Virus record (IMG/VR): IMGVR_UViG_3300028596_000001
Strand: one strand, 5' to 3'
Length of the DNA stretch: 64,000 nucleotides
From: a virus
Lineage: Duplodnaviria > Caudoviricetes
Positions 1 to 64,000 of the stretch are shown one piece after another. Position numbers and translations under genes: made by a program. How positions within the stretch are numbered: the stretch's first letter is position 1; each line of letters opens with the position of its first letter. The notes under the pieces were generated by a model. The model was given only the letters and a program-made list of their open reading frames with translations. It searched no databases and was not told where the DNA came from.

Positions 1-1149
1 GATGGTCACACCAACCGAGATAAACAGGTATGCTTCGTAATCCTGGGCGTTCCAGAACAGAGCGGTAGTGATCCCGTGGGTATCAGCACCAATCGTTACT
101 GTAGCGCCTGGGGGCAGGGTGATGAAGTCAGCCAGGTTGTAGTTGTGGGTACCCTGAGCAGGACCACTGGTAATCCCAGTCATCCCATCGAAGTTCGCCA
201 TGTACGACGAGTCCACGATGTTAACCATCGTTGGATCGGTTTCCAGAGCGTTCACTCGATAAAAGCGATGATGCACAGTGATCTGCCCACCAGCACCAGG
301 GACCACTGCCGCTGCGATACCCTTATAAACCACACCGCCATAACCACGGTACATCAGGAACGAACGGGATTCCGAGGCAACCAACCCAGTAGCGTTCTTG
401 AACTCGTAGATGGACTTGTCAGCGATAGGGTGGAAGAACCCAACGGTGCCAGCGCTGGACACACCGGCAACGTTGTTCCAACCCAAACCGGTGTAGAAGT
501 TACGGCAGTTGAGGATCTCTTCCAGCTGGGTTTTACGAGCTACGTTGGTTGGTCCGCTGAGGAACAGACTCTGGCGCTCGAAAGACGCCGGACTCTGTCT
601 TGGCGAGAACACCATCCGATCACCGTTGAGTAGGATCGGTACCCGGCCAGCAGTAGCCCCGCTATCCAGGTAACGGGTAGGCTCAGGTCGGCTAGGTGGG
701 GCGGTAGGGTAGTCGTCTGGCATGTAGTAGCCAGCCATTTGCAATACGTCGTTCTCCTGGTAAGCACCAGCCTCGAATGCATAGGTGTTGGAGACGATTG
801 CCTGTTTAACCCCTTGCGGAGTCATGAAGGCGTCCACGTTAGCCAAAGCAATCTGCTCGGCCAAGGTCGCCACACGGAAGTTATCCTTCAAGCCCAAACT
901 AATGGTGCTCTTGGTTTCCCCGTGTACAGCCCCGGTGGAGTTAATGTGGGCATCGATGGGAATGACCACTTCATTAATAAAGGCATTGAGGCTGTCGGTG
1001 AATTCGTGCAGACGGCCTTTGGTACCTTCGTTAAATTCGGTGGTCTTTTCCTGAAAGTAATAAGCCATGTCATTGAGCTTACTGATCACCACCCCAAACC
1101 TGGGATTGGGTTCCTCAATGAACGGCGAGTCACCACCATGTACAAGCAT
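1..1149 (-). CDS. Tail fibre/baseplate-associated protein, N-terminal part (runs off the left edge; missing from the ORF track)
   Basis: Manual translation from ATG 1149 (upstream AGGAG) gives MLVHGGDSPFIEEPNPRF... The frame is stop-free in the stretches read by eye, including the last 20 codons before position 1. It contains HINSTGAVHGETKSTISLGLKDNFRVATLAEQ, the same H..HG.TK..GL..DNF..A motif as the two neighbouring fibre genes. Confidence 0.75.
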   Translation of the reverse strand, partial: MLVHGGDSPFIEEPNPRFGVVISKLNDMAYYFQEKTTEFNEGTKGRLHEFTDSLNAFINEVVIPIDAHINSTGAVHGETKSTISLGLKDNFRVATLAEQIALANVDAFMTPQGVKQAIVSNTYAFEAGAYQENDVLQMAGYYMPDDYPTAPPSRPEPTRYLDSGATAGRVPILLNGDRMVFSPRQSPASFERQSLFLSGPTNVARKTQLEEILNCRNFYTGLGWNNVAGVSSAGTVGFFHPIADKSIYEFKNATGLVASESRSFLMYRGYGGVVYKGIAAAVVPGAGGQITVHHRFYRVNALETDPTMVNIVDSSYMANFDGMTGITSGPAQGTHNYNLADFITLPPGATVTIGADTHGITTALFWNAQDYEAYLFISVGVTI

Positions 1150-1170
1150 GTAGTTCTCCTGTAAAGAACT

Positions 1171-1190
1171 GGGTGGGTTTTACCCCACCC
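1171..1190 (-). terminator. Intergenic hairpin
   Basis: GGGTGGG / CCCACCC stem between fibre genes. Confidence 0.5.
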
Positions 1191-1199
1191 TAACAGAGT

Positions 1200-4100
1200 T
1201 TAAGGAAGCAATTCAGCAGCACGCAGGAACGTGAAGTTACCATCATCCTGAGGGAAGCCAGAGCTCACCGGGATAATGCCGCCCTTACGACTGTAGCTCA
1301 GTTCCAGGTCGCCGATCATGAATGGCTGACGCCGCTCGATGAGCAGGATCTGGTTAGGCCCAGTAGTAACGGTAGCTGCGTGGATGAGTTTGCCACTTTG
1401 CCGCAACTTGGTGTCGGAGATAATGTAATGCCCTTTCTCCCCGACGATTGTGGCGTATACCCAATACTTCTTGTTCTGTGGTGCCGGATCAAGGTCACGC
1501 AGATCTTGGATACCCGTAGGCATCCGGTGCATTGTCCCGTTGATCATCAGTTCTACTTCTTCGAGGAAGAAGATAGCCCAAGCCACTTCGGGATAAGCAG
1601 TGATCGTTGCGTAGTAGCTGGTGTCCGCCCCATTGACTACAGGGAAGATCCGACAAGCACCACCAGACGAATAGATGAGCTCAGTAATGCTAGCACGATT
1701 AGCAACCGACCGATTCACCACGTCGCCTCGGGTACGTCCTACCTTAGGGATGTTGGTAATCGCGTCACCTTCTACCCAATCGGTAACAGTTCCTCCCAAG
1801 TTGGTGATCGCCCCAGTGCCGATATCCAGATCAAAGATAGTCAGGTCCATCAGCTGCGTACCAGTAACGGAAACGAAAGCCGAATTGTAGGCTGCCTTGA
1901 AAGTATTACCGGTCCGGTACATGCTCAACATGCCACGGTTTACGAGGTAAGCCGACCAGCCAGCACGCGAAGGAACTGCGTGATCGAGCTGAACGTACTC
2001 ACCTGGATCGCTGAGTACCTGGAAATCGGTAATCAGGTAGCAACCGGGGTGGTTTGCATTAGGTGCTTCCACAATAGGACGGATGTGGAGTAGCCGGGCG
2101 TTCAAGATGGGCGATGAGGCGTCCGCACGTTCCGGATACTTCATGTGCAGAATCGCACTATTCAGACCAGCAAACATCCCACCTACGGCACCGTCCAGCA
2201 TGTTCACGGTGAAGGACCAGAAAGCTCCTTGCTTAGCCGGAGGAATCAAACTACGCACTTTAGCCTTGAACGATTCGGACAACCCGTAATAATCGTTAGG
2301 CTCGTACATCATCTTCTGGTTTGCCACGTCCAGGGTGCGACGGTAGGTTTTAGGGAAGGTGAGGAAAGCTCCTGCTGGGTTAGGTGCCTGGAATGCTTCC
2401 GAAGGCAAGGTAAGGCGAGACAGCATATACAACGATGCACTAGACCAACCACAGCAAGCCATACTCATGTTACCAGCACCAACTCCCCGTGCCGCCAACT
2501 CTGCTGCCGAACCAGTAATACTGATCACTGCTTCGAAAACAGACATGTTGGTGTCGTACACAGTGTTAACCAAAGGCCGGCTGTAAACCTGGCCATAGTT
2601 AATGTTGGAGACCTGGGGACGGATCGCATAATCACCACTCACATTCCGACAAACCACTTTGGCATGAATGCCTGCGTTGGCCGGACGGTTAATGGTGGTT
2701 GGCGTAGTTACGAAGTTCTCTCCTTCAAACTCGTAGGCCAGATATCGTGTACTCAAACCAATCGGAACTGGGGTAAGGATGTTCCGACGTCTGAGCTGGA
2801 TGTTGTGCGCCTTGATACGGTCAGTTCCAACGTGCCCCCGCAACAGCTCCTCCCTGCTGTTAATGACCTGACCACTGGAACTATACGCCCACTTAGTAGT
2901 CTGGATGAAGCTATTGAGCGGGACCATTTCCGCAGCATCGTCGGTTACGCCGCCCACGGTCTCACCCTGTGGGGTGGTAATAACCGCCTGCTTAACAAAA
3001 CGAACTGTGTAGTTATACCAGTTCATCATTTTTGTACGTTCGTTGACCCAGCCCACCGGGTCATTGTAGTCGACGTTAAACGTTGGCTGTGTGTACAGAG
3101 ACGTCATCGCACCAGTAGCGAGGTTGATCTCGTAAACTACGTTGGTGATAGCCTGAACCGGGTTAAAACCCAACCCTGGTGGGGTGTAGTCAAAGAACGT
3201 AAACAACACGACGTTCAAATAGGCTACGTTAGCCGCTCCAGTCTTCTTGGCCATCATCGGCAAGATACGGCGACTGAACTGACCGTTAGTGTTCGCTGCC
3301 AACGGGATAGGGCTAAAGGTGTAACGACCCCAACGAACAATCCCACCATTAACAATCTGACGCTGGGCGTATTCCCAGTGATTGTAATTGGAGTAAACCA
3401 CACCGTCGTAGTCTGGGTAAGTGATCTTGATCAATTCCCAGGTAGCTGGAGTAGCGTCGATCAGTGCTTGTTTAGGAATTCTCCAGAAGCTCAGACGACC
3501 TGCCGAGTGGATACCACCATCCGTGTTATATCCGTGGGATTCAACTACCAGGATCGCCCAGTCATCAATCAGGTTAACCGACATCCGCCCGTGGTATGGA
3601 TAGACATCGAGTTTACTGGTAGGGCTGATAGCCCCAATCTGCGCATAGACCGGAGCCATGTTGACTTTGATGTACCGGTGTCCCGCCGGGTCAAAGCTGT
3701 TATTGGTGAGGGCCAAATACCATTTATCGTTTACAGTCGGGTTTGACCCATAGGTCTGACCGACCATGATGATGTCGTTACCACTACCCATGATGATCGC
3801 ATCGGGTTCTACCCCAATGTTGGTCAGTACTGGCGGTTCGTACTTATAAGCGGTATAGATGAAGTCATACAACTTGTTCGGGTTGAACGGACCGTTGTAA
3901 TCACTCAGCGTGGAGAAGTACAACCCCTCGTTGCGGCCATCGAAATGGTTTTGGATGATAACGGTACGACCATCCGGCTCGATACAAATACCCATGCACT
4001 CAGAACGACTACCCAGCCCCTCGAAGGAACCAGTAATGATCGGAGGGATGTACCCGCCGTTACTGAACTTGCTTACCGGCAAGATACCAGCACGCATTGC

Positions 4101-4919
4101 CTCGCTAGTGTCCGGGATATAGTCTTTAAGCAGCTCCTGAGCGCCCTGTGGGGTGCTGAGCAGCGTAGCCGATGTACCGGCCTTCTGTTCAGCCAACGAG
4201 GCCGTACGGTAGTTAGGGTGGTTACCCATGTTTACCGAGTCCTTAGTCGGGCCGTGTGGGACGTTGTAGTTGGAGTCGTGAGCCTTGAGTCGTGCTTGCT
4301 GGGCGTCACGCACCGCATACAGCTGGTCGAATGCTGCACGAATGGCATCGTTCAGATCTTCGGATACCGCAGGGTCACGAGTACTGACGATGCCAGCCAG
4401 GTAAGTGTAGAACCAGGTCAGTTCATACCAGTCACCGATCTCGGTCTTGATGCTGTGGCCGTGCCATTCTGGGGGCAGGGTAGCCGGAACACCAAACACC
4501 TTAGACCAAGGCACTGGGATATTGCCCTTGTGCATTTCATACATCCATTCCTCGATGCTGTTACGAGGAACGAAGTAAGCACCCACACTCTGGTAGTTAA
4601 TGGTGACGTATTCGTTTTCTTCGCGGATCTCGTCACTCAGCCGTACAAAACAAACAATCGGTCGACCGGTAACTTCTACCAACGGCATGAATTCTTCTTC
4701 GAGCCAATAGTCACGATCGCGTTTCAGTTCGGTACCGCGCTGATCGTAGACTACGGTCAGAGGCAACTGCCCATTCTTGGGATAGTCGCCAAAGAAAGGA
4801 GATGCGTCAGGAATGACCCAAGGACAGGTCTTGTCCTGAATCGGCATCTTCTCCCCTACAAACTTGTTCACGGGGTTCTTACCGTGAATGTCAAATTGCA
4901 CAATACGCAACGTATCCAT
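1200..4919 (-). CDS. Large tail fibre/baseplate appendage protein (phiKZ gp145/146-like family), 1239 aa
   Basis: Long ORF with the HG.TK motif and an IPP.I.GSFEGLG block. The C-terminus (DLRDLDPAPQNK...ELLP) is paralogous to 4979..8530. Confidence 0.75.
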   Translation of the reverse strand: MDTLRIVQFDIHGKNPVNKFVGEKMPIQDKTCPWVIPDASPFFGDYPKNGQLPLTVVYDQRGTELKRDRDYWLEEEFMPLVEVTGRPIVCFVRLSDEIREENEYVTINYQSVGAYFVPRNSIEEWMYEMHKGNIPVPWSKVFGVPATLPPEWHGHSIKTEIGDWYELTWFYTYLAGIVSTRDPAVSEDLNDAIRAAFDQLYAVRDAQQARLKAHDSNYNVPHGPTKDSVNMGNHPNYRTASLAEQKAGTSATLLSTPQGAQELLKDYIPDTSEAMRAGILPVSKFSNGGYIPPIITGSFEGLGSRSECMGICIEPDGRTVIIQNHFDGRNEGLYFSTLSDYNGPFNPNKLYDFIYTAYKYEPPVLTNIGVEPDAIIMGSGNDIIMVGQTYGSNPTVNDKWYLALTNNSFDPAGHRYIKVNMAPVYAQIGAISPTSKLDVYPYHGRMSVNLIDDWAILVVESHGYNTDGGIHSAGRLSFWRIPKQALIDATPATWELIKITYPDYDGVVYSNYNHWEYAQRQIVNGGIVRWGRYTFSPIPLAANTNGQFSRRILPMMAKKTGAANVAYLNVVLFTFFDYTPPGLGFNPVQAITNVVYEINLATGAMTSLYTQPTFNVDYNDPVGWVNERTKMMNWYNYTVRFVKQAVITTPQGETVGGVTDDAAEMVPLNSFIQTTKWAYSSSGQVINSREELLRGHVGTDRIKAHNIQLRRRNILTPVPIGLSTRYLAYEFEGENFVTTPTTINRPANAGIHAKVVCRNVSGDYAIRPQVSNINYGQVYSRPLVNTVYDTNMSVFEAVISITGSAAELAARGVGAGNMSMACCGWSSASLYMLSRLTLPSEAFQAPNPAGAFLTFPKTYRRTLDVANQKMMYEPNDYYGLSESFKAKVRSLIPPAKQGAFWSFTVNMLDGAVGGMFAGLNSAILHMKYPERADASSPILNARLLHIRPIVEAPNANHPGCYLITDFQVLSDPGEYVQLDHAVPSRAGWSAYLVNRGMLSMYRTGNTFKAAYNSAFVSVTGTQLMDLTIFDLDIGTGAITNLGGTVTDWVEGDAITNIPKVGRTRGDVVNRSVANRASITELIYSSGGACRIFPVVNGADTSYYATITAYPEVAWAIFFLEEVELMINGTMHRMPTGIQDLRDLDPAPQNKKYWVYATIVGEKGHYIISDTKLRQSGKLIHAATVTTGPNQILLIERRQPFMIGDLELSYSRKGGIIPVSSGFPQDDGNFTFLRAAELLP

Positions 4920-4941
4920 TCTTGATGCCTTTTAAAACAGG

Positions 4942-4971
4942 GGGAGTGTGGGGCGAACCCCACACCCTCCC
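4942..4971 (-). terminator. Intergenic hairpin
   Basis: GGGAG-TGTGGGG CGAA CCCCACA-C-CCTCCC. Confidence 0.6.
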
Positions 4972-4978
4972 ATTTACT

Positions 4979-7900
4979 TTAAGGAAGGAGTTCATCACTC
5001 CGTAGCCAAGGCAACTGACCTTCTGTGTTAGCCAGACCAGAGCTAGCAGGAATGCTGTTACCCCGCTTGAGTTCAGAAACACGGTTACCGTTTAGTGTAA
5101 ACACGTTAAACCGTTCGATCGTAGAGATCTGCAAAGGACCGGTGACCACAGTACCTACCCACAACGAGAACGGAGACTCCAGACGTTTGTCCGCAGCAAT
5201 CTCGTATGTCGGCACACCGTTGCGCAACAGCGCATAGATGTAGAAGGTTTTGTTCTGTGGGGCAGGATCGATATCGCGCAGGTCGATAGCTCCAGGCGGG
5301 AAGTTGTAACTCTTCCCGTTGAAGACTGCCTTAATAGCAGACTTGAAGAACACAGTCCAGCCGATCTGCGGATAAGCCGAACCAAGCAGGACCGTTTTAG
5401 TAGCGCCCTGGAACATGGTACCTGCACCGCCGGTCGAGCTACTGTGTGGTAGGGCATACACTACTGCGTCATCAGGAGCAACGCACTTGTGATTACCGCC
5501 GCCACTCTGCCCAGTCATGGTAATAAGGGTTGCCGAATCATTCCAGCGACGAGTTGCTTTGTTGTCGTATTGGAACAACGAGTAAGTAACCAAACTATCT
5601 CCTGGTCCCCCCGCACTAATCCCTGGATCAAAGAATCCAATGATCTGGTTACCGTTTACATGGTAGCCAGCACGCGGAGCGCCGTGTGTCGAGTTAGGGT
5701 GGTTACCAGCCACAAAAGCGTCCCAGGTAGTAGGGGTGAGGTAAGCAGCAGCGCCTTCATACACGTAATGCTTTTTATCAAGCACCGTGTACCCAGTGAC
5801 TACCTTGTTGGCTCCCCCGGAATAAACCGGGGCGATGCTGAGCAAAGTAACACGACGATCTGTTGTACCTACCTTGGCCCAGTTGATCATCACCATGATC
5901 GGCAGCCAACCAAACTTGTTGGTGAGATCGCCAGTTGGGTCACAGATGCTGACAAAGACTCTAGGACATACGTTCATCCCTGCAACATCATCAACCTCTG
6001 TTTTAAGTTGGTTAACGATGGACTGCGGATACAAGATTGTCGAAGTGGGGACAATATTGATAGTGCCGTCAGCCTGTATTTGTCGAACGTGTCCTGTGAT
6101 CAATGGAACGTCGTCAGGGTTAGTGCCGGCGAACCAAGTACCAGGGTACTGGGCGTAATCCATGTACTTCTTCTGAACGCCTACACAGAAAGTCGACTCT
6201 CCGAGATCGGTGCCAAAGGAATCCAACTGAGCTGCAGGGACGGTAACACTAGCCCCACCAGCTTGCGGAGGTCCGTTAACTTGACGAACGTCGTTGTTCA
6301 ACGGGCGCGCCAGCATATTGGGGTACAGGATGTTGGTTACTTCAGTGCGCTTAGCCAACTTCCCCGGGCCAACACGGTAATACAACCGATTGAAGCCAAG
6401 GGTTGCAGGATCAGGAGCATTGTAGAAATCGCCACCATTGCCCAACAGGAACGATCTAGGCTTCACCGTAGACTTCAGCGGGCTTACGATCGTTTCGATT
6501 ATCCTGGTATCACTAACGTCAGCATCTACCTCCGTATTCCATACCCGCCGCATTGTTTCATAAGGGGTTTTCCAACTACGTGATTTCAACATGTGCATAC
6601 CACGTGGGAAACTTTGGTATTCACCCCTGCTGGCAACAATGGTACCATCATCAAGAATGGTCACGCCCTGCTGTCGGTCGTAAAACACCAACAGGGTCAT
6701 TACGTTATTGCCCCGGCTCGGCAGGTTGGTGTAATCCAAATTATGCCGAGGGGTCTGGTTGACCAACGTCATTATGTTGGTGGCCGGATCGAACTCATAC
6801 AACATATCGATCATGGTGTCATAGTTGACGTTAATGCCAGGGACGATGTACCTGGAATAGAACGCAGCCATGAACCGCAACAGGAATTTACCTGGCTTGT
6901 CCGGGATTGGGCAGACCAGGGTTTGCTGTCCTCGATAAGCCCCAGTGGTAATCAAATTATCCTTCTGGACAAAATCGAAGTACCATCTGTAGTAGTGGTC
7001 TGACTTACCATTCGGATGCGGGATAGGGGTACCCCAGCGCCAGTTTGGTGAGTTCATCCACTGCATGCCCTCGCCGTCTTTAAAGCTGAGGGTTACATGT
7101 ACGGCGGTGGCCGGCAACTGACTGGCTACAGTAGCCTTGGGTACCCTGAACATATACCGGAAGTTAATCCCGGTGGTGCCAAATTCCGCTACCTTGCTAG
7201 CGTTATAAGGCGTTGCCAGTACCAGATAAATCCAGTCGCCCATCAACACCACACTAAGGTTGTTAAACCAACCAACGACACTGTGGCCTGCCGGAAGCGT
7301 GTTCGCAAGTGCCGAGACGTCCAAACGGCTGTAAACGTGTTTAGCTGGATCCAGCGAACCGTTAGTCAACCCGAGATAGAACGCATTCTTGGTGCTGTCG
7401 CATACCAGGATAACTTCTTTACCGCTACCTTGGGCAATGAAGTTAGGCCTGGCACCATCCGCCTCGAACAACTGGTGGGTATAACGATAACCGGTGTAGT
7501 CCAATTTCGGTTTGTCGTATGGGGTTTGTACCACAGAGTAATACAAGCCCTGCACCCGGCCATCGAAACGGTTGGCCAGGAACACTAACGAACCGTCAGA
7601 CTCCATGCAGATGCCAGCGGTTTCGGACATACCGCCCAAACCTTCAAACGAACCGTCGATAGAAGGCGGGATGAAGTTACTGTTACCGAACTGGGCAACA
7701 GGCAACAGGTTACTACCCAGCAACTCCGCAGCGTTGAACGCGTAGGTGTCGAGGATGGTCTTCATGCCGCCTGGAGTGAGGTGACGATCACTACGCGGAG
7801 TAATCAGATCGTCACCACGAGCAGTGGGGAAGTTGTCCACCAGCCCCAGGCCAGCCTGGGTCTTGGTGAAGCCATGGCTGTCGTAAGCGTTCTTGTGGCG

Positions 7901-8530
7901 GTTCAGGCTGTCCAACAACTCAGTCTTGTAGACGTTGATGTAGTTGGTCATCAAGTTGATGTAATGATCGAACTTGACTTCCAGCGCAGTACGAGCATTC
8001 ATCTCCATCAGCGCCATCATCGATTCGATCAGGTCCACCCAATCCTTGAACGCCACCATGTCGTACAGCAGGCTGTGGCGGTGCAGCTTAGGCCGGAACG
8101 ACGTTGGCTTGTTGGTGAGGTATTCCCACCAGGCCGGACGGTTGTCGTTGGTGAGATCGATAACCATCTTGAGGAAAGTACTGTCGAACAGACTGAACTC
8201 CCCTACCACGTCGTAATCGATAAACCCGGCAGTGATATCCGGATTCAGGAACTCGATCATGCACGCTACCGGTTTAGCGGTAAGTTCGGTCAACCCACCC
8301 ATGATGCGGTAAATGCGGTAGTCACCCTTACCTTCCTTGTTAGCCGCAACAAGTGGTTCCATGTTCGCGTTGTAAACCCGCAGGCTCTTTACAAAGAACG
8401 GGGCGTTAACCGGTACTACGATCCTGGTCCAAATCCCAGGGGCCATAGCAAACGGTTCCCCCTGGATTTTGTTATCAGGATTGATATTCAGAATATCCTT
8501 GCGGTATTCCGGGACAATAGGGAAGTTCAT
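4979..8530 (-). CDS. Large tail fibre/baseplate appendage protein, paralog of 1200..4919
   Basis: Start moved to ATG 8530 (AAGGA RBS). Shares the N-terminal module, the HGFTK..GLGLVDNF motif, IPPSIDGSFEGLG and the C-terminal DLRDIDPAPQNK...ELLP. Confidence 0.75.
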   Translation of the reverse strand: MNFPIVPEYRKDILNINPDNKIQGEPFAMAPGIWTRIVVPVNAPFFVKSLRVYNANMEPLVAANKEGKGDYRIYRIMGGLTELTAKPVACMIEFLNPDITAGFIDYDVVGEFSLFDSTFLKMVIDLTNDNRPAWWEYLTNKPTSFRPKLHRHSLLYDMVAFKDWVDLIESMMALMEMNARTALEVKFDHYINLMTNYINVYKTELLDSLNRHKNAYDSHGFTKTQAGLGLVDNFPTARGDDLITPRSDRHLTPGGMKTILDTYAFNAAELLGSNLLPVAQFGNSNFIPPSIDGSFEGLGGMSETAGICMESDGSLVFLANRFDGRVQGLYYSVVQTPYDKPKLDYTGYRYTHQLFEADGARPNFIAQGSGKEVILVCDSTKNAFYLGLTNGSLDPAKHVYSRLDVSALANTLPAGHSVVGWFNNLSVVLMGDWIYLVLATPYNASKVAEFGTTGINFRYMFRVPKATVASQLPATAVHVTLSFKDGEGMQWMNSPNWRWGTPIPHPNGKSDHYYRWYFDFVQKDNLITTGAYRGQQTLVCPIPDKPGKFLLRFMAAFYSRYIVPGINVNYDTMIDMLYEFDPATNIMTLVNQTPRHNLDYTNLPSRGNNVMTLLVFYDRQQGVTILDDGTIVASRGEYQSFPRGMHMLKSRSWKTPYETMRRVWNTEVDADVSDTRIIETIVSPLKSTVKPRSFLLGNGGDFYNAPDPATLGFNRLYYRVGPGKLAKRTEVTNILYPNMLARPLNNDVRQVNGPPQAGGASVTVPAAQLDSFGTDLGESTFCVGVQKKYMDYAQYPGTWFAGTNPDDVPLITGHVRQIQADGTINIVPTSTILYPQSIVNQLKTEVDDVAGMNVCPRVFVSICDPTGDLTNKFGWLPIMVMINWAKVGTTDRRVTLLSIAPVYSGGANKVVTGYTVLDKKHYVYEGAAAYLTPTTWDAFVAGNHPNSTHGAPRAGYHVNGNQIIGFFDPGISAGGPGDSLVTYSLFQYDNKATRRWNDSATLITMTGQSGGGNHKCVAPDDAVVYALPHSSSTGGAGTMFQGATKTVLLGSAYPQIGWTVFFKSAIKAVFNGKSYNFPPGAIDLRDIDPAPQNKTFYIYALLRNGVPTYEIAADKRLESPFSLWVGTVVTGPLQISTIERFNVFTLNGNRVSELKRGNSIPASSGLANTEGQLPWLRSDELLP

Positions 8531-8540
8531 GGATTGTTCC

Positions 8541-9305
8541 TTAATCGAGTTTAAGGGTACCATCCCGCAGCTGACGGAGACCCTCTTTAAAGGTTTCCAT
8601 GGTCAAGGTGACGTTGGCACTGTTACCCTTAAGGTCGTTGGTAGTCGACGGGCGGTTGTTCGCCACATCTGGAATACCGAGATCGCCTTTGTCGGCCGGG
8701 TGTGCTTCTGGCAGACGTTTCTGCAAGTGCTCTTCCAGCAAGGCCAGGGCGTTGGTAGTAGCTGAGGTGTCAGTCAGTACCATGATCAGGCTTTTCAGCG
8801 CGGTGTAGTTCTCCAGCCAGTCGTAGGTCTGGGTCTCTGGGTGTTCGTGTGGATCTGGTGGGAAGTCGAACGGTACGTCTACCAGATCACCCCAGTCAAC
8901 GATACGCGGGCTGTTGGCAATGTTCGCCACCAGGGTAGCCCAAGCCACTTCATCGAGGATGAACGGACCACCGATGGTATCGTAGTCGCACAACAGTACT
9001 TCGTTGGGGAACGGCTTCAACAGTACGATCGCACCAAAACAGTTACGCTGGTAGGTCTGAATGAAACGATCGAAGCTGTGAGCGAAGGCGTAGTCTACGC
9101 CTGGAGTAAGTGGGGTGTTACTACCTTGACGACGGATTACAAACTTGCTGTTGGGCTTGGTAACTGGAGCGCCAGAAAAGAACGGACCGCAGCGAGGAAC
9201 GAAGACACGACGGTCATTATCACCGGAGGTTTTGATGACTTCTCCGATGATCCTGCAATCGATTCGCTCCTGGAATGGGTTCCATGGATAAGTGGGGTTA
9301 GCCAT
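8541..9305 (-). CDS. Baseplate/fibre adaptor-like protein consisting only of the N-terminal module shared with the two fibres
   Basis: AGGAG RBS before ATG 9305. The PFF...DY..DYDTIGG.F...W..L..VP..FPP..H.H pattern is also found at the fibre N-termini. Confidence 0.65.
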   Translation of the reverse strand: MANPTYPWNPFQERIDCRIIGEVIKTSGDNDRRVFVPRCGPFFSGAPVTKPNSKFVIRRQGSNTPLTPGVDYAFAHSFDRFIQTYQRNCFGAIVLLKPFPNEVLLCDYDTIGGPFILDEVAWATLVANIANSPRIVDWGDLVDVPFDFPPDPHEHPETQTYDWLENYTALKSLIMVLTDTSATTNALALLEEHLQKRLPEAHPADKGDLGIPDVANNRPSTTNDLKGNSANVTLTMETFKEGLRQLRDGTLKLD

Positions 9306-9433
9306 CAATAATGCTCCTGTTAAGAATTACTAGGGCTGAAGGCATTTTATGACCTGCCCCTTACAGTGAAGCTGAGGGCTATAAGCTTATAGCCTTAGCA
9401 TTTTTCATAGAATCCAAAGGAGTTGCACCCCCT

Positions 9434-10672
9434 ATGTATACTTACGACAGGGCTGTTGGCATTAGCCGACGTTCTCCTAAAGGTGAAGAACTTCTGGATA
9501 TTGCAGCTGTTCCGTGCAATACCCTGTTTACTGAATATAGTCGTTTGATTATCGTTGTGGATGACAGTATCGCCCAGCGTAAGGTCTCTGTAGACCTCCA
9601 GTACTACTACGTCGAATTGGGCTCCTACACTGGGACTATCCAGGAGTGGTTGAATACCAAGACCAACGTAGTACTGCGCACCAGCAATACCCTGCCAGGT
9701 GATCGGTATCGTTTCGTTACCACCCACGACATTCAGTATGAGAACTTTAGCCTTTTGCCTGGTAGTGTTGTCCAAGGTGACGACCGCCAAGACCTGCTGA
9801 CTACTTCCGATGCGCCCGACATCCGTATAGTCAAGACCGACGGTAGTGACGTTGATTACGACGCACTAGTCCAGCGTTGCCTGTGGGTTATCAACGGTCA
9901 CTTGACTCGCGCTATCCCTGGTAACAAATGTCTGTTCCTGCGTAACGCCGGTAAACACTTTAACGTGTATGACAACATCCACGTTAACGCGCTGAACTTT
10001 AATACGGTCAGCAAACTGAATACCTATCCCATTGATCTGGACGATATCAAGTTCGAACTGGTTAATGGTGTGCCGTATCTGCATGTCAAATCTAAAGTAC
10101 CTCTGCAGGGTAAAACCACATGGATGTCTATTGGTGGTCGATTGTACCTGGATGACGTTGTGCAGTATCGCGGTAACGACAGCTTTGCTATCCAGATCAA
10201 TAAGGTAGACTGGTTCACAGCTATCTTCGACTCCAAGCAATTGATTGACTTGAGCTCGGTTATCGACAGAGACCGCATGGTGGTTGATAAGGACTTCTTC
10301 AAAACCGAAGAGTTCTTTACCAACTTGCTTACCGATCTGTCGTCGTTCTTAATTGTACTCGACAACCCTCACCTGGATGTTAGTCTCGTCCCCATGACTA
10401 ACTATCTGTATCCATTCACCTACCATACGGAAGAAACTCGTCGTCTGCCGATCTTGACAGGCAACGGGCTACTACCGAAGTACTTTACGCGCAGGATTGT
10501 AAACAGGAGACTTCTTGATATTGATATCGGTGTGCAAAGACTGTACGTAAACAACACAACTGGAATCCGCAACGAAGGGAATCTCTTCCATGGATTCAAG
10601 AGCAAGTACGCGCCAAGTAAACTCCATCCGGGGTACTTACTTTATATCCGTGGCATCATTCAAGGGGACTAG
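9434..10672 (+). CDS. Putative virion structural (baseplate) protein, 412 aa
   Basis: AAGGAG RBS, long ORF, located in the tail gene block; function inferred from context. Confidence 0.55.
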   Translation: MYTYDRAVGISRRSPKGEELLDIAAVPCNTLFTEYSRLIIVVDDSIAQRKVSVDLQYYYVELGSYTGTIQEWLNTKTNVVLRTSNTLPGDRYRFVTTHDIQYENFSLLPGSVVQGDDRQDLLTTSDAPDIRIVKTDGSDVDYDALVQRCLWVINGHLTRAIPGNKCLFLRNAGKHFNVYDNIHVNALNFNTVSKLNTYPIDLDDIKFELVNGVPYLHVKSKVPLQGKTTWMSIGGRLYLDDVVQYRGNDSFAIQINKVDWFTAIFDSKQLIDLSSVIDRDRMVVDKDFFKTEEFFTNLLTDLSSFLIVLDNPHLDVSLVPMTNYLYPFTYHTEETRRLPILTGNGLLPKYFTRRIVNRRLLDIDIGVQRLYVNNTTGIRNEGNLFHGFKSKYAPSKLHPGYLLYIRGIIQGD

Positions 10673-10675
10673 TCC

Positions 10676-11233
10676 ATGGGACAAGCTATTAAGGCTTGGG
10701 TACTCCTAGATCGACTGAGAGCGATTGTGACATTGATCGCAGTCGTTATCGGAGCAGGCTTGATCATCTGGCAGTTCGTATCACCACGACCGGTGAAGCT
10801 GGATCCTGAAGCACTGAACTCGATCAAGGAAGCCACCGAACAGATCCGTCGTGCTGCACAGGGCACCGAACAAGTTGTCAAAGACAACGCCCTGTTCAAA
10901 TCCACGATACAGGATCAAATTAAAAACCAGACAAAGTTGCGAGACGCAAACTATGACCTACTCTTTGAGGAGTTTGGTGTCGACCCTCTACCGAAGTCTC
11001 TTGGGCTTGGTGGCTTTGGCGGCACTGATGGCATGCAGCCACAACCCGACCATCTCGGAGGGTTCCATGTACCTCCAGATCCAGGCGGACCAAGTGGCGT
11101 ACAGCGCCTACGCGACCCAATTGCAGATCAACCAAAAGCAGCTGACCGAAGTACTCCCGGAGTTCCAGGAGGTAACTCCCATCCCCCCTCAGAGCAGGGT
11201 GAACGACCTGGCGGCGTGGCTGGAGCAAAATAA
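10676..11233 (+). CDS. Inner-membrane spanin (i-spanin, Rz-like)
   Basis: Single N-terminal TMD (AIVTLIAVVIGAGLIIWQFV) followed by a coiled-coil-like periplasmic region, with a lipoprotein gene overlapping in the +1 frame. Confidence 0.75.
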   Translation: MGQAIKAWVLLDRLRAIVTLIAVVIGAGLIIWQFVSPRPVKLDPEALNSIKEATEQIRRAAQGTEQVVKDNALFKSTIQDQIKNQTKLRDANYDLLFEEFGVDPLPKSLGLGGFGGTDGMQPQPDHLGGFHVPPDPGGPSGVQRLRDPIADQPKAADRSTPGVPGGNSHPPSEQGERPGGVAGAK

Positions 11234-11438
11234 CTGCCTGCTGCCTAACCTTTCACCCACCGAAAGGGTTCATTGTTATCAAGTCACGCGGGTCTTCTTG
11301 ATTCAAACGACCAAGCAACTTGATGAACAAGACATGACGTTGTGGGCTGCGAAGAAAACTATCAAGCAGCTGATCGAAAACATGAACAAGATCATCGACA
11401 TGGCTCCGAGCCCTGCGAATGAACTTAAACCTCCCTAA
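10953..11438 (+). CDS. Outer-membrane lipoprotein spanin (o-spanin, Rz1-like)
   Basis: From ATG 10953: signal peptide and lipobox (LLGLVALAALMA-C). It begins inside the i-spanin gene in the +1 frame and extends past it (overlapped spanin architecture). Confidence 0.75.
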   Translation: MTYSLRSLVSTLYRSLLGLVALAALMACSHNPTISEGSMYLQIQADQVAYSAYATQLQINQKQLTEVLPEFQEVTPIPPQSRVNDLAAWLEQNNCLLPNLSPTERVHCYQVTRVFLIQTTKQLDEQDMTLWAAKKTIKQLIENMNKIIDMAPSPANELKPP

Positions 11439-11470
11439 GTTAGTCCCCCAAAGCAGCATAAAACAACTAT

Positions 11471-11506
11471 ACCCTCCAGGAGCCTTTACAGGGCTCCTGG
11501 AGGGGT
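11471..11506. terminator. Bidirectional terminator between the spanins and the holin candidate
   Basis: ACCCTCCAGGAGCC / GGCTCCTGGAGGGGT stem. Confidence 0.75.
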
Positions 11507-11531
11507 TATAGCTGCTTATTGGTGTAACGCA

Positions 11532-11948
11532 CTACTGTTGCTGCGGATCGTTACCAGGCGTATCGTTACCCCCTTTGTTGGGGGATCTGATAAAGTCTGC
11601 TGCACGGTTCCGCAAACGATCGGTGAGATCGGTACCTTGCATGATCGTGGAGATGGTCTTGTTGGCGTTAACCCAAGTCCATGCCACTACTACCAGGCCG
11701 ATGTTAGTCAGCATGATAGTGATCTCACTTGGCCAGATACCTTTATCAGATACCGACAAGTGCGTGGTATAGGCGTTGATCACCGAAGTAATGCACATGG
11801 TGATGATCGCCAACATACCGCCTAAGTTACGAAGAATGATCGTCCACTTGCCGAACAGCTCCCTTTCGATTTCTGCGCCGGCGGCGACGGGAAGATTTGA
11901 CTGGGGCTGGTCGGACGGGAGGAGCTCTTCTTGGGGCGAGTCCTTCAT
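11532..11948 (-). CDS. Two-TMD membrane protein, holin candidate (138 aa)
   Basis: GAGGTG RBS before ATG 11948. Two hydrophobic segments (LGGMLAIITMCITSVINAY; ITIMLTNIGLVVVAWTWV), a hydrophilic C-tail, and adjacency to the spanins. Confidence 0.5.
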   Translation of the reverse strand: MKDSPQEELLPSDQPQSNLPVAAGAEIERELFGKWTIILRNLGGMLAIITMCITSVINAYTTHLSVSDKGIWPSEITIMLTNIGLVVVAWTWVNANKTISTIMQGTDLTDRLRNRAADFIRSPNKGGNDTPGNDPQQQ

Positions 11949-12567
11949 GGAACACCTCAAATTGTTTGCCGATGATTTCGCAACGGAACAAAGCCACGGC
12001 AGTTGCGTCGATGGAGTGCTCATCAAGAAGGTTTAAATCACAATCCCCCGCATCAAGCCAAGCATATTCCAATACGCCTGCTTTTACATCTTCTTTCTGG
12101 GTGCCCTTGAAAGCCGCACCCACCACTTCCTTAGCCAGCATAGGCAGGACATAAGACAAGTGTACTTCATTATCAGTAAACTGTTCCTGCACCATTGACA
12201 CAAACTGAATCAACTGTTTAAACGTACCAGGGGAAACCCCGAGGAAGTTGTCTTCACAGATGCCAGTCATAGAACGTGAAATGATCTTTACTTCATCCCA
12301 GTCAGTCGAGTAGATACGCAGCAGGTTACCCAGTGCGCGGGCCAAAGCCCAGCTACGAGCCAATACACCAGTCTCGTGTGTGTCGTCAAACTGTACCGGG
12401 ATGTCGTACAGACACCGATCGCCTTTAATGGTGTTAGCGTACACCAACTTGAATGGGGTCTGTTGCGTCAAATCAACATCAATGATGCACACCCCCATAT
12501 TCGTGGTGGAAGGGTCGATGCCGACGACCCTTATCACATGAGGGACTTTTACGAAGTCCTTAAGCAT
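11827..12567 (-). CDS. ruvC: RuvC-like Holliday junction resolvase
   Basis: Catalytic motifs VVGIDPSTTNMG, ICED, KEDVK and DEHSIDATAVA in RuvC order. Confidence 0.85.
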   Translation of the reverse strand: MLKDFVKVPHVIRVVGIDPSTTNMGVCIIDVDLTQQTPFKLVYANTIKGDRCLYDIPVQFDDTHETGVLARSWALARALGNLLRIYSTDWDEVKIISRSMTGICEDNFLGVSPGTFKQLIQFVSMVQEQFTDNEVHLSYVLPMLAKEVVGAAFKGTQKEDVKAGVLEYAWLDAGDCDLNLLDEHSIDATAVALFRCEIIGKQFEVFHEGLAPRRAPPVRPAPVKSSRRRRRRNRKGAVRQVDDHSS

Positions 12568-13181
12568 ATGAATCCTTGCGTTTCACCCTCGTGCAATTTC
12601 ACGATCACTACATAGGGTGAGTAATCCAATAAAAATTCATCGGGCGCATCGATACTCCAACCCTTGAACACTACCTCGAAACCTGCCGTGGACAACAGAC
12701 CAAACGTACCGGCCATCCAGCGACCCAGGTAGTTGTAGTTGTTCAACAACGTAGCGAGGCGATAGTTGACATCGTTCACTACGTTGTAGGTTGGCACCGG
12801 GATACCAACAGGCACGTCATTGAGGAAGTCCAGCTCTTCTTTCAGATCGATCACGAGCGGTGTACCCAGGAACGGGGTGTACTCACGTGGACCGAAAGGA
12901 TTGTTAAGCGTGACCCGAGGGGCTGGCGCTACGCTGGACATCATGTTGACAAAGGTCATCAACACGTTGCCGCCTTCCTTGCTGATCAGTTCCAGTTTGA
13001 TCTTGCCATCTGGACCGACGTAAGCTTGGGAGTCAGCGTAGTTTTCAGATGCCAGAGGGGACATGGGTAGATACATGTTGTTGATCATACCCAGGGCATC
13101 TGGCATGAGCATCCCCTCGGCAAGCGGGAGGTGCACGGTGTTGGTACCGAGGTTATCGGCCAAAGCTGCTAACACATCCAT
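12549..13181 (-). CDS. Hypothetical protein, probably virion-associated (210 aa)
   Basis: ORF in the co-oriented tail operon; no recognisable motif. Confidence 0.6.
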   Translation of the reverse strand: MDVLAALADNLGTNTVHLPLAEGMLMPDALGMINNMYLPMSPLASENYADSQAYVGPDGKIKLELISKEGGNVLMTFVNMMSSVAPAPRVTLNNPFGPREYTPFLGTPLVIDLKEELDFLNDVPVGIPVPTYNVVNDVNYRLATLLNNYNYLGRWMAGTFGLLSTAGFEVVFKGWSIDAPDEFLLDYSPYVVIVKLHEGETQGFICLRTS

Positions 13182-13184
13182 GTC

Positions 13185-14132
13185 TTAGTTCCCCTGGCTA
13201 CCTGCGCTACCGCTGGCGTTGGTGTGCAGCAGCATTGGTTCGCTGGCACCGTGATCGTAGTCCATGTTCAACGTGGTGTTGTTCAGGGCGTTACGCGCAT
13301 CACGCTCGGTGAGGAAGTGAGCAGCTACAGCACTCAGTACCTCGTTGTAACGGATCACAGCACCGCCACCAGAGGCGCCGTCGGTAACGGTGTCGATACC
13401 CCAGGCAATCATGGTTTCGTTGATTGCAGCGTAGCTGGCGTCGTTGTACAGTACACGGCAGGCGTTAGCCAGTTCCTGGAGGTCACCTTCGTGCAGGGTG
13501 CAACCCAGGATAGCCGAGGAGTTGATGTACACGTTGCTGACCGGCACGCTACCTACCGAAGTGAAATCAACGGGCTGTGGGTTGAACAGGTCGTCGCGGC
13601 TAGGCACCAGAGGCACCGGCAGCTCGTTACCATTCTCGTCACGTGTGACTTTGTTCACTTGTGGGTTGTAGTTGTCGAAGTTGATCAGCTTCAGGTAGTA
13701 GAAGGCATAGGAATTACCGTCGTAACCGTTCTGCACCACACGCATGCGGTATTTGGCACGGTTGACGTTATCCAGGTCCTCATCGATAGGACGGCAGATG
13801 AACGGGATCGCAGTGAACAGGTTCATGTCGATCGGCTGGTGCTGGTTGATCTTCATGCGGCTAACGCCCATGGAGTCAGAACCGTTGCAGTTGGCGCCAC
13901 GGATACCCACACCGAAATACTTCAGTTCGAAGTCGCCACCGTTCTTCGGACCGATCGATTCCTCAGCGAGAATGTTGTAACGCTCGTTGAGGGTGGTGTA
14001 CTTGGGAAGCGTGAAAGGCTGGCGCGTGGCGCAGCACTTCATGATAGTGTTGCCCCAACCAGTGTTCGTCGTTGTCTGGGTAGGAACTTCCGAACGGTTC
14101 TGGTCTTGGATTTCTGTTGCGGACAAAGCCAT
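13185..14132 (-). CDS. Virion structural protein (phiKZ gp139-like by synteny), 315 aa
   Basis: Strong C-ending codon bias typical of abundant virion proteins; position in the tail block. Confidence 0.6.
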   Translation of the reverse strand: MALSATEIQDQNRSEVPTQTTTNTGWGNTIMKCCATRQPFTLPKYTTLNERYNILAEESIGPKNGGDFELKYFGVGIRGANCNGSDSMGVSRMKINQHQPIDMNLFTAIPFICRPIDEDLDNVNRAKYRMRVVQNGYDGNSYAFYYLKLINFDNYNPQVNKVTRDENGNELPVPLVPSRDDLFNPQPVDFTSVGSVPVSNVYINSSAILGCTLHEGDLQELANACRVLYNDASYAAINETMIAWGIDTVTDGASGGGAVIRYNEVLSAVAAHFLTERDARNALNNTTLNMDYDHGASEPMLLHTNASGSAGSQGN

Positions 14133-14144
14133 GGGGGTAATTCC

Positions 14145-14558
14145 TTATAGACGAATAAGCTGGAAGCTTGTCGATTTAAAGCGCATAGAATCTGCGGCTA
14201 TGACTACACAAAGGTGTTCTTTTTCCGGCACCAGGTAAGCAATGTCTTCTTCTACCAGACTGTGGCCAGTGTGGCGATTAATCCAATTGGAGATCATCGC
14301 CTTACTGTGGTTCACGTCGAAGTCGTTACGATACTGCTTGGGAATAGACAAAGACTTCATCCTGCTAAACCCAGACAGATCGACTTTCTCCAGTTCGTAG
14401 TAGAGCGCTTCTTGCCCAGGGTGCTGGATTAGGAAGACCGCATTACCTTTAGCGTTGGTAGAAACGTGTTGAAAGGTGATCTCGTTGATCACCCGAGGGT
14501 CTTTAATGAACAGACCCTCACAGTACTTCTTCTTAATTAAGGCCAGGACCTTGTTCAT
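14145..14558 (-). CDS. Small virion-module protein (137 aa)
   Basis: The EKVDLSGF...INRHTGHSLVEEDI...VVIAADS pattern resembles 39322..39747 and 37107..37814. Confidence 0.5.
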   Translation of the reverse strand: MNKVLALIKKKYCEGLFIKDPRVINEITFQHVSTNAKGNAVFLIQHPGQEALYYELEKVDLSGFSRMKSLSIPKQYRNDFDVNHSKAMISNWINRHTGHSLVEEDIAYLVPEKEHLCVVIAADSMRFKSTSFQLIRL

Positions 14559-16867
14559 TTAGCGTTCAGGACCTCGTAGTCAGTTGGTGGTACCTCGACC
14601 CAGTTAGGCTTTTCACCCAGCTTGCCGTAGTAGGTATCAGGTATCTCGAGCCACTTGGGCTTGGTGGTCAGATCCCCGTAGTACGTATCCGGGATAATCA
14701 GCATCTTCGGATTGCTACCGAGTTCGCCGTAGTAGGTATCTGGGATAATGAACTCGTTAGGCTCATCGTCCCCTACTTTGCGGAAGTAGGAGTTATCCGT
14801 CATCCGAACAGCGTAGTACCACGGTTTGTCCACACGGTTAACCGGCTTGATGTGACCACGATCGGCTAGCGTTTGCTTTGCCGACATATCCGCCACGATA
14901 GCCGGTCTGTTAGGCGTGTAGACCTTGAGCACTGACTCCAAGTTACGAATGCCGTCCATGTTGCTTTGGACGTTGAGCATCACGTTCTCGAAGTTACCCA
15001 CCAGCTTGTTACCAGGACCAGTCCACCTGCTATCTCCTACAAACGTCTCGTTGAGCATTTCGGTAACCGACACGTCATCGTCCATTTCTTTAATGACGTG
15101 AATGGTGTACGAACTCAGACGGGTCATGATCTCGATCAGATCGTTTTGCTTAACCCGCATGTTAGGTTGGATATTGGTATCCCAGCCAGTTACTCGTTTG
15201 AAGATGTCCCAGGCAAAAGACTTACACTCAGCGGCAGTATAGTCGGAGAAGTCGAAGTTGTAGTCTTTCAACAACTGTTGGTAATTGGTGTATTCACCAA
15301 CCTTGACGATCCCTGACTCGTACACTACCTTAGTCGCGTTCTTTACCCGAGCCCGTTTGTTGAGGTCGTAGAACTGACTGTAGAGTTTCTTGTGCTTCCA
15401 CATCGCCTCGTAAACTTCGAAGGCGTATTGGATCAGGTAATCAGGGGCCACAAAGTTAGCCACTGGGAACCAGATATCCCGGATGTCGAAAGCCAAGTAC
15501 GATGGATAAATGAAGTCCTTACCGCCTACATGAACGATCTCAGCAACTGTAGGTGGCTTGATGCGCATCACGTTCTGGTAATAGACCGGGCAGATGTCTA
15601 CCGGGCTCTTACCGTTACTGTAATCGACCAGGTACTTCCAGATGTGGTAAGCATCCGTAACAGGCAGACGTACTTGTCGGCCGGTCTTAGGGTCGTTAAC
15701 GATTACACGACCTTGGAACTTGTTGTTACTCGCCAGGTAGATCCACTCGTTGTACACCACCGACATCAGGGTATCTGCGTGACGGTTGGTGTAGTCGCGC
15801 ATACTCGACTCGAGGGCTTTGGTAGGCAGCTCCGAGTGGATACTGTTCTTACCGCGCTCTAGGGCGTCTTCCTGGTAGATCGACGTCTGCTTGTAGTTGT
15901 CCTTCGCCAGCGGCTGCTGCTTCATGATCAACTGTTCGGTGTTGATATACGCTGGTTCCCGCCCGTAGTCCTCGATGAGGTTCAGGTGGAGCTTGCGGTA
16001 CAACGGGGTAGGGGTCAGGTCGTCGAGCTGAGTAGCTGTACCTTCTACCATGTCATACTTAGCCAATGGGATATTCGCTACGGTGAGCAAGTTCTCCATC
16101 AGCTTATCAAAGGTGAACATCTGGCCTGGGTTGTTCTTAATCCAAGCGATGTTCCGGAACAGCCACATTACCTGATGACGATTCAGGCTGTTCTTGTACT
16201 TGGAGAAATCCCCGTAGGAATCAATGTGGCTCCAAATATAGAAATCGTGGCTATGGCGGGTGTACATGTGTTCTATGCGGATGGTGTGGATCGCCTTGAT
16301 GATATCCGCGTACAGCAGGCGCACCATTGTAGGTAGGAACAGGTCATCAGTGTAGATGTACTCACTGGTGAGGATCTGGTCCACTTCCGCTTTGATAAAG
16401 TTCTGCAACTGAGGGATCAGCTGCGTCTCGTTCCACATAACCAAATCTTGGTTATAGCGAAGGATCTTATAGTCCTCGGCCTCAATGGTCTCGGTATATG
16501 GGATCGGAGAAAGAATGCCACGAATCAAAGTAGGCTGTGACGGGTACTGCTGGATCAGCCTGCTAAACCAGTAACCCCCCCGAGAATACTCCCGGAAGGT
16601 GGCTAAGTGGTAACGAAGGTTTTCTTTGTTGAAAACAATCTCTTCATCAGTATCCAGTGAGCGGATAACCATCGGGACGTCGGTCTCGTGGTAATCACCG
16701 TTCAAGTTCATGTAGTAGCGCCAGGTACGCTTGTCTTCACTGACAGGAAGTCCGGCGCGCACTAATGCCTGGTTATATCGCTTAGCCAAGGGCTCAATTT
16801 TGATAACCATAGTTCTTGCCAGGGCGAATATGTCCCGGAAGAACTTATCTTTATCGGCATTATTCAT
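14555..16867 (-). CDS. Large virion/baseplate protein (770 aa) with C-terminal 17-aa repeats
   Basis: Long ORF divergent from the portal gene; IPDTYYG repeats at the C-terminus. Confidence 0.65.
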   Translation of the reverse strand: MNNADKDKFFRDIFALARTMVIKIEPLAKRYNQALVRAGLPVSEDKRTWRYYMNLNGDYHETDVPMVIRSLDTDEEIVFNKENLRYHLATFREYSRGGYWFSRLIQQYPSQPTLIRGILSPIPYTETIEAEDYKILRYNQDLVMWNETQLIPQLQNFIKAEVDQILTSEYIYTDDLFLPTMVRLLYADIIKAIHTIRIEHMYTRHSHDFYIWSHIDSYGDFSKYKNSLNRHQVMWLFRNIAWIKNNPGQMFTFDKLMENLLTVANIPLAKYDMVEGTATQLDDLTPTPLYRKLHLNLIEDYGREPAYINTEQLIMKQQPLAKDNYKQTSIYQEDALERGKNSIHSELPTKALESSMRDYTNRHADTLMSVVYNEWIYLASNNKFQGRVIVNDPKTGRQVRLPVTDAYHIWKYLVDYSNGKSPVDICPVYYQNVMRIKPPTVAEIVHVGGKDFIYPSYLAFDIRDIWFPVANFVAPDYLIQYAFEVYEAMWKHKKLYSQFYDLNKRARVKNATKVVYESGIVKVGEYTNYQQLLKDYNFDFSDYTAAECKSFAWDIFKRVTGWDTNIQPNMRVKQNDLIEIMTRLSSYTIHVIKEMDDDVSVTEMLNETFVGDSRWTGPGNKLVGNFENVMLNVQSNMDGIRNLESVLKVYTPNRPAIVADMSAKQTLADRGHIKPVNRVDKPWYYAVRMTDNSYFRKVGDDEPNEFIIPDTYYGELGSNPKMLIIPDTYYGDLTTKPKWLEIPDTYYGKLGEKPNWVEVPPTDYEVLNAK
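14575..14760 (-). repeat. 51-bp coding tandem repeat (IPDTYYG..L..KP.W/M..), 3 copies plus 1 degenerate copy
   Basis: ccgtagta(g/c)gtatc recurs at 14625, 14676 and 14727. Confidence 0.9.
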
Positions 16868-16892
16868 AAGTTAACTCGCTAAAGGATTTCGT

Positions 16893-19800
16893 ATGTCTTA
16901 CAAAACACGGGCCGTTACGGTGGGTAATACTCCAGTGGACTTTACCAAGGTCAAGAAAAGCTTTTCTAACCTGCCACCGGCTATTCAATCTACACTGCGC
17001 AACGCGGTTCCGCGTAACGGACTTACCCCAGATCGAGGAGACGTTGGCGGCACGGAGACAGTCAACCAGGCGAAGCTGCAACGCCTGAGCGACGTTATCA
17101 GTAACAACATCAATGCCGTGACTGACCTGCGTACCATCACTCCGTATGTTGATAAAGCGGAACTGATTTGGAACACGATCCTGCTTTACCCTAACGGTAA
17201 GCAGGACAAGATTTTGACGTACGACACGGTGTCTTCGCAGTTCAAGAACAATGCGCTACACCTTGAATTGCTTAAGGTTTGGGAAGAATACTTCACCAAC
17301 GACTATAAGATCGAGGAAGATCTCAGCAAGATTATCAACGATATCTTGTGGAATACCGGCAGCTACGTACTCTTCAACTTGAGCCGTCCTGGTCTGGATT
17401 ATTTGATCAACGGCAGCGAGTACGATCCAAAGAAAGCTCGGGAAGGTAACGAGGCGCACGACATGTACCGTCGTCGCTCTCTGGACGAGCTGAAGAAGGA
17501 GTTCGTTGAAGTCAATGGCAAGGTCAAGGTGAAGAACCTTGGCAAGTTCGTCAGAGACCCAAGCGGTAGTAACAAGAGCAGTGTTAGTGGTCTGGAGGCT
17601 ATCCTCAGCAACAACATCTCTGACGCAGGTGTAGAGTTCAACCTGTTCGGTAATGACGTCGACCCTAATGGCGACTTCTGCGTTACTATTACCGACAACC
17701 CGGCGTGCCTGTACTTCCAGAAGTTCCGTGACAACAACCGCCTGTCCAACGCTAACGCGGTGATGGGTGTTGAAAGCATGGACTTGATGGTAGACCAGGT
17801 ACTCAATGAACCTGAGAAGCTGCGGGATCCGATCGAGGATAGCGACACCCGGGTCAAGAAGTCGAAGAAGGCTGACAAGTCTGAAGCTACTACCCAGAAC
17901 CTGGATGAGCATCAGATCGCTGCTGCTGCTCGGGAGATCTACAAGGCCCGGAACATCCACAGTCAGCAAATGCAGTTCGTTAAGCCGATTGACACCCTGT
18001 CCGTTGCTCCTTACGGTCGTGGTCTCACGTGGCACATTCCAAGTGAAGCGGTAATCCCAATTCACTACAACGGTCAGAACAAACGCCAGGGCGACTTCAT
18101 CTTCCTGCTCGATCCTGAGGAAGGTACTTTCCTCAAGAACACCGCTGACCCGGAATACTACCAGTCGGTTAACAAGAACAAGTCTGGTATCACCAACAAG
18201 AACAAGTCGGGTAGCGAGAACTCCCTGATCAGTTCCTTGCGCGTGATCCAGGAAGGTAAGGAATGTGAATTCGACATGTCCGAATTCGTAGACCTAGCCA
18301 AAGCTAGTATCATCAAGCAGTTCACTTCCTCTGTGCTGAGCGACAAAGCTGAGAACATCAGTATCACCATTGACGAAGAGACCAACAAGATCTTCTTGTC
18401 CCGTCTGTTCCGTCGTCAGGGTGTACGTTGCCTGTATGTTCCTGGTGAAGCTGTTACCTACATGGCTTTGAAGTATAGCCGTTTGGGTACCGGTCAGTCC
18501 CTCACTCAATTGGCCAAGATGCACATCGCACGTCTGGCAGCATATGACGTAGCGGATGCTCTGGCTAACCTGGAAGCTGCTCAGCCACATACACTGATGA
18601 CGCTTACCCACGGTAAGGAAGACGGGGATCCGAACAACACTGTCGCTATTGCACGGGCAGCGTTCTACGATCAGAACCCTAAGCTGCACAGTATGCTGTC
18701 CAGTGCTCAGTTGTCGGTACCGATGATTGTAGACTCCCTGCGGGACTCCTCGTTGACCGTTAAGATCAACGCCGGGGATAACCCACTGGTAGCTGCACCA
18801 GAGATCGACATGCAACAGATGCAGAAGAACTTCTTCCGCCCTGTGGACGATCAGTCTCGTCAGAAGGTAATGAATGACATCGCCAACTACTTCTTCACTC
18901 CTCGGAGCTGGCTGGACGTTAGTGATGACACGAACAACTTCAAGATCGAGGCGATCACTGAACACGAGATGGTGACCAACCAGGCGGTTAACTGGCAGGC
19001 TAGTCTCAGTAACTTCATCGTGGACTTCGAGAAGAAACATGCTCGGGTAAACGGTCCTTTGATGACTCGGTTGATCAAAACGATCGCTGATAACAAGAAG
19101 TACTGGAAACCTGACAACAGTAAGGAAAAGATCGAGGGTGATGACTCTTCCGTGATCAAGATCTTGCTGGCTGACTTCTTTACTGGCATCAACGTTAGCT
19201 TCCCACAACCGTCCAACATTGAGACCACTGATAAGCTGAAGAACCAGCTCGACGCGATCGATTCGTTGGTACAGAAGTGGATGGAGATCGCCAGTAGTTC
19301 TGAAGTGCTTAAATCGGTTGCTACTTCGTTGGGTCTGTCTAGCGACGTTGCCAACGGTGAAGAAGTTATCAAGCACGTCAAGGCGTTCTTCTACGCTGAA
19401 GCCTTCAAACGCTACAACGTTCCTATGCCATTCGACGAGATCGTCAATGATGGTAAAGGTGGTGGTATTGCTTCTCTGGTACACGGTATCGTGCATCAAC
19501 AGATCAACGCACAAGAGTTCTACGTGCAGTACGTCACTGAGAAGCATAAAGCTACTCAGGCATTCCTCAAGTCCAACAAGAGCAAGCTGGAGAAGCTCCT
19601 ACAAGAAGTACAGGAAGCTGCTCCGGGTGCTGAGTTGGGTGACGACGGTCTGCCAGTCGGTGGGGTTGATGACGGCACTGGTGTAGACGCTGGTGCGGAA
19701 GGCGGCGATGAGGGTGGTGGTTACAACCCATTCGGTGGTGACGCAGACGCCGGTACCGATGACGGTACTACTGGTCCTGACGACACCCCGGCTCCTGATG

Positions 19801-19961
19801 AGGACACGGCTCCTACAGAAGACGCTGGTACTGAACCGGCTGCTACTGAAGAAACCGAAGAATCAGAAGAAACTGAACCGGACGCAACGGAAGATAGCAC
19901 TAAAGGTAGCAAAGATCCAAGCTCTCCTAACTACGATCCGTTCACTGGCGGTAAGGCGTAA
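16893..19961 (+). CDS. Portal protein (phiKZ gp129-like), 1022 aa
   Basis: Size, position, HIPSEAVIPIH and IANYFFTPRSWLD segments resembling T4-gp20-type portals, GxE maturation-like sites, and an acidic disordered C-tail. Confidence 0.7.
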   Translation: MSYKTRAVTVGNTPVDFTKVKKSFSNLPPAIQSTLRNAVPRNGLTPDRGDVGGTETVNQAKLQRLSDVISNNINAVTDLRTITPYVDKAELIWNTILLYPNGKQDKILTYDTVSSQFKNNALHLELLKVWEEYFTNDYKIEEDLSKIINDILWNTGSYVLFNLSRPGLDYLINGSEYDPKKAREGNEAHDMYRRRSLDELKKEFVEVNGKVKVKNLGKFVRDPSGSNKSSVSGLEAILSNNISDAGVEFNLFGNDVDPNGDFCVTITDNPACLYFQKFRDNNRLSNANAVMGVESMDLMVDQVLNEPEKLRDPIEDSDTRVKKSKKADKSEATTQNLDEHQIAAAAREIYKARNIHSQQMQFVKPIDTLSVAPYGRGLTWHIPSEAVIPIHYNGQNKRQGDFIFLLDPEEGTFLKNTADPEYYQSVNKNKSGITNKNKSGSENSLISSLRVIQEGKECEFDMSEFVDLAKASIIKQFTSSVLSDKAENISITIDEETNKIFLSRLFRRQGVRCLYVPGEAVTYMALKYSRLGTGQSLTQLAKMHIARLAAYDVADALANLEAAQPHTLMTLTHGKEDGDPNNTVAIARAAFYDQNPKLHSMLSSAQLSVPMIVDSLRDSSLTVKINAGDNPLVAAPEIDMQQMQKNFFRPVDDQSRQKVMNDIANYFFTPRSWLDVSDDTNNFKIEAITEHEMVTNQAVNWQASLSNFIVDFEKKHARVNGPLMTRLIKTIADNKKYWKPDNSKEKIEGDDSSVIKILLADFFTGINVSFPQPSNIETTDKLKNQLDAIDSLVQKWMEIASSSEVLKSVATSLGLSSDVANGEEVIKHVKAFFYAEAFKRYNVPMPFDEIVNDGKGGGIASLVHGIVHQQINAQEFYVQYVTEKHKATQAFLKSNKSKLEKLLQEVQEAAPGAELGDDGLPVGGVDDGTGVDAGAEGGDEGGGYNPFGGDADAGTDDGTTGPDDTPAPDEDTAPTEDAGTEPAATEETEESEETEPDATEDSTKGSKDPSSPNYDPFTGGKA

Positions 19962-19985
19962 AGCAAAAAAAAGAAACAAGACTAC

Positions 19986-20018
19986 TAACCCCTACCCACC
20001 ATTGGTGGGTAGGGGTTA
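19986..20018. terminator. Bidirectional terminator after the portal gene
   Basis: Perfect 15-bp stem TAACCCCTACCCACC / GGTGGGTAGGGGTTA. Confidence 0.8.
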
Positions 20019-20025
20019 TGTCTGC

Positions 20026-20403
20026 TTAGGCTTTAGGTTTGAAGAAACTCACGCTATCGATAACTTTTTCCTGCCTGTCGTTGACAAGAGTTACCATGAC
20101 CTGGAACTTGTCGCACATGATCCGCTCACCTACCAGATCATTGCTCATCTCCAAGCGAATGAACACTTTGTCAGAGAAGACTTTATCACTATCATGGGCC
20201 AGTACTTCCAGCAGCATGGTCGTGATACGGTGGATCAGGTTAGGCATGCGCAGCAGTGGCTTTGGCCAATTACCGCTACGGCGGATCTTGGCGAACAGAT
20301 CAATGATCGCTTGTGGATCTACGTGGGCTGGTACGTCATCAACCGGTCCGCGAAATACTTCAGAGGCTTTTAGTACCGCGGGAAACTGATTAGCTGTAGT
20401 CAT
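20026..20403 (-). CDS. Hypothetical protein (125 aa)
   Basis: AAGGAAG RBS; part of the small accessory operon. Confidence 0.6.
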   Translation of the reverse strand: MTTANQFPAVLKASEVFRGPVDDVPAHVDPQAIIDLFAKIRRSGNWPKPLLRMPNLIHRITTMLLEVLAHDSDKVFSDKVFIRLEMSNDLVGERIMCDKFQVMVTLVNDRQEKVIDSVSFFKPKA

Positions 20404-20418
20404 AGCTTTCTTCCTTTA

Positions 20419-20922
20419 TTAGTAAGCGACATGTTGATTGTAATAAACCATCCAGTCCACACCACGTACCTGGACGCACATACCTTCTTTAACTCCGTAA
20501 GGACCTTCATGGAGTAGTAGGAGGAGTTCATACTGGAAGCGACCAGAAATATAAAGGTCACGTTCCATCAAAGCTAACACTACTTCTCGAGCTATCTCCA
20601 TAGGTTTACGCCTGAGTGCTTTATTACCTCTGTGCAAGAACGGCTCAAGCTCGCGTTCAATCGAGTTAAGAAGACTCACCCCACCTTCGAACCGGCCGAG
20701 CGCATTCAGATCCAGTATGATGTGATGCGGGAGTTCTGGTTTAAGCGCAGGACCAGCAATAGGGGTGGTGCGTAGGCGGTGTTGCAAGTACTTCTTGAGA
20801 TGTCCGCCAGAAGGCCTTGGTTTGTCTTTAGAGGTCGTTGTGTCGTAGACGTTGTAGTACGTCAACAGATTAGCCAACTCTGGCAGGGAGAGCTTATCGA
20901 GGTCTTTATCGGTAACTGACAT
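20419..20922 (-). CDS. Hypothetical protein (167 aa)
   Basis: AAGGAG RBS; accessory operon. Confidence 0.65.
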   Translation of the reverse strand: MSVTDKDLDKLSLPELANLLTYYNVYDTTTSKDKPRPSGGHLKKYLQHRLRTTPIAGPALKPELPHHIILDLNALGRFEGGVSLLNSIERELEPFLHRGNKALRRKPMEIAREVVLALMERDLYISGRFQYELLLLLHEGPYGVKEGMCVQVRGVDWMVYYNQHVAY

Positions 20923-20949
20923 TACAACTCCTTCTTCGACAAAAAAGAA

Positions 20950-20966
20950 AGGCCCACGAGGGGCCT
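20950..20966 (-). terminator. Intrinsic terminator
   Basis: AGGCCC/GGGCCT stem followed by TTCTTTTTTT on the minus strand. Confidence 0.65.
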
Positions 20967-20994
20967 AAAGGGGAAACAGCAGTCAGCTGTTAGG

Positions 20995-21456
20995 TTAAGC
21001 TTGTTTACGCGCTTGGTATTCAGCGTTCCAGGCGTCGTGCTTTTCTTTAGCAGTAGCTTGCATCTCGGCTACCTTCTCCATCGAAACCAGATCGGTTTCT
21101 TTCAGCTGGCTATCAACCAGGTAATGGACGTTAGCCAGGAAGGAGCTGCAGAACAGATTGCCGGTTTGAGATTCGTTGTAGTTCAGGATGGCTTGGTCCA
21201 TGGTGTTATCGAATACTTCGACGCAACCACCGACGCTGTCACGGGAGATGTGAGCTTTGCCGTCTTTACCGAGGTACAGCAGGTTCAGCGAGAAGTACTT
21301 AGCTTGAACCAGAGCTACTGGAACCAGGTGATCACCTTTTACCAGAGTGGCGATGCCGTACACAGCGCGCTCGCCAGCGCCACGGTGATCATCTACTACT
21401 ACACCGTTGTTAGCGTTAACAGCAGCAACAACAGCAGCGAAAGTTTGCATAGTCAT
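20995..21456 (-). CDS. Hypothetical protein (153 aa)
   Basis: AAGGA RBS before ATG 21456; C-ending codon bias suggests high expression. Confidence 0.65.
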   Translation of the reverse strand: MTMQTFAAVVAAVNANNGVVVDDHRGAGERAVYGIATLVKGDHLVPVALVQAKYFSLNLLYLGKDGKAHISRDSVGGCVEVFDNTMDQAILNYNESQTGNLFCSSFLANVHYLVDSQLKETDLVSMEKVAEMQATAKEKHDAWNAEYQARKQA

Positions 21457-21509
21457 GGTGAGATCCTTTTTACTATAAAGAGAATATAGCAATTCAAATG
21501 AATTACTGT

Positions 21510-21560
21510 TCTTGATTCACCCTAGTTATATAGACCTGAGATCCCGTAGAAATTAAAAAT
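21510..21560 (-). promoter_or_regulatory. Candidate phage early-type promoter (TCTATATAAC) for the accessory operon
   Basis: AT-rich minus-strand TATATAAC just after a terminator hairpin; resembles the phiKZ early motif TATATTAC. Confidence 0.35.
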
Positions 21561-21572
21561 ACAGCATAGCTA

Positions 21573-21600
21573 CCCTACCTACCCGAAAGGGTAGGTAGGG
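21573..21600 (-). terminator. Terminator hairpin
   Basis: CCCTACCTACCC GAAA GGGTAGGTAGGG. Confidence 0.8.
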
Positions 21601-21635
21601 ACTATAACTAAACTAATTGCGCAATTAACTCAGCC

Positions 21636-24014
21636 TCAATTGAGACCCAGCAGCACCAGCGCTTTCTGAGTGTCAACATGACGCAACGTGGCCACGTTAC
21701 GATCACCGAGGGTATAGCTGAACAGCCAGACGTTGTTCGAACCACTGAAGCGGATCAGCTTATCACGGTAGATCTCATCTTGCAGAACATCTTGGTCCTG
21801 GTCTTCCACGACGATTTCCATCAGACGGAAGATTTCAGGGAAGGTGCTGCGCTTGATGTATTGCGGTACGTTGACTTCTTCGTAGTACGGACCTTTGTTG
21901 CCTACGACGTTAGCCATGTAGAAGCTACGGATGACGTACAGGTTGACGTCGTCTTTCAGCTTGTCCAGAGCGCCCATCTCTTCACGAGGAACCAGATGCG
22001 GGTTGGCCTTGTGGAAGAGTTGCAGATGGCGGTTCAGGTAGCTGTCAGGTTTGATACCGACGAAGACGTTGAACGCGGTCTCGTCATTCTTGTGCAGCTC
22101 GTTGTACAGGTCGTCGATGTCAGCAGCCAGGTTATCGATCTGGAGCTTACCACCACCGCCTTTACCGTCTACCACGTTGTAGCCGCACTCGTTGGCCAGC
22201 CACTGGTTGCAGATCTCGGTCAGGCGACCGTTGATGAAAGTGCACAGGCCGTTGTCCAGGACACCTTCGCGGAACAGATTTTTCAACTTCTTGGCAGCTT
22301 CATAGAAGCTTGGACGGTCAGCTACGGTCAGCTGGCTGTCGGCGAAGACGAACGGAGCGTCCAGGAACAGACGTTCTTTATCTTCGGCAGAGGCACACTC
22401 GTAAGTGTTCCACTCGGTTAGGTTGTCGAAGACTGCGGCGGAGGTATCTTTGAACTTGCTGGTGACACGGCTGGTGATCAGATTAACGTTGTTGATGATG
22501 GCAACCGATTCTTTCTCAACGATTGGCTCGTCGATAACAATCGCAGGGATGCCTTCACCGAGGGCCTTGACGCTTTCAACTGGAACTTCCAGCTTGTCAT
22601 CTTTGGCCACTTCAGCGAGTGGAGCAGCGATGACCATGTAGGCGTCGTTGTCGTTATCTGGCTTGTCCAGCAGCGGCAGCAGCAGAGCTGGGTTGGTAAG
22701 TACTCTTGTCACATCGAGATTCTCAGCACGAACTACATGACTGAACCACCCGTTGTCTGCCTGCAGATCGATTACCACGATACGGAAGCAGCCGTGCATC
22801 AGAGCTTCCTCTTGACGCATTTCCGGGTGACGTTGGAAGACGCGTTGGATTTGACGCCAATCGCTTTCTGGAATGAAGTAGTGGTTCGGACGACCGGTCG
22901 GACGGAAGTAGCGAGGAAGATCGAACTCCCGCATGTTGTTCCGGTCTAGGTTTTGCAAATCGTTACGGATAGTACCCCAAGTCATACCCACCTCGTTAGA
23001 AACATTATGGTTAGCGGCCGGTTTACGCGGCGGCTCCTGGTTAACTTTGTAACCATGATAAGCTGCAGCGTTACGTTTGATCATCGCCGTAAGACTGTTA
23101 TGGTCTTCGGTTTGGTAGACTTCAGTCCGCGCCTGCTGCGGAACAAAGCCCAGGTATTCCGCATAGTTGTTCGGGTCATAGACTCGAGCATACTCCACGG
23201 GTGTGCTGATGTGGCTTACAAAGTTCAAGTTGGCATAAGGGAATGGTGCGTCGAAGGTTTCCCACATCTTCGAGAACTGTTCCTTAATGCCGTCAAGGTT
23301 TGCCAACTGCTGTTCTAGCGTTTTCGGGAGTCGATGGTTAAACGACAAACCCTTCTTCGTGTTGAACAACCAGTTAAGCAATTCCAGGAACAACACGTGA
23401 TAGCAAGCGAGTTGAACTGCGTTGTTGAAATCCTGCTCAGTCCACTGCTCTTTATTACTGCGGCGCATTTCTTCGATCAGCAGATAACCGAAGATCACAG
23501 TACCCTGCATAGCGATAGTGTGATGGAACGTCGCGATCTTGTTAACGTCAGCAATGAACTCTTTCTTCAGCGGGCAGGGATACCCAGTTTGCTGATCCAG
23601 TACGAACTGTTCTTTAACTTGCTGATAGTTCTTGTAGAACACTGCAGTCTCGCGACGGCTCATGTAGTACAGGAACTTTACCATGGGCTCTTCGACCTTA
23701 CCGATATAGTACTCGATAGTGTCGGAGTCAACAGCCCCGCTACCTTCTAGCATCCCTGCTAGTACATCGTTATGCTCCACGCCACCGTTGTGGGTCTTCC
23801 AGTTGAAGCCGGTGGGTGATGCGCCGGTAGTACTCATACCACCAGCGAGCAAACCTTTAATAGTGTTGCCTGGGATCAGCGCTGCCGCGTTACCCATTTG
23901 AGGACTTAAGTTAACACCGCCCACACCGCGGTGCTGCATTCCTGCTGGCGGGGCTACGTCCAGATTGATACTGCCAGGACGCATGCCACTTGTCGGGCGT
24001 AGGGAATCACTCAT
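21636..24014 (-). CDS. Conserved hypothetical protein following the RNAP beta gene (792 aa)
   Basis: Long ORF translationally coupled to the RNAP subunit gene (4-nt overlap). Confidence 0.7.
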   Translation of the reverse strand: MSDSLRPTSGMRPGSINLDVAPPAGMQHRGVGGVNLSPQMGNAAALIPGNTIKGLLAGGMSTTGASPTGFNWKTHNGGVEHNDVLAGMLEGSGAVDSDTIEYYIGKVEEPMVKFLYYMSRRETAVFYKNYQQVKEQFVLDQQTGYPCPLKKEFIADVNKIATFHHTIAMQGTVIFGYLLIEEMRRSNKEQWTEQDFNNAVQLACYHVLFLELLNWLFNTKKGLSFNHRLPKTLEQQLANLDGIKEQFSKMWETFDAPFPYANLNFVSHISTPVEYARVYDPNNYAEYLGFVPQQARTEVYQTEDHNSLTAMIKRNAAAYHGYKVNQEPPRKPAANHNVSNEVGMTWGTIRNDLQNLDRNNMREFDLPRYFRPTGRPNHYFIPESDWRQIQRVFQRHPEMRQEEALMHGCFRIVVIDLQADNGWFSHVVRAENLDVTRVLTNPALLLPLLDKPDNDNDAYMVIAAPLAEVAKDDKLEVPVESVKALGEGIPAIVIDEPIVEKESVAIINNVNLITSRVTSKFKDTSAAVFDNLTEWNTYECASAEDKERLFLDAPFVFADSQLTVADRPSFYEAAKKLKNLFREGVLDNGLCTFINGRLTEICNQWLANECGYNVVDGKGGGGKLQIDNLAADIDDLYNELHKNDETAFNVFVGIKPDSYLNRHLQLFHKANPHLVPREEMGALDKLKDDVNLYVIRSFYMANVVGNKGPYYEEVNVPQYIKRSTFPEIFRLMEIVVEDQDQDVLQDEIYRDKLIRFSGSNNVWLFSYTLGDRNVATLRHVDTQKALVLLGLN

Positions 24015-25669
24015 ACTTTACTTTCTCTAAATCTGAGTCGTCGTTCTGATTTTTCGTACAGCTCCTTGAATTGAGGGTCCAGGGCTGTTACTTTGTCGTT
24101 GATCAGATAGACACATGGTAGTAGGTAAGCACGTCCGTCAGGTCCCGGAGAGGACACTCGAAGATGGCTGTTAACAAACAGCTGCGAAGTGTGGATGTGA
24201 GTTGAACTGTCGTTCGCGTCAAAGTCACCCTTCTTCTTATTCTTGGACGAACTGGTGAACACTTTATCCTGCGGCATACATCCCAACATGTAATCGACGA
24301 AGGGTACGTCAGTCGGGGTGGCTTCCTGGATCAGGTTAGTGGTTCGTGCGTTGTCGATTTCTTTTACATGGAAACGACTATTAAGGAAACGCGATACCTT
24401 TTTCTGACTCAGTTCCGAGTTATTCTTGATATCGTGCTTGAAGTTGTTCGCCGCGGTGATGAGTTTATCCATCGTGAATTCGAGGCTAGCAAGTTCTTTG
24501 TGGAACATAGTCGCACGGTCTGTCGTCTGAACGATCTCACTACGATTGGTGATAATGTAGTTAAAGAGATCGAAGATGTCGGACGCTACGATGTTCTGGG
24601 CTGCGAACTTCTTAATGGAGTCCTCATCCAGGTAATCGTTGATGGAATCGAAGTGATCGTACATCAAACGCATGATGTACTCATTGGAGTCACCACTCTT
24701 AACCGAAGTACGTCCGATTAAAAGCTTCCAATAATCAGGATCGTCGATCCGATCGATGTCAAAGTAGCTCGACATGCAATCAATTACAAACTGCAAAGAT
24801 GCAGCATACTGCAAACCCAAAGTGTTCAGGGTCTTACGCTTACTCGATTTGTTTCGAATAGCGATACCCAGATCTTGGTTTACATATTCACCCAGGAATT
24901 TCGGGTTAGGGGATTTCGACCGCGTAATGATTTCCCAACGGTCCTCGGCTTTGCACTCATCAATGAGCACGTCAACCGGACCCAGTTCATACTCACATTC
25001 CCCGAACTTCTCCATGGCCTTGGTAAAGCCCATGTTGGCAAACACGTACCAAGCCAGCAGCGGAATAGGAACGTTCTTGCTGGTGATTTTCCGGGAGTCT
25101 GTGGGGCTGTAGAACCGGTTACTGGCCAAGTTGATACTGGCCGTACTCGTCATTACCTGTCCACCGTGGTTGAACACGTAATCGTAGTTGTAATGTTCAA
25201 TACCAATCTTGAACTTAAACCCGAGCACTTTCACGAACAGAGAGTTTTCTTTGGTAACTGGTAACCCTCGTTCGGCTAGGACGATTTGCAAACTGTAGTG
25301 CACACCACGCAACCAAATGTCCCCATACTTGTCACAGTACGGCAACATGGTGTAAGCATGCATCTTGATCATCTGGCCAGATTTGTCCCGATACTCAAAA
25401 TTCAGCTTCACCGGATAAATGGTTTCCTTATGGATATCATAAATCTTGGTGCTGGAGTTGATCAAATACTCGATGTACTCACGGGGAGACACACGCTTTA
25501 CATCTATGAAAAATACGCCTCTCTTCTCAATACTCTTGAAGATAATCCTGAGCGCATTATCGTAGTAGCGCAGGGCTCCCTCAAACTCCTTGAGGTGAAA
25601 ACCCTCCGTGATAGTTTGATTGAACTTAGGCTGCCTTTCTTTAATACGCTCGGCGAGTAGGTGAAACAT
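24011..25669 (-). CDS. Non-virion RNA polymerase beta subunit, N-terminal part (phiKZ gp123-like)
   Basis: LPYCDKYGDIWLRGVHY resembles the beta N-terminal 'P...G.f.i.G' region; size and position two genes after the MCP fit the family. Confidence 0.8.
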   Translation of the reverse strand: MFHLLAERIKERQPKFNQTITEGFHLKEFEGALRYYDNALRIIFKSIEKRGVFFIDVKRVSPREYIEYLINSSTKIYDIHKETIYPVKLNFEYRDKSGQMIKMHAYTMLPYCDKYGDIWLRGVHYSLQIVLAERGLPVTKENSLFVKVLGFKFKIGIEHYNYDYVFNHGGQVMTSTASINLASNRFYSPTDSRKITSKNVPIPLLAWYVFANMGFTKAMEKFGECEYELGPVDVLIDECKAEDRWEIITRSKSPNPKFLGEYVNQDLGIAIRNKSSKRKTLNTLGLQYAASLQFVIDCMSSYFDIDRIDDPDYWKLLIGRTSVKSGDSNEYIMRLMYDHFDSINDYLDEDSIKKFAAQNIVASDIFDLFNYIITNRSEIVQTTDRATMFHKELASLEFTMDKLITAANNFKHDIKNNSELSQKKVSRFLNSRFHVKEIDNARTTNLIQEATPTDVPFVDYMLGCMPQDKVFTSSSKNKKKGDFDANDSSTHIHTSQLFVNSHLRVSSPGPDGRAYLLPCVYLINDKVTALDPQFKELYEKSERRLRFRESKV

Positions 25670-25695
25670 CCTGGTATCCCCAAAAGTGTTGTGCT

Positions 25696-26841
25696 TTATG
25701 ACCAGAAGAATCTAAATCCTGCTAGACAAATGCCGACAGTTGCTCCGACTGTTTTCAGCGCGTCTGATACCCAGGACAAAATACTTCTTTGCTTTGCTTG
25801 CTCCAGCGCGTGTTTGTCACGCGTTTCTTTCCTACGCATTTCCGCCTTTACACGGGCGATTTCTTCTTTGTTGCTATGGTCAGATCGGGCATGCTTGTCT
25901 TCAGCTGCCTTTATATCTTGTTTTAACCGAGCTAGATCCATCGCATGAGATTGCTTCATATGAGTAATCTGTAGTGATAAATCGCTTACCTGGTCTTCCG
26001 CTTTCTCTAGTCGGATAGTAGAATCCCTCAGCAGTTTCTTTTTATCATCCAGCTCTTTGGAGATATCTTTGACCCTGCTCTCAGCTTCGAGATACCTTTC
26101 GGTATTACCATATTTCATGGCGTCCGCTTTCGAGGTGAAGATTCCGAGACTATCTAACAAGTCATCAGTCATGTTATCAAAACTGTAGAATAGCAGTTCA
26201 GGTAGCTTTTCACCAATGGAAATGCCTATATACAATCCGGCACTATCCTGCTCGTTTTGCACCACTGGCACTTCAGTGGCACGACCGGCAACGTTTACGT
26301 AGAAGGGTTTTTGCGTCCGACGGGGATCAACCACATAAGCACAATAGTGGATGGCGAACCGTGGATTATTGCGTTGGAGTTGAGCAATTGAATCCGCAAG
26401 GTTAGTAGTAGGGACGTTGAGCGCGTCCTTGTTCTTGTGGCCAGAACCAGGATAAATAGTCAGGCCGAGCATCTCACTGTGGATGGCTGTGGTGTCATCT
26501 GCGAACCTAGCCCCCAAAGTAATCTTTACCGACACCGTGTCATTGAGTGTCCGGAAATAAGTTGCTTCACTATTCTTGAGACGTTCTACTTCCTCCTTTA
26601 ACCGATCCATGATTTCCCTGTCCAGTTTGGTCAAGGCGTGGCTTGGATCGATGTGGATAGTTTCGAGATTGATGTTAACCAGTTTGACTACTAGGTACTT
26701 GTCTTTCTCGAAGGTGGGCTCATCACGTTTACGAACAATGCAACGCAACCCACCTTTATGTACTACAACGAGGTCACAGTCAGTGCCCCCGTTAATAATC
26801 TCGCGTTCCAGCTTGAAAGAATTCATATTCCAAACCACCAT
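25696..26841 (-). CDS. Hypothetical protein with coiled coil and C-terminal membrane anchor (381 aa)
   Basis: Charged heptad-rich region followed by TVGATVGICLAGFRFFWS at the extreme C-terminus. Confidence 0.65.
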   Translation of the reverse strand: MVVWNMNSFKLEREIINGGTDCDLVVVHKGGLRCIVRKRDEPTFEKDKYLVVKLVNINLETIHIDPSHALTKLDREIMDRLKEEVERLKNSEATYFRTLNDTVSVKITLGARFADDTTAIHSEMLGLTIYPGSGHKNKDALNVPTTNLADSIAQLQRNNPRFAIHYCAYVVDPRRTQKPFYVNVAGRATEVPVVQNEQDSAGLYIGISIGEKLPELLFYSFDNMTDDLLDSLGIFTSKADAMKYGNTERYLEAESRVKDISKELDDKKKLLRDSTIRLEKAEDQVSDLSLQITHMKQSHAMDLARLKQDIKAAEDKHARSDHSNKEEIARVKAEMRRKETRDKHALEQAKQRSILSWVSDALKTVGATVGICLAGFRFFWS

Positions 26842-26904
26842 AATTAGTTTCTCTAACCTAATAATTTAGGTTTGAAATATTCCATTGCGAAAAAAAAAAC
26901 CTCC

Positions 26905-26940
26905 CCCTACCCTATCCCCGGTTAGGAGGATAGGGTAGGG
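26905..26940 (-). terminator. MCP terminator (a second hairpin GGGTCCTG/CAGGACCC lies at about 26990-27020)
   Basis: CCCTACCCTATCC / GGATAGGGTAGGG stem with an adjacent long T-tract on the minus strand. Confidence 0.8.
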
Positions 26941-27041
26941 AGAAGTCTTCACAATGCCAAACGGGTTAAGCCAGCCTCTCCACACCATAGGGTCCTGTTA
27001 AGTAAAACTCTTCAGGACCCCGTAGTACGTGTCGGGGAGGC

Positions 27042-29252
27042 TTACGGGTTTGGGACTGGGTTGTTGCCTTCGGTAGCGGTGATCAGCTCGTCCATCTTGG
27101 CAGCGAGACCAACCACTTCCACGCGCTGCTTGGCCAGCTTGGTCAGCAGACCTTCGTCGCCCAGGAACTTGCGAGCGTCGGTGATGGTCAGGGAACCGAT
27201 GATCGGGTTCAGAGCCCAGTGCTTGTAGGTCGGCAGGGTCATCACGACACCGAAGTCCTGCTGATCACGAGTCACGTTACCTTGAACAACGATGTTCTCT
27301 TTCGAGACCACGACACCGACACCGCCCAGAGGGTTGATGAAGTCGGAAGTCGAGTTGTTCTTGGTGACGATCAGGATCTGACCGATCTGGCTGTCGAAGT
27401 TGGTTTCGATAGCGGTCATGTTGACCATCGAGCCCAGAGTACGAGCATCGCCAGTCTTCATCAGGAAGCGACGCAGGTTCTGGTGGACGATGATGTTCCA
27501 CTCAGGAGCGGTGGTACCGCCGTACTCAGCGATGGCAGCCAGGCCGGACTTGGTGGTCAGAGCCGAGGTGATGTCGCTCAGTTCGTTGGTGAACACAGCC
27601 GATACTGCATCGAACACGCCGGTGGAGTCAACCACGGACACCACGTCTTCCAGGGTGATCGAACGGTTGACAGCCGAAGCAGTCACGTAGTGCATGCCAG
27701 GCAGCACGTTCGAACCTTGGTTGTTCGACACGACAGGGTGACCGTCGATCGAGGTGATGTACTTCAGGTGTTCCTGAGCCATGTCGAAGGCTTTCTTCGA
27801 GCACTGGTTGTTGATCGCGACCGACATCTGCTGGATGGCGTAGTCCAGGGAGTCCTGGTTCACGTCTTCCTTGCTGATTGGGTACTTGACCGACACAGGC
27901 GAACCGCGGCGAACCGACAGGTGCTTGTCAGCGTCGAACACTTCGATACGGTAGCCGAAGTTACCGCGCGACAGGTTGTTGACGTTGGCGCGGGTTTTGA
28001 TACCCGATACCGAGCCCTTGGTCAGCAGCTTGATCAGCGCCTTCTGGGTGTCGTCACCACGACCACGGTCAATAACGTTGCCGGTGGCGATGTGGGTCAG
28101 AGCCGAGATGGTCACGTGACCGCCGTTGAGGCGCATGGTGTTCTTCTGGCGCTGGAAGCTGCCCTGCATCGACACTTCGAGCATCGGCTGGTAGCCAGCG
28201 TCTTTGAACGCCTTGAACAGGGTTTCGCCGACACGGTTGCCGTCTTTGTCCAGTACGGCGAAGCCGTTGAACTGGTTCAGCAGCATGCCCAGCTGGCGGT
28301 CGTCCGAGGACTGGCCGTTGGTGGTCGGGTTGAAGGTGTTGTTCGACATCGCTTTGGTATCGATGAAGAAGATCTTCTCGACGCCGTCGATGGTCGCGGT
28401 CAGCTGCAGAGCTTCACCGGTGATCGAGTTGGACTCGATTTCGTCGGTGCTGGTCCAGGCGCGCTGGCCAGGAGCTTGGCAGAGGCCCAGGAAGTTCGGG
28501 ATGACGCTCGGAACTTTCAGGTAGCCAGTCAGGTGGTTCTCGCGGCCGTAGGCGTCAGCTTCCGGGTAGGTAGCAGGCCATGGGGCGATGGTAGCGGCGT
28601 CAACGAACAGCTCGCGAACGTCATCACCGGCGTCTTCCGGGTAAACCGGGTAGATGGCCAGGACTTCGTCTTTGAACATTTCGCCGGTACGCAGCAGGCC
28701 GAAGATTGGCTTCAGCTCGGAAGCTTGCTGCCAGGCGTTGTTGCCGTAGGCATAGTTGCCCAGGCCGGCAGCGCGGACCTTCAGCAGAGCGCCTTCGTCT
28801 TCGTAGCGAACGGTGATGGTCGAGAACAGAGCTTCGGCCGCAGGGGTCTGCAGGTGGCTCTGGGCGTTCAGGGTCATGTTCGCAGCTTTGATGTCTGCTT
28901 CAGAACCGCGGAAGTTCTGCATGGAGAAGCCTTCCAGACCACCAACGGTGGAGTAGAAGTCTTCGGTCTTCTCGACGATCTCACGCAGGTCGCTGGCAGC
29001 GACTTTGTCGGTACGAGCCATGGAGCTCTGGAACGCGGCGTAGGTCTTGTCGTTCAGACGACTGTGCAGCATGCCCATCAGGTTTTGGCTTTCGACGCCT
29101 TGCACCTGGGCGAGACCGACTTTGTCGGCGAACTCGCTGAAGCTTTCGACACCGGCGTGAGCCGACAGTGTCTGGTTTTGTACAGCCGAACGGATCAGGT
29201 GAAAGAGGTTGCCCTCGTTCTTCAATCCGGTTTTGATCTCTTTGTAGGCCAT
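27042..29252 (-). CDS. Major capsid protein (phiKZ gp120-like), 736 aa
   Basis: Extreme codon bias, an N-terminal propeptide with repeated GxE sites (AGVES, QGVES, GGLEG), size, a DnaB neighbour, and two hairpins downstream. Confidence 0.88.
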   Translation of the reverse strand: MAYKEIKTGLKNEGNLFHLIRSAVQNQTLSAHAGVESFSEFADKVGLAQVQGVESQNLMGMLHSRLNDKTYAAFQSSMARTDKVAASDLREIVEKTEDFYSTVGGLEGFSMQNFRGSEADIKAANMTLNAQSHLQTPAAEALFSTITVRYEDEGALLKVRAAGLGNYAYGNNAWQQASELKPIFGLLRTGEMFKDEVLAIYPVYPEDAGDDVRELFVDAATIAPWPATYPEADAYGRENHLTGYLKVPSVIPNFLGLCQAPGQRAWTSTDEIESNSITGEALQLTATIDGVEKIFFIDTKAMSNNTFNPTTNGQSSDDRQLGMLLNQFNGFAVLDKDGNRVGETLFKAFKDAGYQPMLEVSMQGSFQRQKNTMRLNGGHVTISALTHIATGNVIDRGRGDDTQKALIKLLTKGSVSGIKTRANVNNLSRGNFGYRIEVFDADKHLSVRRGSPVSVKYPISKEDVNQDSLDYAIQQMSVAINNQCSKKAFDMAQEHLKYITSIDGHPVVSNNQGSNVLPGMHYVTASAVNRSITLEDVVSVVDSTGVFDAVSAVFTNELSDITSALTTKSGLAAIAEYGGTTAPEWNIIVHQNLRRFLMKTGDARTLGSMVNMTAIETNFDSQIGQILIVTKNNSTSDFINPLGGVGVVVSKENIVVQGNVTRDQQDFGVVMTLPTYKHWALNPIIGSLTITDARKFLGDEGLLTKLAKQRVEVVGLAAKMDELITATEGNNPVPNP

Positions 29253-29339
29253 GGAAGGAATTCCTTACAGACTGAGGACAGACAGACAAATATATTTGTT
29301 TGTGTATACAGTGCTACACATAACATATATTCGCGTGGG

Positions 29340-29888
29340 TTACGGGTTTTGCAAACCGAGCAGCTTATAAACCACAGCCAGAGAGAATTCTCCCAAAGCT
29401 GGTTCGACGATTTTCCCGAAGTGGGACTCCAGGTAACCGCAAGAGTTGAAAATGCATTCGAGCAACGCTCCAGAGAATGTTGCCGATTCAAGCTCAGTCC
29501 AACCTGCGAGCTTATCATCATTTTCAGTGTTGAACGCAAAGACCAAGACATTGGCCCCAGAGTTCAGGTAAGAGAAGGAGGCCGACGAGTTGATGAATTC
29601 CGATAAGCTTTCACCATCCACACTATTAAATGCTTCTTTCAGCATACCTCCTTCATAGTCTTTCTTGAAAAGCATTTCCGGATCGAGCATGGGGACTCCA
29701 AGCTCTTGTGCGATCCGATGCTGGAATTTGAGGATCTGACCGATCTCGTTGTAGGTGAGCTTTTGATGATATGTCTCAATAGCTGCCAGATCTCGCAACG
29801 GAATCGATACCCGGTCCAATAGGCGAGCCATCGCGTTGGTCAGGAAGAACACATGAACCGAAGGCCCATTGGGGGTCCTGAGTATCAT
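29340..29888 (-). CDS. Protein between DnaB and MCP (phiKZ gp119-like by synteny)
   Basis: AGGAG RBS from the 29897-29906 palindrome supports the ATG 29888 start. Confidence 0.65.
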   Translation of the reverse strand: MILRTPNGPSVHVFFLTNAMARLLDRVSIPLRDLAAIETYHQKLTYNEIGQILKFQHRIAQELGVPMLDPEMLFKKDYEGGMLKEAFNSVDGESLSEFINSSASFSYLNSGANVLVFAFNTENDDKLAGWTELESATFSGALLECIFNSCGYLESHFGKIVEPALGEFSLAVVYKLLGLQNP

Positions 29889-29896
29889 CTTTTTTG

Positions 29897-29906
29897 CTCC
29901 TAGGAG
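29897..29906. promoter_or_regulatory. Palindromic CTCCTAGGAG giving an AGGAG Shine-Dalgarno on both strands
   Basis: AGGAG lies 9 nt before the dnaB ATG (29916, +) and 8 nt before ATG 29888 (-). Confidence 0.7.
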
Positions 29907-29915
29907 TTAGTCTGA

Positions 29916-31448
29916 ATGAATGACTTGCTGGTGTTGGTCAAAGTGTTGTCGGCAATTTACCAAGCCAAGAAAATTAATGACGCCAATTTGCTTAAAGAGT
30001 TGGAAGAACTCTTCGAAGAACTTCCATCTCCTCCACCAGAAGTTTTTGTTCAGAACAAAGACGTCAGGGAAGGCATTAAAGCGACTATCCACTGGCTGTT
30101 TAAACAGCCAGATGATGAACCAATCATAAAATCAGTATTGATGCAGCGTGTACGTATCTTTGCTGCTGGTAATGATGACATTAAACTGTCCATCGAAGAC
30201 GGTCTGGAAGACTTCGATGACGAAGGTATGGTTCGTAAGGTTATCTACAAACAGATCACCGAGATCCGTCTATCGTTAGAAGACAAAGGTTTCGCCGATA
30301 AGTGGAAGAAGGCGATCAAGAACTACTTCTACAAAGACCACACCGAAATCTCCAAGGAAGACTGGGTTGCTCTGTCGGATATCATTAACGACCGGATGGC
30401 TACGCTCTATGAAGAGAAGCAGTCAGAGGTTATTAGTGAAGTAAGCACTGAAGACCCTACCAGCTTCCACAGCATCATTCAGCTGGCTAAGCAAGAGAAC
30501 AGTAACGAAGGTATTCTCAAGACTGGTATCCAGGCGCTTAACCTGGCTCTTAGTCCTGATGGTGGTTTCCGTCGTAGTAAGTTCTATTTGCTCAACGCCC
30601 TGACCAACCGTGGTAAGTCCCTCACTGTAGCGCACCTGACAGCCTCTGTGGGCCTTTACAACAAACCGATGCTGCGTAACAAGTCCAAGATTCCAACGAT
30701 CCTCCTGGAGTCCGCAGAAGACACCATGGACCTGATCATCCAGCGTATGTACAAGTTGGCCATCAGTGTTACTACTGACGCAGAGCCAGACTTCAACATC
30801 GCTGACCAAGATGACATCGTTGAAGCGATCGTGAACTGCTTCAAGAAGAACGGTTGGGTCTTGATCATGAAAGTGATCGACTCGAACAAAGACACAGCTG
30901 CTGCAATGTTCGACCGTGTTCGTCGTCTGCAACTCAAAGGCCACGAAATCATCTTCTTCGCTTACGACTACTGCGCGCTGCAGAACTACGATAAGCTGCC
31001 AGGAGAAACCAAGTCGGATAAACTCCAATTGCACGTCCGCAAGATCCGTGCCTTCATGATCAGTCATGGTATCTGCTTTGCTACTCCTCACCAGTTGAGC
31101 CCAGATGCGAAGAAGCGTCTGCAAGAGTCTGATGAAGAGTCCGAAGTTTACTTTGCTCGTGAAGTAGCTGGTAAGTCGTATACCGAAACTTCCACCAAGA
31201 TTACCAACGAAGTGGACGTTGAGATTACCTTCCACGTTGCCAAGACCTCGTTCAAGAACTACTGGACGTTCTGTGTTGGTAAACAGCGTGGTGAAGGTTG
31301 CTTACCAGAACACCGTTTCGCTATCTATGACATCGACCCAGTAATGGGCTTGAAGCATGATATCAACGGTAAACCCGCGTTCCGTCGCAGTTTGCAGACG
31401 AGACTGAACGACATGGGTGAGATTGAGAATGACTTTGATGCTCTCTAA
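29916..31448 (+). CDS. dnaB: Replicative DnaB-like helicase (phiKZ gp118-like)
   Basis: Walker A-like ALTNRGKSL, ESAE (H1a), YDY (Walker B), PHQLS (H3) and KQRG (Arg finger). Confidence 0.88.
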   Translation: MNDLLVLVKVLSAIYQAKKINDANLLKELEELFEELPSPPPEVFVQNKDVREGIKATIHWLFKQPDDEPIIKSVLMQRVRIFAAGNDDIKLSIEDGLEDFDDEGMVRKVIYKQITEIRLSLEDKGFADKWKKAIKNYFYKDHTEISKEDWVALSDIINDRMATLYEEKQSEVISEVSTEDPTSFHSIIQLAKQENSNEGILKTGIQALNLALSPDGGFRRSKFYLLNALTNRGKSLTVAHLTASVGLYNKPMLRNKSKIPTILLESAEDTMDLIIQRMYKLAISVTTDAEPDFNIADQDDIVEAIVNCFKKNGWVLIMKVIDSNKDTAAAMFDRVRRLQLKGHEIIFFAYDYCALQNYDKLPGETKSDKLQLHVRKIRAFMISHGICFATPHQLSPDAKKRLQESDEESEVYFAREVAGKSYTETSTKITNEVDVEITFHVAKTSFKNYWTFCVGKQRGEGCLPEHRFAIYDIDPVMGLKHDINGKPAFRRSLQTRLNDMGEIENDFDAL

Positions 31449-31481
31449 CGTGATCTAAAGCGTATATAAGCAGACATAACC

Positions 31482-31516
31482 CTATACCCCTAACCCGCTG
31501 AGGGTTAGGGGTATAG
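31482..31516. terminator. Bidirectional terminator after dnaB
   Basis: Perfect 15-bp stem CTATACCCCTAACCC / GGGTTAGGGGTATAG. Confidence 0.8.
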
Positions 31517-31542
31517 TAGGCTTTATTTCGCGTTTTAGGAGC

Positions 31543-31986
31543 TTATGACCCCAGCTGACCGATACCTACAGTGGGGAACAAAGTTTCCGCTGCCGCACCC
31601 TGGGGTGTTCTAATGCTTTCGGCAAAACTGACCATTTTGTCAATGGTTCCCTGTTTATGCTCTTCAGCGAGACGCATGAAGTTTTCAGTATTACCGAGCA
31701 TGTTGATATACGCCATCAGTTCACCAATTACAAACAATCTCCATCCGATGTCTTCATAGGCGTCGTTTTGACTGACAGCGTCAAGCAAAGCAACCGCACC
31801 GCCAACAATCCCTTTAGGGTGCTGATCGAACTCGCGAACACCAATCAGCTTCTCCATCTCGTCTTTAAAACGACGACGGCGTTCAATTTGATCCACCATT
31901 TCCTTGCTGGCCTGTTCGACGCTTACCCCTGGTTCAGCCCCTTCCAGTTTCTCGGCGTAGCCTTTCAAGATGTCGTTCACGCTCAT
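31543..31986 (-). CDS. Hypothetical protein (147 aa)
   Basis: GGAGAAGG RBS; own intergenic region and terminator. Confidence 0.6.
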   Translation of the reverse strand: MSVNDILKGYAEKLEGAEPGVSVEQASKEMVDQIERRRRFKDEMEKLIGVREFDQHPKGIVGGAVALLDAVSQNDAYEDIGWRLFVIGELMAYINMLGNTENFMRLAEEHKQGTIDKMVSFAESIRTPQGAAAETLFPTVGIGQLGS

Positions 31987-32126
31987 GTCCCTTCTCCAAT
32001 GATGATGTCGTACGTAGGGAGTATACTCCCTACTACTCCGCTTAGCCTATATGCAGAAAACACCCAGCCTGCCCCCACCCGCTTTCGCAGATAGTTCTCT
32101 CCTAGTGTATAACCTAGATTACCCAG

Positions 32127-33467
32127 TTAGGAAACAGCGTATTCCTCATCGCTCACCAGGAGCACCAAGGTACTGTGTTCCCGGAAGACTGGTTCCAAGC
32201 TTTCAGTGTCGGTTTGGTATTCACTACGGACTGCCCCCACACTACCTTCCTTGTACATCAAGGACTCACTGCCACTCATGTAGTAGTAACGCACGGGCAT
32301 GCACGGATCTATCATCAGACCGTTCGAGTTATGCCATGGTACCGAAGTAGTGTTGATGTCGTTGAGGGCGTTAGCGCTGAGGTGCTTGCACAGGTTACCA
32401 GTCGGGAGGATCTCGGTGGGGATCCATTCCTCACCAGAAGCACGAGACTTGGTGCGGTATTCTGACAACGAGTCCGAACTGGTAGTTACCGCCACACCTT
32501 TGTTGTAGTAGCTGCCGGTTTCACCCATGGCAGCATCGGAAGTGATGATTCGCTTACCAACACCTTTAGTTTGGCGTTTAATGTCGGTATTATCACTGTT
32601 CATTGCCGAACCGGTAGAGAAGATAGTGATGGACTTCTCATCCATGATCCAGGTGTTCTTCAGAGTAGGGAACACGTTCTCTGGGAGACGGTAGACGTTC
32701 AATACTCGACGAGCCTTCTCAAAGCGGCCGGTACGGTACAGCGGATAAACGCGCCACTGGCCTTTACGGTAGTACATCCCCATGCCAGTGTTGTAGAAAC
32801 CGAACTCTTCGTTATTCTGGAGGAAGTCGCCCAAGTCAATCAAGCGAGTGCCGAACGGAATCACGATTTGTTTGAAGACCCGATCGTTGTCAATCGGATA
32901 TTCGATATCCACACCTTTCCAGGCATCCGCTCCGGTAAGGTTCAATTGTTCTCCGTACTCACACAGTTTATCGTGCAGTGCGTTGTCCAGGGTAGACATC
33001 AAGAAGATATCTTGCGCTGGTTCGTTACGGAGTTTGCCGAAACCGAGTTCATACAGCTGGAAGCTAATGGTGATCAAGTTGGTCTGGTCTTTGGTACTCA
33101 GGTCAGCTTGAGCAGTGTGGGTGCCTTCCATCTCTGGGTTGTCACTATCCAGAGGAGTGGCTCGGTACTTCTTCATTACTTGGTCGATACCTTCCCGTTC
33201 CACTACCTCGATGATGAGGTTGTCGCGGTAAGGGAGGATATCTTTGTTGTAAACGCCAGGTTGGATCTGGACACGGATGGTAAGGTCGTCACCCCGTCCC
33301 GTTACGAACGAACTCATGCGAGCCATACCGTTAGGCATAATCAACGGTATTTGCGCAACTGGGGTGACCGCCATTGCAGAAACATTGAATAGTCTTTCGT
33401 TGTTCTGAGTCTTCTGAACGTAATTGACAAATTCAATAAGGTTCTGTAAGGAACGGGGTGCTTCCAT
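32127..33467 (-). CDS. Baseplate hub-like virion protein (phiKZ gp101-like by synteny), 446 aa
   Basis: Beta-rich ORF at the end of the neck/hub operon; fold inferred from context. Confidence 0.55.
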   Translation of the reverse strand: MEAPRSLQNLIEFVNYVQKTQNNERLFNVSAMAVTPVAQIPLIMPNGMARMSSFVTGRGDDLTIRVQIQPGVYNKDILPYRDNLIIEVVEREGIDQVMKKYRATPLDSDNPEMEGTHTAQADLSTKDQTNLITISFQLYELGFGKLRNEPAQDIFLMSTLDNALHDKLCEYGEQLNLTGADAWKGVDIEYPIDNDRVFKQIVIPFGTRLIDLGDFLQNNEEFGFYNTGMGMYYRKGQWRVYPLYRTGRFEKARRVLNVYRLPENVFPTLKNTWIMDEKSITIFSTGSAMNSDNTDIKRQTKGVGKRIITSDAAMGETGSYYNKGVAVTTSSDSLSEYRTKSRASGEEWIPTEILPTGNLCKHLSANALNDINTTSVPWHNSNGLMIDPCMPVRYYYMSGSESLMYKEGSVGAVRSEYQTDTESLEPVFREHSTLVLLVSDEEYAVS

Positions 33468-33469
33468 GG

Positions 33470-34225
33470 TTAACCTGCCTTGAAGATCCAGTTAGGGTCA
33501 GATGCATGCGCCATTTCGTGGGCGAACAACGTATCCTGTCTCTGGAGCGGTGATTGGGTGTATGTTGGGGCGAATGGATCGAACGGCGACGGCATGTACG
33601 ACTGAGTCGAATGCACAGCGTGCTGCGGAGCGATCTCATCGAGGTGACTGTAAAAGCTAATCCCTTCGTCACGACTACGAGCATGCATACTGGTCATGCC
33701 GAACAACGCACGGAAACCAGCCAAACCACGATCTTCCAATTGGGAGTCGAGTTCGTACTGTTTGTTGTTAGCTTCCCGTTTAACAAAAGGTTTGATCTTT
33801 TTGTATTCGTTGAACAGCAGGTATGCAAAGTTCTCCAGTTCCCTGAGTTCAGTAAACGACGGACTCTTGAACTCAGGGACGTTCTTGATGATCTCACACC
33901 ACAGAGCAATATACTCGATGATCGAGTCGTAGATCTCTACGATGCTTTTACTGGGCTTCTCGAATCCGAAGTCGTATACATCCTGGATGTTCCCCAGCAG
34001 GTCTAACAACTGGGGAATCCGGTATACACGCATCTGCTTCTCTGAGTAGAAGTTGGTATCGTTAGCGAAGCCCTCCTGGGTGTAGGTAGGGCGATTCCGC
34101 AACTGATCCAGGGTCATCAACTTCTCAGGGGCAATCCAGATCCGGTAGGTGCGGTTCTGCAAGATGTTGTAAAGGAAGATCAAACGCTCCCTTACAAACT
34201 CGTAACGAGAATGAGGCATTGTCAT
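33470..34225 (-). CDS. Virion/neck-associated protein (251 aa)
   Basis: Coupled to the upstream gene (4-nt overlap). Confidence 0.6.
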   Translation of the reverse strand: MTMPHSRYEFVRERLIFLYNILQNRTYRIWIAPEKLMTLDQLRNRPTYTQEGFANDTNFYSEKQMRVYRIPQLLDLLGNIQDVYDFGFEKPSKSIVEIYDSIIEYIALWCEIIKNVPEFKSPSFTELRELENFAYLLFNEYKKIKPFVKREANNKQYELDSQLEDRGLAGFRALFGMTSMHARSRDEGISFYSHLDEIAPQHAVHSTQSYMPSPFDPFAPTYTQSPLQRQDTLFAHEMAHASDPNWIFKAG

Positions 34226-35529
34226 GAAGGAACTCCAAAACGACGGCTAAGTTGGATCAGTAGAATCAAAATAGCGCCATGATAAAGCTGCAGACGTGGG
34301 GTAAGCTTGAAGAACTCTTCCTTGCAGTACTTCAACAGTTTCTTACGAGGAACCAGGTGATCTCGCAAGATCTCGAACACCAGCTCTTCGAACTCACCCT
34401 GTGGGGTGCCAGCGTAGAACTCATCGGAGAACAGGTAGTTGCTTACCTTGGACTCCGGGCTAGGACGCAGGATAGGGAAACCGTCCATGTTGAAGTACTC
34501 TTTATACAGCTTGTACTCCTCAGGGTCGGTGCAGATGAAATACGTAAACTTACTGGAACGCAGGTTACCGTACAGACGGCTGTTAACCAGGCGGTCGACA
34601 CTGATCATCGTAGCGCCTGGTTCACATTGCGACAGCAGGTTGAAATCTCCCCGCAGCAATACTTCCCAGATGTTGATCGTTCCGTACATCCCGAAGTCAC
34701 GTCCGCCATACTGGGTAGAGAACTGAGTGATAGTCGGATACATGGTCCGCATATCAGGTTCAATTACCGCACAGAGGAAGTTAACCAGATACTGGTCGTA
34801 GACGTAGCCACCCTTGATCTCGGTGTTACCACTGACGTTGTAGGCAATGGTTCGCTCTGGGTTCCACCAGAACTTACGCATGATCCAGTTAGCGATAGTG
34901 GTTCGCCAGTTGAACAGCTCGCCTTCGAGGTCGAACTCTTCTGGAGATACCAACGAAGCACCACCACTCAGAGCAGAGTCCTTCGAGTACACCAGTTCAG
35001 CTACTACACGACGTTCCAGTTCCTGAGCCCAGTACTCCTGGAGGATACCGACCATACGCCAGGTAATGTGCCAGACCTTGTTCGCAGTGAAGGCAGGTGG
35101 TTCTACCTGTTCAGTGATCTGGAAGAGCCCAGCGCGGCCGTCAGTGATCTCTGCGATGAACACGTCACCACGGATAGGTGGGGCGCCGAAAGCTACCCAA
35201 CCGCTACCAGCAACACTCGATTCCGCTTTCTCAGGGTTAAAGTCAAACGACCCATCCCCTTCGAACTTGATGATCATCTTGCGGATACGGTCGTAGCTCT
35301 GGTAGGTAGCCGCGTTATCCGGATCGAAAGGTGCTGCCTCTTCATCAGCTGCAAAGTGCTGACGGTAATACTCAACCAGAACCGGGGTACCCTGCACCAT
35401 GCTGAGCAAGGAGGTTTCTGGTTGGTAGGTACCTACTACGATCGAGTGCCGATATTGTTCGGCATAGATCTTGGGAGCTTCTGGTTCTGGGGGAATTTCA
35501 CTTCCCAGGGGTCCGATATCGAATGACAT
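34222..35529 (-). CDS. Neck/head-tail connector-like virion protein (phiKZ gp99-like by synteny)
   Basis: GAGGA RBS before ATG 35529; the PIRGDVFI...GLFQIT segment resembles neck beta-barrels. Confidence 0.55.
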   Translation of the reverse strand: MSFDIGPLGSEIPPEPEAPKIYAEQYRHSIVVGTYQPETSLLSMVQGTPVLVEYYRQHFAADEEAAPFDPDNAATYQSYDRIRKMIIKFEGDGSFDFNPEKAESSVAGSGWVAFGAPPIRGDVFIAEITDGRAGLFQITEQVEPPAFTANKVWHITWRMVGILQEYWAQELERRVVAELVYSKDSALSGGASLVSPEEFDLEGELFNWRTTIANWIMRKFWWNPERTIAYNVSGNTEIKGGYVYDQYLVNFLCAVIEPDMRTMYPTITQFSTQYGGRDFGMYGTINIWEVLLRGDFNLLSQCEPGATMISVDRLVNSRLYGNLRSSKFTYFICTDPEEYKLYKEYFNMDGFPILRPSPESKVSNYLFSDEFYAGTPQGEFEELVFEILRDHLVPRKKLLKYCKEEFFKLTPRLQLYHGAILILLIQLSRRFGVPS

Positions 35530-37048
35530 CACGTACATCCTCAATAAGGTAAGCGTTAAGTCCCATTTCCATCATGTACGAGTTCCACCATTCGCCAGGC
35601 AGACCACGACCTTTATGGATACCGCGACGAATGATGTTAGCGTGATTAGCCCAAGGCTTCTCCAACGCAGGCCATTCAAAGCCAGGGAACAACGTAGGCA
35701 GAATAGCTTCGTCTTCTGGATTGTTCTGGAGATCGTCCCAGAAGCTCTCCAGATAGTCGCGTACGGCGTGATCGATACTTACGACCATGCGATACTTGTT
35801 CTTCATGTTGACGTCGCCAGAAAGGCTTACAGTGCCGTCCTCGGCCATAGTCAAACGATCAGGCATCACCTGGAGGTCTTCAGACCACACGGTTACCAGG
35901 AACGGGGACTTGAACTGGGTGAAGATAATGTCCCGACGACGCAGGATGTAGTTCTTTACTCGTTCGTTCCATTGGAACCCTGGAATCTCGAAGATACTAC
36001 CCAGCACTTGGTCCTGTTCGTCCTTAACGTTGAGACGCACCTGGAGTACTGGCTGAATCCAATCGCCGCCTGGCATAACCCAAGGATCGTGCAGCGGGAG
36101 TTTCAGGTAATAAGGCGCCTGGTACTTACGGGTATCAGTGAGTGCCTTACCAAGAGACATCTCCGGGTTTGTCCGGACGTTGAACTTCTGGGTGAAGCCT
36201 TCATCAGGACGAGGGATCCAGATGTGGTCGATCTCATCCTGGTAGACGTTCAGCGGGTATTCCAGTTCCCAACCAACGAACTCTTGGAAGTGGAACATGT
36301 ACCCCACTTCTACTTCGTACTTACCGAACATATCCGCATTGCGGGTTTGCCGCACGGTAGGTTCCTTGAAGGAGATCCCGATGTTATCCAAACGCATCGG
36401 TACAACCAAGCGGGTATTGTTCTGTGCCGGGTCGCTGGCGTACAGGAACGGTACCTTCTTGTATTGGGCGAACCAAGTACCGAAGTCTGGAGTAGTCGGA
36501 TCGTTCTTTACCAGCAAGCGGTGTACGTTCTCGAACAACGCGATAATAACGTTGTTGACCACCAGGTGGACCGTAGCACTGAAGTTGAAGTCAACCACTT
36601 GTGCCGCTTGTGCCCGGTTGATACGACGACGGAACTGGTCTGCAGACTTCGAGCTGTTGAAGTGCGCGATTACCGAGACGTTTACTACCCTGCCCGAGAA
36701 GGAAGGGTACATCAACATCGGCTGTTGGTCATGGGTCATCCATACCGGACGTTCGGTCATCTCCCGACGTTGGTTAGCATAACCACTGTTAAACGGAGTG
36801 TCTTCGTATTCAGCTACTACGAAGATCTTGTTACGGAACATGCCGTCAGTGTACAGGGTGGTACGTTGACCATCTCCTGCACGACTACCCAATACTGGTG
36901 CAATGTCATTACGCCCGTTGAAGTAGATCTCTGCCGTGGATTCCAGGCCGTAGAACTTCAACATACGACGCAAGGAGTCGAGGACCGCTGGTCGTGAAAA
37001 CGACTTGTAGTCTTCCTCCGAATACATCGTTGATTTCAATAGTGCCAT
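35498..37048 (-). CDS. Neck/tail-terminator-like virion protein (phiKZ gp98-like by synteny)
   Basis: GAGGT RBS before ATG 37048; long ORF in the structural operon. Confidence 0.55.
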   Translation of the reverse strand: MALLKSTMYSEEDYKSFSRPAVLDSLRRMLKFYGLESTAEIYFNGRNDIAPVLGSRAGDGQRTTLYTDGMFRNKIFVVAEYEDTPFNSGYANQRREMTERPVWMTHDQQPMLMYPSFSGRVVNVSVIAHFNSSKSADQFRRRINRAQAAQVVDFNFSATVHLVVNNVIIALFENVHRLLVKNDPTTPDFGTWFAQYKKVPFLYASDPAQNNTRLVVPMRLDNIGISFKEPTVRQTRNADMFGKYEVEVGYMFHFQEFVGWELEYPLNVYQDEIDHIWIPRPDEGFTQKFNVRTNPEMSLGKALTDTRKYQAPYYLKLPLHDPWVMPGGDWIQPVLQVRLNVKDEQDQVLGSIFEIPGFQWNERVKNYILRRRDIIFTQFKSPFLVTVWSEDLQVMPDRLTMAEDGTVSLSGDVNMKNKYRMVVSIDHAVRDYLESFWDDLQNNPEDEAILPTLFPGFEWPALEKPWANHANIIRRGIHKGRGLPGEWWNSYMMEMGLNAYLIEDVRDVIRYRTPGK

Positions 37049-37067
37049 ATAAACCTCAAGCAAATAA

Positions 37068-37100
37068 ACTATAACGGGAGGGGCGACCTCCCGTTATAGT
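37068..37100 (-). terminator. Terminator hairpin
   Basis: 14-bp stem ACTATAACGGGAGG / CCTCCCGTTATAGT. Confidence 0.7.
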
Positions 37101-37106
37101 GAGCTA

Positions 37107-37814
37107 TCAGGACTTCTTCGATTTGAAGCGAATACCGAAGTTACCGTGCTCGGTACCCACGACGGTGTATTGAGTAACACCATCGTCACTCAGTTCACGC
37201 ACCGGGTTTGCAGACAGATCTTCGTGCACCAGGACTTCAAGACCACCGCACTCTTCAACGTGACGGCAGATCGCATCGACAGCTACGTCAGTCAAGTAGC
37301 CATCTACAACGATATCACCAGCTACTTCGATCGGCTTGCCGAACAGGATGGCAGCATCACGCATTAAAGCAGTGTTGGGGTCGTGCAGTTCTTTGGTAGC
37401 TCGTGCATCACGGTCGACAACGATGAACGTGAGGGTACCAGTCAGGAACACACTGGTAGGGGCGATAGGAACAACCTCGGTATAGAGGGGTTCGCCATCG
37501 AACTCTACCGTGGTGTCACCAACGTTGTAGTCCACACCGCTGAGCAACGGGAGCCGGAACTGCTGAGAGAAGCGCTGGACAACTGCATCCAACAATTCGC
37601 CTTCACCTGCCTCAATACGGAAGATGTTGTTGTTCAGGCGTTCCGCTGGAGAAACCTTACCGATAGACGCCAGCACGGTTTCGTTATCCAACGTGAGGAC
37701 TTCTGCTTCGCTCTTGGTTGCATCAATCGACGTAACCTTACGCAGCTCAGAACCCGGAGGAAGCGCACTGAACAGAATGCCCAGCATGTTTGGATGGACG
37801 TTATCAATACCCAT
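37107..37814 (-). CDS. Virion-module protein (235 aa)
   Basis: Coupled to the upstream gene (TAATG overlap); F..QFRLPLLSGVDY...VPIAPTSVFLTG module. Confidence 0.55.
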   Translation of the reverse strand: MGIDNVHPNMLGILFSALPPGSELRKVTSIDATKSEAEVLTLDNETVLASIGKVSPAERLNNNIFRIEAGEGELLDAVVQRFSQQFRLPLLSGVDYNVGDTTVEFDGEPLYTEVVPIAPTSVFLTGTLTFIVVDRDARATKELHDPNTALMRDAAILFGKPIEVAGDIVVDGYLTDVAVDAICRHVEECGGLEVLVHEDLSANPVRELSDDGVTQYTVVGTEHGNFGIRFKSKKS

Positions 37815-39310
37815 TATTTCTTCCCTTTGGTTGCCTTAGGCGCGGCCTTAGCAGCTGGTTTGGCTGCAGGCTTGGCTGCCGGGGCAGCGGCTGGAGCAGC
37901 TTCTGGCGCAGCGGCGTCAGTAGTGTTACCGCCTTCTTTGGTGAAGATCTTCGGGTTGATACCCTTGATTGCTTTCTGGATACCCTTAACGATCTTGTTC
38001 TGCGCACCCGCAGCGACCTTGATTTCCTTAATGGAAGCCTTGGCCTTAGCGATCTTGTCGGTAACGTTGGACTTGGCGTTATTGGCCACTTCCTTGTTAC
38101 TGCCGTTCGCAGTAGCAACTTTGCTGTTGGCTGCCTTGAGTTCGTTCAGAGCGGTTTGGGCTTTGGTCAACTTCTCGTTGATTTTGCTACCCTTGCCGAC
38201 CTGCTTGTTCAAGATAGCCTGCAGACCGTCGATAACCCGGCTAGCGTCAGCAGCGGTATTCAGACCAGCTACGACCTTGCCCATGGCACCGGTGGTGTCA
38301 ACTTGGGCTGCCAGAGCGAGAATACCTTTCTTGGCTGCGTCGTTAATACGAGCGCCCTTGTTAGGCATCGCCTGAATAGCCTTTTTGTTGTTCTCACCTA
38401 CGTCTTCGGCTTCCTTGGATTCTTCCTCAGCCTTGTCGGAAGAGAACAGATCAAAGAACGACTTCAGCGCATCCCGGCACCACTCGTAGGCAGCGGTACC
38501 CATCTCCTTGATGGAGTCCAGGAAACCTTCTTCGTTACCCTGGTAAGCACGCAGCTTGAGGTCGTTGGCGAAGAACACACCGGCAGCATATTTAGCCGCA
38601 GGGGTATCACGTCCGCTCAGGAGATCTTCCATCCCTTCCAGAACAGCGATAGGGTGATCGAGCTGGCAACCGCATTCACACCCAGCATGGCCGCCGCATT
38701 CGTTGCCCTGGATAACGAAGTCATCCGGCTCCAGCGGGTAGACGTCTTGGTAGTCAGCAGGGGCGAACTCTTCCACACCGGCCAGCATGCCACGATGGGT
38801 AGTGACGAACACATCGACGATTTCCAGGATCTTCTCGGCGTAAGTGAAACGCGAGATGTGGAATTGCAGGGCGTCGCATTCCTCTTCCCGATCGAAACGC
38901 TCAGCGATGTTGTCGAGGAGGTCGTTGGCTTCATTAACCCACAGGTTAACACCCGACTCTTCGTCTGCGTCGTTTACCTTGTTACCCAAAGCACACACAG
39001 TAATCGCAATGCTGCGCGAGTCTTCACGGATAGCGTTGTGAAAGTCCGCATGCAGTTTGATCAGGTAGGTGTTGAGTACTTCGTTTACCTTCAGCTCGGA
39101 AGCGTCGTAGTAACCGATCGAGTTACGCATGTGATCGATGATCTGGTGGGCCCGGCGTTTAACTGCCTGGTTATCCATCTCATCGAAGTAGCCGTTGTCG
39201 TAACCCAGGGTGTTCAGGACGCGCCAGAGAGCTGGGTTGTTTTCGCTAGTAGGACGAACCGAGGTGCCGAGCATAACACCAAGGAGTCCAAGTTCCATTA
39301 AAGTACGCAC
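37814..39310 (-). CDS. Head/ejection protein with long N-terminal pro-region and PAK-rich C-tail (498 aa)
   Basis: QGNEE site followed by an amphipathic helix; the C-terminal half is paralogous to 57230..58312; ends in AAKPAAKPAAKAAPKATKGKK. Confidence 0.7.
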   Translation of the reverse strand: MRTLMELGLLGVMLGTSVRPTSENNPALWRVLNTLGYDNGYFDEMDNQAVKRRAHQIIDHMRNSIGYYDASELKVNEVLNTYLIKLHADFHNAIREDSRSIAITVCALGNKVNDADEESGVNLWVNEANDLLDNIAERFDREEECDALQFHISRFTYAEKILEIVDVFVTTHRGMLAGVEEFAPADYQDVYPLEPDDFVIQGNECGGHAGCECGCQLDHPIAVLEGMEDLLSGRDTPAAKYAAGVFFANDLKLRAYQGNEEGFLDSIKEMGTAAYEWCRDALKSFFDLFSSDKAEEESKEAEDVGENNKKAIQAMPNKGARINDAAKKGILALAAQVDTTGAMGKVVAGLNTAADASRVIDGLQAILNKQVGKGSKINEKLTKAQTALNELKAANSKVATANGSNKEVANNAKSNVTDKIAKAKASIKEIKVAAGAQNKIVKGIQKAIKGINPKIFTKEGGNTTDAAAPEAAPAAAPAAKPAAKPAAKAAPKATKGKK

Positions 39311-39321
39311 TGGTTTATTCC

Positions 39322-39747
39322 TTATTCAATGAAGACCGAAACGATGCCGGAGTACAGAACTGCTCGACGAGCATCGATAATCATAACACCTTCCATCAAA
39401 CACAAATCTACTTCTTCGCGGGGAAGATCGTACAAGCCCACCAAACGCTTCCAGTTGGTGAAATGCACACCGAGTGTGTCCATGGCAGGAACAGAGTCAG
39501 GAAACCCCTCAGAAACGATTTCAGGGGCTCCTGTGGGCATTTCAGTAATGCAATCACCGAACTCAATGTCAACAACACTTTGGTTGGTATTGTCGAACAG
39601 TTTACCGAGATCTACCTTCTTGATAAACAGTGGGCCATTGGCGTTGACGAACTTGAACAGCTTGTCATTAACCGGGGTCACCGTACCGTAAAGATCGTCA
39701 GTGAACTTACCGACGATCTTTTTCAGGCTAAGGGTTTCGAGTCTCAT
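39322..39747 (-). CDS. Small virion-module protein (141 aa)
   Basis: FIKKVDLGKLF...NWKRLVGLYDLPREEV resembles 14145..14558. Confidence 0.5.
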   Translation of the reverse strand: MRLETLSLKKIVGKFTDDLYGTVTPVNDKLFKFVNANGPLFIKKVDLGKLFDNTNQSVVDIEFGDCITEMPTGAPEIVSEGFPDSVPAMDTLGVHFTNWKRLVGLYDLPREEVDLCLMEGVMIIDARRAVLYSGIVSVFIE

Positions 39748-40841
39748 TTAGCGTCCTCGGTCTTTGCTTCGCTACCATCTTTCTTCACAGCAGCGTTAGC
39801 TACGGACAGTGCCGCGTTAATTGCTCTATAAAGAAGAGTTTCCAGCAGCTTGATGTTAGCCATGTTGGTGGTCAGCGTCTGCTTAACCTTGTCGGCCAAA
39901 GCTTTAGCTGCAGCTTCGTTTTCCAGCTCCAACGAATTACCCAGCTTGAGGGCATCGTTAACACGCTGAACAAACACGTTTTCCATTTCCACCACTTCTT
40001 TGGTGAATTCACCATAAAGATTGTTGGTGGTTTGGATGGCGCCCAGAATGTTCTCTACGACACTGACTGTAGCTTTGAAGGTAAGGCCCTTAGCACTACG
40101 ACCAATCTTGGGATTAGCATTGGTAATAAGTTTACCACCCTTGCCGTGCCCCAGAATGACACCGGCCAGGAAAGGGCCTGGTTTGATAACCTCGGCCAAC
40201 TTGGTAGTGAACACTGTTTCGGCTTTGGCCATGTCTTCTTTAGCCTTGCTCAGCTGAGCATGGTTAATCAGTACAGTCCCGATAGCACCAGTGTGTTCCT
40301 TGAGCGCTTTGATATACCCACGCCCTTCATTCTTGATAGCGTTTTCAATTTCGGTCAGCTTGCTTTTGATCCAACCGATATCGTGCCCAGGTTTACCCTC
40401 GGCGTTCCAGATGAACTGGTAGTCTTTAGGGTAAGGGATATCACCCTCTTTAACACCCTTGATCTTGATGGTCTTCTCCAGCTTGTCAGCGGTCTGGTCA
40501 ACCATGCGTTGTTTGCTGGTGAAGAAACTGAAGACCCACTTGAAGAACTTCTTGATGTTCTCGACGATCCAGGTCAGACCATTTTTAATACCGCCCCAAA
40601 TACCCTCGTTACCAGAGTACAGGCTAACGTCACGACGAACTGCTGGCATGTGAGTCATCACCCACTGGTAGTAACCTTCGGTACCGGTTACGTCAGCTTT
40701 GGTGTCGTACTCATCAGACAGTTCTTCTACTTCTTCCTCTGCGTGTTCCGCAGGTTCTTTGGCGTGTTCGGTTTCCCACAGTTCCATAACTGTAGGAGTG
40801 TTCACATAACGAAGTGGCAACACATATTCAGACATGTTCAT
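39744..40841 (-). CDS. Head/ejection protein (phiKZ gp93-97 family), 365 aa
   Basis: Acidic propeptide with TGTEG and SGNEG sites, followed by an aromatic amphipathic helix. Confidence 0.7.
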   Translation of the reverse strand: MNMSEYVLPLRYVNTPTVMELWETEHAKEPAEHAEEEVEELSDEYDTKADVTGTEGYYQWVMTHMPAVRRDVSLYSGNEGIWGGIKNGLTWIVENIKKFFKWVFSFFTSKQRMVDQTADKLEKTIKIKGVKEGDIPYPKDYQFIWNAEGKPGHDIGWIKSKLTEIENAIKNEGRGYIKALKEHTGAIGTVLINHAQLSKAKEDMAKAETVFTTKLAEVIKPGPFLAGVILGHGKGGKLITNANPKIGRSAKGLTFKATVSVVENILGAIQTTNNLYGEFTKEVVEMENVFVQRVNDALKLGNSLELENEAAAKALADKVKQTLTTNMANIKLLETLLYRAINAALSVANAAVKKDGSEAKTEDAK

Positions 40842-40909
40842 ATACCCTTGAGAATAAACGAAGGCAACCTATAGCATTTCAACGAAAATGCAAAAAAAAA
40901 GAAACATAA

Positions 40910-40943
40910 ATAACCTATCGGGGCCAACGCCCCGATAGGTTAT
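40910..40943 (-). terminator. Terminator hairpin
   Basis: 14-bp stem ATAACCTATCGGGG / CCCCGATAGGTTAT with a nearby T-tract on the minus strand. Confidence 0.8.
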
Positions 40944-40973
40944 CCGTTACGCAGGTATTACTTAAGCCGAGGC

Positions 40974-42266
40974 TTAAGCGTTACCGAAGCCCAGGTGGGC
41001 AGCAACGCCGTCCAGCACAGCGCCGGCGCGGTTGGTGGCGTGACGGTCGAGGACCGCAGCAACCTTGGCAACCAGGGCGTAGGTGGCTTTAACCACGTTC
41101 ACCTTGCCGTTAACATCGGACTCTTTGTCGGAGTCACCAGCTTTGATGTTGTTCAGCTTGCCGATGATCTGGTCACGGGTGCTGTTGGTGGCTTTGCTGG
41201 CCAGCTTGTCGTCGCGCAGAACGGCGAGACCGGCTTTCACGCCGTCCAGAGCAGCAGTCAGACCGGACTTGTCGACTTTGGCCTTGGTTTCGCCAGTGCT
41301 CAGTTTCTTGGCTTCCGGCGCCTTCATCACGTTGATGCTGACGGAACGGATCGCGGTGGCAGCTTCGGCGAACGAGGTGATGGTTGGCTCGGAGAACGAA
41401 GCCGACATACGGACACCAGCGCGCTGGGAAACGATGACGTCTTTCGAACCTTGCTTCTTCTCGTTGTACTTGCCGAAGTCCTTGGCGTCGGCCTTGAACT
41501 GCGAGGTCATGCTGTCGTAGGCGGTCTTCAGACCGGCAACGGTCATGCCGTCAACCTTGCCAGCTTCAGCGGCCAGGCCGTCAACGCTGTTACGGGTACC
41601 GGTCATGCCGCCCTTGTCTTTCTTCGAAGCGTTGGCCAGGCCATCGTTCGCGTAGTCGACGTAGACGTTCCAGCCGCCGAGCTTGATCTTGTCTTTGATC
41701 TTGCCGCCGCCGTTCAGGCGTTTGCGCAGCTGATCTTCACGACGAGCCAGGGCATCGACCTTGCTGCGCATGGAGACGAAGAAGTTGATGATGGTGTTGA
41801 AGATGTGCTTGATGAAAGCAACAGCTTTGGCACCCCAGTTCTTCAGGGTCTCACCGATGGCTTCGATACCGGTGCGGGCCATCAGGTTGGCGGTGGCAGC
41901 ATCGGACATCGACTCGGCACCAACGCGGTCACCGGCGTATTCGCAGCCGAGCTTGCCGGCCAGGCGCAGAGCGCGGTTGTAGGTGTTGGAGAAGGCGATG
42001 GAGTTGAAGTTGCCGCTGTTCAGCATGGATTCCATGCCTTCAACGGATTCTTCCAGATCTTCCACGGTTTCTTCCAGGTCTTCGACCTTGTCGACCAGCT
42101 GGACGATTTCAGCGGTTTGCTCTTCGATGACAGCGGTCAGTTCGCTGACTTCGGCCACAACGGCTGCTTCTTCGGCATCACCAACGATGGTTGGGGAGTG
42201 TTGGCCTTCTTCGGCCAGGCCCAGTTCTTCGGCGCCCATGTATTGCAGAAGCGGATCAAAGCTCAT
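40974..42266 (-). CDS. Abundant head/inner-body protein (phiKZ gp93-like), 430 aa
   Basis: Glu-rich propeptide with EGMES, VGAES and TGIEA sites, MCP-like codon bias, and its own terminator. Confidence 0.75.
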   Translation of the reverse strand: MSFDPLLQYMGAEELGLAEEGQHSPTIVGDAEEAAVVAEVSELTAVIEEQTAEIVQLVDKVEDLEETVEDLEESVEGMESMLNSGNFNSIAFSNTYNRALRLAGKLGCEYAGDRVGAESMSDAATANLMARTGIEAIGETLKNWGAKAVAFIKHIFNTIINFFVSMRSKVDALARREDQLRKRLNGGGKIKDKIKLGGWNVYVDYANDGLANASKKDKGGMTGTRNSVDGLAAEAGKVDGMTVAGLKTAYDSMTSQFKADAKDFGKYNEKKQGSKDVIVSQRAGVRMSASFSEPTITSFAEAATAIRSVSINVMKAPEAKKLSTGETKAKVDKSGLTAALDGVKAGLAVLRDDKLASKATNSTRDQIIGKLNNIKAGDSDKESDVNGKVNVVKATYALVAKVAAVLDRHATNRAGAVLDGVAAHLGFGNA

Positions 42267-42314
42267 GATGTTACCCTTTTTCGTTAACGAAAGGAAAGTG
42301 TGTTTGGAAACGTT

Positions 42315-43319
42315 TCACACGAAGACACCCAGTACACCATGAATGTACCGGTCAGTATAGCTGATTACTCGAGGAGTGAATCCGCTATAAAATGCGAGAG
42401 CTGCTGGTTCACCACCTAGCAAACGCTCTGCATCATTCTGAGCACTCTTGCTCACTTTCTCCAACTTACCCATGTTGCCTTCAACAGTCTTGACCATTTC
42501 GCCCCAGGACTTGATGAAAGACAGGTAACTGTCGAAAGTATTTTTAAAGCGTTTGTGCATGTTGTTCACTTTGTCCAGCTTAACCAACAAAGCGTTGACT
42601 TCAGACTTGGACATGTTGACGCTTTCGGCTTGACCCTCAGGTCCGTCACCGTTCATAAGATATTTGTGAGCACTAACCTCATACTCCATAACCTTACTAC
42701 CAGGCAATATGGCCGACCGATAGATTCCTCCATCGTGACGGGGGAAGTCCAACACCGGATACTTCAAAGCTTCGTACTTGTCGATCACCTTGTAGATATC
42801 TTCGGTCGTGGATACATTCCGCAGCCCACGTAGAACACCCATACGGGCATCCAGGAAGGTGAGGAGATCCTTACCATGTTTATCGATGATTTCCAACGTG
42901 TGGATAAGAGTATCCATATCCTTGGACAGGTCACCAATCTCTCCATCGCTGGTCAATTGCTTAACTTTGTCTTTGGAGAACTTGATTTCGTGTTCTTCCG
43001 AACGCGAGAACTGTTGGATGATCTTCTTGATCAACACGTCGTTATCACTGAAAGCACGGATGAGCAGTTTACCGGCTCCTCCCAATACAGTGGCGAAAGC
43101 GCCGACGGTCTTACCGCCTACCCAGCCTACTGTAGTGAGCAAACCACCGCCCAGAGTCCCCATGCCTTCGCCTAGCGTCCCTAATACTTCTTGGTAACCT
43201 TCGTTACCAGTAACTGCGTTCTGTACATGCACGGCGAGCCTGGTGAGCTCATGGAGTTCGTACGCCATATCAGCGTGATTCTCCATACCCTGTGCATATA
43301 ACAGTTTCAACTCGCTCAT
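42315..43319 (-). CDS. Head/inner-body protein (334 aa)
   Basis: TGNEG site followed by a Gly-rich hydrophobic segment. Confidence 0.65.
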   Translation of the reverse strand: MSELKLLYAQGMENHADMAYELHELTRLAVHVQNAVTGNEGYQEVLGTLGEGMGTLGGGLLTTVGWVGGKTVGAFATVLGGAGKLLIRAFSDNDVLIKKIIQQFSRSEEHEIKFSKDKVKQLTSDGEIGDLSKDMDTLIHTLEIIDKHGKDLLTFLDARMGVLRGLRNVSTTEDIYKVIDKYEALKYPVLDFPRHDGGIYRSAILPGSKVMEYEVSAHKYLMNGDGPEGQAESVNMSKSEVNALLVKLDKVNNMHKRFKNTFDSYLSFIKSWGEMVKTVEGNMGKLEKVSKSAQNDAERLLGGEPAALAFYSGFTPRVISYTDRYIHGVLGVFV

Positions 43320-43328
43320 GCAGCCCCC

Positions 43329-44639
43329 TTATTCTGGGAGGTTAACAGTGATCGACGTATTGCACAGTTCAATCAAACCATTGAAGATCAGCACCAGGTA
43401 GTTGTTAACAGCCGCACGGTTAACCAGCAGCTCTACCTGATTCTTCCGAACAATGGAAGTAAACGCGGTCTGGACTTTGTCCTTCATATCATCGGACATT
43501 GGCGACTCATAGATACCTTTGACGATATCGTTGAAGTCGTTGTCGTTGATCTTGTAACGGTCCATACCTTCTGTGGTTTTACGCCAAGCCTTGAGGGTCT
43601 CGCGCATGAGCTTGACCAGTGTCTTGATCGTGTCGCTAGAAAGCGTCTTGATCGCAGCACCGATCTTTGGATACTCAACCGGAGAGTTGTTCTCGAACCC
43701 GACCATGTCCAGATCGATGTAACCTTGGACGTAACCGATTACCTGCTCGATGCTGGTAGGAGAGGTATTAACCTTTTCCTGACGCACATCGAGGAAGTAA
43801 GCACCACCCATAAGTTCTACCGACTGCTTGGCTACTACGCTCGAAGTAGTGTGATCCTTGTTAGGATACGAGCACTCTTTGAAGCGAGCCGAAACAATCG
43901 ACTTAGGCAGCAACAGGAAACGTTCCTTGGCTTCGTCGTCCGTCAGTCCATCGAACCCACCGAAGTAACTCAGTGTGTTGTTCAGGACTGCACGGTTGGC
44001 CAGGTAATAGTTGTTGGTGAGGGCCGAGATCGTGGCATTCAGTTTAGTGAGACCACTAACCCAGTCCTCGTTAACCTTACCACCAACCTTGAACTGGTTG
44101 AACAGTCGGGTACCCAGCAGGATGGTGTCGGTGCCAGCTTTGAAGCTAGGCGCGGCGTTGATGTCCTTTTCCAGGATATCGATCAACGACTCCAAACTTT
44201 CCGTCGACTGGGTAAACAACAGGTAGGATTCACGGAAACCAATACCGATCTGAGCGGATATCTCCTTAGCCTTGCGGTAGAAGTCCCCCAGGAAGCTCTC
44301 ACAGCCCTGTAGACGCGTTCTGATGAATACTGCGGGCATCAGAGTGTGTCCGAGGCATTCGACGCCCTGAACCTGTCCCAGCTCGTCTGCAGGAATATCC
44401 ACATCCGAACGGGTCAGGTAGTTGTCCATTTGTTTGGCCAACGGGACGTCGAGCTTGTGCTCGTCGATATTGGTCAACACTTTCTTGACCAGCTCAACAC
44501 GGTCTTTACGGTCGTCCAGTCGTTCCTGAAGGATTTGCAAAGCAGCCGTGTCTTGCGCCTTCTCTACCAGCTCAGCAGATTTGACTGTACTGATAACAGC
44601 CATTTCTGCTGCAAGCTGCAGATCATTTGCGTCAGGCAT
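43329..44639 (-). CDS. Head/inner-body protein (phiKZ gp92-like by synteny)
   Basis: GGGGAG RBS before ATG 44639 (MPDAND); QGVEC and QGCES sites. Confidence 0.65.
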   Translation of the reverse strand: MPDANDLQLAAEMAVISTVKSAELVEKAQDTAALQILQERLDDRKDRVELVKKVLTNIDEHKLDVPLAKQMDNYLTRSDVDIPADELGQVQGVECLGHTLMPAVFIRTRLQGCESFLGDFYRKAKEISAQIGIGFRESYLLFTQSTESLESLIDILEKDINAAPSFKAGTDTILLGTRLFNQFKVGGKVNEDWVSGLTKLNATISALTNNYYLANRAVLNNTLSYFGGFDGLTDDEAKERFLLLPKSIVSARFKECSYPNKDHTTSSVVAKQSVELMGGAYFLDVRQEKVNTSPTSIEQVIGYVQGYIDLDMVGFENNSPVEYPKIGAAIKTLSSDTIKTLVKLMRETLKAWRKTTEGMDRYKINDNDFNDIVKGIYESPMSDDMKDKVQTAFTSIVRKNQVELLVNRAAVNNYLVLIFNGLIELCNTSITVNLPE

Positions 44640-45138
44640 AGTAGGACTCCCCGCCGTGCAGCAAGAAGATCCGCCCCACAGCAATAGGTCCGATGCCAGC
44701 CAACAGACGATAGAGATCGAAGTCGAACAGCTTCAGCCCATTCTTGAGCAGAGGATCCAGGGAACTGCCTTCACGACCAGTAGGGGTATAAACCGCATCG
44801 TGGTAGTGTGACAGGTTCTTCATCCGCTCTTCGTGGATGCTGATTGAGGTGTTGATCGACAGGTGCCCGATCTTACCATTGAGGTAGTTCAGGATATCCC
44901 GCACCAGCCCAGCCAGAGGACCATCAGCGTTAGCACGCAGCCACTGGGAGAACGTGTCACCGGTCAGGCGACGTACCAAACGAATGATCTCAACAGGAAC
45001 GTGGCCCTTGAGGACCATGTTGAAATCTACCAAACTATCCCGACGCAAGGCAGCAAGGTTTTTGAAGATGGTGGCCATCTCCGCATCGTTGACTTGGTCG
45101 AAGAAGAAACCATTGGGGCCCATCCGATAAGCAGTCAT
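44632..45138 (-). CDS. Minor capsid/head protein (phiKZ gp91-like by synteny), 168 aa
   Basis: Translationally coupled within the head operon. Confidence 0.55.
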   Translation of the reverse strand: MTAYRMGPNGFFFDQVNDAEMATIFKNLAALRRDSLVDFNMVLKGHVPVEIIRLVRRLTGDTFSQWLRANADGPLAGLVRDILNYLNGKIGHLSINTSISIHEERMKNLSHYHDAVYTPTGREGSSLDPLLKNGLKLFDFDLYRLLAGIGPIAVGRIFLLHGGESYYA

Positions 45139-46025
45139 CAGTCGTAGCTCTTGATGATTTGTTCGATGGCGTGTTCGTTCTTGATGATCCGCTCTTGGTA
45201 GATCTCGATCTCGCGATCGATTTGCGGATCATTGGTACCGTCACGGCGGTTGATCGCCTGGGAGATCTTCATGGCGTGCTGTTGGTTCTTCGCACGCATG
45301 TTGTCGATCCGCATCAGGTTGATGTTCTTCATGCCCAGACCAACCCAGAACGCAGGGTTCAGGTTGTGGATACCGAAGCCTTTACCAACCAGATCGGTGG
45401 TGCCTTGGCCAGCGGTGGACTCGAGAACGTCCAGAGACACTTCGCTGACTTCTACGTCCGGGATCTTCTCCAGGGTTTGCAGAACCAGGCGACCGCCTTT
45501 CAACAGCTCGACGGTGAAGTGCTTGTAGAACTCGAGAGTACCCTGCATCCACTTTTGATCGTGCACGCTCAGGTACTTGTTCGGATCAACCTTGTTCAGA
45601 TTGATGGTCAGGCAGACGTCGAAGATCTTGCCGGTGAACTCCAACCAGTAGTTGATATACTCGACCAGGTTGAGGATGTTGGCTTGACGCAGGGTCACCA
45701 GTTTGCCATCCCAGACCTTGGTGTTGTAGCCACGAATCATCTTCTCCAGACCAGGAGTGATGTGTTTGATCGCAGCCAGACCGAATTCGAGATCACCCAA
45801 CAGGGACGAACCACGGAAGCCTTTGTCCTGGACATGGCGCAGCAGCGACTTGGTCAAAGTCCAGCTACCGGCCACTTCATCGAACTGTTTGTTAAGGTTG
45901 TTCGCCTTAACGTTGTCGATGTTGGCCATCAGGTCGTTGACGCTGACAGTGATACCTGCCAGGAAGGTGTGGAGTTCACCCTCGTTGAAAGTCTTGACCT
46001 TACCGGTATAAGACAGAATATCCAT
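45138..46025 (-). CDS. Inner-body/head protein (phiKZ gp90-like by synteny), 295 aa
   Basis: Strong codon bias; TAATG coupling. Confidence 0.65.
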   Translation of the reverse strand: MDILSYTGKVKTFNEGELHTFLAGITVSVNDLMANIDNVKANNLNKQFDEVAGSWTLTKSLLRHVQDKGFRGSSLLGDLEFGLAAIKHITPGLEKMIRGYNTKVWDGKLVTLRQANILNLVEYINYWLEFTGKIFDVCLTINLNKVDPNKYLSVHDQKWMQGTLEFYKHFTVELLKGGRLVLQTLEKIPDVEVSEVSLDVLESTAGQGTTDLVGKGFGIHNLNPAFWVGLGMKNINLMRIDNMRAKNQQHAMKISQAINRRDGTNDPQIDREIEIYQERIIKNEHAIEQIIKSYD

Positions 46026-47134
46026 TACATGCCTCCGTTGAGCAGCTTGACGAGGTCGGACAGATTGTTCGAGCCCATATCTTTCTTACCTTTCAGCGCC
46101 AGGTCTTTACGGGTGTAGATCTCTGGACGCGATTGACCGTGGGTGTAGAAGGTGAAGATACCGCGGTCTTCGTTGCAAACCACGATGGTGTTCGCCTTCA
46201 CAGCCTTGAAGATCTCGTTGCGCGAGTTCTCGTTGGCGAAACGACGACCGATCGACAACTCGAGTTGGTTGGCGGTGTCCTGAGTAAAGATGAAGGTGTT
46301 CGCCAGGTTGTTAACGGAAACAACACCGGTACGAACGGCAGCGACGCGGTTACCCGACTCGTTGCTCATCGCTTCACGGTAATACCCGGACATGTCCTCG
46401 TTCTTGATCTTGAAGCGCTCTTTGATGATGTCCTTACCGGTCAGCAGATCAGGTACGGTGATCTCCTTGGTTTGAACCATCAGGAAACGAGCGAACATGC
46501 CGTCTTCGATCTTGGCCGCCGAGAACACACGGGTCAGGCTGGCTGGATCGATAGGCACAGGGATCTGACGGAAGGTCAGAGGGAAGTCGATGTCCTTACC
46601 GCTGGCGGTAGGCAGGGTAGCCACGACCGTACGACCCACCGCCAGAGGGGTGTATTCGTTCAGGTCAGGCATGTTCTTACCACCGACGTTAACGGTAGGA
46701 ATGAACTCCTTCTCTTCCTTGGCTTTCTCTTCTTTGGTCTTGATGTTGTTGTCGTGGGCTTCGATACCCGCGAGGCACAACAGACCGGCGCGCTTCGGAT
46801 TGATGGAACCAATCAGGTTCTCAACCTTCACGCCCATCGCTACGGAACTCTCCATCGACAGGTGGGTGAGAGTAGCGACGATGTCACGCAGGTTGACGAT
46901 TTGCATCAGGTCATTCATGTACTCCTGGTGCAAAGAAGTAGCTTCGATTACCACCATCGGAGCCACGATAGAACGCGCCGCGCTCTCGTGAACCGAGGTG
47001 GTGGAAACCACATTGTATGCCTGCCTGACATTGTCCGCTGCGTTGGCTGCGGAGGTGATATCTTTGCTGTCTGGGTAGAGTTTGGAGGCCACACCCAGAA
47101 ACAGAGATCCCAGGTTCAAAACTGCAGAGATCAT
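46025..47134 (-). CDS. Inner-body protein (phiKZ gp89-like by synteny), 369 aa
   Basis: First gene of the head operon; GAGGT RBS; AGIEA site. Confidence 0.65.
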   Translation of the reverse strand: MISAVLNLGSLFLGVASKLYPDSKDITSAANAADNVRQAYNVVSTTSVHESAARSIVAPMVVIEATSLHQEYMNDLMQIVNLRDIVATLTHLSMESSVAMGVKVENLIGSINPKRAGLLCLAGIEAHDNNIKTKEEKAKEEKEFIPTVNVGGKNMPDLNEYTPLAVGRTVVATLPTASGKDIDFPLTFRQIPVPIDPASLTRVFSAAKIEDGMFARFLMVQTKEITVPDLLTGKDIIKERFKIKNEDMSGYYREAMSNESGNRVAAVRTGVVSVNNLANTFIFTQDTANQLELSIGRRFANENSRNEIFKAVKANTIVVCNEDRGIFTFYTHGQSRPEIYTRKDLALKGKKDMGSNNLSDLVKLLNGGM

Positions 47135-47167
47135 GAAAATTTACCTCTATTTGTAAGAGAAAAGACG

Positions 47168-48235
47168 ATGGCAGATAACCCGCTCAACGGATGGTTTGAT
47201 GGGACTCCAGGTAACCAGAAACCAGGCCGAGATCTAGATCAGTCCAGCTATGAGGATTGGCTTGACTTTGCGTTCCGAGAGAACGGTGGACCAGGCTACC
47301 GATCAGCAATGATCAACATGTTGCGTGGGGCAAGGATTCTGGGCCCCGGGAACCAACAGGCCCCCATCCCCGACGACACCATAGGATTGGTTTTCATGAA
47401 CCGTCCTAAACTTAATTTGTCCGACCGAAATATCCAGGAACATCCGCAATTACTTACTCTTATCAGCCCTCCGCAGAATAGTCTTTCTGCTTATATAAAG
47501 GGTCTATTAGATCCTAACTGGGCTCGTGGTAATAGCGGCATGGTAGAATTCCTCGATCCCTTGTATCCATGGATCGCCCCTGTAAGTAACCTGATCAAGG
47601 TGTGCAGCGGTTTCCCTGACGTTAGTCTCAACGTGGCCCGCTCCACGCCCGGTATTCGTAAAGAAGTCTATCAGTACGTTGACGGCATCTTGCCAGTTAA
47701 CTACGACTTCGATATGTCGATGTCCTTCTTCCCTATCAAGCACAACATCTTGGCGAACATGTTCGATGTGTGGAACCATTACATCGACGGGGTTTCCACT
47801 GGTGACGAAGGGATGGAGCCTTATGCTGAAGCGCTTATTCAAAACTATCGTGATTTCGACGCTACTATCTTCACGATCATTCTGAACAAGAACCTGCGTA
47901 ACGTGGAAGGCATTTACAACAACGGTTATTGCTGGCCTAACACTTACCCGTCTGGTGCGTTCAGTTCCATTGACCGTACGCAGGATACCTTGCGCGGCCA
48001 GGGGCAGGATGAGCTAGAGATCCGCTTCCCTAGTGTGGGTTTCCGTTATAACAACTTGAAGGTGGTGGATCGGTTCAACCGGATCACTTTGGAATTCAAC
48101 CCGAACATGATGCCAGGTATTCGTGAAGAGAACTACCGCAAGCTCGAAGTAGCCGAGTACTTTGCTGGTGGTTACCACGCCTATCCTTGGATCAATCCAT
48201 TGAACATGGAAATGGAATACTGGAGTCCCAAGTAA
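47168..48235 (+). CDS. Tail-tube-fold baseplate protein (phiKZ gp88-like by synteny), 355 aa
   Basis: True start is ATG 47168; the upstream part of the 700-aa track ORF is antisense to the head gene. The CWPNTYP...ELEIRF pattern is typical of T4 gp19/gp54-like folds. Confidence 0.6.
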   Translation: MADNPLNGWFDGTPGNQKPGRDLDQSSYEDWLDFAFRENGGPGYRSAMINMLRGARILGPGNQQAPIPDDTIGLVFMNRPKLNLSDRNIQEHPQLLTLISPPQNSLSAYIKGLLDPNWARGNSGMVEFLDPLYPWIAPVSNLIKVCSGFPDVSLNVARSTPGIRKEVYQYVDGILPVNYDFDMSMSFFPIKHNILANMFDVWNHYIDGVSTGDEGMEPYAEALIQNYRDFDATIFTIILNKNLRNVEGIYNNGYCWPNTYPSGAFSSIDRTQDTLRGQGQDELEIRFPSVGFRYNNLKVVDRFNRITLEFNPNMMPGIREENYRKLEVAEYFAGGYHAYPWINPLNMEMEYWSPK

Positions 48236-51177
48236 TGGCCATTAGTCAAGATCAACTTATTGCTCTGGCGGATAACCCAGAGCGTGGTATCGATACCATC
48301 ATCAACGATATCGAGAATACCTGGTTCGATAAACGGGTCCAGCTTAACAGTAAAACCCACCCAGCTATCTTTGCTGCGGATCTGATCATTGGCACCTCGT
48401 ATGGCGTGCTGAACCGTATCGACGACTCGATCAGTCGTAACTTTGCAGACCATGCGCGGAACATCTCTGACCTGGCCAAGCACATGGGCGACGAAGAGAA
48501 GATCGGTCTGTTCGGTAACCCTAGTAACTGCACCATGGTTCTGGGTATTCAGATCAATGCCTTTAATAACCTGGCCAAGGATAAGACCGTTACGGTAGGC
48601 AAGGTTACCACCACGTACAAAATGCTGTTGTTCCCCAAAGATACCGAGATCATCATCAACGGCTATTACTTCGCCATTGAGAACGGCATCGAGATCCGTT
48701 ACAAGGAGTCTTCGGGTTACCAGGTAGTGTATGACGATAGCACACCTAACTCCCAGGCTCCTATCCGTGACAACGTGCTCAAACGTGGCTTCAAAGAAGA
48801 GAACGGTCAGATGTTCTTGGTTATCCAAGTTCCTGTTCGTCAACTCCGCTGTTTGGCTACTGAAGGCCTGACCTCCAACGCCTCGTCTGGTTGCCGTGGG
48901 AACATCGAATACCCGGATAACCTGTATAACGTTCGTGCCTTTATTCGTCGTGGTTCTAACCCGAACGTGTTGCAGGAAATCAAGGTAGCCTTCGACCAGG
49001 ATGTGTTCGACCAGAACAACACCACGCTGTCGCTGAATATCGACACCACCAACAAGACCTTCAACTACGAGATCCCCGACGTTTATATCCAGGATGGTAG
49101 CGGTGTTGGCACAGTCCACATTTATACCTACACCACCAAGGGTGATCTGGTTAAAGACTTCCGTGAAGTACCGTTGAAGGAGATCGTGGTCAACTACCAG
49201 GACTACCGTTATGGTGCTGGGCGTCTTGGTCCTTATTCGGAAGGTTTGCGTAACTCTGGTGCTATCGCTTGGGGTGTCACTGAGATGACCCGTGGTGGTA
49301 CTAACCCAAGACCGTTCCTGGAAGTCAAGGAAAGCTTCTTGCAGGGTCGTCGGGTACGTAATCTGCCTATCACCGAGAACAACCTGGAAGGTACAGTAGA
49401 AGGCTTCGGCTATAACTCGGTTAAGAGTATCGATTACCTCACTGGTCGCCAGTACTCGATTACCAAGGAACTGCCTAAGCAAAGCAACAAAGACTTCTAC
49501 GCTCCTATGGCGTGCTTTGTGGGTAGTCACCTCACTTCTGCTAACCAGTTGGTGGCAAGTGGTGTGGTGTTGGATAACGGTAAGCGTATTACCATTCCGC
49601 ACAACGTATTGTTCGACGTCAGTGCTTATACCACTCAGCTGGTTACCCAGCCGATCAAGGATAAGTATCTGGGCCTGTCCAACGAAGCGCTGGTGGAGCT
49701 GGTCAGTAATAAGACCTTGGTCTACACCCCGTTCTACTACGTGATGGATACCACCAACAACCAGGCGGTATTGCGTACCTATCACCTGGACAGCCCGAAG
49801 TTCGGTTACCAAACCTTTGTGGCCGAGAACGACGCTCTCAACATCGAAGTAGGTGTTGGGCAAATCGACATGGTCCATCAGGAAGACGGTTACCTGATCA
49901 CCATCGTTACCCAGAGCAGCCAGAGCTACAAGGAACTGGACAACGATGCGGTCGGTGTACAGATGTCGATGAACATTGTCGACTCTGAGTCGTTGGCTAG
50001 CCTTAAGGCTACGTTCTACGGTGTTACTGAAGCCGGTGAGCGTATCTGGCAGTTCAAGTTGAAGACCAACTTCGACCTGGACATTAACGACGTACTGTAC
50101 TTCAACAACCTGTGGATGTTCGGCCAGCAGCAGTACAGTGTTGGTACTCCGCTCGATATGAACATGACGTTCATCTTCACCATCAGTGGTGACCCTACTG
50201 CCACAGACACTCCGTCCGATCGCAAGATTGAACAGAGCATGTTTGCTGACAACCAGGTAGCCATTATCGAGACTTCTTATTCGGTTGTTATCGGTAGCCG
50301 TCTGGGCAACCTGTACAGTCGGATTCGTCCATTGGTTGGTGAAGGTCAGTACAAGCGCTATGAACAGGACGTGCCTGAAACCTACCCTGCTGATGTATTG
50401 AAGCGGGATGACGAAGGCAAGTTGATGTTTGACGGCCAAGGTGAAGTCATCGTCGAGCATCGTGCTGGCGAGATCATGTACAACAGCGCTGGCAAGATCA
50501 TTCTGCGTTACCGTAAGAATGACTTCATCCTGGACAGTGCTGGTCAGCGTATCCCTCTGGCACCACGTGAACTCCTGCATCACTTCGACTTCATTGCGTT
50601 TGATGCGGCTTACTACTTCAGTCGTGATGATTACGACAAAGAGTTTGCTCAGGAGACCAAGGACCACTTCGTCCATGTAGTCGGTGCGGATATGAGTTAC
50701 TTCGACACATTGACTCTGGACCGTACTGGGTTGTTCTACCAGCCGCGTAGCAAGATCGGTCCGGTACAAGTGTTGGTCAACAGTAACTACCAGATGTACC
50801 TCAAGCAAGACCTGAGTTTCGTGTTGGTGTACTACTTGACTCAGGGTGGCTACAAGAACCAGAACTTGAAAGACTCGCTGTTGGCTAGCAGTCCTAAAGT
50901 GATCAACGAAATGCTGGACGGTGCTACAACTATCTCCACCGCAGAGATCATCCAAGCTTTGCGGAACAACGCACCACCTGAAGTAGTGGGCATCAAGCTC
51001 AACGCTTTGGCAGGGGATAGCACAGTAGATATTATCAGTAACGAAGACTCGCTGACCGGTTTCAGTGTTCGTAAGTTGCTGAAGCTGACCAGTGACCAGT
51101 TGGTGGCGGTACAAGAGGCGATCGATACCTCGTTCATGCCTCACGACCGTGCAATGGTAAGTATGGGCCAAGTATAA
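48235..51177 (+). CDS. Large baseplate wedge-like protein (phiKZ gp87-like by synteny), 980 aa
   Basis: TAATG coupling at 48233-48237 and GGAG RBS; long beta-rich ORF. Confidence 0.65.
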   Translation: MAISQDQLIALADNPERGIDTIINDIENTWFDKRVQLNSKTHPAIFAADLIIGTSYGVLNRIDDSISRNFADHARNISDLAKHMGDEEKIGLFGNPSNCTMVLGIQINAFNNLAKDKTVTVGKVTTTYKMLLFPKDTEIIINGYYFAIENGIEIRYKESSGYQVVYDDSTPNSQAPIRDNVLKRGFKEENGQMFLVIQVPVRQLRCLATEGLTSNASSGCRGNIEYPDNLYNVRAFIRRGSNPNVLQEIKVAFDQDVFDQNNTTLSLNIDTTNKTFNYEIPDVYIQDGSGVGTVHIYTYTTKGDLVKDFREVPLKEIVVNYQDYRYGAGRLGPYSEGLRNSGAIAWGVTEMTRGGTNPRPFLEVKESFLQGRRVRNLPITENNLEGTVEGFGYNSVKSIDYLTGRQYSITKELPKQSNKDFYAPMACFVGSHLTSANQLVASGVVLDNGKRITIPHNVLFDVSAYTTQLVTQPIKDKYLGLSNEALVELVSNKTLVYTPFYYVMDTTNNQAVLRTYHLDSPKFGYQTFVAENDALNIEVGVGQIDMVHQEDGYLITIVTQSSQSYKELDNDAVGVQMSMNIVDSESLASLKATFYGVTEAGERIWQFKLKTNFDLDINDVLYFNNLWMFGQQQYSVGTPLDMNMTFIFTISGDPTATDTPSDRKIEQSMFADNQVAIIETSYSVVIGSRLGNLYSRIRPLVGEGQYKRYEQDVPETYPADVLKRDDEGKLMFDGQGEVIVEHRAGEIMYNSAGKIILRYRKNDFILDSAGQRIPLAPRELLHHFDFIAFDAAYYFSRDDYDKEFAQETKDHFVHVVGADMSYFDTLTLDRTGLFYQPRSKIGPVQVLVNSNYQMYLKQDLSFVLVYYLTQGGYKNQNLKDSLLASSPKVINEMLDGATTISTAEIIQALRNNAPPEVVGIKLNALAGDSTVDIISNEDSLTGFSVRKLLKLTSDQLVAVQEAIDTSFMPHDRAMVSMGQV

Positions 51178-51189
51178 AGCTATAAACCT

Positions 51190-51224
51190 TACTACCCCTA
51201 GCCCTTAACGGGGCTAGGGGTAGT
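51190..51224. terminator. Bidirectional terminator
   Basis: 15-bp stem TACTACCCCTAGCCC / GGGCTAGGGGTAGTA, loop TTAAC. Confidence 0.8.
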
Positions 51225-51232
51225 ATAGGCCT

Positions 51233-51973
51233 TTATTCCGCGATTACTTCCAAGGTAGAAGCCAACTGGGTCAAGTACTCAGCGAACAAGTACGTGAAGT
51301 TGATTTCTGCCAGGTACGACTTGGTGCTGTACTGCACACCGGCCAGACTAGGATTGTCGCTACCTTCTTCAGGCTCACGGTTACGACGTTCCACTACCTT
51401 GTGATGCGCTTCCTTGAGGTCAGGGAGGAAGTCCGTGATGAACAGATAGTCCCCGTCTTCCACAAGCTGGGATTCCACCTTGTAGTCTTTCCACGCACTG
51501 GCTTCAGCTGCTTCTTCAACGCTCAGGGTAAACGAGTTCCAGCGGATGCCCTCGATATAGATGAGGACGTTACGACGGAATTCGTTATGAGCATTCAGCG
51601 CCACTTCGTTGTTGGGATCGAAATGGCTCAGCTGCTTCAGGATTACACCGATGTAGTTCTCGATGTAATGCTGTGTATCCAGCATGAAGGTAATGCCAGG
51701 CTTGGTAGGACCGGCGATGTTATCCAACGCATACCCAGGCAAACCAGCGTAACGAATGATCGAGGAGTTCTCAGCGGGGAACGACGCCGACAACTGAGCT
51801 ACCAATTTCTTGGCTTCAGGTGTCTCACCCCAGATACCTTTAATGATCACCCGAGCAGCCCCGAGGGTCACACCTTTGTCCAGCGCACTACGGATCTGCT
51901 CGAGGTTACCCGCGCATTCCTGGATAGCCACTTCTGCGGCGGTACGAGAAGTTACGATAGTTTCCCAGTTCAT
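51233..51973 (-). CDS. Hypothetical head-block protein (246 aa)
   Basis: Coupled to the upstream gene (4-nt overlap). Confidence 0.6.
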   Translation of the reverse strand: MNWETIVTSRTAAEVAIQECAGNLEQIRSALDKGVTLGAARVIIKGIWGETPEAKKLVAQLSASFPAENSSIIRYAGLPGYALDNIAGPTKPGITFMLDTQHYIENYIGVILKQLSHFDPNNEVALNAHNEFRRNVLIYIEGIRWNSFTLSVEEAAEASAWKDYKVESQLVEDGDYLFITDFLPDLKEAHHKVVERRNREPEEGSDNPSLAGVQYSTKSYLAEINFTYLFAEYLTQLASTLEVIAE

Positions 51974-53520
51974 ACGGTTTTACCCCAGCCGATTTGTCGA
52001 GTGAAGTTGTTGTAGACTTCCTTGAGGTTCTTCATGTCGGCTTGTGCGTAGTTGTGGAACTCAGCACTGAGCTTTTCCATGAAGGTCTTGGCGTCTGCAT
52101 CTTTGATGAACATCAAGGGCTGAGGGCGACCCTTGCTATCTACCAACGGTTTATGACCATTCTTCTTGGCGTCTGCGATCGACTTCTTCATGGTCTCGAT
52201 GTCACCCAACACGCCACCGTAGTAGAAGGCGTGCGCACGGTTATGCCATTCGATCAGATTGGTCGCTTGTTTCTGCACAACGATCAGCGCCTGGGACACA
52301 CTGAAGCAGAACTGGGTAAAGCTTCGCACCTCGATGGTCATTCGCTGATATTCAGTAATCAACTGATGTTCAGTCGGGATAGACTTGAAGTTGAAGAAGT
52401 CGTTCATGTCCTTGATCTTTGCAGACTCAGACTTGTCGACGATATTACCGAGTTCTTTCCAGTTGATGCCAGACAGGTCCAGCTCGTTATCGGAGATCTG
52501 TTGATAACGTGCGTTCAGGCCCTGGATCGTAGCCATGATCACCGGAATATCTTGAGGAGGCAGCTCCAGCTTTTCGGTGTGGATGGTTTGCTTGAGCTTA
52601 GCACGGACTTTGTCGAAGCCCTCGGTCAGTTCTTCGTTGGTAAACTTGAGCTTATACAGCTCTTCGTAAACCTTGCCGACGATCTCACTGATAGGAGCAA
52701 CGTCCAACCCAGCTTTGACTTCCTGGATAGCTTTGGTAACCCGGTTAACTTCTGGCGAGCTAGCGAGGCTGATAGCTTCACCACGGCTTTTACGAACCAT
52801 GGTAGCCTTATGCTCGTCAGCGATAACCTTCTTCAGACGACGGACGTTCTGTTCAACCGAGTTACTAGCCTGGCGCAGTTTGGCTACTGCTTGTTGCAAC
52901 AGAGGGAGAGCAGCACTGAGACCATTAATGGAATCAACGTCTTTGTCCATCTTGCTTTTCAGCAGCATGACCTGGAGCACTGGACTCTTACCAGCAGGCA
53001 GTTCACCCAGGTAGTTCTCCACGTTGTACTGACCAACAGGGAAACCCAAACCTTTGAGCGTAGCGGCGAACTCTTCCTTGAGTTCTTCCAGGTTATCGTC
53101 GATAGCCTTGGTGATCCTGGCGCTCTTACGGAAGCCGAAGAACGTCTTGACCCCGTCTACCACCCAGTCGATGGCCATACGGATGTACTTGATGATCCCT
53201 TCGATTACCACTTGGAATCTGTCAGCGATTGCCGAGAAGAAACCTTCAGCACCAGTGCGGGCGTTACGTTCCGATGGGAAAGGGTCGTAGCTGGATGTGT
53301 TGGGTAGGTCCATGAGGCGCGCTACGTCTTTCGACAGCTTGCGCAGCGAGAGTTGTTCAAACCCTTGCATCATGACGGTGCCTTCGTCCTGACCGGTCTC
53401 TTTGTAATACTCATCGAGATCGATGCGCTGCTTGCCTTCCCCCGGCTGATAGGAATCAGTAGGAGCTGAATTGCCTACCTGTTTGTAGGAATCCAACTGG
53501 GAAGTTGGTTCATCACTCAT
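51970..53520 (-). CDS. Head/ejection protein (phiKZ gp86-like by synteny), 516 aa
   Basis: TGAEG site followed by the amphipathic helix FFSAIADRF...IDWVVDGVKTFFGF. Confidence 0.65.
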   Translation of the reverse strand: MSDEPTSQLDSYKQVGNSAPTDSYQPGEGKQRIDLDEYYKETGQDEGTVMMQGFEQLSLRKLSKDVARLMDLPNTSSYDPFPSERNARTGAEGFFSAIADRFQVVIEGIIKYIRMAIDWVVDGVKTFFGFRKSARITKAIDDNLEELKEEFAATLKGLGFPVGQYNVENYLGELPAGKSPVLQVMLLKSKMDKDVDSINGLSAALPLLQQAVAKLRQASNSVEQNVRRLKKVIADEHKATMVRKSRGEAISLASSPEVNRVTKAIQEVKAGLDVAPISEIVGKVYEELYKLKFTNEELTEGFDKVRAKLKQTIHTEKLELPPQDIPVIMATIQGLNARYQQISDNELDLSGINWKELGNIVDKSESAKIKDMNDFFNFKSIPTEHQLITEYQRMTIEVRSFTQFCFSVSQALIVVQKQATNLIEWHNRAHAFYYGGVLGDIETMKKSIADAKKNGHKPLVDSKGRPQPLMFIKDADAKTFMEKLSAEFHNYAQADMKNLKEVYNNFTRQIGWGKTV

Positions 53521-53917
53521 GGCACGACTCCAGTTCCTTGATCAGGTAACCGACCAGCTCGCTGAAGCCTGGGGCTTTGGAAGCGTCAACTTCGCCTTCC
53601 TTGGACCACAGGGTGAACTGCTTGGCGCACGGCAGGCTACCGGTGTTCGCCATGCTGCCGGCGATCAGGTTGATACGGGTAAGGATCGACTGGTGAATGA
53701 AACGGCCGTTGATAGGCGAAACGCTGTTCCACTTTTCCAGCTGGTGGTAGAGAACCTTTTCCATGTCGGCCGTGAACACGCCACCAGACTTGAAGGCTAC
53801 CGCCAAACCAGCACGGATGTAAGCTTCGTTGAGCATGTGGCTTTGTTCTTCTGGACAGAACACACCTTGCTCGGTGTACGCCTTTTTAACTTCCAACACG
53901 TGGATGAGATGAGACAT
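53513..53917 (-). CDS. Small virion protein (phiKZ gp85-like by synteny), 134 aa
   Basis: AAGGAG RBS; operon position. Confidence 0.55.
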   Translation of the reverse strand: MSHLIHVLEVKKAYTEQGVFCPEEQSHMLNEAYIRAGLAVAFKSGGVFTADMEKVLYHQLEKWNSVSPINGRFIHQSILTRINLIAGSMANTGSLPCAKQFTLWSKEGEVDASKAPGFSELVGYLIKELESCHE

Positions 53918-53928
53918 TGTTTAGCTCC

Positions 53929-55293
53929 TTAAGCCAAAGATTTGAGGCGTTCCGCCAGTACAATCATTTCGTTGTTACCCAGGGCTTGGGTGAAATGCTC
54001 GAGTTCTTGTTTCTTGAAATCAGCACCAGCAAACATCCAGCCGGCGAAGCGTTTAACGAAGGTACCTTCATACCAAGGCTTGATGGCCTTGTTGATCTCC
54101 AACAGCTTCTCGATGTCGGCAACCAATTCAGTACGTTCGTTAGCAGGCATGCCTTTAACTTCTTTCAGCTTAGCGATAAGCTGGCGCACGGCATCTTCGA
54201 ACCGTCGATGGTTGGAGTTGTACACACCAGAGAAGCCTGGAGTGAAGTACGCCAAGATCAGCGTCAGTACAAAGATGAAGATACCGCCAAGGGCCAACGC
54301 AGCACCGGGAATACCCGCAGCCACCATCAGAACCAATTGGGGGAAGAAGAGCGCGCTGGTAAACAGAGTATAAACGATACCGGCGGTGAACATGTCGAGC
54401 AGGATGGTAATGCACCCCTGGTCCACCAGAACACCGATAGCAGCGATCACACCTTTGCCGCAGCCCATACGGATAGCGTAAACGTCAGCGATAACTTCGC
54501 TAGACATCTGTTCTACACCCAGGGACAGAGCGCGAGTAGTATTCCGCTGGTTGACCAGTTTATTGAAATACATGATCGCAGTATGCTCGTCACTGTTCTG
54601 TGCCAGCTCTTGCAATTCAGCTTGTTTGTCCGGACGGAGGTCCATCACTGCACTCATGTCTTGCAGGACCACAACACGTTCTTCAGGCGATGCCTTGCCT
54701 TGATAGAAGCGCAGAGCCGCTTTACCGATAACGTTATCGGCAGCAACGGTGAACATCAGCGCACAGCCACCGTAGCAGTGGCCTATCTCGTGAGCAATGG
54801 CTCCAGTCAGAATCCCAGCGATCGACACGTTGTACTTTTGAATCTTATCGCTAGGGAAAGTATCCGAAAGGTTAACGTTAATCCGCATGGTGATTGGCAG
54901 ATCACAGAAGGCACCTTTAACCTTGCCAGTACGGAAATCTACTTCCCCTTTGAACACTTTGTTTTTGTTCTGGACGAACCACTTGTAAAGGGTGGTCTCG
55001 GTAGACTTGAGGAGCCCATCCAGCCCAGCGCTGTTGAGTACATGGTTTGGCGAGAAGTAACCGACGTCTACGGAAAGGTTACCCTCTTCGACCAGCTCGA
55101 TCTTGACGTTACGGAAACCAGTGAATTCTTCAATGATGTCCTTAATGCCCTTAACCGAATCCTTGGAGAGAGTATTGGTGTTATTAATATTGTTTTCCAG
55201 GAACCCTGAAAGTTTTACGTAGAAGTCATCACTCTGAAAGTTGATGAATTCCAAACCTTCCCTGGGTTGGGTAAGGAACGACATGGACAGCAT
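53929..55293 (-). CDS. Membrane zinc-metalloprotease-like virion protein (M48-like; phiKZ gp84-like position), 454 aa
   Basis: AIAHEIGH (HExxH), a downstream EVIADVYAIRMG (M48-type ExxAD), and a long hydrophobic hairpin. Confidence 0.6.
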   Translation of the reverse strand: MLSMSFLTQPREGLEFINFQSDDFYVKLSGFLENNINNTNTLSKDSVKGIKDIIEEFTGFRNVKIELVEEGNLSVDVGYFSPNHVLNSAGLDGLLKSTETTLYKWFVQNKNKVFKGEVDFRTGKVKGAFCDLPITMRINVNLSDTFPSDKIQKYNVSIAGILTGAIAHEIGHCYGGCALMFTVAADNVIGKAALRFYQGKASPEERVVVLQDMSAVMDLRPDKQAELQELAQNSDEHTAIMYFNKLVNQRNTTRALSLGVEQMSSEVIADVYAIRMGCGKGVIAAIGVLVDQGCITILLDMFTAGIVYTLFTSALFFPQLVLMVAAGIPGAALALGGIFIFVLTLILAYFTPGFSGVYNSNHRRFEDAVRQLIAKLKEVKGMPANERTELVADIEKLLEINKAIKPWYEGTFVKRFAGWMFAGADFKKQELEHFTQALGNNEMIVLAERLKSLA

Positions 55294-55372
55294 AAGAACA
55301 CACCCCTCATATTTTTAACTGGGTCGCTATGGTTATAGCGCAAAATTCGAGACATAAAATGCAGGCATTTCC

Positions 55373-57175
55373 ATGACTCCGAACATTTCACCCATTGTGG
55401 CCAAAGTTTGTAAAAGTGCTGGCTACAGTGAGCACAAATACGACAAAAGCCAAGACCTGTTGTGTGCCAAGATTACCAACATCCACGAGGACGGTAGTCG
55501 CTCTAATTCGTTCATCGCAATTAAGAACTATAAGCAACCTTTTTGGATTGTGAAGGACACCCACCGGCACTTCAAACAACACAAGGATTACATCAAAGAG
55601 TCGATGGTGCGTGAGTACAACCAACCACGCTGCCGTATCCCTTTTGAGGTCAAGAAACAACTGTACGGGGCTGCTGATAACAAAGCGTCCATGTACGACG
55701 TTAAGAAAGAACAGTTCGTGTTTGGTTTGGACCAGACTCCACCTGTACACTTCAAGCGTCGGTTCTTTGAGAAGTATGGTGAGATCCAGGAGAAGGAACC
55801 ATACACTCTAGCGGCATTCGACGTCGAAGCAGATATGGATGATCCGGAACAACCGATCATCTGTGCTTCGGTAACCATGAAAGATAAGGCTTACTTCGCC
55901 GGTGTCCGTGGTTGGTATAAAGAGGACAACGACGAGGACATCCTAGACAAGCTCAAGGAAGCAGAAGAGAAGTACGTCAAGGAACACGTTGAGCGTCGTA
56001 ACTGCAAGATCGCTTATGAACTGTTTGACACACCTGGTCAAGTAGTAGCCGCCTGTATTGGCAAGTTCCACGAATGGGAACCTGACTGGGTAGCTAGCTG
56101 GAACGCAGCATACGACATGGAAGCTTGCGAGAAGGCCTTGATTAAAGAAGGTTATGATCTCGCTGACGTTTACTGTGACCCGCGTGTACCTAGAGAGTTC
56201 CGTTCCTACGAATATAACCCTGGGCGTACGCACAAGGTTAAAGAGAACGGTGACCGTACTCCTTTGGAACCGCAAGAGAAGTTCCCGAGTGTGCGTTGCC
56301 AGGCTACTTGGAAATGGGCAGATGCCATGTCGGTATATGCTATCAAACGTTTCCCATTCGGCAAGTTGGAAAGCTACTCGCTGGAAGCCATCTCTAACCG
56401 TGAAGAAGTTCCTGGTAAGCTGTACACCGATGAAGGTCGTCAATGGGGCAATGGTTCGCCTCAGTGGCACCGGAACATGCAGCGTTACCAGAAGTACTTG
56501 TACTCGATCTACAACATCGCGGATAACTGGCCGATTGAAGAGATCAACGAGAAGACCTTCGACTTCACTCTCTCGTTACCAATGCTGCTACGCTACTCGG
56601 AGTACTTCAACTTCGTGTCGCAACCTACATTGATCTCGGATACTCTTTCCTTTGTTGCGAAAGAGCACGGTTATGTTTGGGGCAGCACTCCGCCTAAACG
56701 TGACACCTACTTCAGTGATCGCCTGCCTACTCTGGGTGACTGGATTGCTCTCCTCGATACTGAGAAGAACGCCAGCCAAGGTAGCTTCCTGTTCGAGGGT
56801 CTTCTGGATGTTCAGAGCCAAGGTCGAGGGGCTACTTCTGACTTGGACGTGGAGGGTGCTTACCCAACTGGTACTCTGACTGGTAACGTAAGTAACGCTA
56901 CCACGATGATGGAAGTGTATCGTATCCAAGGGGCTGATGCCATGCAGCTGCGTGAGATCGCTGTTAACTACGCAAGTAGCCCAGCGGCTAACGCAATCGG
57001 TTTGGGCCACGCTCTGTATCGTTTCCCGAAAGTAAGCGATATGGTAGAGGTGTTCGAACGTTGCCTGCGCGAACGTGGTATGGAAGACGTTCTGTACAAA
57101 CTGCAGAATGCTGAAGCGGCTAATGCTCCTGTGATCGACGAAACACTCAACCCTGACCTGCCAATGGCAGCATAA
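55373..57175 (+). CDS. Family B DNA polymerase, exonuclease-containing split subunit (phiKZ gp82-like), 600 aa
   Basis: ExoI FDVEAD, ExoII WNAAYD, ExoIII YNIAD and palm motif A DLDVEGAYP; no motif B or C before the stop. Confidence 0.8.
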   Translation: MTPNISPIVAKVCKSAGYSEHKYDKSQDLLCAKITNIHEDGSRSNSFIAIKNYKQPFWIVKDTHRHFKQHKDYIKESMVREYNQPRCRIPFEVKKQLYGAADNKASMYDVKKEQFVFGLDQTPPVHFKRRFFEKYGEIQEKEPYTLAAFDVEADMDDPEQPIICASVTMKDKAYFAGVRGWYKEDNDEDILDKLKEAEEKYVKEHVERRNCKIAYELFDTPGQVVAACIGKFHEWEPDWVASWNAAYDMEACEKALIKEGYDLADVYCDPRVPREFRSYEYNPGRTHKVKENGDRTPLEPQEKFPSVRCQATWKWADAMSVYAIKRFPFGKLESYSLEAISNREEVPGKLYTDEGRQWGNGSPQWHRNMQRYQKYLYSIYNIADNWPIEEINEKTFDFTLSLPMLLRYSEYFNFVSQPTLISDTLSFVAKEHGYVWGSTPPKRDTYFSDRLPTLGDWIALLDTEKNASQGSFLFEGLLDVQSQGRGATSDLDVEGAYPTGTLTGNVSNATTMMEVYRIQGADAMQLREIAVNYASSPAANAIGLGHALYRFPKVSDMVEVFERCLRERGMEDVLYKLQNAEAANAPVIDETLNPDLPMAA

Positions 57176-57179
57176 CAGC

Positions 57180-57222
57180 TATAACCCTACCCAGGCTCCC
57201 GAAGGGCCTGGGTAGGGTTATA
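57180..57222. terminator. Bidirectional terminator after the DNAP subunit gene
   Basis: 17-bp stem TATAACCCTACCCAGGC / GCCTGGGTAGGGTTATA. Confidence 0.8.
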
Positions 57223-57229
57223 TACACGC

Positions 57230-58312
57230 TTACAGACCGAACAGAGCGATCAAGTCGCCGTGTACGGTACGCAGACGGTGGTTCGATACTTCGATCAACT
57301 TCGCAACTTTCACCGCTTGGTTGACGATAACCCGCAGAACAGCAACTTCTTTCTTGAGCTCTGCTTTGTCCTTACCTTCCTTGGCCTTCTTCATCCGGGC
57401 TTCGGTTTGGGTCAGGATGGTTTGCATCTTGCCTTTACGCTGGTTGAACGCTTCACCCAGAGCCTTCATGGCGTCGACGTTGGCCTGAATAGTTTTGCCG
57501 AATGCAACAACCTTCGGTACGGTATCCAGGGACAGCGCCTTTTCCAACAGAGGGATGAAGGTGTTGTCTTTAACCAGGATCTTGTCGATCTCGGCTTCCA
57601 GCTCGATGTTGAGGTGGGCAACTGGGTGGTCGGCGCTAGCAACGGTGTTAGTAGCCGAGTGGTATTTCTCGTTCTTATCGTCATTGACGATCTTCTGGAA
57701 ACCACGTTTAGCAGCAACAGCGTTCTTGATACTTTGCTCGACCTTCTGCCGACCCTTCTTGTTCATCTTGGCGATCTTCGCCAGGGCAGCCTTGATGGCA
57801 GCGCGAGCCTCTTTTGGAGACTTGGCTTCCTTCAGAGCTTTGGCAGTAGCCTCGTCACCGTTCTCGGAAGCGATAGCAGCCATTTTGCCGGCTTGCTTCT
57901 TCGCGTCTTCGTCGGACTGAGTACCATTCTCGGCCGCTTGCGCTTCCTTGTTGTTCTCGTCGACTTCTTTCTTGGTGGTTTCTGCTTCTTCAGCATTGTC
58001 ACGACCAAAGAAGAAGTTCCACACCGACTTGAACATCTTGACGATCCAGTCCCATGCGGCCTGGATACCACCACCGATGGTGCCAAAGATGCTTTCGTTG
58101 CCTTGCAGAGCGTTGAGCGGGATAACACCATTGGCGTACAGCACGCCTTCCAGATAGCGCTGAGAGGCGGTCAGAGAGATGCTCTCACCACCAGCTACCG
58201 CATCCATCTGATCGACCGAGTCGTCCAGGGCATCCAGCATTACGTTTACTTCAGGGACATCGGGTACTTCAAAAGTAGCCGGGTCCGGTTCGTAGCTTTC
58301 GATGTCGATCAT
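57230..58312 (-). CDS. Head/ejection protein, paralog of the C-terminal half of 37814..39310 (360 aa)
   Basis: QGNES site followed by an amphipathic helix and DNAEEAETTKKEVDENNK. Confidence 0.7.
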   Translation of the reverse strand: MIDIESYEPDPATFEVPDVPEVNVMLDALDDSVDQMDAVAGGESISLTASQRYLEGVLYANGVIPLNALQGNESIFGTIGGGIQAAWDWIVKMFKSVWNFFFGRDNAEEAETTKKEVDENNKEAQAAENGTQSDEDAKKQAGKMAAIASENGDEATAKALKEAKSPKEARAAIKAALAKIAKMNKKGRQKVEQSIKNAVAAKRGFQKIVNDDKNEKYHSATNTVASADHPVAHLNIELEAEIDKILVKDNTFIPLLEKALSLDTVPKVVAFGKTIQANVDAMKALGEAFNQRKGKMQTILTQTEARMKKAKEGKDKAELKKEVAVLRVIVNQAVKVAKLIEVSNHRLRTVHGDLIALFGL

Positions 58313-58324
58313 GATGCGCTCTTT

Positions 58325-59107
58325 TTACTTGGCGGCTACGAGGGAGTTGAAGTACTTGGTAACGTTCTGCTTGCCAACGTTCTTCATGTGCTGAATCACG
58401 AAGGCGATGTCGATACGCGACCCCAGGTGATGACGGCTGTTCCAGTTGGTGGCGACCTTGGTCAGGAAGGTAATGTACGCTTCGTAACGGTTGATCGAAT
58501 CCTGTGGGTACTTACCGGCCAGGCCACGGATGAAGCGCAGGGCATCACCGGAACGGAACAGCTCTTTGTTCTCGATGATTGCACGCACCAGGGCGTCAGT
58601 AACCAGCTTGAACTCGTCGTAGTCCAGAGAGGTGGAGTTACCGACGGTTTCCATGAAGGTAACCTGTTCTTCGTGTTGAGCCTTGGTGTCAGCGAAGCCC
58701 AGTTCACCGCGCAGGTGTTTCAGGTGCTTGGCCAGGCGAGCCATCATGATGTTGGTAACAGCGGTACCGTTAGCGTTGGTCATGTCGGCGGAAGCAACAC
58801 GAGCGGCTGGGGTTTCCAGGTTGGCTTCATCGTTAGGCGCGTCAGCCTTGACGATAGGACCGGCCGGAGGAATCGCAGGAGCGGCTGGAGCAGCTTGTTC
58901 CTGTTGTTCAGGCTTGTCTTCCTGGCCGTCGACCTTTTCGACCACAGGAGCGATGTACTCGCCTGCTTGGTCTTGTTGTGCGAGACCGGCTTCGACAGCC
59001 GAAGCATCTTCGGCTTTAACGATGATCTCGCCTTCTTTGACTGCGAGTTGTGCCATACCGCCAGCAGGACGGGTGGTCTTGCCAGTTACTTCTTTTTCAG
59101 TTGCCAT
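58325..59107 (-). CDS. Hypothetical protein with Pro/Ala-rich linker and helical C-domain (260 aa)
   Basis: High codon bias; GAGG RBS; own palindrome-rich leader. Confidence 0.65.
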   Translation of the reverse strand: MATEKEVTGKTTRPAGGMAQLAVKEGEIIVKAEDASAVEAGLAQQDQAGEYIAPVVEKVDGQEDKPEQQEQAAPAAPAIPPAGPIVKADAPNDEANLETPAARVASADMTNANGTAVTNIMMARLAKHLKHLRGELGFADTKAQHEEQVTFMETVGNSTSLDYDEFKLVTDALVRAIIENKELFRSGDALRFIRGLAGKYPQDSINRYEAYITFLTKVATNWNSRHHLGSRIDIAFVIQHMKNVGKQNVTKYFNSLVAAK

Positions 59108-59162
59108 GAGAAAAGCCTCGACTATTTCGAAATAGTGAATAAAACCTGATGCTGATCAGCAT

Positions 59163-59200
59163 AAAATACCCCCTACCCTTAACGGGGTAGGGGGTATTTT
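59163..59200 (-). terminator. Terminator hairpin
   Basis: 16-bp stem AAAATACCCCCTACCC / GGGTAGGGGGTATTTT, loop TTAACG. Confidence 0.8.
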
Positions 59201-59207
59201 ACTATGC

Positions 59208-59642
59208 CTACACTTTAATCTGTTTTGGATCGATGCCAGCTTTATTCAAGAGATCCAGTTGATCCTTGGGTAATCCTTGTTGTCTAGCTTGCTGTTCCCG
59301 TTTGGCTGCCTCTGCTTTCTCTCGTTTATTAAGTCCTGAACTAACCGCTTCCAAGAATTCGTCCACGACAACGGCAGGGAGAGTCAAGAAATCCTTGGGA
59401 TCCATGAGCTCCTTCAGTTTGTGGTATCCGTAGTGCTCGCCAATTTGCTCAAGCGACCACGGATGGAAGAAGTCATTCTCAGCAGAGAAGTACCCAATAG
59501 ACGAGAAGGGAGTTCGAGTCTTCTGGTTGTAGTACTCAAGGTTAAGATCAACCATCATCTTCTCATTGAGTGCTAAAGCCTCGGGAAGCATGTGTTTCGT
59601 TGAGCGTCCCAACAACTGCTTGGTAACGCCCTCATGCACCAC
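59208..59642 (-). CDS. T4 gp51-like / tail-chaperone 'T'-like ORF; probably also or mainly expressed by -1 frameshift from the upstream gene
   Basis: YHKLKELMDPKDFLTLPAVVVDEFL resembles gp51/T-type segments. The GTG start has no well-spaced SD, and the frame is open upstream through the slippery site. Confidence 0.55.
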   Translation of the reverse strand: MVHEGVTKQLLGRSTKHMLPEALALNEKMMVDLNLEYYNQKTRTPFSSIGYFSAENDFFHPWSLEQIGEHYGYHKLKELMDPKDFLTLPAVVVDEFLEAVSSGLNKREKAEAAKREQQARQQGLPKDQLDLLNKAGIDPKQIKV

Positions 59643-59677
59643 GCTAAACTCGATCTTCCCTCCCGGACGGACGCGCG

Positions 59678-61423
59678 CTATTCGGAGAGGGCTTTTGCCT
59701 TTGCTTCCAGACTTTCGGTTGCGGCGTTCATCATGAGCAACTGGATATGGGTAAAAAAACTCATGATCGGGTCGATCGGAGTGTACCCCAACTTACGTTC
59801 TTTCAGACCTTCCGGATCTTCGAGCTCCGCCTGGTTCTTCTTGCACTTCGGACAGTCGAAGTTCTGAAGGGCGACGAAAGACTTCGACAAGAACGGAGTC
59901 TTGTTGATGATGTCTTTGGTCAGTACCAGGTTCAGATACTTGGACTCCTTGATGACCTCCAAGAGACCTTCGTTGAAGTCGTTCTGGTCACGAGCACGAT
60001 CGCGATCCAGGACAATGTCCTTTTCCTCGCTGTTCGGCGGAGCGATACCAACGAAGAGGTTCACCCAGTGGATGTACTCAGTGGCCCCCAGGTCGGTGTA
60101 GAGCATGTTGCGCTGGGTTTCGTACTCTTCTGGATCGATGATCTTGGTACGCAGGTCTGCCAGCATCGGCGAGATACGACCGGAGAAGTAGTCGAAGGTC
60201 ATGAAAGCGTCTGCCAGCGAAGGCGAGGCCAGTTCCATGTAGATCGACTTGTCTTCGTTGTACACCTTGGCAGTGTCCAGACCGAAGTTGGCCTTCTTGA
60301 TCAGCGCCAGCGTTTCATCCGCGGTGTAGGTCACCTTGTGGTTGAACAGGTTGGCGTAGATCGCAGACTCTTCATCAGTGTCGTGCCAGTCGCGGTGGTG
60401 AACGATCTTTTCCGGATCGACCAGCTGGAAGTCTTTCCAACCACAGCCAGGCGCAGCACAGATCAACTGCATGTGCACACCCTTGTTGGTGTACGCGCGC
60501 AGCAATGAGGTGGTCAGTACGTCGATATCCGTCCAGCGGATAATACGAGCCAGCTGGGAGAAGTCACCGATGTCGCTGATGCTCGAGTAAGTGATACGCG
60601 AAACGATGAAGTTCCAGATCACTCGGGCGGCGGCAACACGAGCCAGGATCACACTGTTGTTGTTGACTTGGCGGACGTAGCCCTTGATCGCCGTCTTGAT
60701 GTCGTTGATCAGGTTACCCATTTCCATCTTCGACGGACGGGTGATGATCAGCTTGGTGAACGAGTTGCGCAGTTCGATATCGAACATCAGCTTCCCGTCT
60801 TCAGCATTGATCGACCGGCGGCGCATGATCTCGGAGTCTTTCAGGTTCTTGGTGTTGAGGCCTGGTTTACGACCGTTGATGTCGGAGGTAACCAAACCAC
60901 CGCGGTCACAGACGTTGGAGATGCCTTGCTCACGAATAGCGTTGGAACGCATCTTCACTTCGTCGAGGAACTCGGTGTAGAAGGAGATCATGCGCGAGGC
61001 CATCTCTTCTGCATCGTCTACCGTCAGGTCTGGGTAGTTCTTCTCGACAAAAGCTTCCCAATCGAGTTCTTGCTTCTTCGCTGCAGCAGAAAACTGCATC
61101 GGATCGGCGTCGGCCATACGGCGCATGGTCATCAACTGGATAAACGGCTGCATCAGCTTGGCCGAGTTATCACGCGATGCTTTGCTGTTGCCCAGGAACA
61201 CCGTGATATAACCTTGGGCGATCTCGTCTTCAGTGAGTTCGCGAACAAGACACGTCTGAGGAATCAGACGCTTCTTCATGGTGGTGTTTTCGGCGGTGTG
61301 CACTTCGTTGAAAGTCGCCGGAGTCACCTGGGGTTTCTGTTCTGCTGGAGCCGCGGCTGGAGCTGGCGCAGCAGCTGCTTCTTCTGCTGGTCGTTGACCG
61401 TTAATCTCTTCTGACATCATCAA
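59678..61423 (-). CDS. T4 gp26-like baseplate-hub/tail assembly chaperone with Zn-binding Cys pairs (581 aa)
   Basis: D..VL..SLLRAY...QLICAAPGC and CPKC pattern, as in gp26-like chaperones; low-complexity N-terminus. Confidence 0.5.
   Translation of the reverse strand: MMMSEEINGQRPAEEAAAAPAPAAAPAEQKPQVTPATFNEVHTAENTTMKKRLIPQTCLVRELTEDEIAQGYITVFLGNSKASRDNSAKLMQPFIQLMTMRRMADADPMQFSAAAKKQELDWEAFVEKNYPDLTVDDAEEMASRMISFYTEFLDEVKMRSNAIREQGISNVCDRGGLVTSDINGRKPGLNTKNLKDSEIMRRRSINAEDGKLMFDIELRNSFTKLIITRPSKMEMGNLINDIKTAIKGYVRQVNNNSVILARVAAARVIWNFIVSRITYSSISDIGDFSQLARIIRWTDIDVLTTSLLRAYTNKGVHMQLICAAPGCGWKDFQLVDPEKIVHHRDWHDTDEESAIYANLFNHKVTYTADETLALIKKANFGLDTAKVYNEDKSIYMELASPSLADAFMTFDYFSGRISPMLADLRTKIIDPEEYETQRNMLYTDLGATEYIHWVNLFVGIAPPNSEEKDIVLDRDRARDQNDFNEGLLEVIKESKYLNLVLTKDIINKTPFLSKSFVALQNFDCPKCKKNQAELEDPEGLKERKLGYTPIDPIMSFFTHIQLLMMNAATESLEAKAKALSE
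59753..59759 (-). other. Candidate -1 programmed ribosomal frameshift site (T TTT TTT)
   Basis: AGT TTT TTT ACC in the 0 frame; the -1 frame is open from here to the stop at 59208. Confidence 0.55.
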
Positions 61424-61428
61424 TACCC

Positions 61429-62214
61429 TTAGTTAATGTCTTTGATGGAGGCGCCTTCGGTGAGCAGCTCTTCCAGATCGCTGGGAGCGTCTTCACCGGC
61501 AGGGATGAATTCTTGTTCGGTTTCGTCAGCCGCATCTTCCGGCGCGTCGATCTGAGTCATGGTGCGATACAGGTGCTGGACCTTGTTCAGACGCTGATCG
61601 TGCATGCGCATGGCGAAGTCCAGATCTTTCTCACCTGGCTCCATGTGCTCACGGGCGTATTCGTTGATCAGCGCACCGTGTTGCTTGAGGGTCTCGTTGT
61701 AGACATCCGGCGCAGTGGTCTTGATCATCTCGACCATGTTGTCCATGTAGTGGACGTAGATATCCGGGAAGTCTTCGAACTTCTGGCCTTCTTCCATGAG
61801 GACACGCATGACCATCATGTCTTCAGCGATCTTGACCAGGGCCTCATCGTAGCCTTCCATGCGCTTGCGATCTTCGACAGTCAGTTCGAACTTGCCTTCG
61901 CTGGCGAGGATGTCAGCAATTTCGACGGCCGAGTGGATCGGGGCGATCAGGTGGATGGCGTCGAGCATGCCGGTAACGATTTCTTTGTTATCCGGGCCTG
62001 CGTCACCACGACCTGGGTTACGAGCCAGTTCACGGTACTTCTCGGCGGTGGCCAGAACACCGTTGGCTGCCACTTCGTCGATCAGTTGCTCCTGAGAAGG
62101 CACGTCGTATTTACGATCGAAGCGTGCTACCGAACCGGCGCCAGGTTTCTTGACACGTTTGGCTTTCTTGCGCTTGTCACGTTTGGCGGCCATGCTTTGA
62201 TTTTTAGTGCCCAT
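61429..62214 (-). CDS. Hypothetical protein with basic N-tail and acidic C-tail (261 aa)
   Basis: AAGGA RBS; KRDKRKKAKRVKKP N-terminus. Confidence 0.65.
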   Translation of the reverse strand: MGTKNQSMAAKRDKRKKAKRVKKPGAGSVARFDRKYDVPSQEQLIDEVAANGVLATAEKYRELARNPGRGDAGPDNKEIVTGMLDAIHLIAPIHSAVEIADILASEGKFELTVEDRKRMEGYDEALVKIAEDMMVMRVLMEEGQKFEDFPDIYVHYMDNMVEMIKTTAPDVYNETLKQHGALINEYAREHMEPGEKDLDFAMRMHDQRLNKVQHLYRTMTQIDAPEDAADETEQEFIPAGEDAPSDLEELLTEGASIKDIN

Positions 62215-62252
62215 GAATGCTATGTTCCTTATCGACCTGTGGTGGAAAAGAT

Positions 62253-63209
62253 ATGCTTATTAATGCAGAAGAAGCTGTTTTGGTAGAAGACGACGAAGAC
62301 CTCGCCGCTTCAATTATCGGTGGTCCGTGGACTCTCTTTAAACAGAGCATCCCTGAACCCCAAGCCAAAATATTGGTCCAGGCGTTTAATTTAATCCTGC
62401 TCGCTGATACCACGGCTGGCAAGGAGGACGAACTGGATCCCGATGCGCTGTTGGGTCACCCTACCTCTATGTTGCCGGTAGACGTTAACAACTTGCTGGT
62501 TGATGATGCTGTAAGCCTCGTAAACAAGAAAGCGCATATCTACGAGATGCTTATCGACAATACAATGTACTTGCTGCGTAATCTCGGTTTCACATTGGAC
62601 GAAGATTACGTAACAGCAGAAATGCTGCCATATCTCTGTAAGATAGGGCACTTCTTCTACGAGATGCAAGGCTACCAAGATTTGATCGGTATTGCTGGTG
62701 CTTTGGAGTCGCCAGATATCCCTACAGTGGATCGCTTCCTGTTGGTGCTGGAACGTTACTTGGGTGAAGATGCTGATATGACCCCTTACGAGATGCTCAT
62801 CTCTGACGTCTCGGAAGTCTGCCTGAAGGCTATCAAAGACAGCCTGGAAGGTGAAGACGTCTCTGTTGGTATCCCAGACTCCCTGATTCAACGTGTGAAG
62901 GCGAATCTCCTGGTTCTCGAAGGTACCCTAGCTTATAACCACATCCGCTCCAATGGACAGCTTGGGGGCTCTCTGGATAGCTTCCTCAACTTCTTCCATA
63001 AAGAGCTGCGCCCACTCCAAGACGAACTGACTGGCGACAACGTACATGCTTACGTCAAGGAACTCATCGGGTTCTATTTGATCAGCGACGTTAACTCCAG
63101 CCAGATCAAAGAACGTTTACTTACCACTACATACGAGTTGACAGACGACCACCTGACAATGGTTAAAGTAGAATCCCTTATTAATCAGTTGGTATTCCCT
63201 AATGAATAA
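62253..63209 (+). CDS. Conserved hypothetical protein upstream of the virion RNAP subunit
   Basis: Start placed at ATG 62253 (GGTGG upstream); overlaps the next gene by ATGAATAA. Confidence 0.65.
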   Translation: MLINAEEAVLVEDDEDLAASIIGGPWTLFKQSIPEPQAKILVQAFNLILLADTTAGKEDELDPDALLGHPTSMLPVDVNNLLVDDAVSLVNKKAHIYEMLIDNTMYLLRNLGFTLDEDYVTAEMLPYLCKIGHFFYEMQGYQDLIGIAGALESPDIPTVDRFLLVLERYLGEDADMTPYEMLISDVSEVCLKAIKDSLEGEDVSVGIPDSLIQRVKANLLVLEGTLAYNHIRSNGQLGGSLDSFLNFFHKELRPLQDELTGDNVHAYVKELIGFYLISDVNSSQIKERLLTTTYELTDDHLTMVKVESLINQLVFPNE

Positions 63210-64000
63210 GTTAGCCTTCCTTAAAGTCTGGCTGGCCAACCAGGGCTACGCAGAGAAAGCCGCAGTTCAATCGGTTATCTCGGTACAGTTCGAAGACGAA
63301 GAGTCGGCTGGCGCTTTCAAGCAGGTTCCTTGGGCAGTATATGTAGAAGAGGGCAAGTACCACGTACTGATCGACGGGGTCCCTAACGTTATCGAAGGGG
63401 ATGTCTCGCGTCCTCTGTTTGTTAACGACGACTACATCGATCTGCCGGGTGACTTCCATCCAGTACTGCGTGGTGCCAAGACCGACACTACCTTCGGGTT
63501 ACTGTTTTTCAACATCGTCTTGTTCTGGGAAGTCTTCGGTGAGAAGGTCCCGTACATTAACCAGGAGTTCACTACCGGTCTGATTCGTGGCTATTTGTCC
63601 GATCTGATGGTAGACAACCCGAAGGAGGGTGAAGAAGTTCCTCCTGGTAAGGCTTCGGTAGACGACTGCATGAAGTTTACCCGCCATTGCAACTTCCTGG
63701 AGGGACTGGGAACCTACTTCGTGCGTCCTGGTGGCAATGAGATGCTCACCATCAGTCCTAAGGTGCTTAAGCGTAAAGAAGAGCTCCTGGCTCAGCTTAA
63801 GGCTGATGGCAAGATGAACGACCCGGTAGCCGTTACCAAGGCTATTGATGAACTGGTGCAGATGGACCGCGAAGAGATCATGAATGGTCCCGGCGCTACC
63901 TTCATCATTAACGATGCGTTCATCAGTAACGCCCGTAAGCGTATGTTCATTGCCTTCGGTATCGAGCCTAAGGGTGATGGCTGGGTATTCCTGCACATGT
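63202..64000 (+). CDS. Virion RNA polymerase beta' subunit part (phiKZ gp80-like), N-terminal portion; runs off the right edge, missing from the ORF track
   Basis: Manual translation MNKLAFLKVWLANQGY...FIINDAFISNARKRMFIAFG, open to the window end; family recognised from memory and from its position near the DNAP subunit. Confidence 0.7.
   Translation, partial: MNKLAFLKVWLANQGYAEKAAVQSVISVQFEDEESAGAFKQVPWAVYVEEGKYHVLIDGVPNVIEGDVSRPLFVNDDYIDLPGDFHPVLRGAKTDTTFGLLFFNIVLFWEVFGEKVPYINQEFTTGLIRGYLSDLMVDNPKEGEEVPPGKASVDDCMKFTRHCNFLEGLGTYFVRPGGNEMLTISPKVLKRKEELLAQLKADGKMNDPVAVTKAIDELVQMDREEIMNGPGATFIINDAFISNARKRMFIAFGIEPKGDGWVFLHM

Follow-up and report, generated by a model that had tools for sequence, protein, structure and literature searches.

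Do the two adjacent reading frames at the 3' end of a core jumbo-phage gene encode two unrelated proteins, or one protein made in a short and a long form? The question is raised by a minus-strand locus in a 64,000-nt stretch of IMG/VR virus record IMGVR_UViG_3300028596_000001 (the window), in which a 581-codon gene is followed by a smaller ORF. The larger gene is a member of the phiKZ gp77 family (phrog_4585), one of the core gene families of Chimalliviridae and related jumbo phages, with phiKZ gp77, EL ORF047, 201phi2-1 gp136 and SPN3US gp39 as orthologues; the corresponding gene pair in phiKZ is gp77/gp76.4. Few phages have been studied as intensively as phiKZ and its relatives, in work on the phage nucleus, CRISPR escape and therapy. 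All 22 public genome records inspected present the locus as two unrelated hypothetical genes with no mention of a slip, and a search of the accessible literature found no publication describing a frameshift at a phiKZ gp77-family locus. The 'gp77' of the papers found refers to genes of other phages.

The present analysis makes it likely that the 581-aa protein is fused to the downstream ORF by a programmed -1 frameshift, which would operate without a stimulator and may supply two isoforms for tail or baseplate-hub assembly. As read from the sequence, some ribosomes very probably move back by one base on a run of T's near the end of the gene, giving a short and a long protein from one gene.

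The original prediction had placed the slip at AGT TTT TTT ACC, 24 codons before the stop of the 581-aa gene, and the sequence bears this out: the minus strand reads ATC ATG AGT TTT TTT ACC, the two Phe of the heptamer are codons 556-557, and a further 24 codons lead to TAG 59678-59680 (Table 1). Tandem TTT TTT was rightly called anomalous in this gene, in which Phe is otherwise encoded by TTC 19 times and by TTT three times. The -1 frame has its nearest upstream TAA 11 codons before the heptamer, past which it reads ...EFFYPYPVAHDERRNRKSGSKGKSPLRIARVRPGGKIEFSVVHEG... and continues stop-free into the ORF at 59208-59642, again as predicted. The GTG start of that ORF was correctly said to lack a well-spaced SD, with GGAGG badly placed 16 nt upstream of GTG 59642. 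The expected sizes of 581 and about 738 aa are right, bar 2-3 residues that depend on the start codon: the likely 0-frame start is ATG 61420 or 61417, not TTG 61423, and both products would then be 2-3 residues shorter. A T7 run alone is not unusual in the window (10 matches against 9.1 expected). The heptamer is significant because of its conservation, as phase, open frame and six or more T's are found in all 47 distinct related loci.

Table 1. Features of the locus in the window (positions are those of the 64,000-nt stretch).
Feature	Position	Strand	Remarks
0-frame gene	59678..61423	-	581 codons counted from TTG 61423
T4_baseplate-fold domain (gp26/gp51, PF12322), predicted, codons 207-563	59735..60805	-	ESM Atlas, BFVD; distant HMM matches span the same region
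CAAPGC (C322, C327), first Cys pair	60443..60460	-	invariant in family alignments
CPKC (C524, C527), second Cys pair	59843..59854	-	invariant in family alignments
Slippery heptamer T_TTT_TTT, phase AG[T TTT TTT]	59753..59759	-	read from sequence, conserved in relatives
Dual-coding overlap: 0-frame THIQLLMM...KALSE then TAG 59678-59680; -1 frame YPYPVAHDER...SPLRI	59678..59752	-	suppressed synonymous variation, flat codon-position profile
35-nt linker, 'intergenic' in genome records, -1 frame reading	59643..59677	-	gap 2 mod 3, coding-type pattern, stop-free in every locus
-1 extension, 183 codons including the two Phe, stop TAG 59208-59210	59208..59759	-	predicted trans-frame product ~738 aa
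Downstream ORF per ORF finder, 144 aa from GTG	59208..59642	-	phrog_19747 aligns from residue 25 only
Terminator-like G+C hairpin and T tract, just past the -1 ORF	59164..59200	-	terminator scan

The 47 loci represent about 19 lineages at 20-40% identity, phiKZ among them, and were drawn from the window, 12 annotated phages, 27 IMG/VR loci, phiKZ and 10 deep lineages, the last including 201phi2-1, SPN3US, PCH45, RSF1 and Bacillus phage AgentSmith. These relatives were reached by protein only, the locus having no DNA-level match among 50,697 phage records. It had been proposed that orthologues be compared for a heptamer conserved in phase, for suppressed synonymous variation in the overlap and for coding conservation of the -1 linker, and all three were found. 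An in-phase T_TTT_TTN is present in 46 of the 47 distinct loci and C_TTT_TTT in the other one (TTTTTTT in 35, TTTTTTC in nine, TTTTTTA in two and CTTTTTT in one). The downstream ORF lies in the -1 frame in 47/47 loci, this frame is open from before the heptamer in every one of them, and no linker contains a stop, over annotated gaps between the ORFs that range from -4 to 218 nt (218 nt in phiKZ) and are 2 mod 3 throughout. The genome of phiKZ is AT-rich, and its -1 frame carries 0.18 stops per codon elsewhere in the gene; here it has an 87-codon stop-free stretch.

Codon choice at the site is uniform. The first Phe codon is TTT in all 19 lineage representatives, compared with 122 TTT and 270 TTC in the rest of the gene, and the codon before the Phe pair ends in T in all 19, across Ser, Asn, Ala, Thr, Gly, Val and Leu. 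If lineages are independent, the chance of such uniformity is ~1e-11 for the TTT codon and ~1e-10.6 for the preceding NNT codon, figures that shared ancestry makes lower bounds. Kc263 and AgentSmith have Leu in place of Phe and keep the heptamer.

Third-position and synonymous variation in the overlap fell below that of all 507 equal upstream windows (0/507 as low). Past the 0-frame stop, variation by -1 codon position was 3070/2466/3993 in the linker, a pattern that matches that of the downstream ORF (7838/6153/11350), and the linker therefore evolves as coding sequence; the profile of the overlap is flat. The extension aligns across lineages, and the 0-frame tail past the heptamer is itself conserved, ending at a conserved ...ALS(E/D) stop. 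In phiKZ there is no ATG, GTG or TTG within 75 codons after the slip site, and in L022, RisingSun, pEt-SU, LAh10 and Kc263 there is no start codon before codon 62-68, conserved linker residues (FS, LLG) lying upstream of the first possible start in these phages. SD-like motifs are rare.

Under the proposed mechanism, most ribosomes would end at the TAG of the 0-frame gene and release a ~580-aa protein. At T_TTT_TTT a fraction of ribosomes would slip -1, with both Phe tRNAs re-pairing on UUU, and would then translate past the former stop, through the 35 'intergenic' nucleotides and on to the end of the downstream ORF, completing a ~738-aa protein. The long form would thus comprise 557 residues shared with the short form and a different, mostly helical extension of 181 residues.

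The slippery sequence seems to work without a conserved RNA stimulator. Stimulators are typical of X_XXY_YYZ frameshifting, not obligatory, and no conserved hairpin or pseudoknot was found on either side of this site: folds of the downstream 60 nt gave z-scores around 0 with no excess stability, RNAalifold predicted 0 pairs near the site, and folds of the upstream 30 nt revealed no conserved hairpin. The absence of an obvious stimulatory hairpin, reported in the original prediction, agrees with these results, which also mean that the efficiency of frameshifting may be low. A 5-bp hairpin lies directly before the T run in the window (terminator scan) and is not conserved, while a hairpin around the 0-frame stop recurs among loci with a weak signal (mean z -0.66).

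From these comparisons we infer that a slip takes place, with what efficiency, and that ribosomes and not RNA polymerase make it. The same two isoforms would also be made if the phage or host RNA polymerase stuttered on the T run and added one U to some mRNAs, which we regard as unlikely. Such stuttering would suit a conserved element that is a homopolymer of 6-8 T and a site at which the search for an RNA that stimulates ribosomal frameshifting found none; nucleus-forming phages use their own multisubunit RNA polymerases, and the other runs of seven or more T's in the window are all on the coding strand too. It sits poorly with the nine distinct loci that have only six T's and the one that has C_TTT_TTT, as six T's are short for efficient polymerase stuttering in bacterial and viral cases. 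The constant X_XXY_YYZ phase points the same way, mattering to tRNA re-pairing and not to a polymerase, though the conserved Phe-Phe confounds this argument. RNA-seq contigs of phiKZ-type infections from three studies contain the T7 at its genomic length only, in a transcript that spans the linker, though contigs drop rare variants and a minority of extra-U mRNAs would be invisible in them; one set of raw RNA reads contained no coverage of the phage. These contigs agree with the genome, which also speaks against a single gene that looks frameshifted only through repeated sequencing or assembly errors in the homopolymer. Some platforms do make errors in homopolymers, but the same run-length class and phase were seen in all 47 distinct loci, which come from isolates and metagenomes sequenced over ~20 years on different platforms, and the conserved 0-frame tail with its conserved stop would be at odds with an error, making this explanation extremely improbable.

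It is also very unlikely that the locus consists of two ordinary genes, with the downstream protein made from its own start (GTG 59642 or ATG 59555-59558), perhaps by termination-reinitiation, and with the T run and open frame as by-products of Phe-Phe and chance. The annotation in the 22 inspected records is uniformly of this kind, the alignment of phrog_19747 to the ORF begins only at its residue 25, many loci offer candidate starts, and 201phi2-1 has a 4-nt overlap of the ATGA type that is typical of coupling. Left unexplained by two genes are the -1 phase kept in every locus over such different gaps, the stop-free linkers with coding-type substitution right after the 0-frame stop, the choice of TTT and NNT against the gene's own codon usage and the suppressed synonymous variation; conserved residues that precede every start codon in phages such as phiKZ, L022 and RisingSun also stand against it. 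In addition to the ribosomal frameshift, which is the preferred reading, the small ORF may be translated independently as well, from GTG 59642 in the window and through the ATGA overlap in 201phi2-1.

The original prediction had likened the Cys-motif protein to T4 gp26/gp51, and this likeness holds by fold and by Cys layout, with no match between sequence profiles. Predicted models support a fold shared with gp26/gp51 in residues 207-563, which superposed on a model from an ESM Atlas cluster, 84% of whose members carry PF12322 (TM 0.75 by target, both sides being predicted models; 254/260 residues aligned, rmsd 3.9 A). Matches in BFVD were to 'baseplate hub' subunit or assembly proteins (E 6e-4 to 0.1, probability about 1, TM by target 0.45-0.59). 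The cysteines C322, C327, C524 and C527 probably form a four-Cys metal site. In T4 gp26, C82/C84 occupy the relative position of CAAPGC and CPEC follows at 187-190 (C187, C190), giving the same order of a mid-domain Cys pair followed by a C-terminal CPxC, and T4 gp51 has CPKC at 85-88. These two T4 proteins are paralogues, both within PF12322 (1e-64 and 4e-52).

Searches by sequence gave no such link. The PF12322 profile had no match in the 581-aa protein or anywhere in its genome, nor in ten distant representatives of the large family, which hence provide no sequence bridge, and Pfam and NCBIfam searches had no match for the locus proteins. Comparison of the family by hhalign with single T4 gp26 or gp51 and with a 22-sequence gp51 alignment aligned the CPxC motif only, at probability 5-25%, the value for the gp51 alignment being 25%. 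For the large protein, neither Foldseek (PDB) nor VIA-align (48,161 chains) returned a convincing match, the best Z being 6.9 on 48 residues, which is no proof of a new fold, and sequence-profile searches of the PDB with the 0-frame protein and the extension retrieved no relative of either among solved chains. In contrast to T4 gp26 and gp51, the phiKZ gp77-family protein has ~200 extra N-terminal residues and large insertions. In T4, too, two related forms are needed, but they come from two genes, 26 and 51, whereas the phiKZ gp77 family would obtain them from one gene by the proposed slip; we know of no frameshift in the production of T4 gp26 or gp51.

The suggestion that the downstream ORF resembles gp51 or the lambda T domain was not supported. 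Comparison of the extension with gp51 by hhalign gave a probability of 0.1%, a feature search with the extension produced no recognisable relatives and no family matched it. Its model, built for the extension alone, was poor (pLDDT 61), and the best match in a shape search of the Atlas had an uninformative TM of 0.32. The C-terminus of T4 gp51 is accordingly not detectably related to the jumbo-phage extension.

In the window and the 12 annotated phages, the locus is flanked on one side by the genes for virion RNAP beta' and structural proteins and on the other by a DNA polymerase gene, and is thus displaced from the tail tube and tape-measure genes, as originally stated. Virion or mass-spectrometry notes accompany neighbouring genes in the records of phiKZ and 201phi2-1 but not the gp77-family gene, which, together with the lack of relatives among solved chains, fits a non-virion assembly factor.

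Tail assembly chaperones of the lambda gpG/gpGT, P2 E/E+E' and Mu type are made by a conserved -1 programmed frameshift, and T-rich heptamers are used in some G/GT-type systems. The jumbo-phage locus resembles them in a -1 slip, here a predicted one, on X_XXY_YYZ near the 3' end of a putative morphogenesis gene with short and C-terminally extended forms, in proteins that are apparently absent from the virion and in a site that is conserved where sequence similarity is not. It differs in a protein 4-5 times larger with a gp26/gp51-like fold and a putative four-Cys site, in a ~180-aa extension with no likeness to the T domain of lambda GT, and in its gene neighbourhood. The gene pair matched no chaperone family among Pfam, NCBIfam and PHROG and showed no TAC fold. 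Membership of the lambda-type G/GT (TAC) system, as originally proposed, was not supported, the fold found instead being PF12322-like, and the comparison holds as an analogy of mechanism only.

The frameshifts of T7/T3 gene 10A/10B and E. coli dnaX (tau/gamma) likewise occur by a -1 slip near the 3' end and give two isoforms with a common N-terminal part from one gene. T7/T3 gene 10 differs in encoding a capsid protein. The dnaX slip truncates, whereas the proposed jumbo-phage slip would extend, and dnaX relies on an SD-like element before the slip site and a hairpin after it, neither of which was found at the jumbo-phage site.

By analogy with gp26/gp51 and G/GT, the phage could produce the two isoforms in a fixed ratio for joint action while the tail or baseplate hub is assembled; this ratio and role are the least secure part of the proposal. 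As a guess from the same analogy, the extension might give the long isoform a second binding surface. A broader and rather doubtful possibility is that a two-isoform hub or tail factor at a fixed ratio is a general need of T4 and jumbo contractile-tail phages, met in Chimalliviridae and some other jumbo phages by stimulator-free frameshifting in one gp26/gp51-like gene and in T4 by the paralogous genes 26 and 51. The gp26/gp51 family would then be an independent counterpart of G/GT, with the extension as the adaptor that anchors the chaperone to the tube-initiator or tape-measure complex.

Should the slip be real, the inspected genome records, and the proteomes and interaction lists built on them, lack a core isoform of the 700-aa class, phiKZ gp76.4 is largely or wholly a C-terminal domain of gp77, and work on either ORF by knock-out, Tn-seq or expression needs a different reading. 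The frameshift-pair rule for tail assembly chaperones would extend beyond the small G/GT family to an unrelated and much larger family linked by fold to T4 gp26/gp51. The locus would also be a natural example of frameshifting on a bare U-run, kept across very deep divergence with no recognisable stimulator. The terminator-like hairpin just past the -1 ORF in the window probably marks the end of the transcription unit.

The large gene, a member of the phiKZ gp77 family, and the ORF downstream of it are very probably joined into one protein by slippage, ribosomal or transcriptional, at a heptamer near the end of the large gene, and -1 ribosomal frameshifting yielding a trans-frame product of about 738 aa is the likely explanation. 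The heptamer lies exactly where the original prediction placed it, as do a -1-frame TAA 11 codons upstream and, beyond it, an open frame of 183 stop-free codons (counted from the two Phe), which crosses the 0-frame stop, a 35-nt 'intergenic' stretch and the downstream ORF. The preference for TTC in the rest of the large gene (19 TTC against 3 TTT) and the lack of a well-spaced Shine-Dalgarno motif ahead of the downstream ORF, where GGAGG sits 16 nt 5' of the candidate start GTG at 59642, were likewise as described. T7 runs occur 10 times in the window against 9.1 expected, so the run alone is unremarkable. Other runs of at least seven T are T8 (19965-19972), T10 (26890-26899) and T9 (40892-40900), all on the minus strand, and the plus strand of the window has none of this length. 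The ORF finder started the large gene at TTG 61423, but two ATG codons come next (61420 and 61417), preceded at a short distance by AAGGG; one of these ATGs is probably the true start, because the protein recorded in the public collection (P0001) has 579 aa.

Features of the probable frameshift locus, in window coordinates
Feature	Coordinates	Strand	Remarks
Large ORF, 581 codons	59678-61423	-	contains CCG ATC GAC CCG ATC ATG AGT TTT TTT ACC CAT
Heptamer T_TTT_TTT	59753-59759	-	X_XXY_YYZ phase of large ORF
0-frame stop TAG	59678-59680	-	24 codons past heptamer
-1-frame stop TAG	59208-59210	-	end of open -1 frame
Downstream ORF, 144 codons	59208-59642	-	inside open -1 frame

A DNA-level search of the locus against 50,697 phage records returned no close relative, and comparison was made at the protein level, where the synteny of the two ORFs extends across jumbo phages. 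It covered 12 annotated phages (EL, RisingSun, FishSpeaker, Miami, Vibrio phage 2 TSL-2019, PS1, pEt-SU, SXP01, Kc263, LAh10, AH04 and OBP), 27 IMG/VR loci, phiKZ, in which gp77 was matched by the family profile (E 4e-13) and is followed after a 218-nt gap by the small ORF 076.4, and 10 deeper lineages reached by searching with gp77 (201phi2-1, Xoo-sp14, RSF1, SA002, Ea35-70, PCH45, Bacillus phage AgentSmith, SPN3US, Eowyn and Halocynthia phage JM-2012). Removal of duplicates left 47 distinct loci from roughly 19 lineages, with 20-40% protein identity. Every one of the 47 has the downstream ORF in the -1 frame relative to the large gene, with no stop in this frame between a point a few codons ahead of the heptamer and the downstream ORF's own end, and an annotated gap between the two genes that ranges from -4 to 218 nt and is 2 mod 3. 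The heptamer keeps its place in the protein, after a conserved ...TPIDPxM-x-FF motif, and its phase, as TTTTTTT in 35 loci, TTTTTTC in nine, TTTTTTA in two and CTTTTTT in one, so that the comparison of orthologues proposed with the original prediction bears it out. The two phages with TTTTTTA have exchanged the second Phe for Leu, retaining the slippery pattern nonetheless. One locus of interest is that of Bacillus phage vB_BspM_AgentSmith (L050, 922-3074), which has the gene, T_TTT_TTA and an open -1 frame over a 215-nt gap, and in which the large gene is annotated as 'putative baseplate hub assembly protein'; its host is Gram-positive, and the frameshift feature may therefore extend past phages of Gram-negative hosts.

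The first Phe codon of the site is TTT in all 19 lineage representatives, against 122 TTT and 270 TTC elsewhere in the same genes, and the preceding codon ends in T in 19 of 19, across seven amino acids. The corresponding probabilities for independent lineages, about 1e-11 and 1e-10.6, are optimistic owing to shared ancestry, although synonymous sites are saturated at such divergence. Nucleotides of 19 sequences from the window's clade were threaded onto the -1 protein alignment. From the 0-frame stop to the first conserved Met, the differences at the three codon positions of the -1 frame are 3070/2466/3993, a third-position-rich pattern like that of the downstream ORF itself (7838/6153/11350). 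The profile across the overlap with the 0-frame tail is flat, at 1550/1386/1372, and this part changes least overall, which is the expectation for dual coding. Within the 0-frame alignment of the large gene, the overlap has a third-position difference of 0.352 (median 0.495 and minimum 0.408 over 507 equal upstream windows) and a synonymous codon difference of 0.210 (median 0.386, minimum 0.269), with none of the 507 windows as low by either measure; F-F-T of the site and K-A-L directly ahead of the 0-frame stop show no synonymous variation at all. Both signatures anticipated earlier, suppressed synonymous variation in the overlap and coding conservation of the linker, were thus recovered. The gene of AT-rich phiKZ, with 0.18 stops per codon elsewhere in its -1 frame, keeps 87 stop-free -1 codons here.

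Independent initiation of the downstream ORF at its own start codon cannot explain this pattern of linker and overlap. There is no ATG, GTG or TTG within 75 codons past the slip in phiKZ, the first possible start comes no earlier than codon 62-68 in RisingSun, pEt-SU, LAh10, Kc263 and locus L022, and the conserved FS and LLG of the linker precede the earliest possible starts; no alignment column holds a conserved start, and Shine-Dalgarno-like motifs are rare. The annotated gp135 of 201phi2-1 shares 4 nt with the end of gp136 (L044, 2943-2946), as in translationally coupled genes, and for this reason the small ORF of that phage may also be made alone, besides the frameshift fusion. The main alternative is transcriptional slippage on the T run, with identical protein products expected; the strictness of the phase and the presence of only six T's in nine loci favour the ribosome over the polymerase. 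RNA-seq contigs from three studies of phiKZ-type infection carry the genomic T7 and continue through the linker to about the -1 ORF stop, and as contigs lose rare variants, this is compatible with a minority of slipped mRNAs. In the one set of raw RNA reads the phage was absent.

For ribosomal frameshifting, the 60 nt downstream of the heptamer fold no more stably than shuffled controls, RNAalifold predicted no pairs in 17 sequences, and no conserved hairpin was found upstream, in line with the earlier remark that no stimulatory hairpin was obvious. The slip apparently relies on nothing beyond the U-run, unless an element invisible to the methods applied contributes. A small hairpin with the 0-frame stop in its loop (59655-59695, minus strand), in which the last 0-frame codons pair with bases just past the stop, also occurs in Vibrio phage 2 TSL-2019, Kc263, OBP and loci L013, L017, L018, L020, L022, L024, L025, L029 and L035, with arms that vary by locus (CCCTCTCCG/CGGGAGGG, CTCGG/CCGAG, TCTCG/CGAGA) and weak stability relative to shuffles (mean z -0.66); it is too far away for a classical stimulator, the distance to the heptamer exceeding 60 nt. 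Directly 3' of the -1 ORF lies a probable intrinsic terminator (59164-59200, minus strand), in which TTTT comes after a strong hairpin (ATACCCCCTACCC...GGGTAGGGGGTAT). Assembled RNA in the phiKZ-type contigs likewise ends at about the -1 ORF stop (about 4053-4069 in L054).

Neither a literature search nor the 22 public genome records inspected, none of which joins the two ORFs, describes a frameshift at a gp77-family locus, and the finding clearly matters in practice for how phiKZ-like phages are annotated and studied.

A role in tail or hub assembly is moderately likely. Both parts fall in PHROGs families of unknown function, and Pfam and NCBIfam gave no match for either. The AlphaFold model of the large protein (25 sequences; pLDDT 78, pTM 0.78) had no convincing match among solved structures; in BFVD its hits beyond the jumbo-phage orthologues were T4-like proteins named 'baseplate hub subunit / hub assembly', a gp26 among them (probability about 1, E 6e-4 to 0.1). 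The ESM Atlas gave a 260-residue cluster representative onto which residues 207-563 superpose, with 254 residues aligned at TM 0.75 and rmsd 3.9 A; 84% of the members of its cluster are PF12322 T4_baseplate, the family of both T4 gp26 and T4 gp51, which are the nearest protein relatives. Four Cys are invariant in the jumbo family (C322, C327, C524, C527), and their layout is that of C82, C84, C187 and C190 in T4 gp26. Sequence profiles gave no support, since hhalign against gp26/gp51 aligned the CPxC motif only and PF12322 matched nothing in the whole genome or among distant family representatives; the predicted gp26/gp51 likeness is thus upheld by modelled fold and Cys layout, and the protein is best called a putative fold-level relative, not a demonstrated member.

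In the window and the 12 annotated phages, the locus is flanked by the DNA polymerase gene and, at its other end, by the genes for the virion RNA polymerase and structural proteins; it is not a tail-gene cluster. Virion or mass-spectrometry notes stand on neighbouring genes in the phiKZ and 201phi2-1 records, not on the large gene, and solved chains include no relative of either part, which fits a non-virion assembly factor. The hidden G/GT system originally proposed holds as an analogy for the frameshift mechanism, but protein family, size, fold and genomic position all differ from those of the tail chaperones, placing the locus outside the G/GT family though working like it.

The extension, predicted to be mostly helical in a poor model (pLDDT 61), has no detectable relatives outside these jumbo phages, and profile comparison with gp51 found no likeness, contrary to the proposed resemblance of the downstream ORF to that protein. 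The gp51 homologues themselves (P0182-P0273; T4 gp51 at 4480-5229 of L043) carry a second precomputed Pfam family beside PF12322, PF28602, which the local Pfam copy did not report for T4 gp51 and which probably covers the gp51-specific C-terminus.
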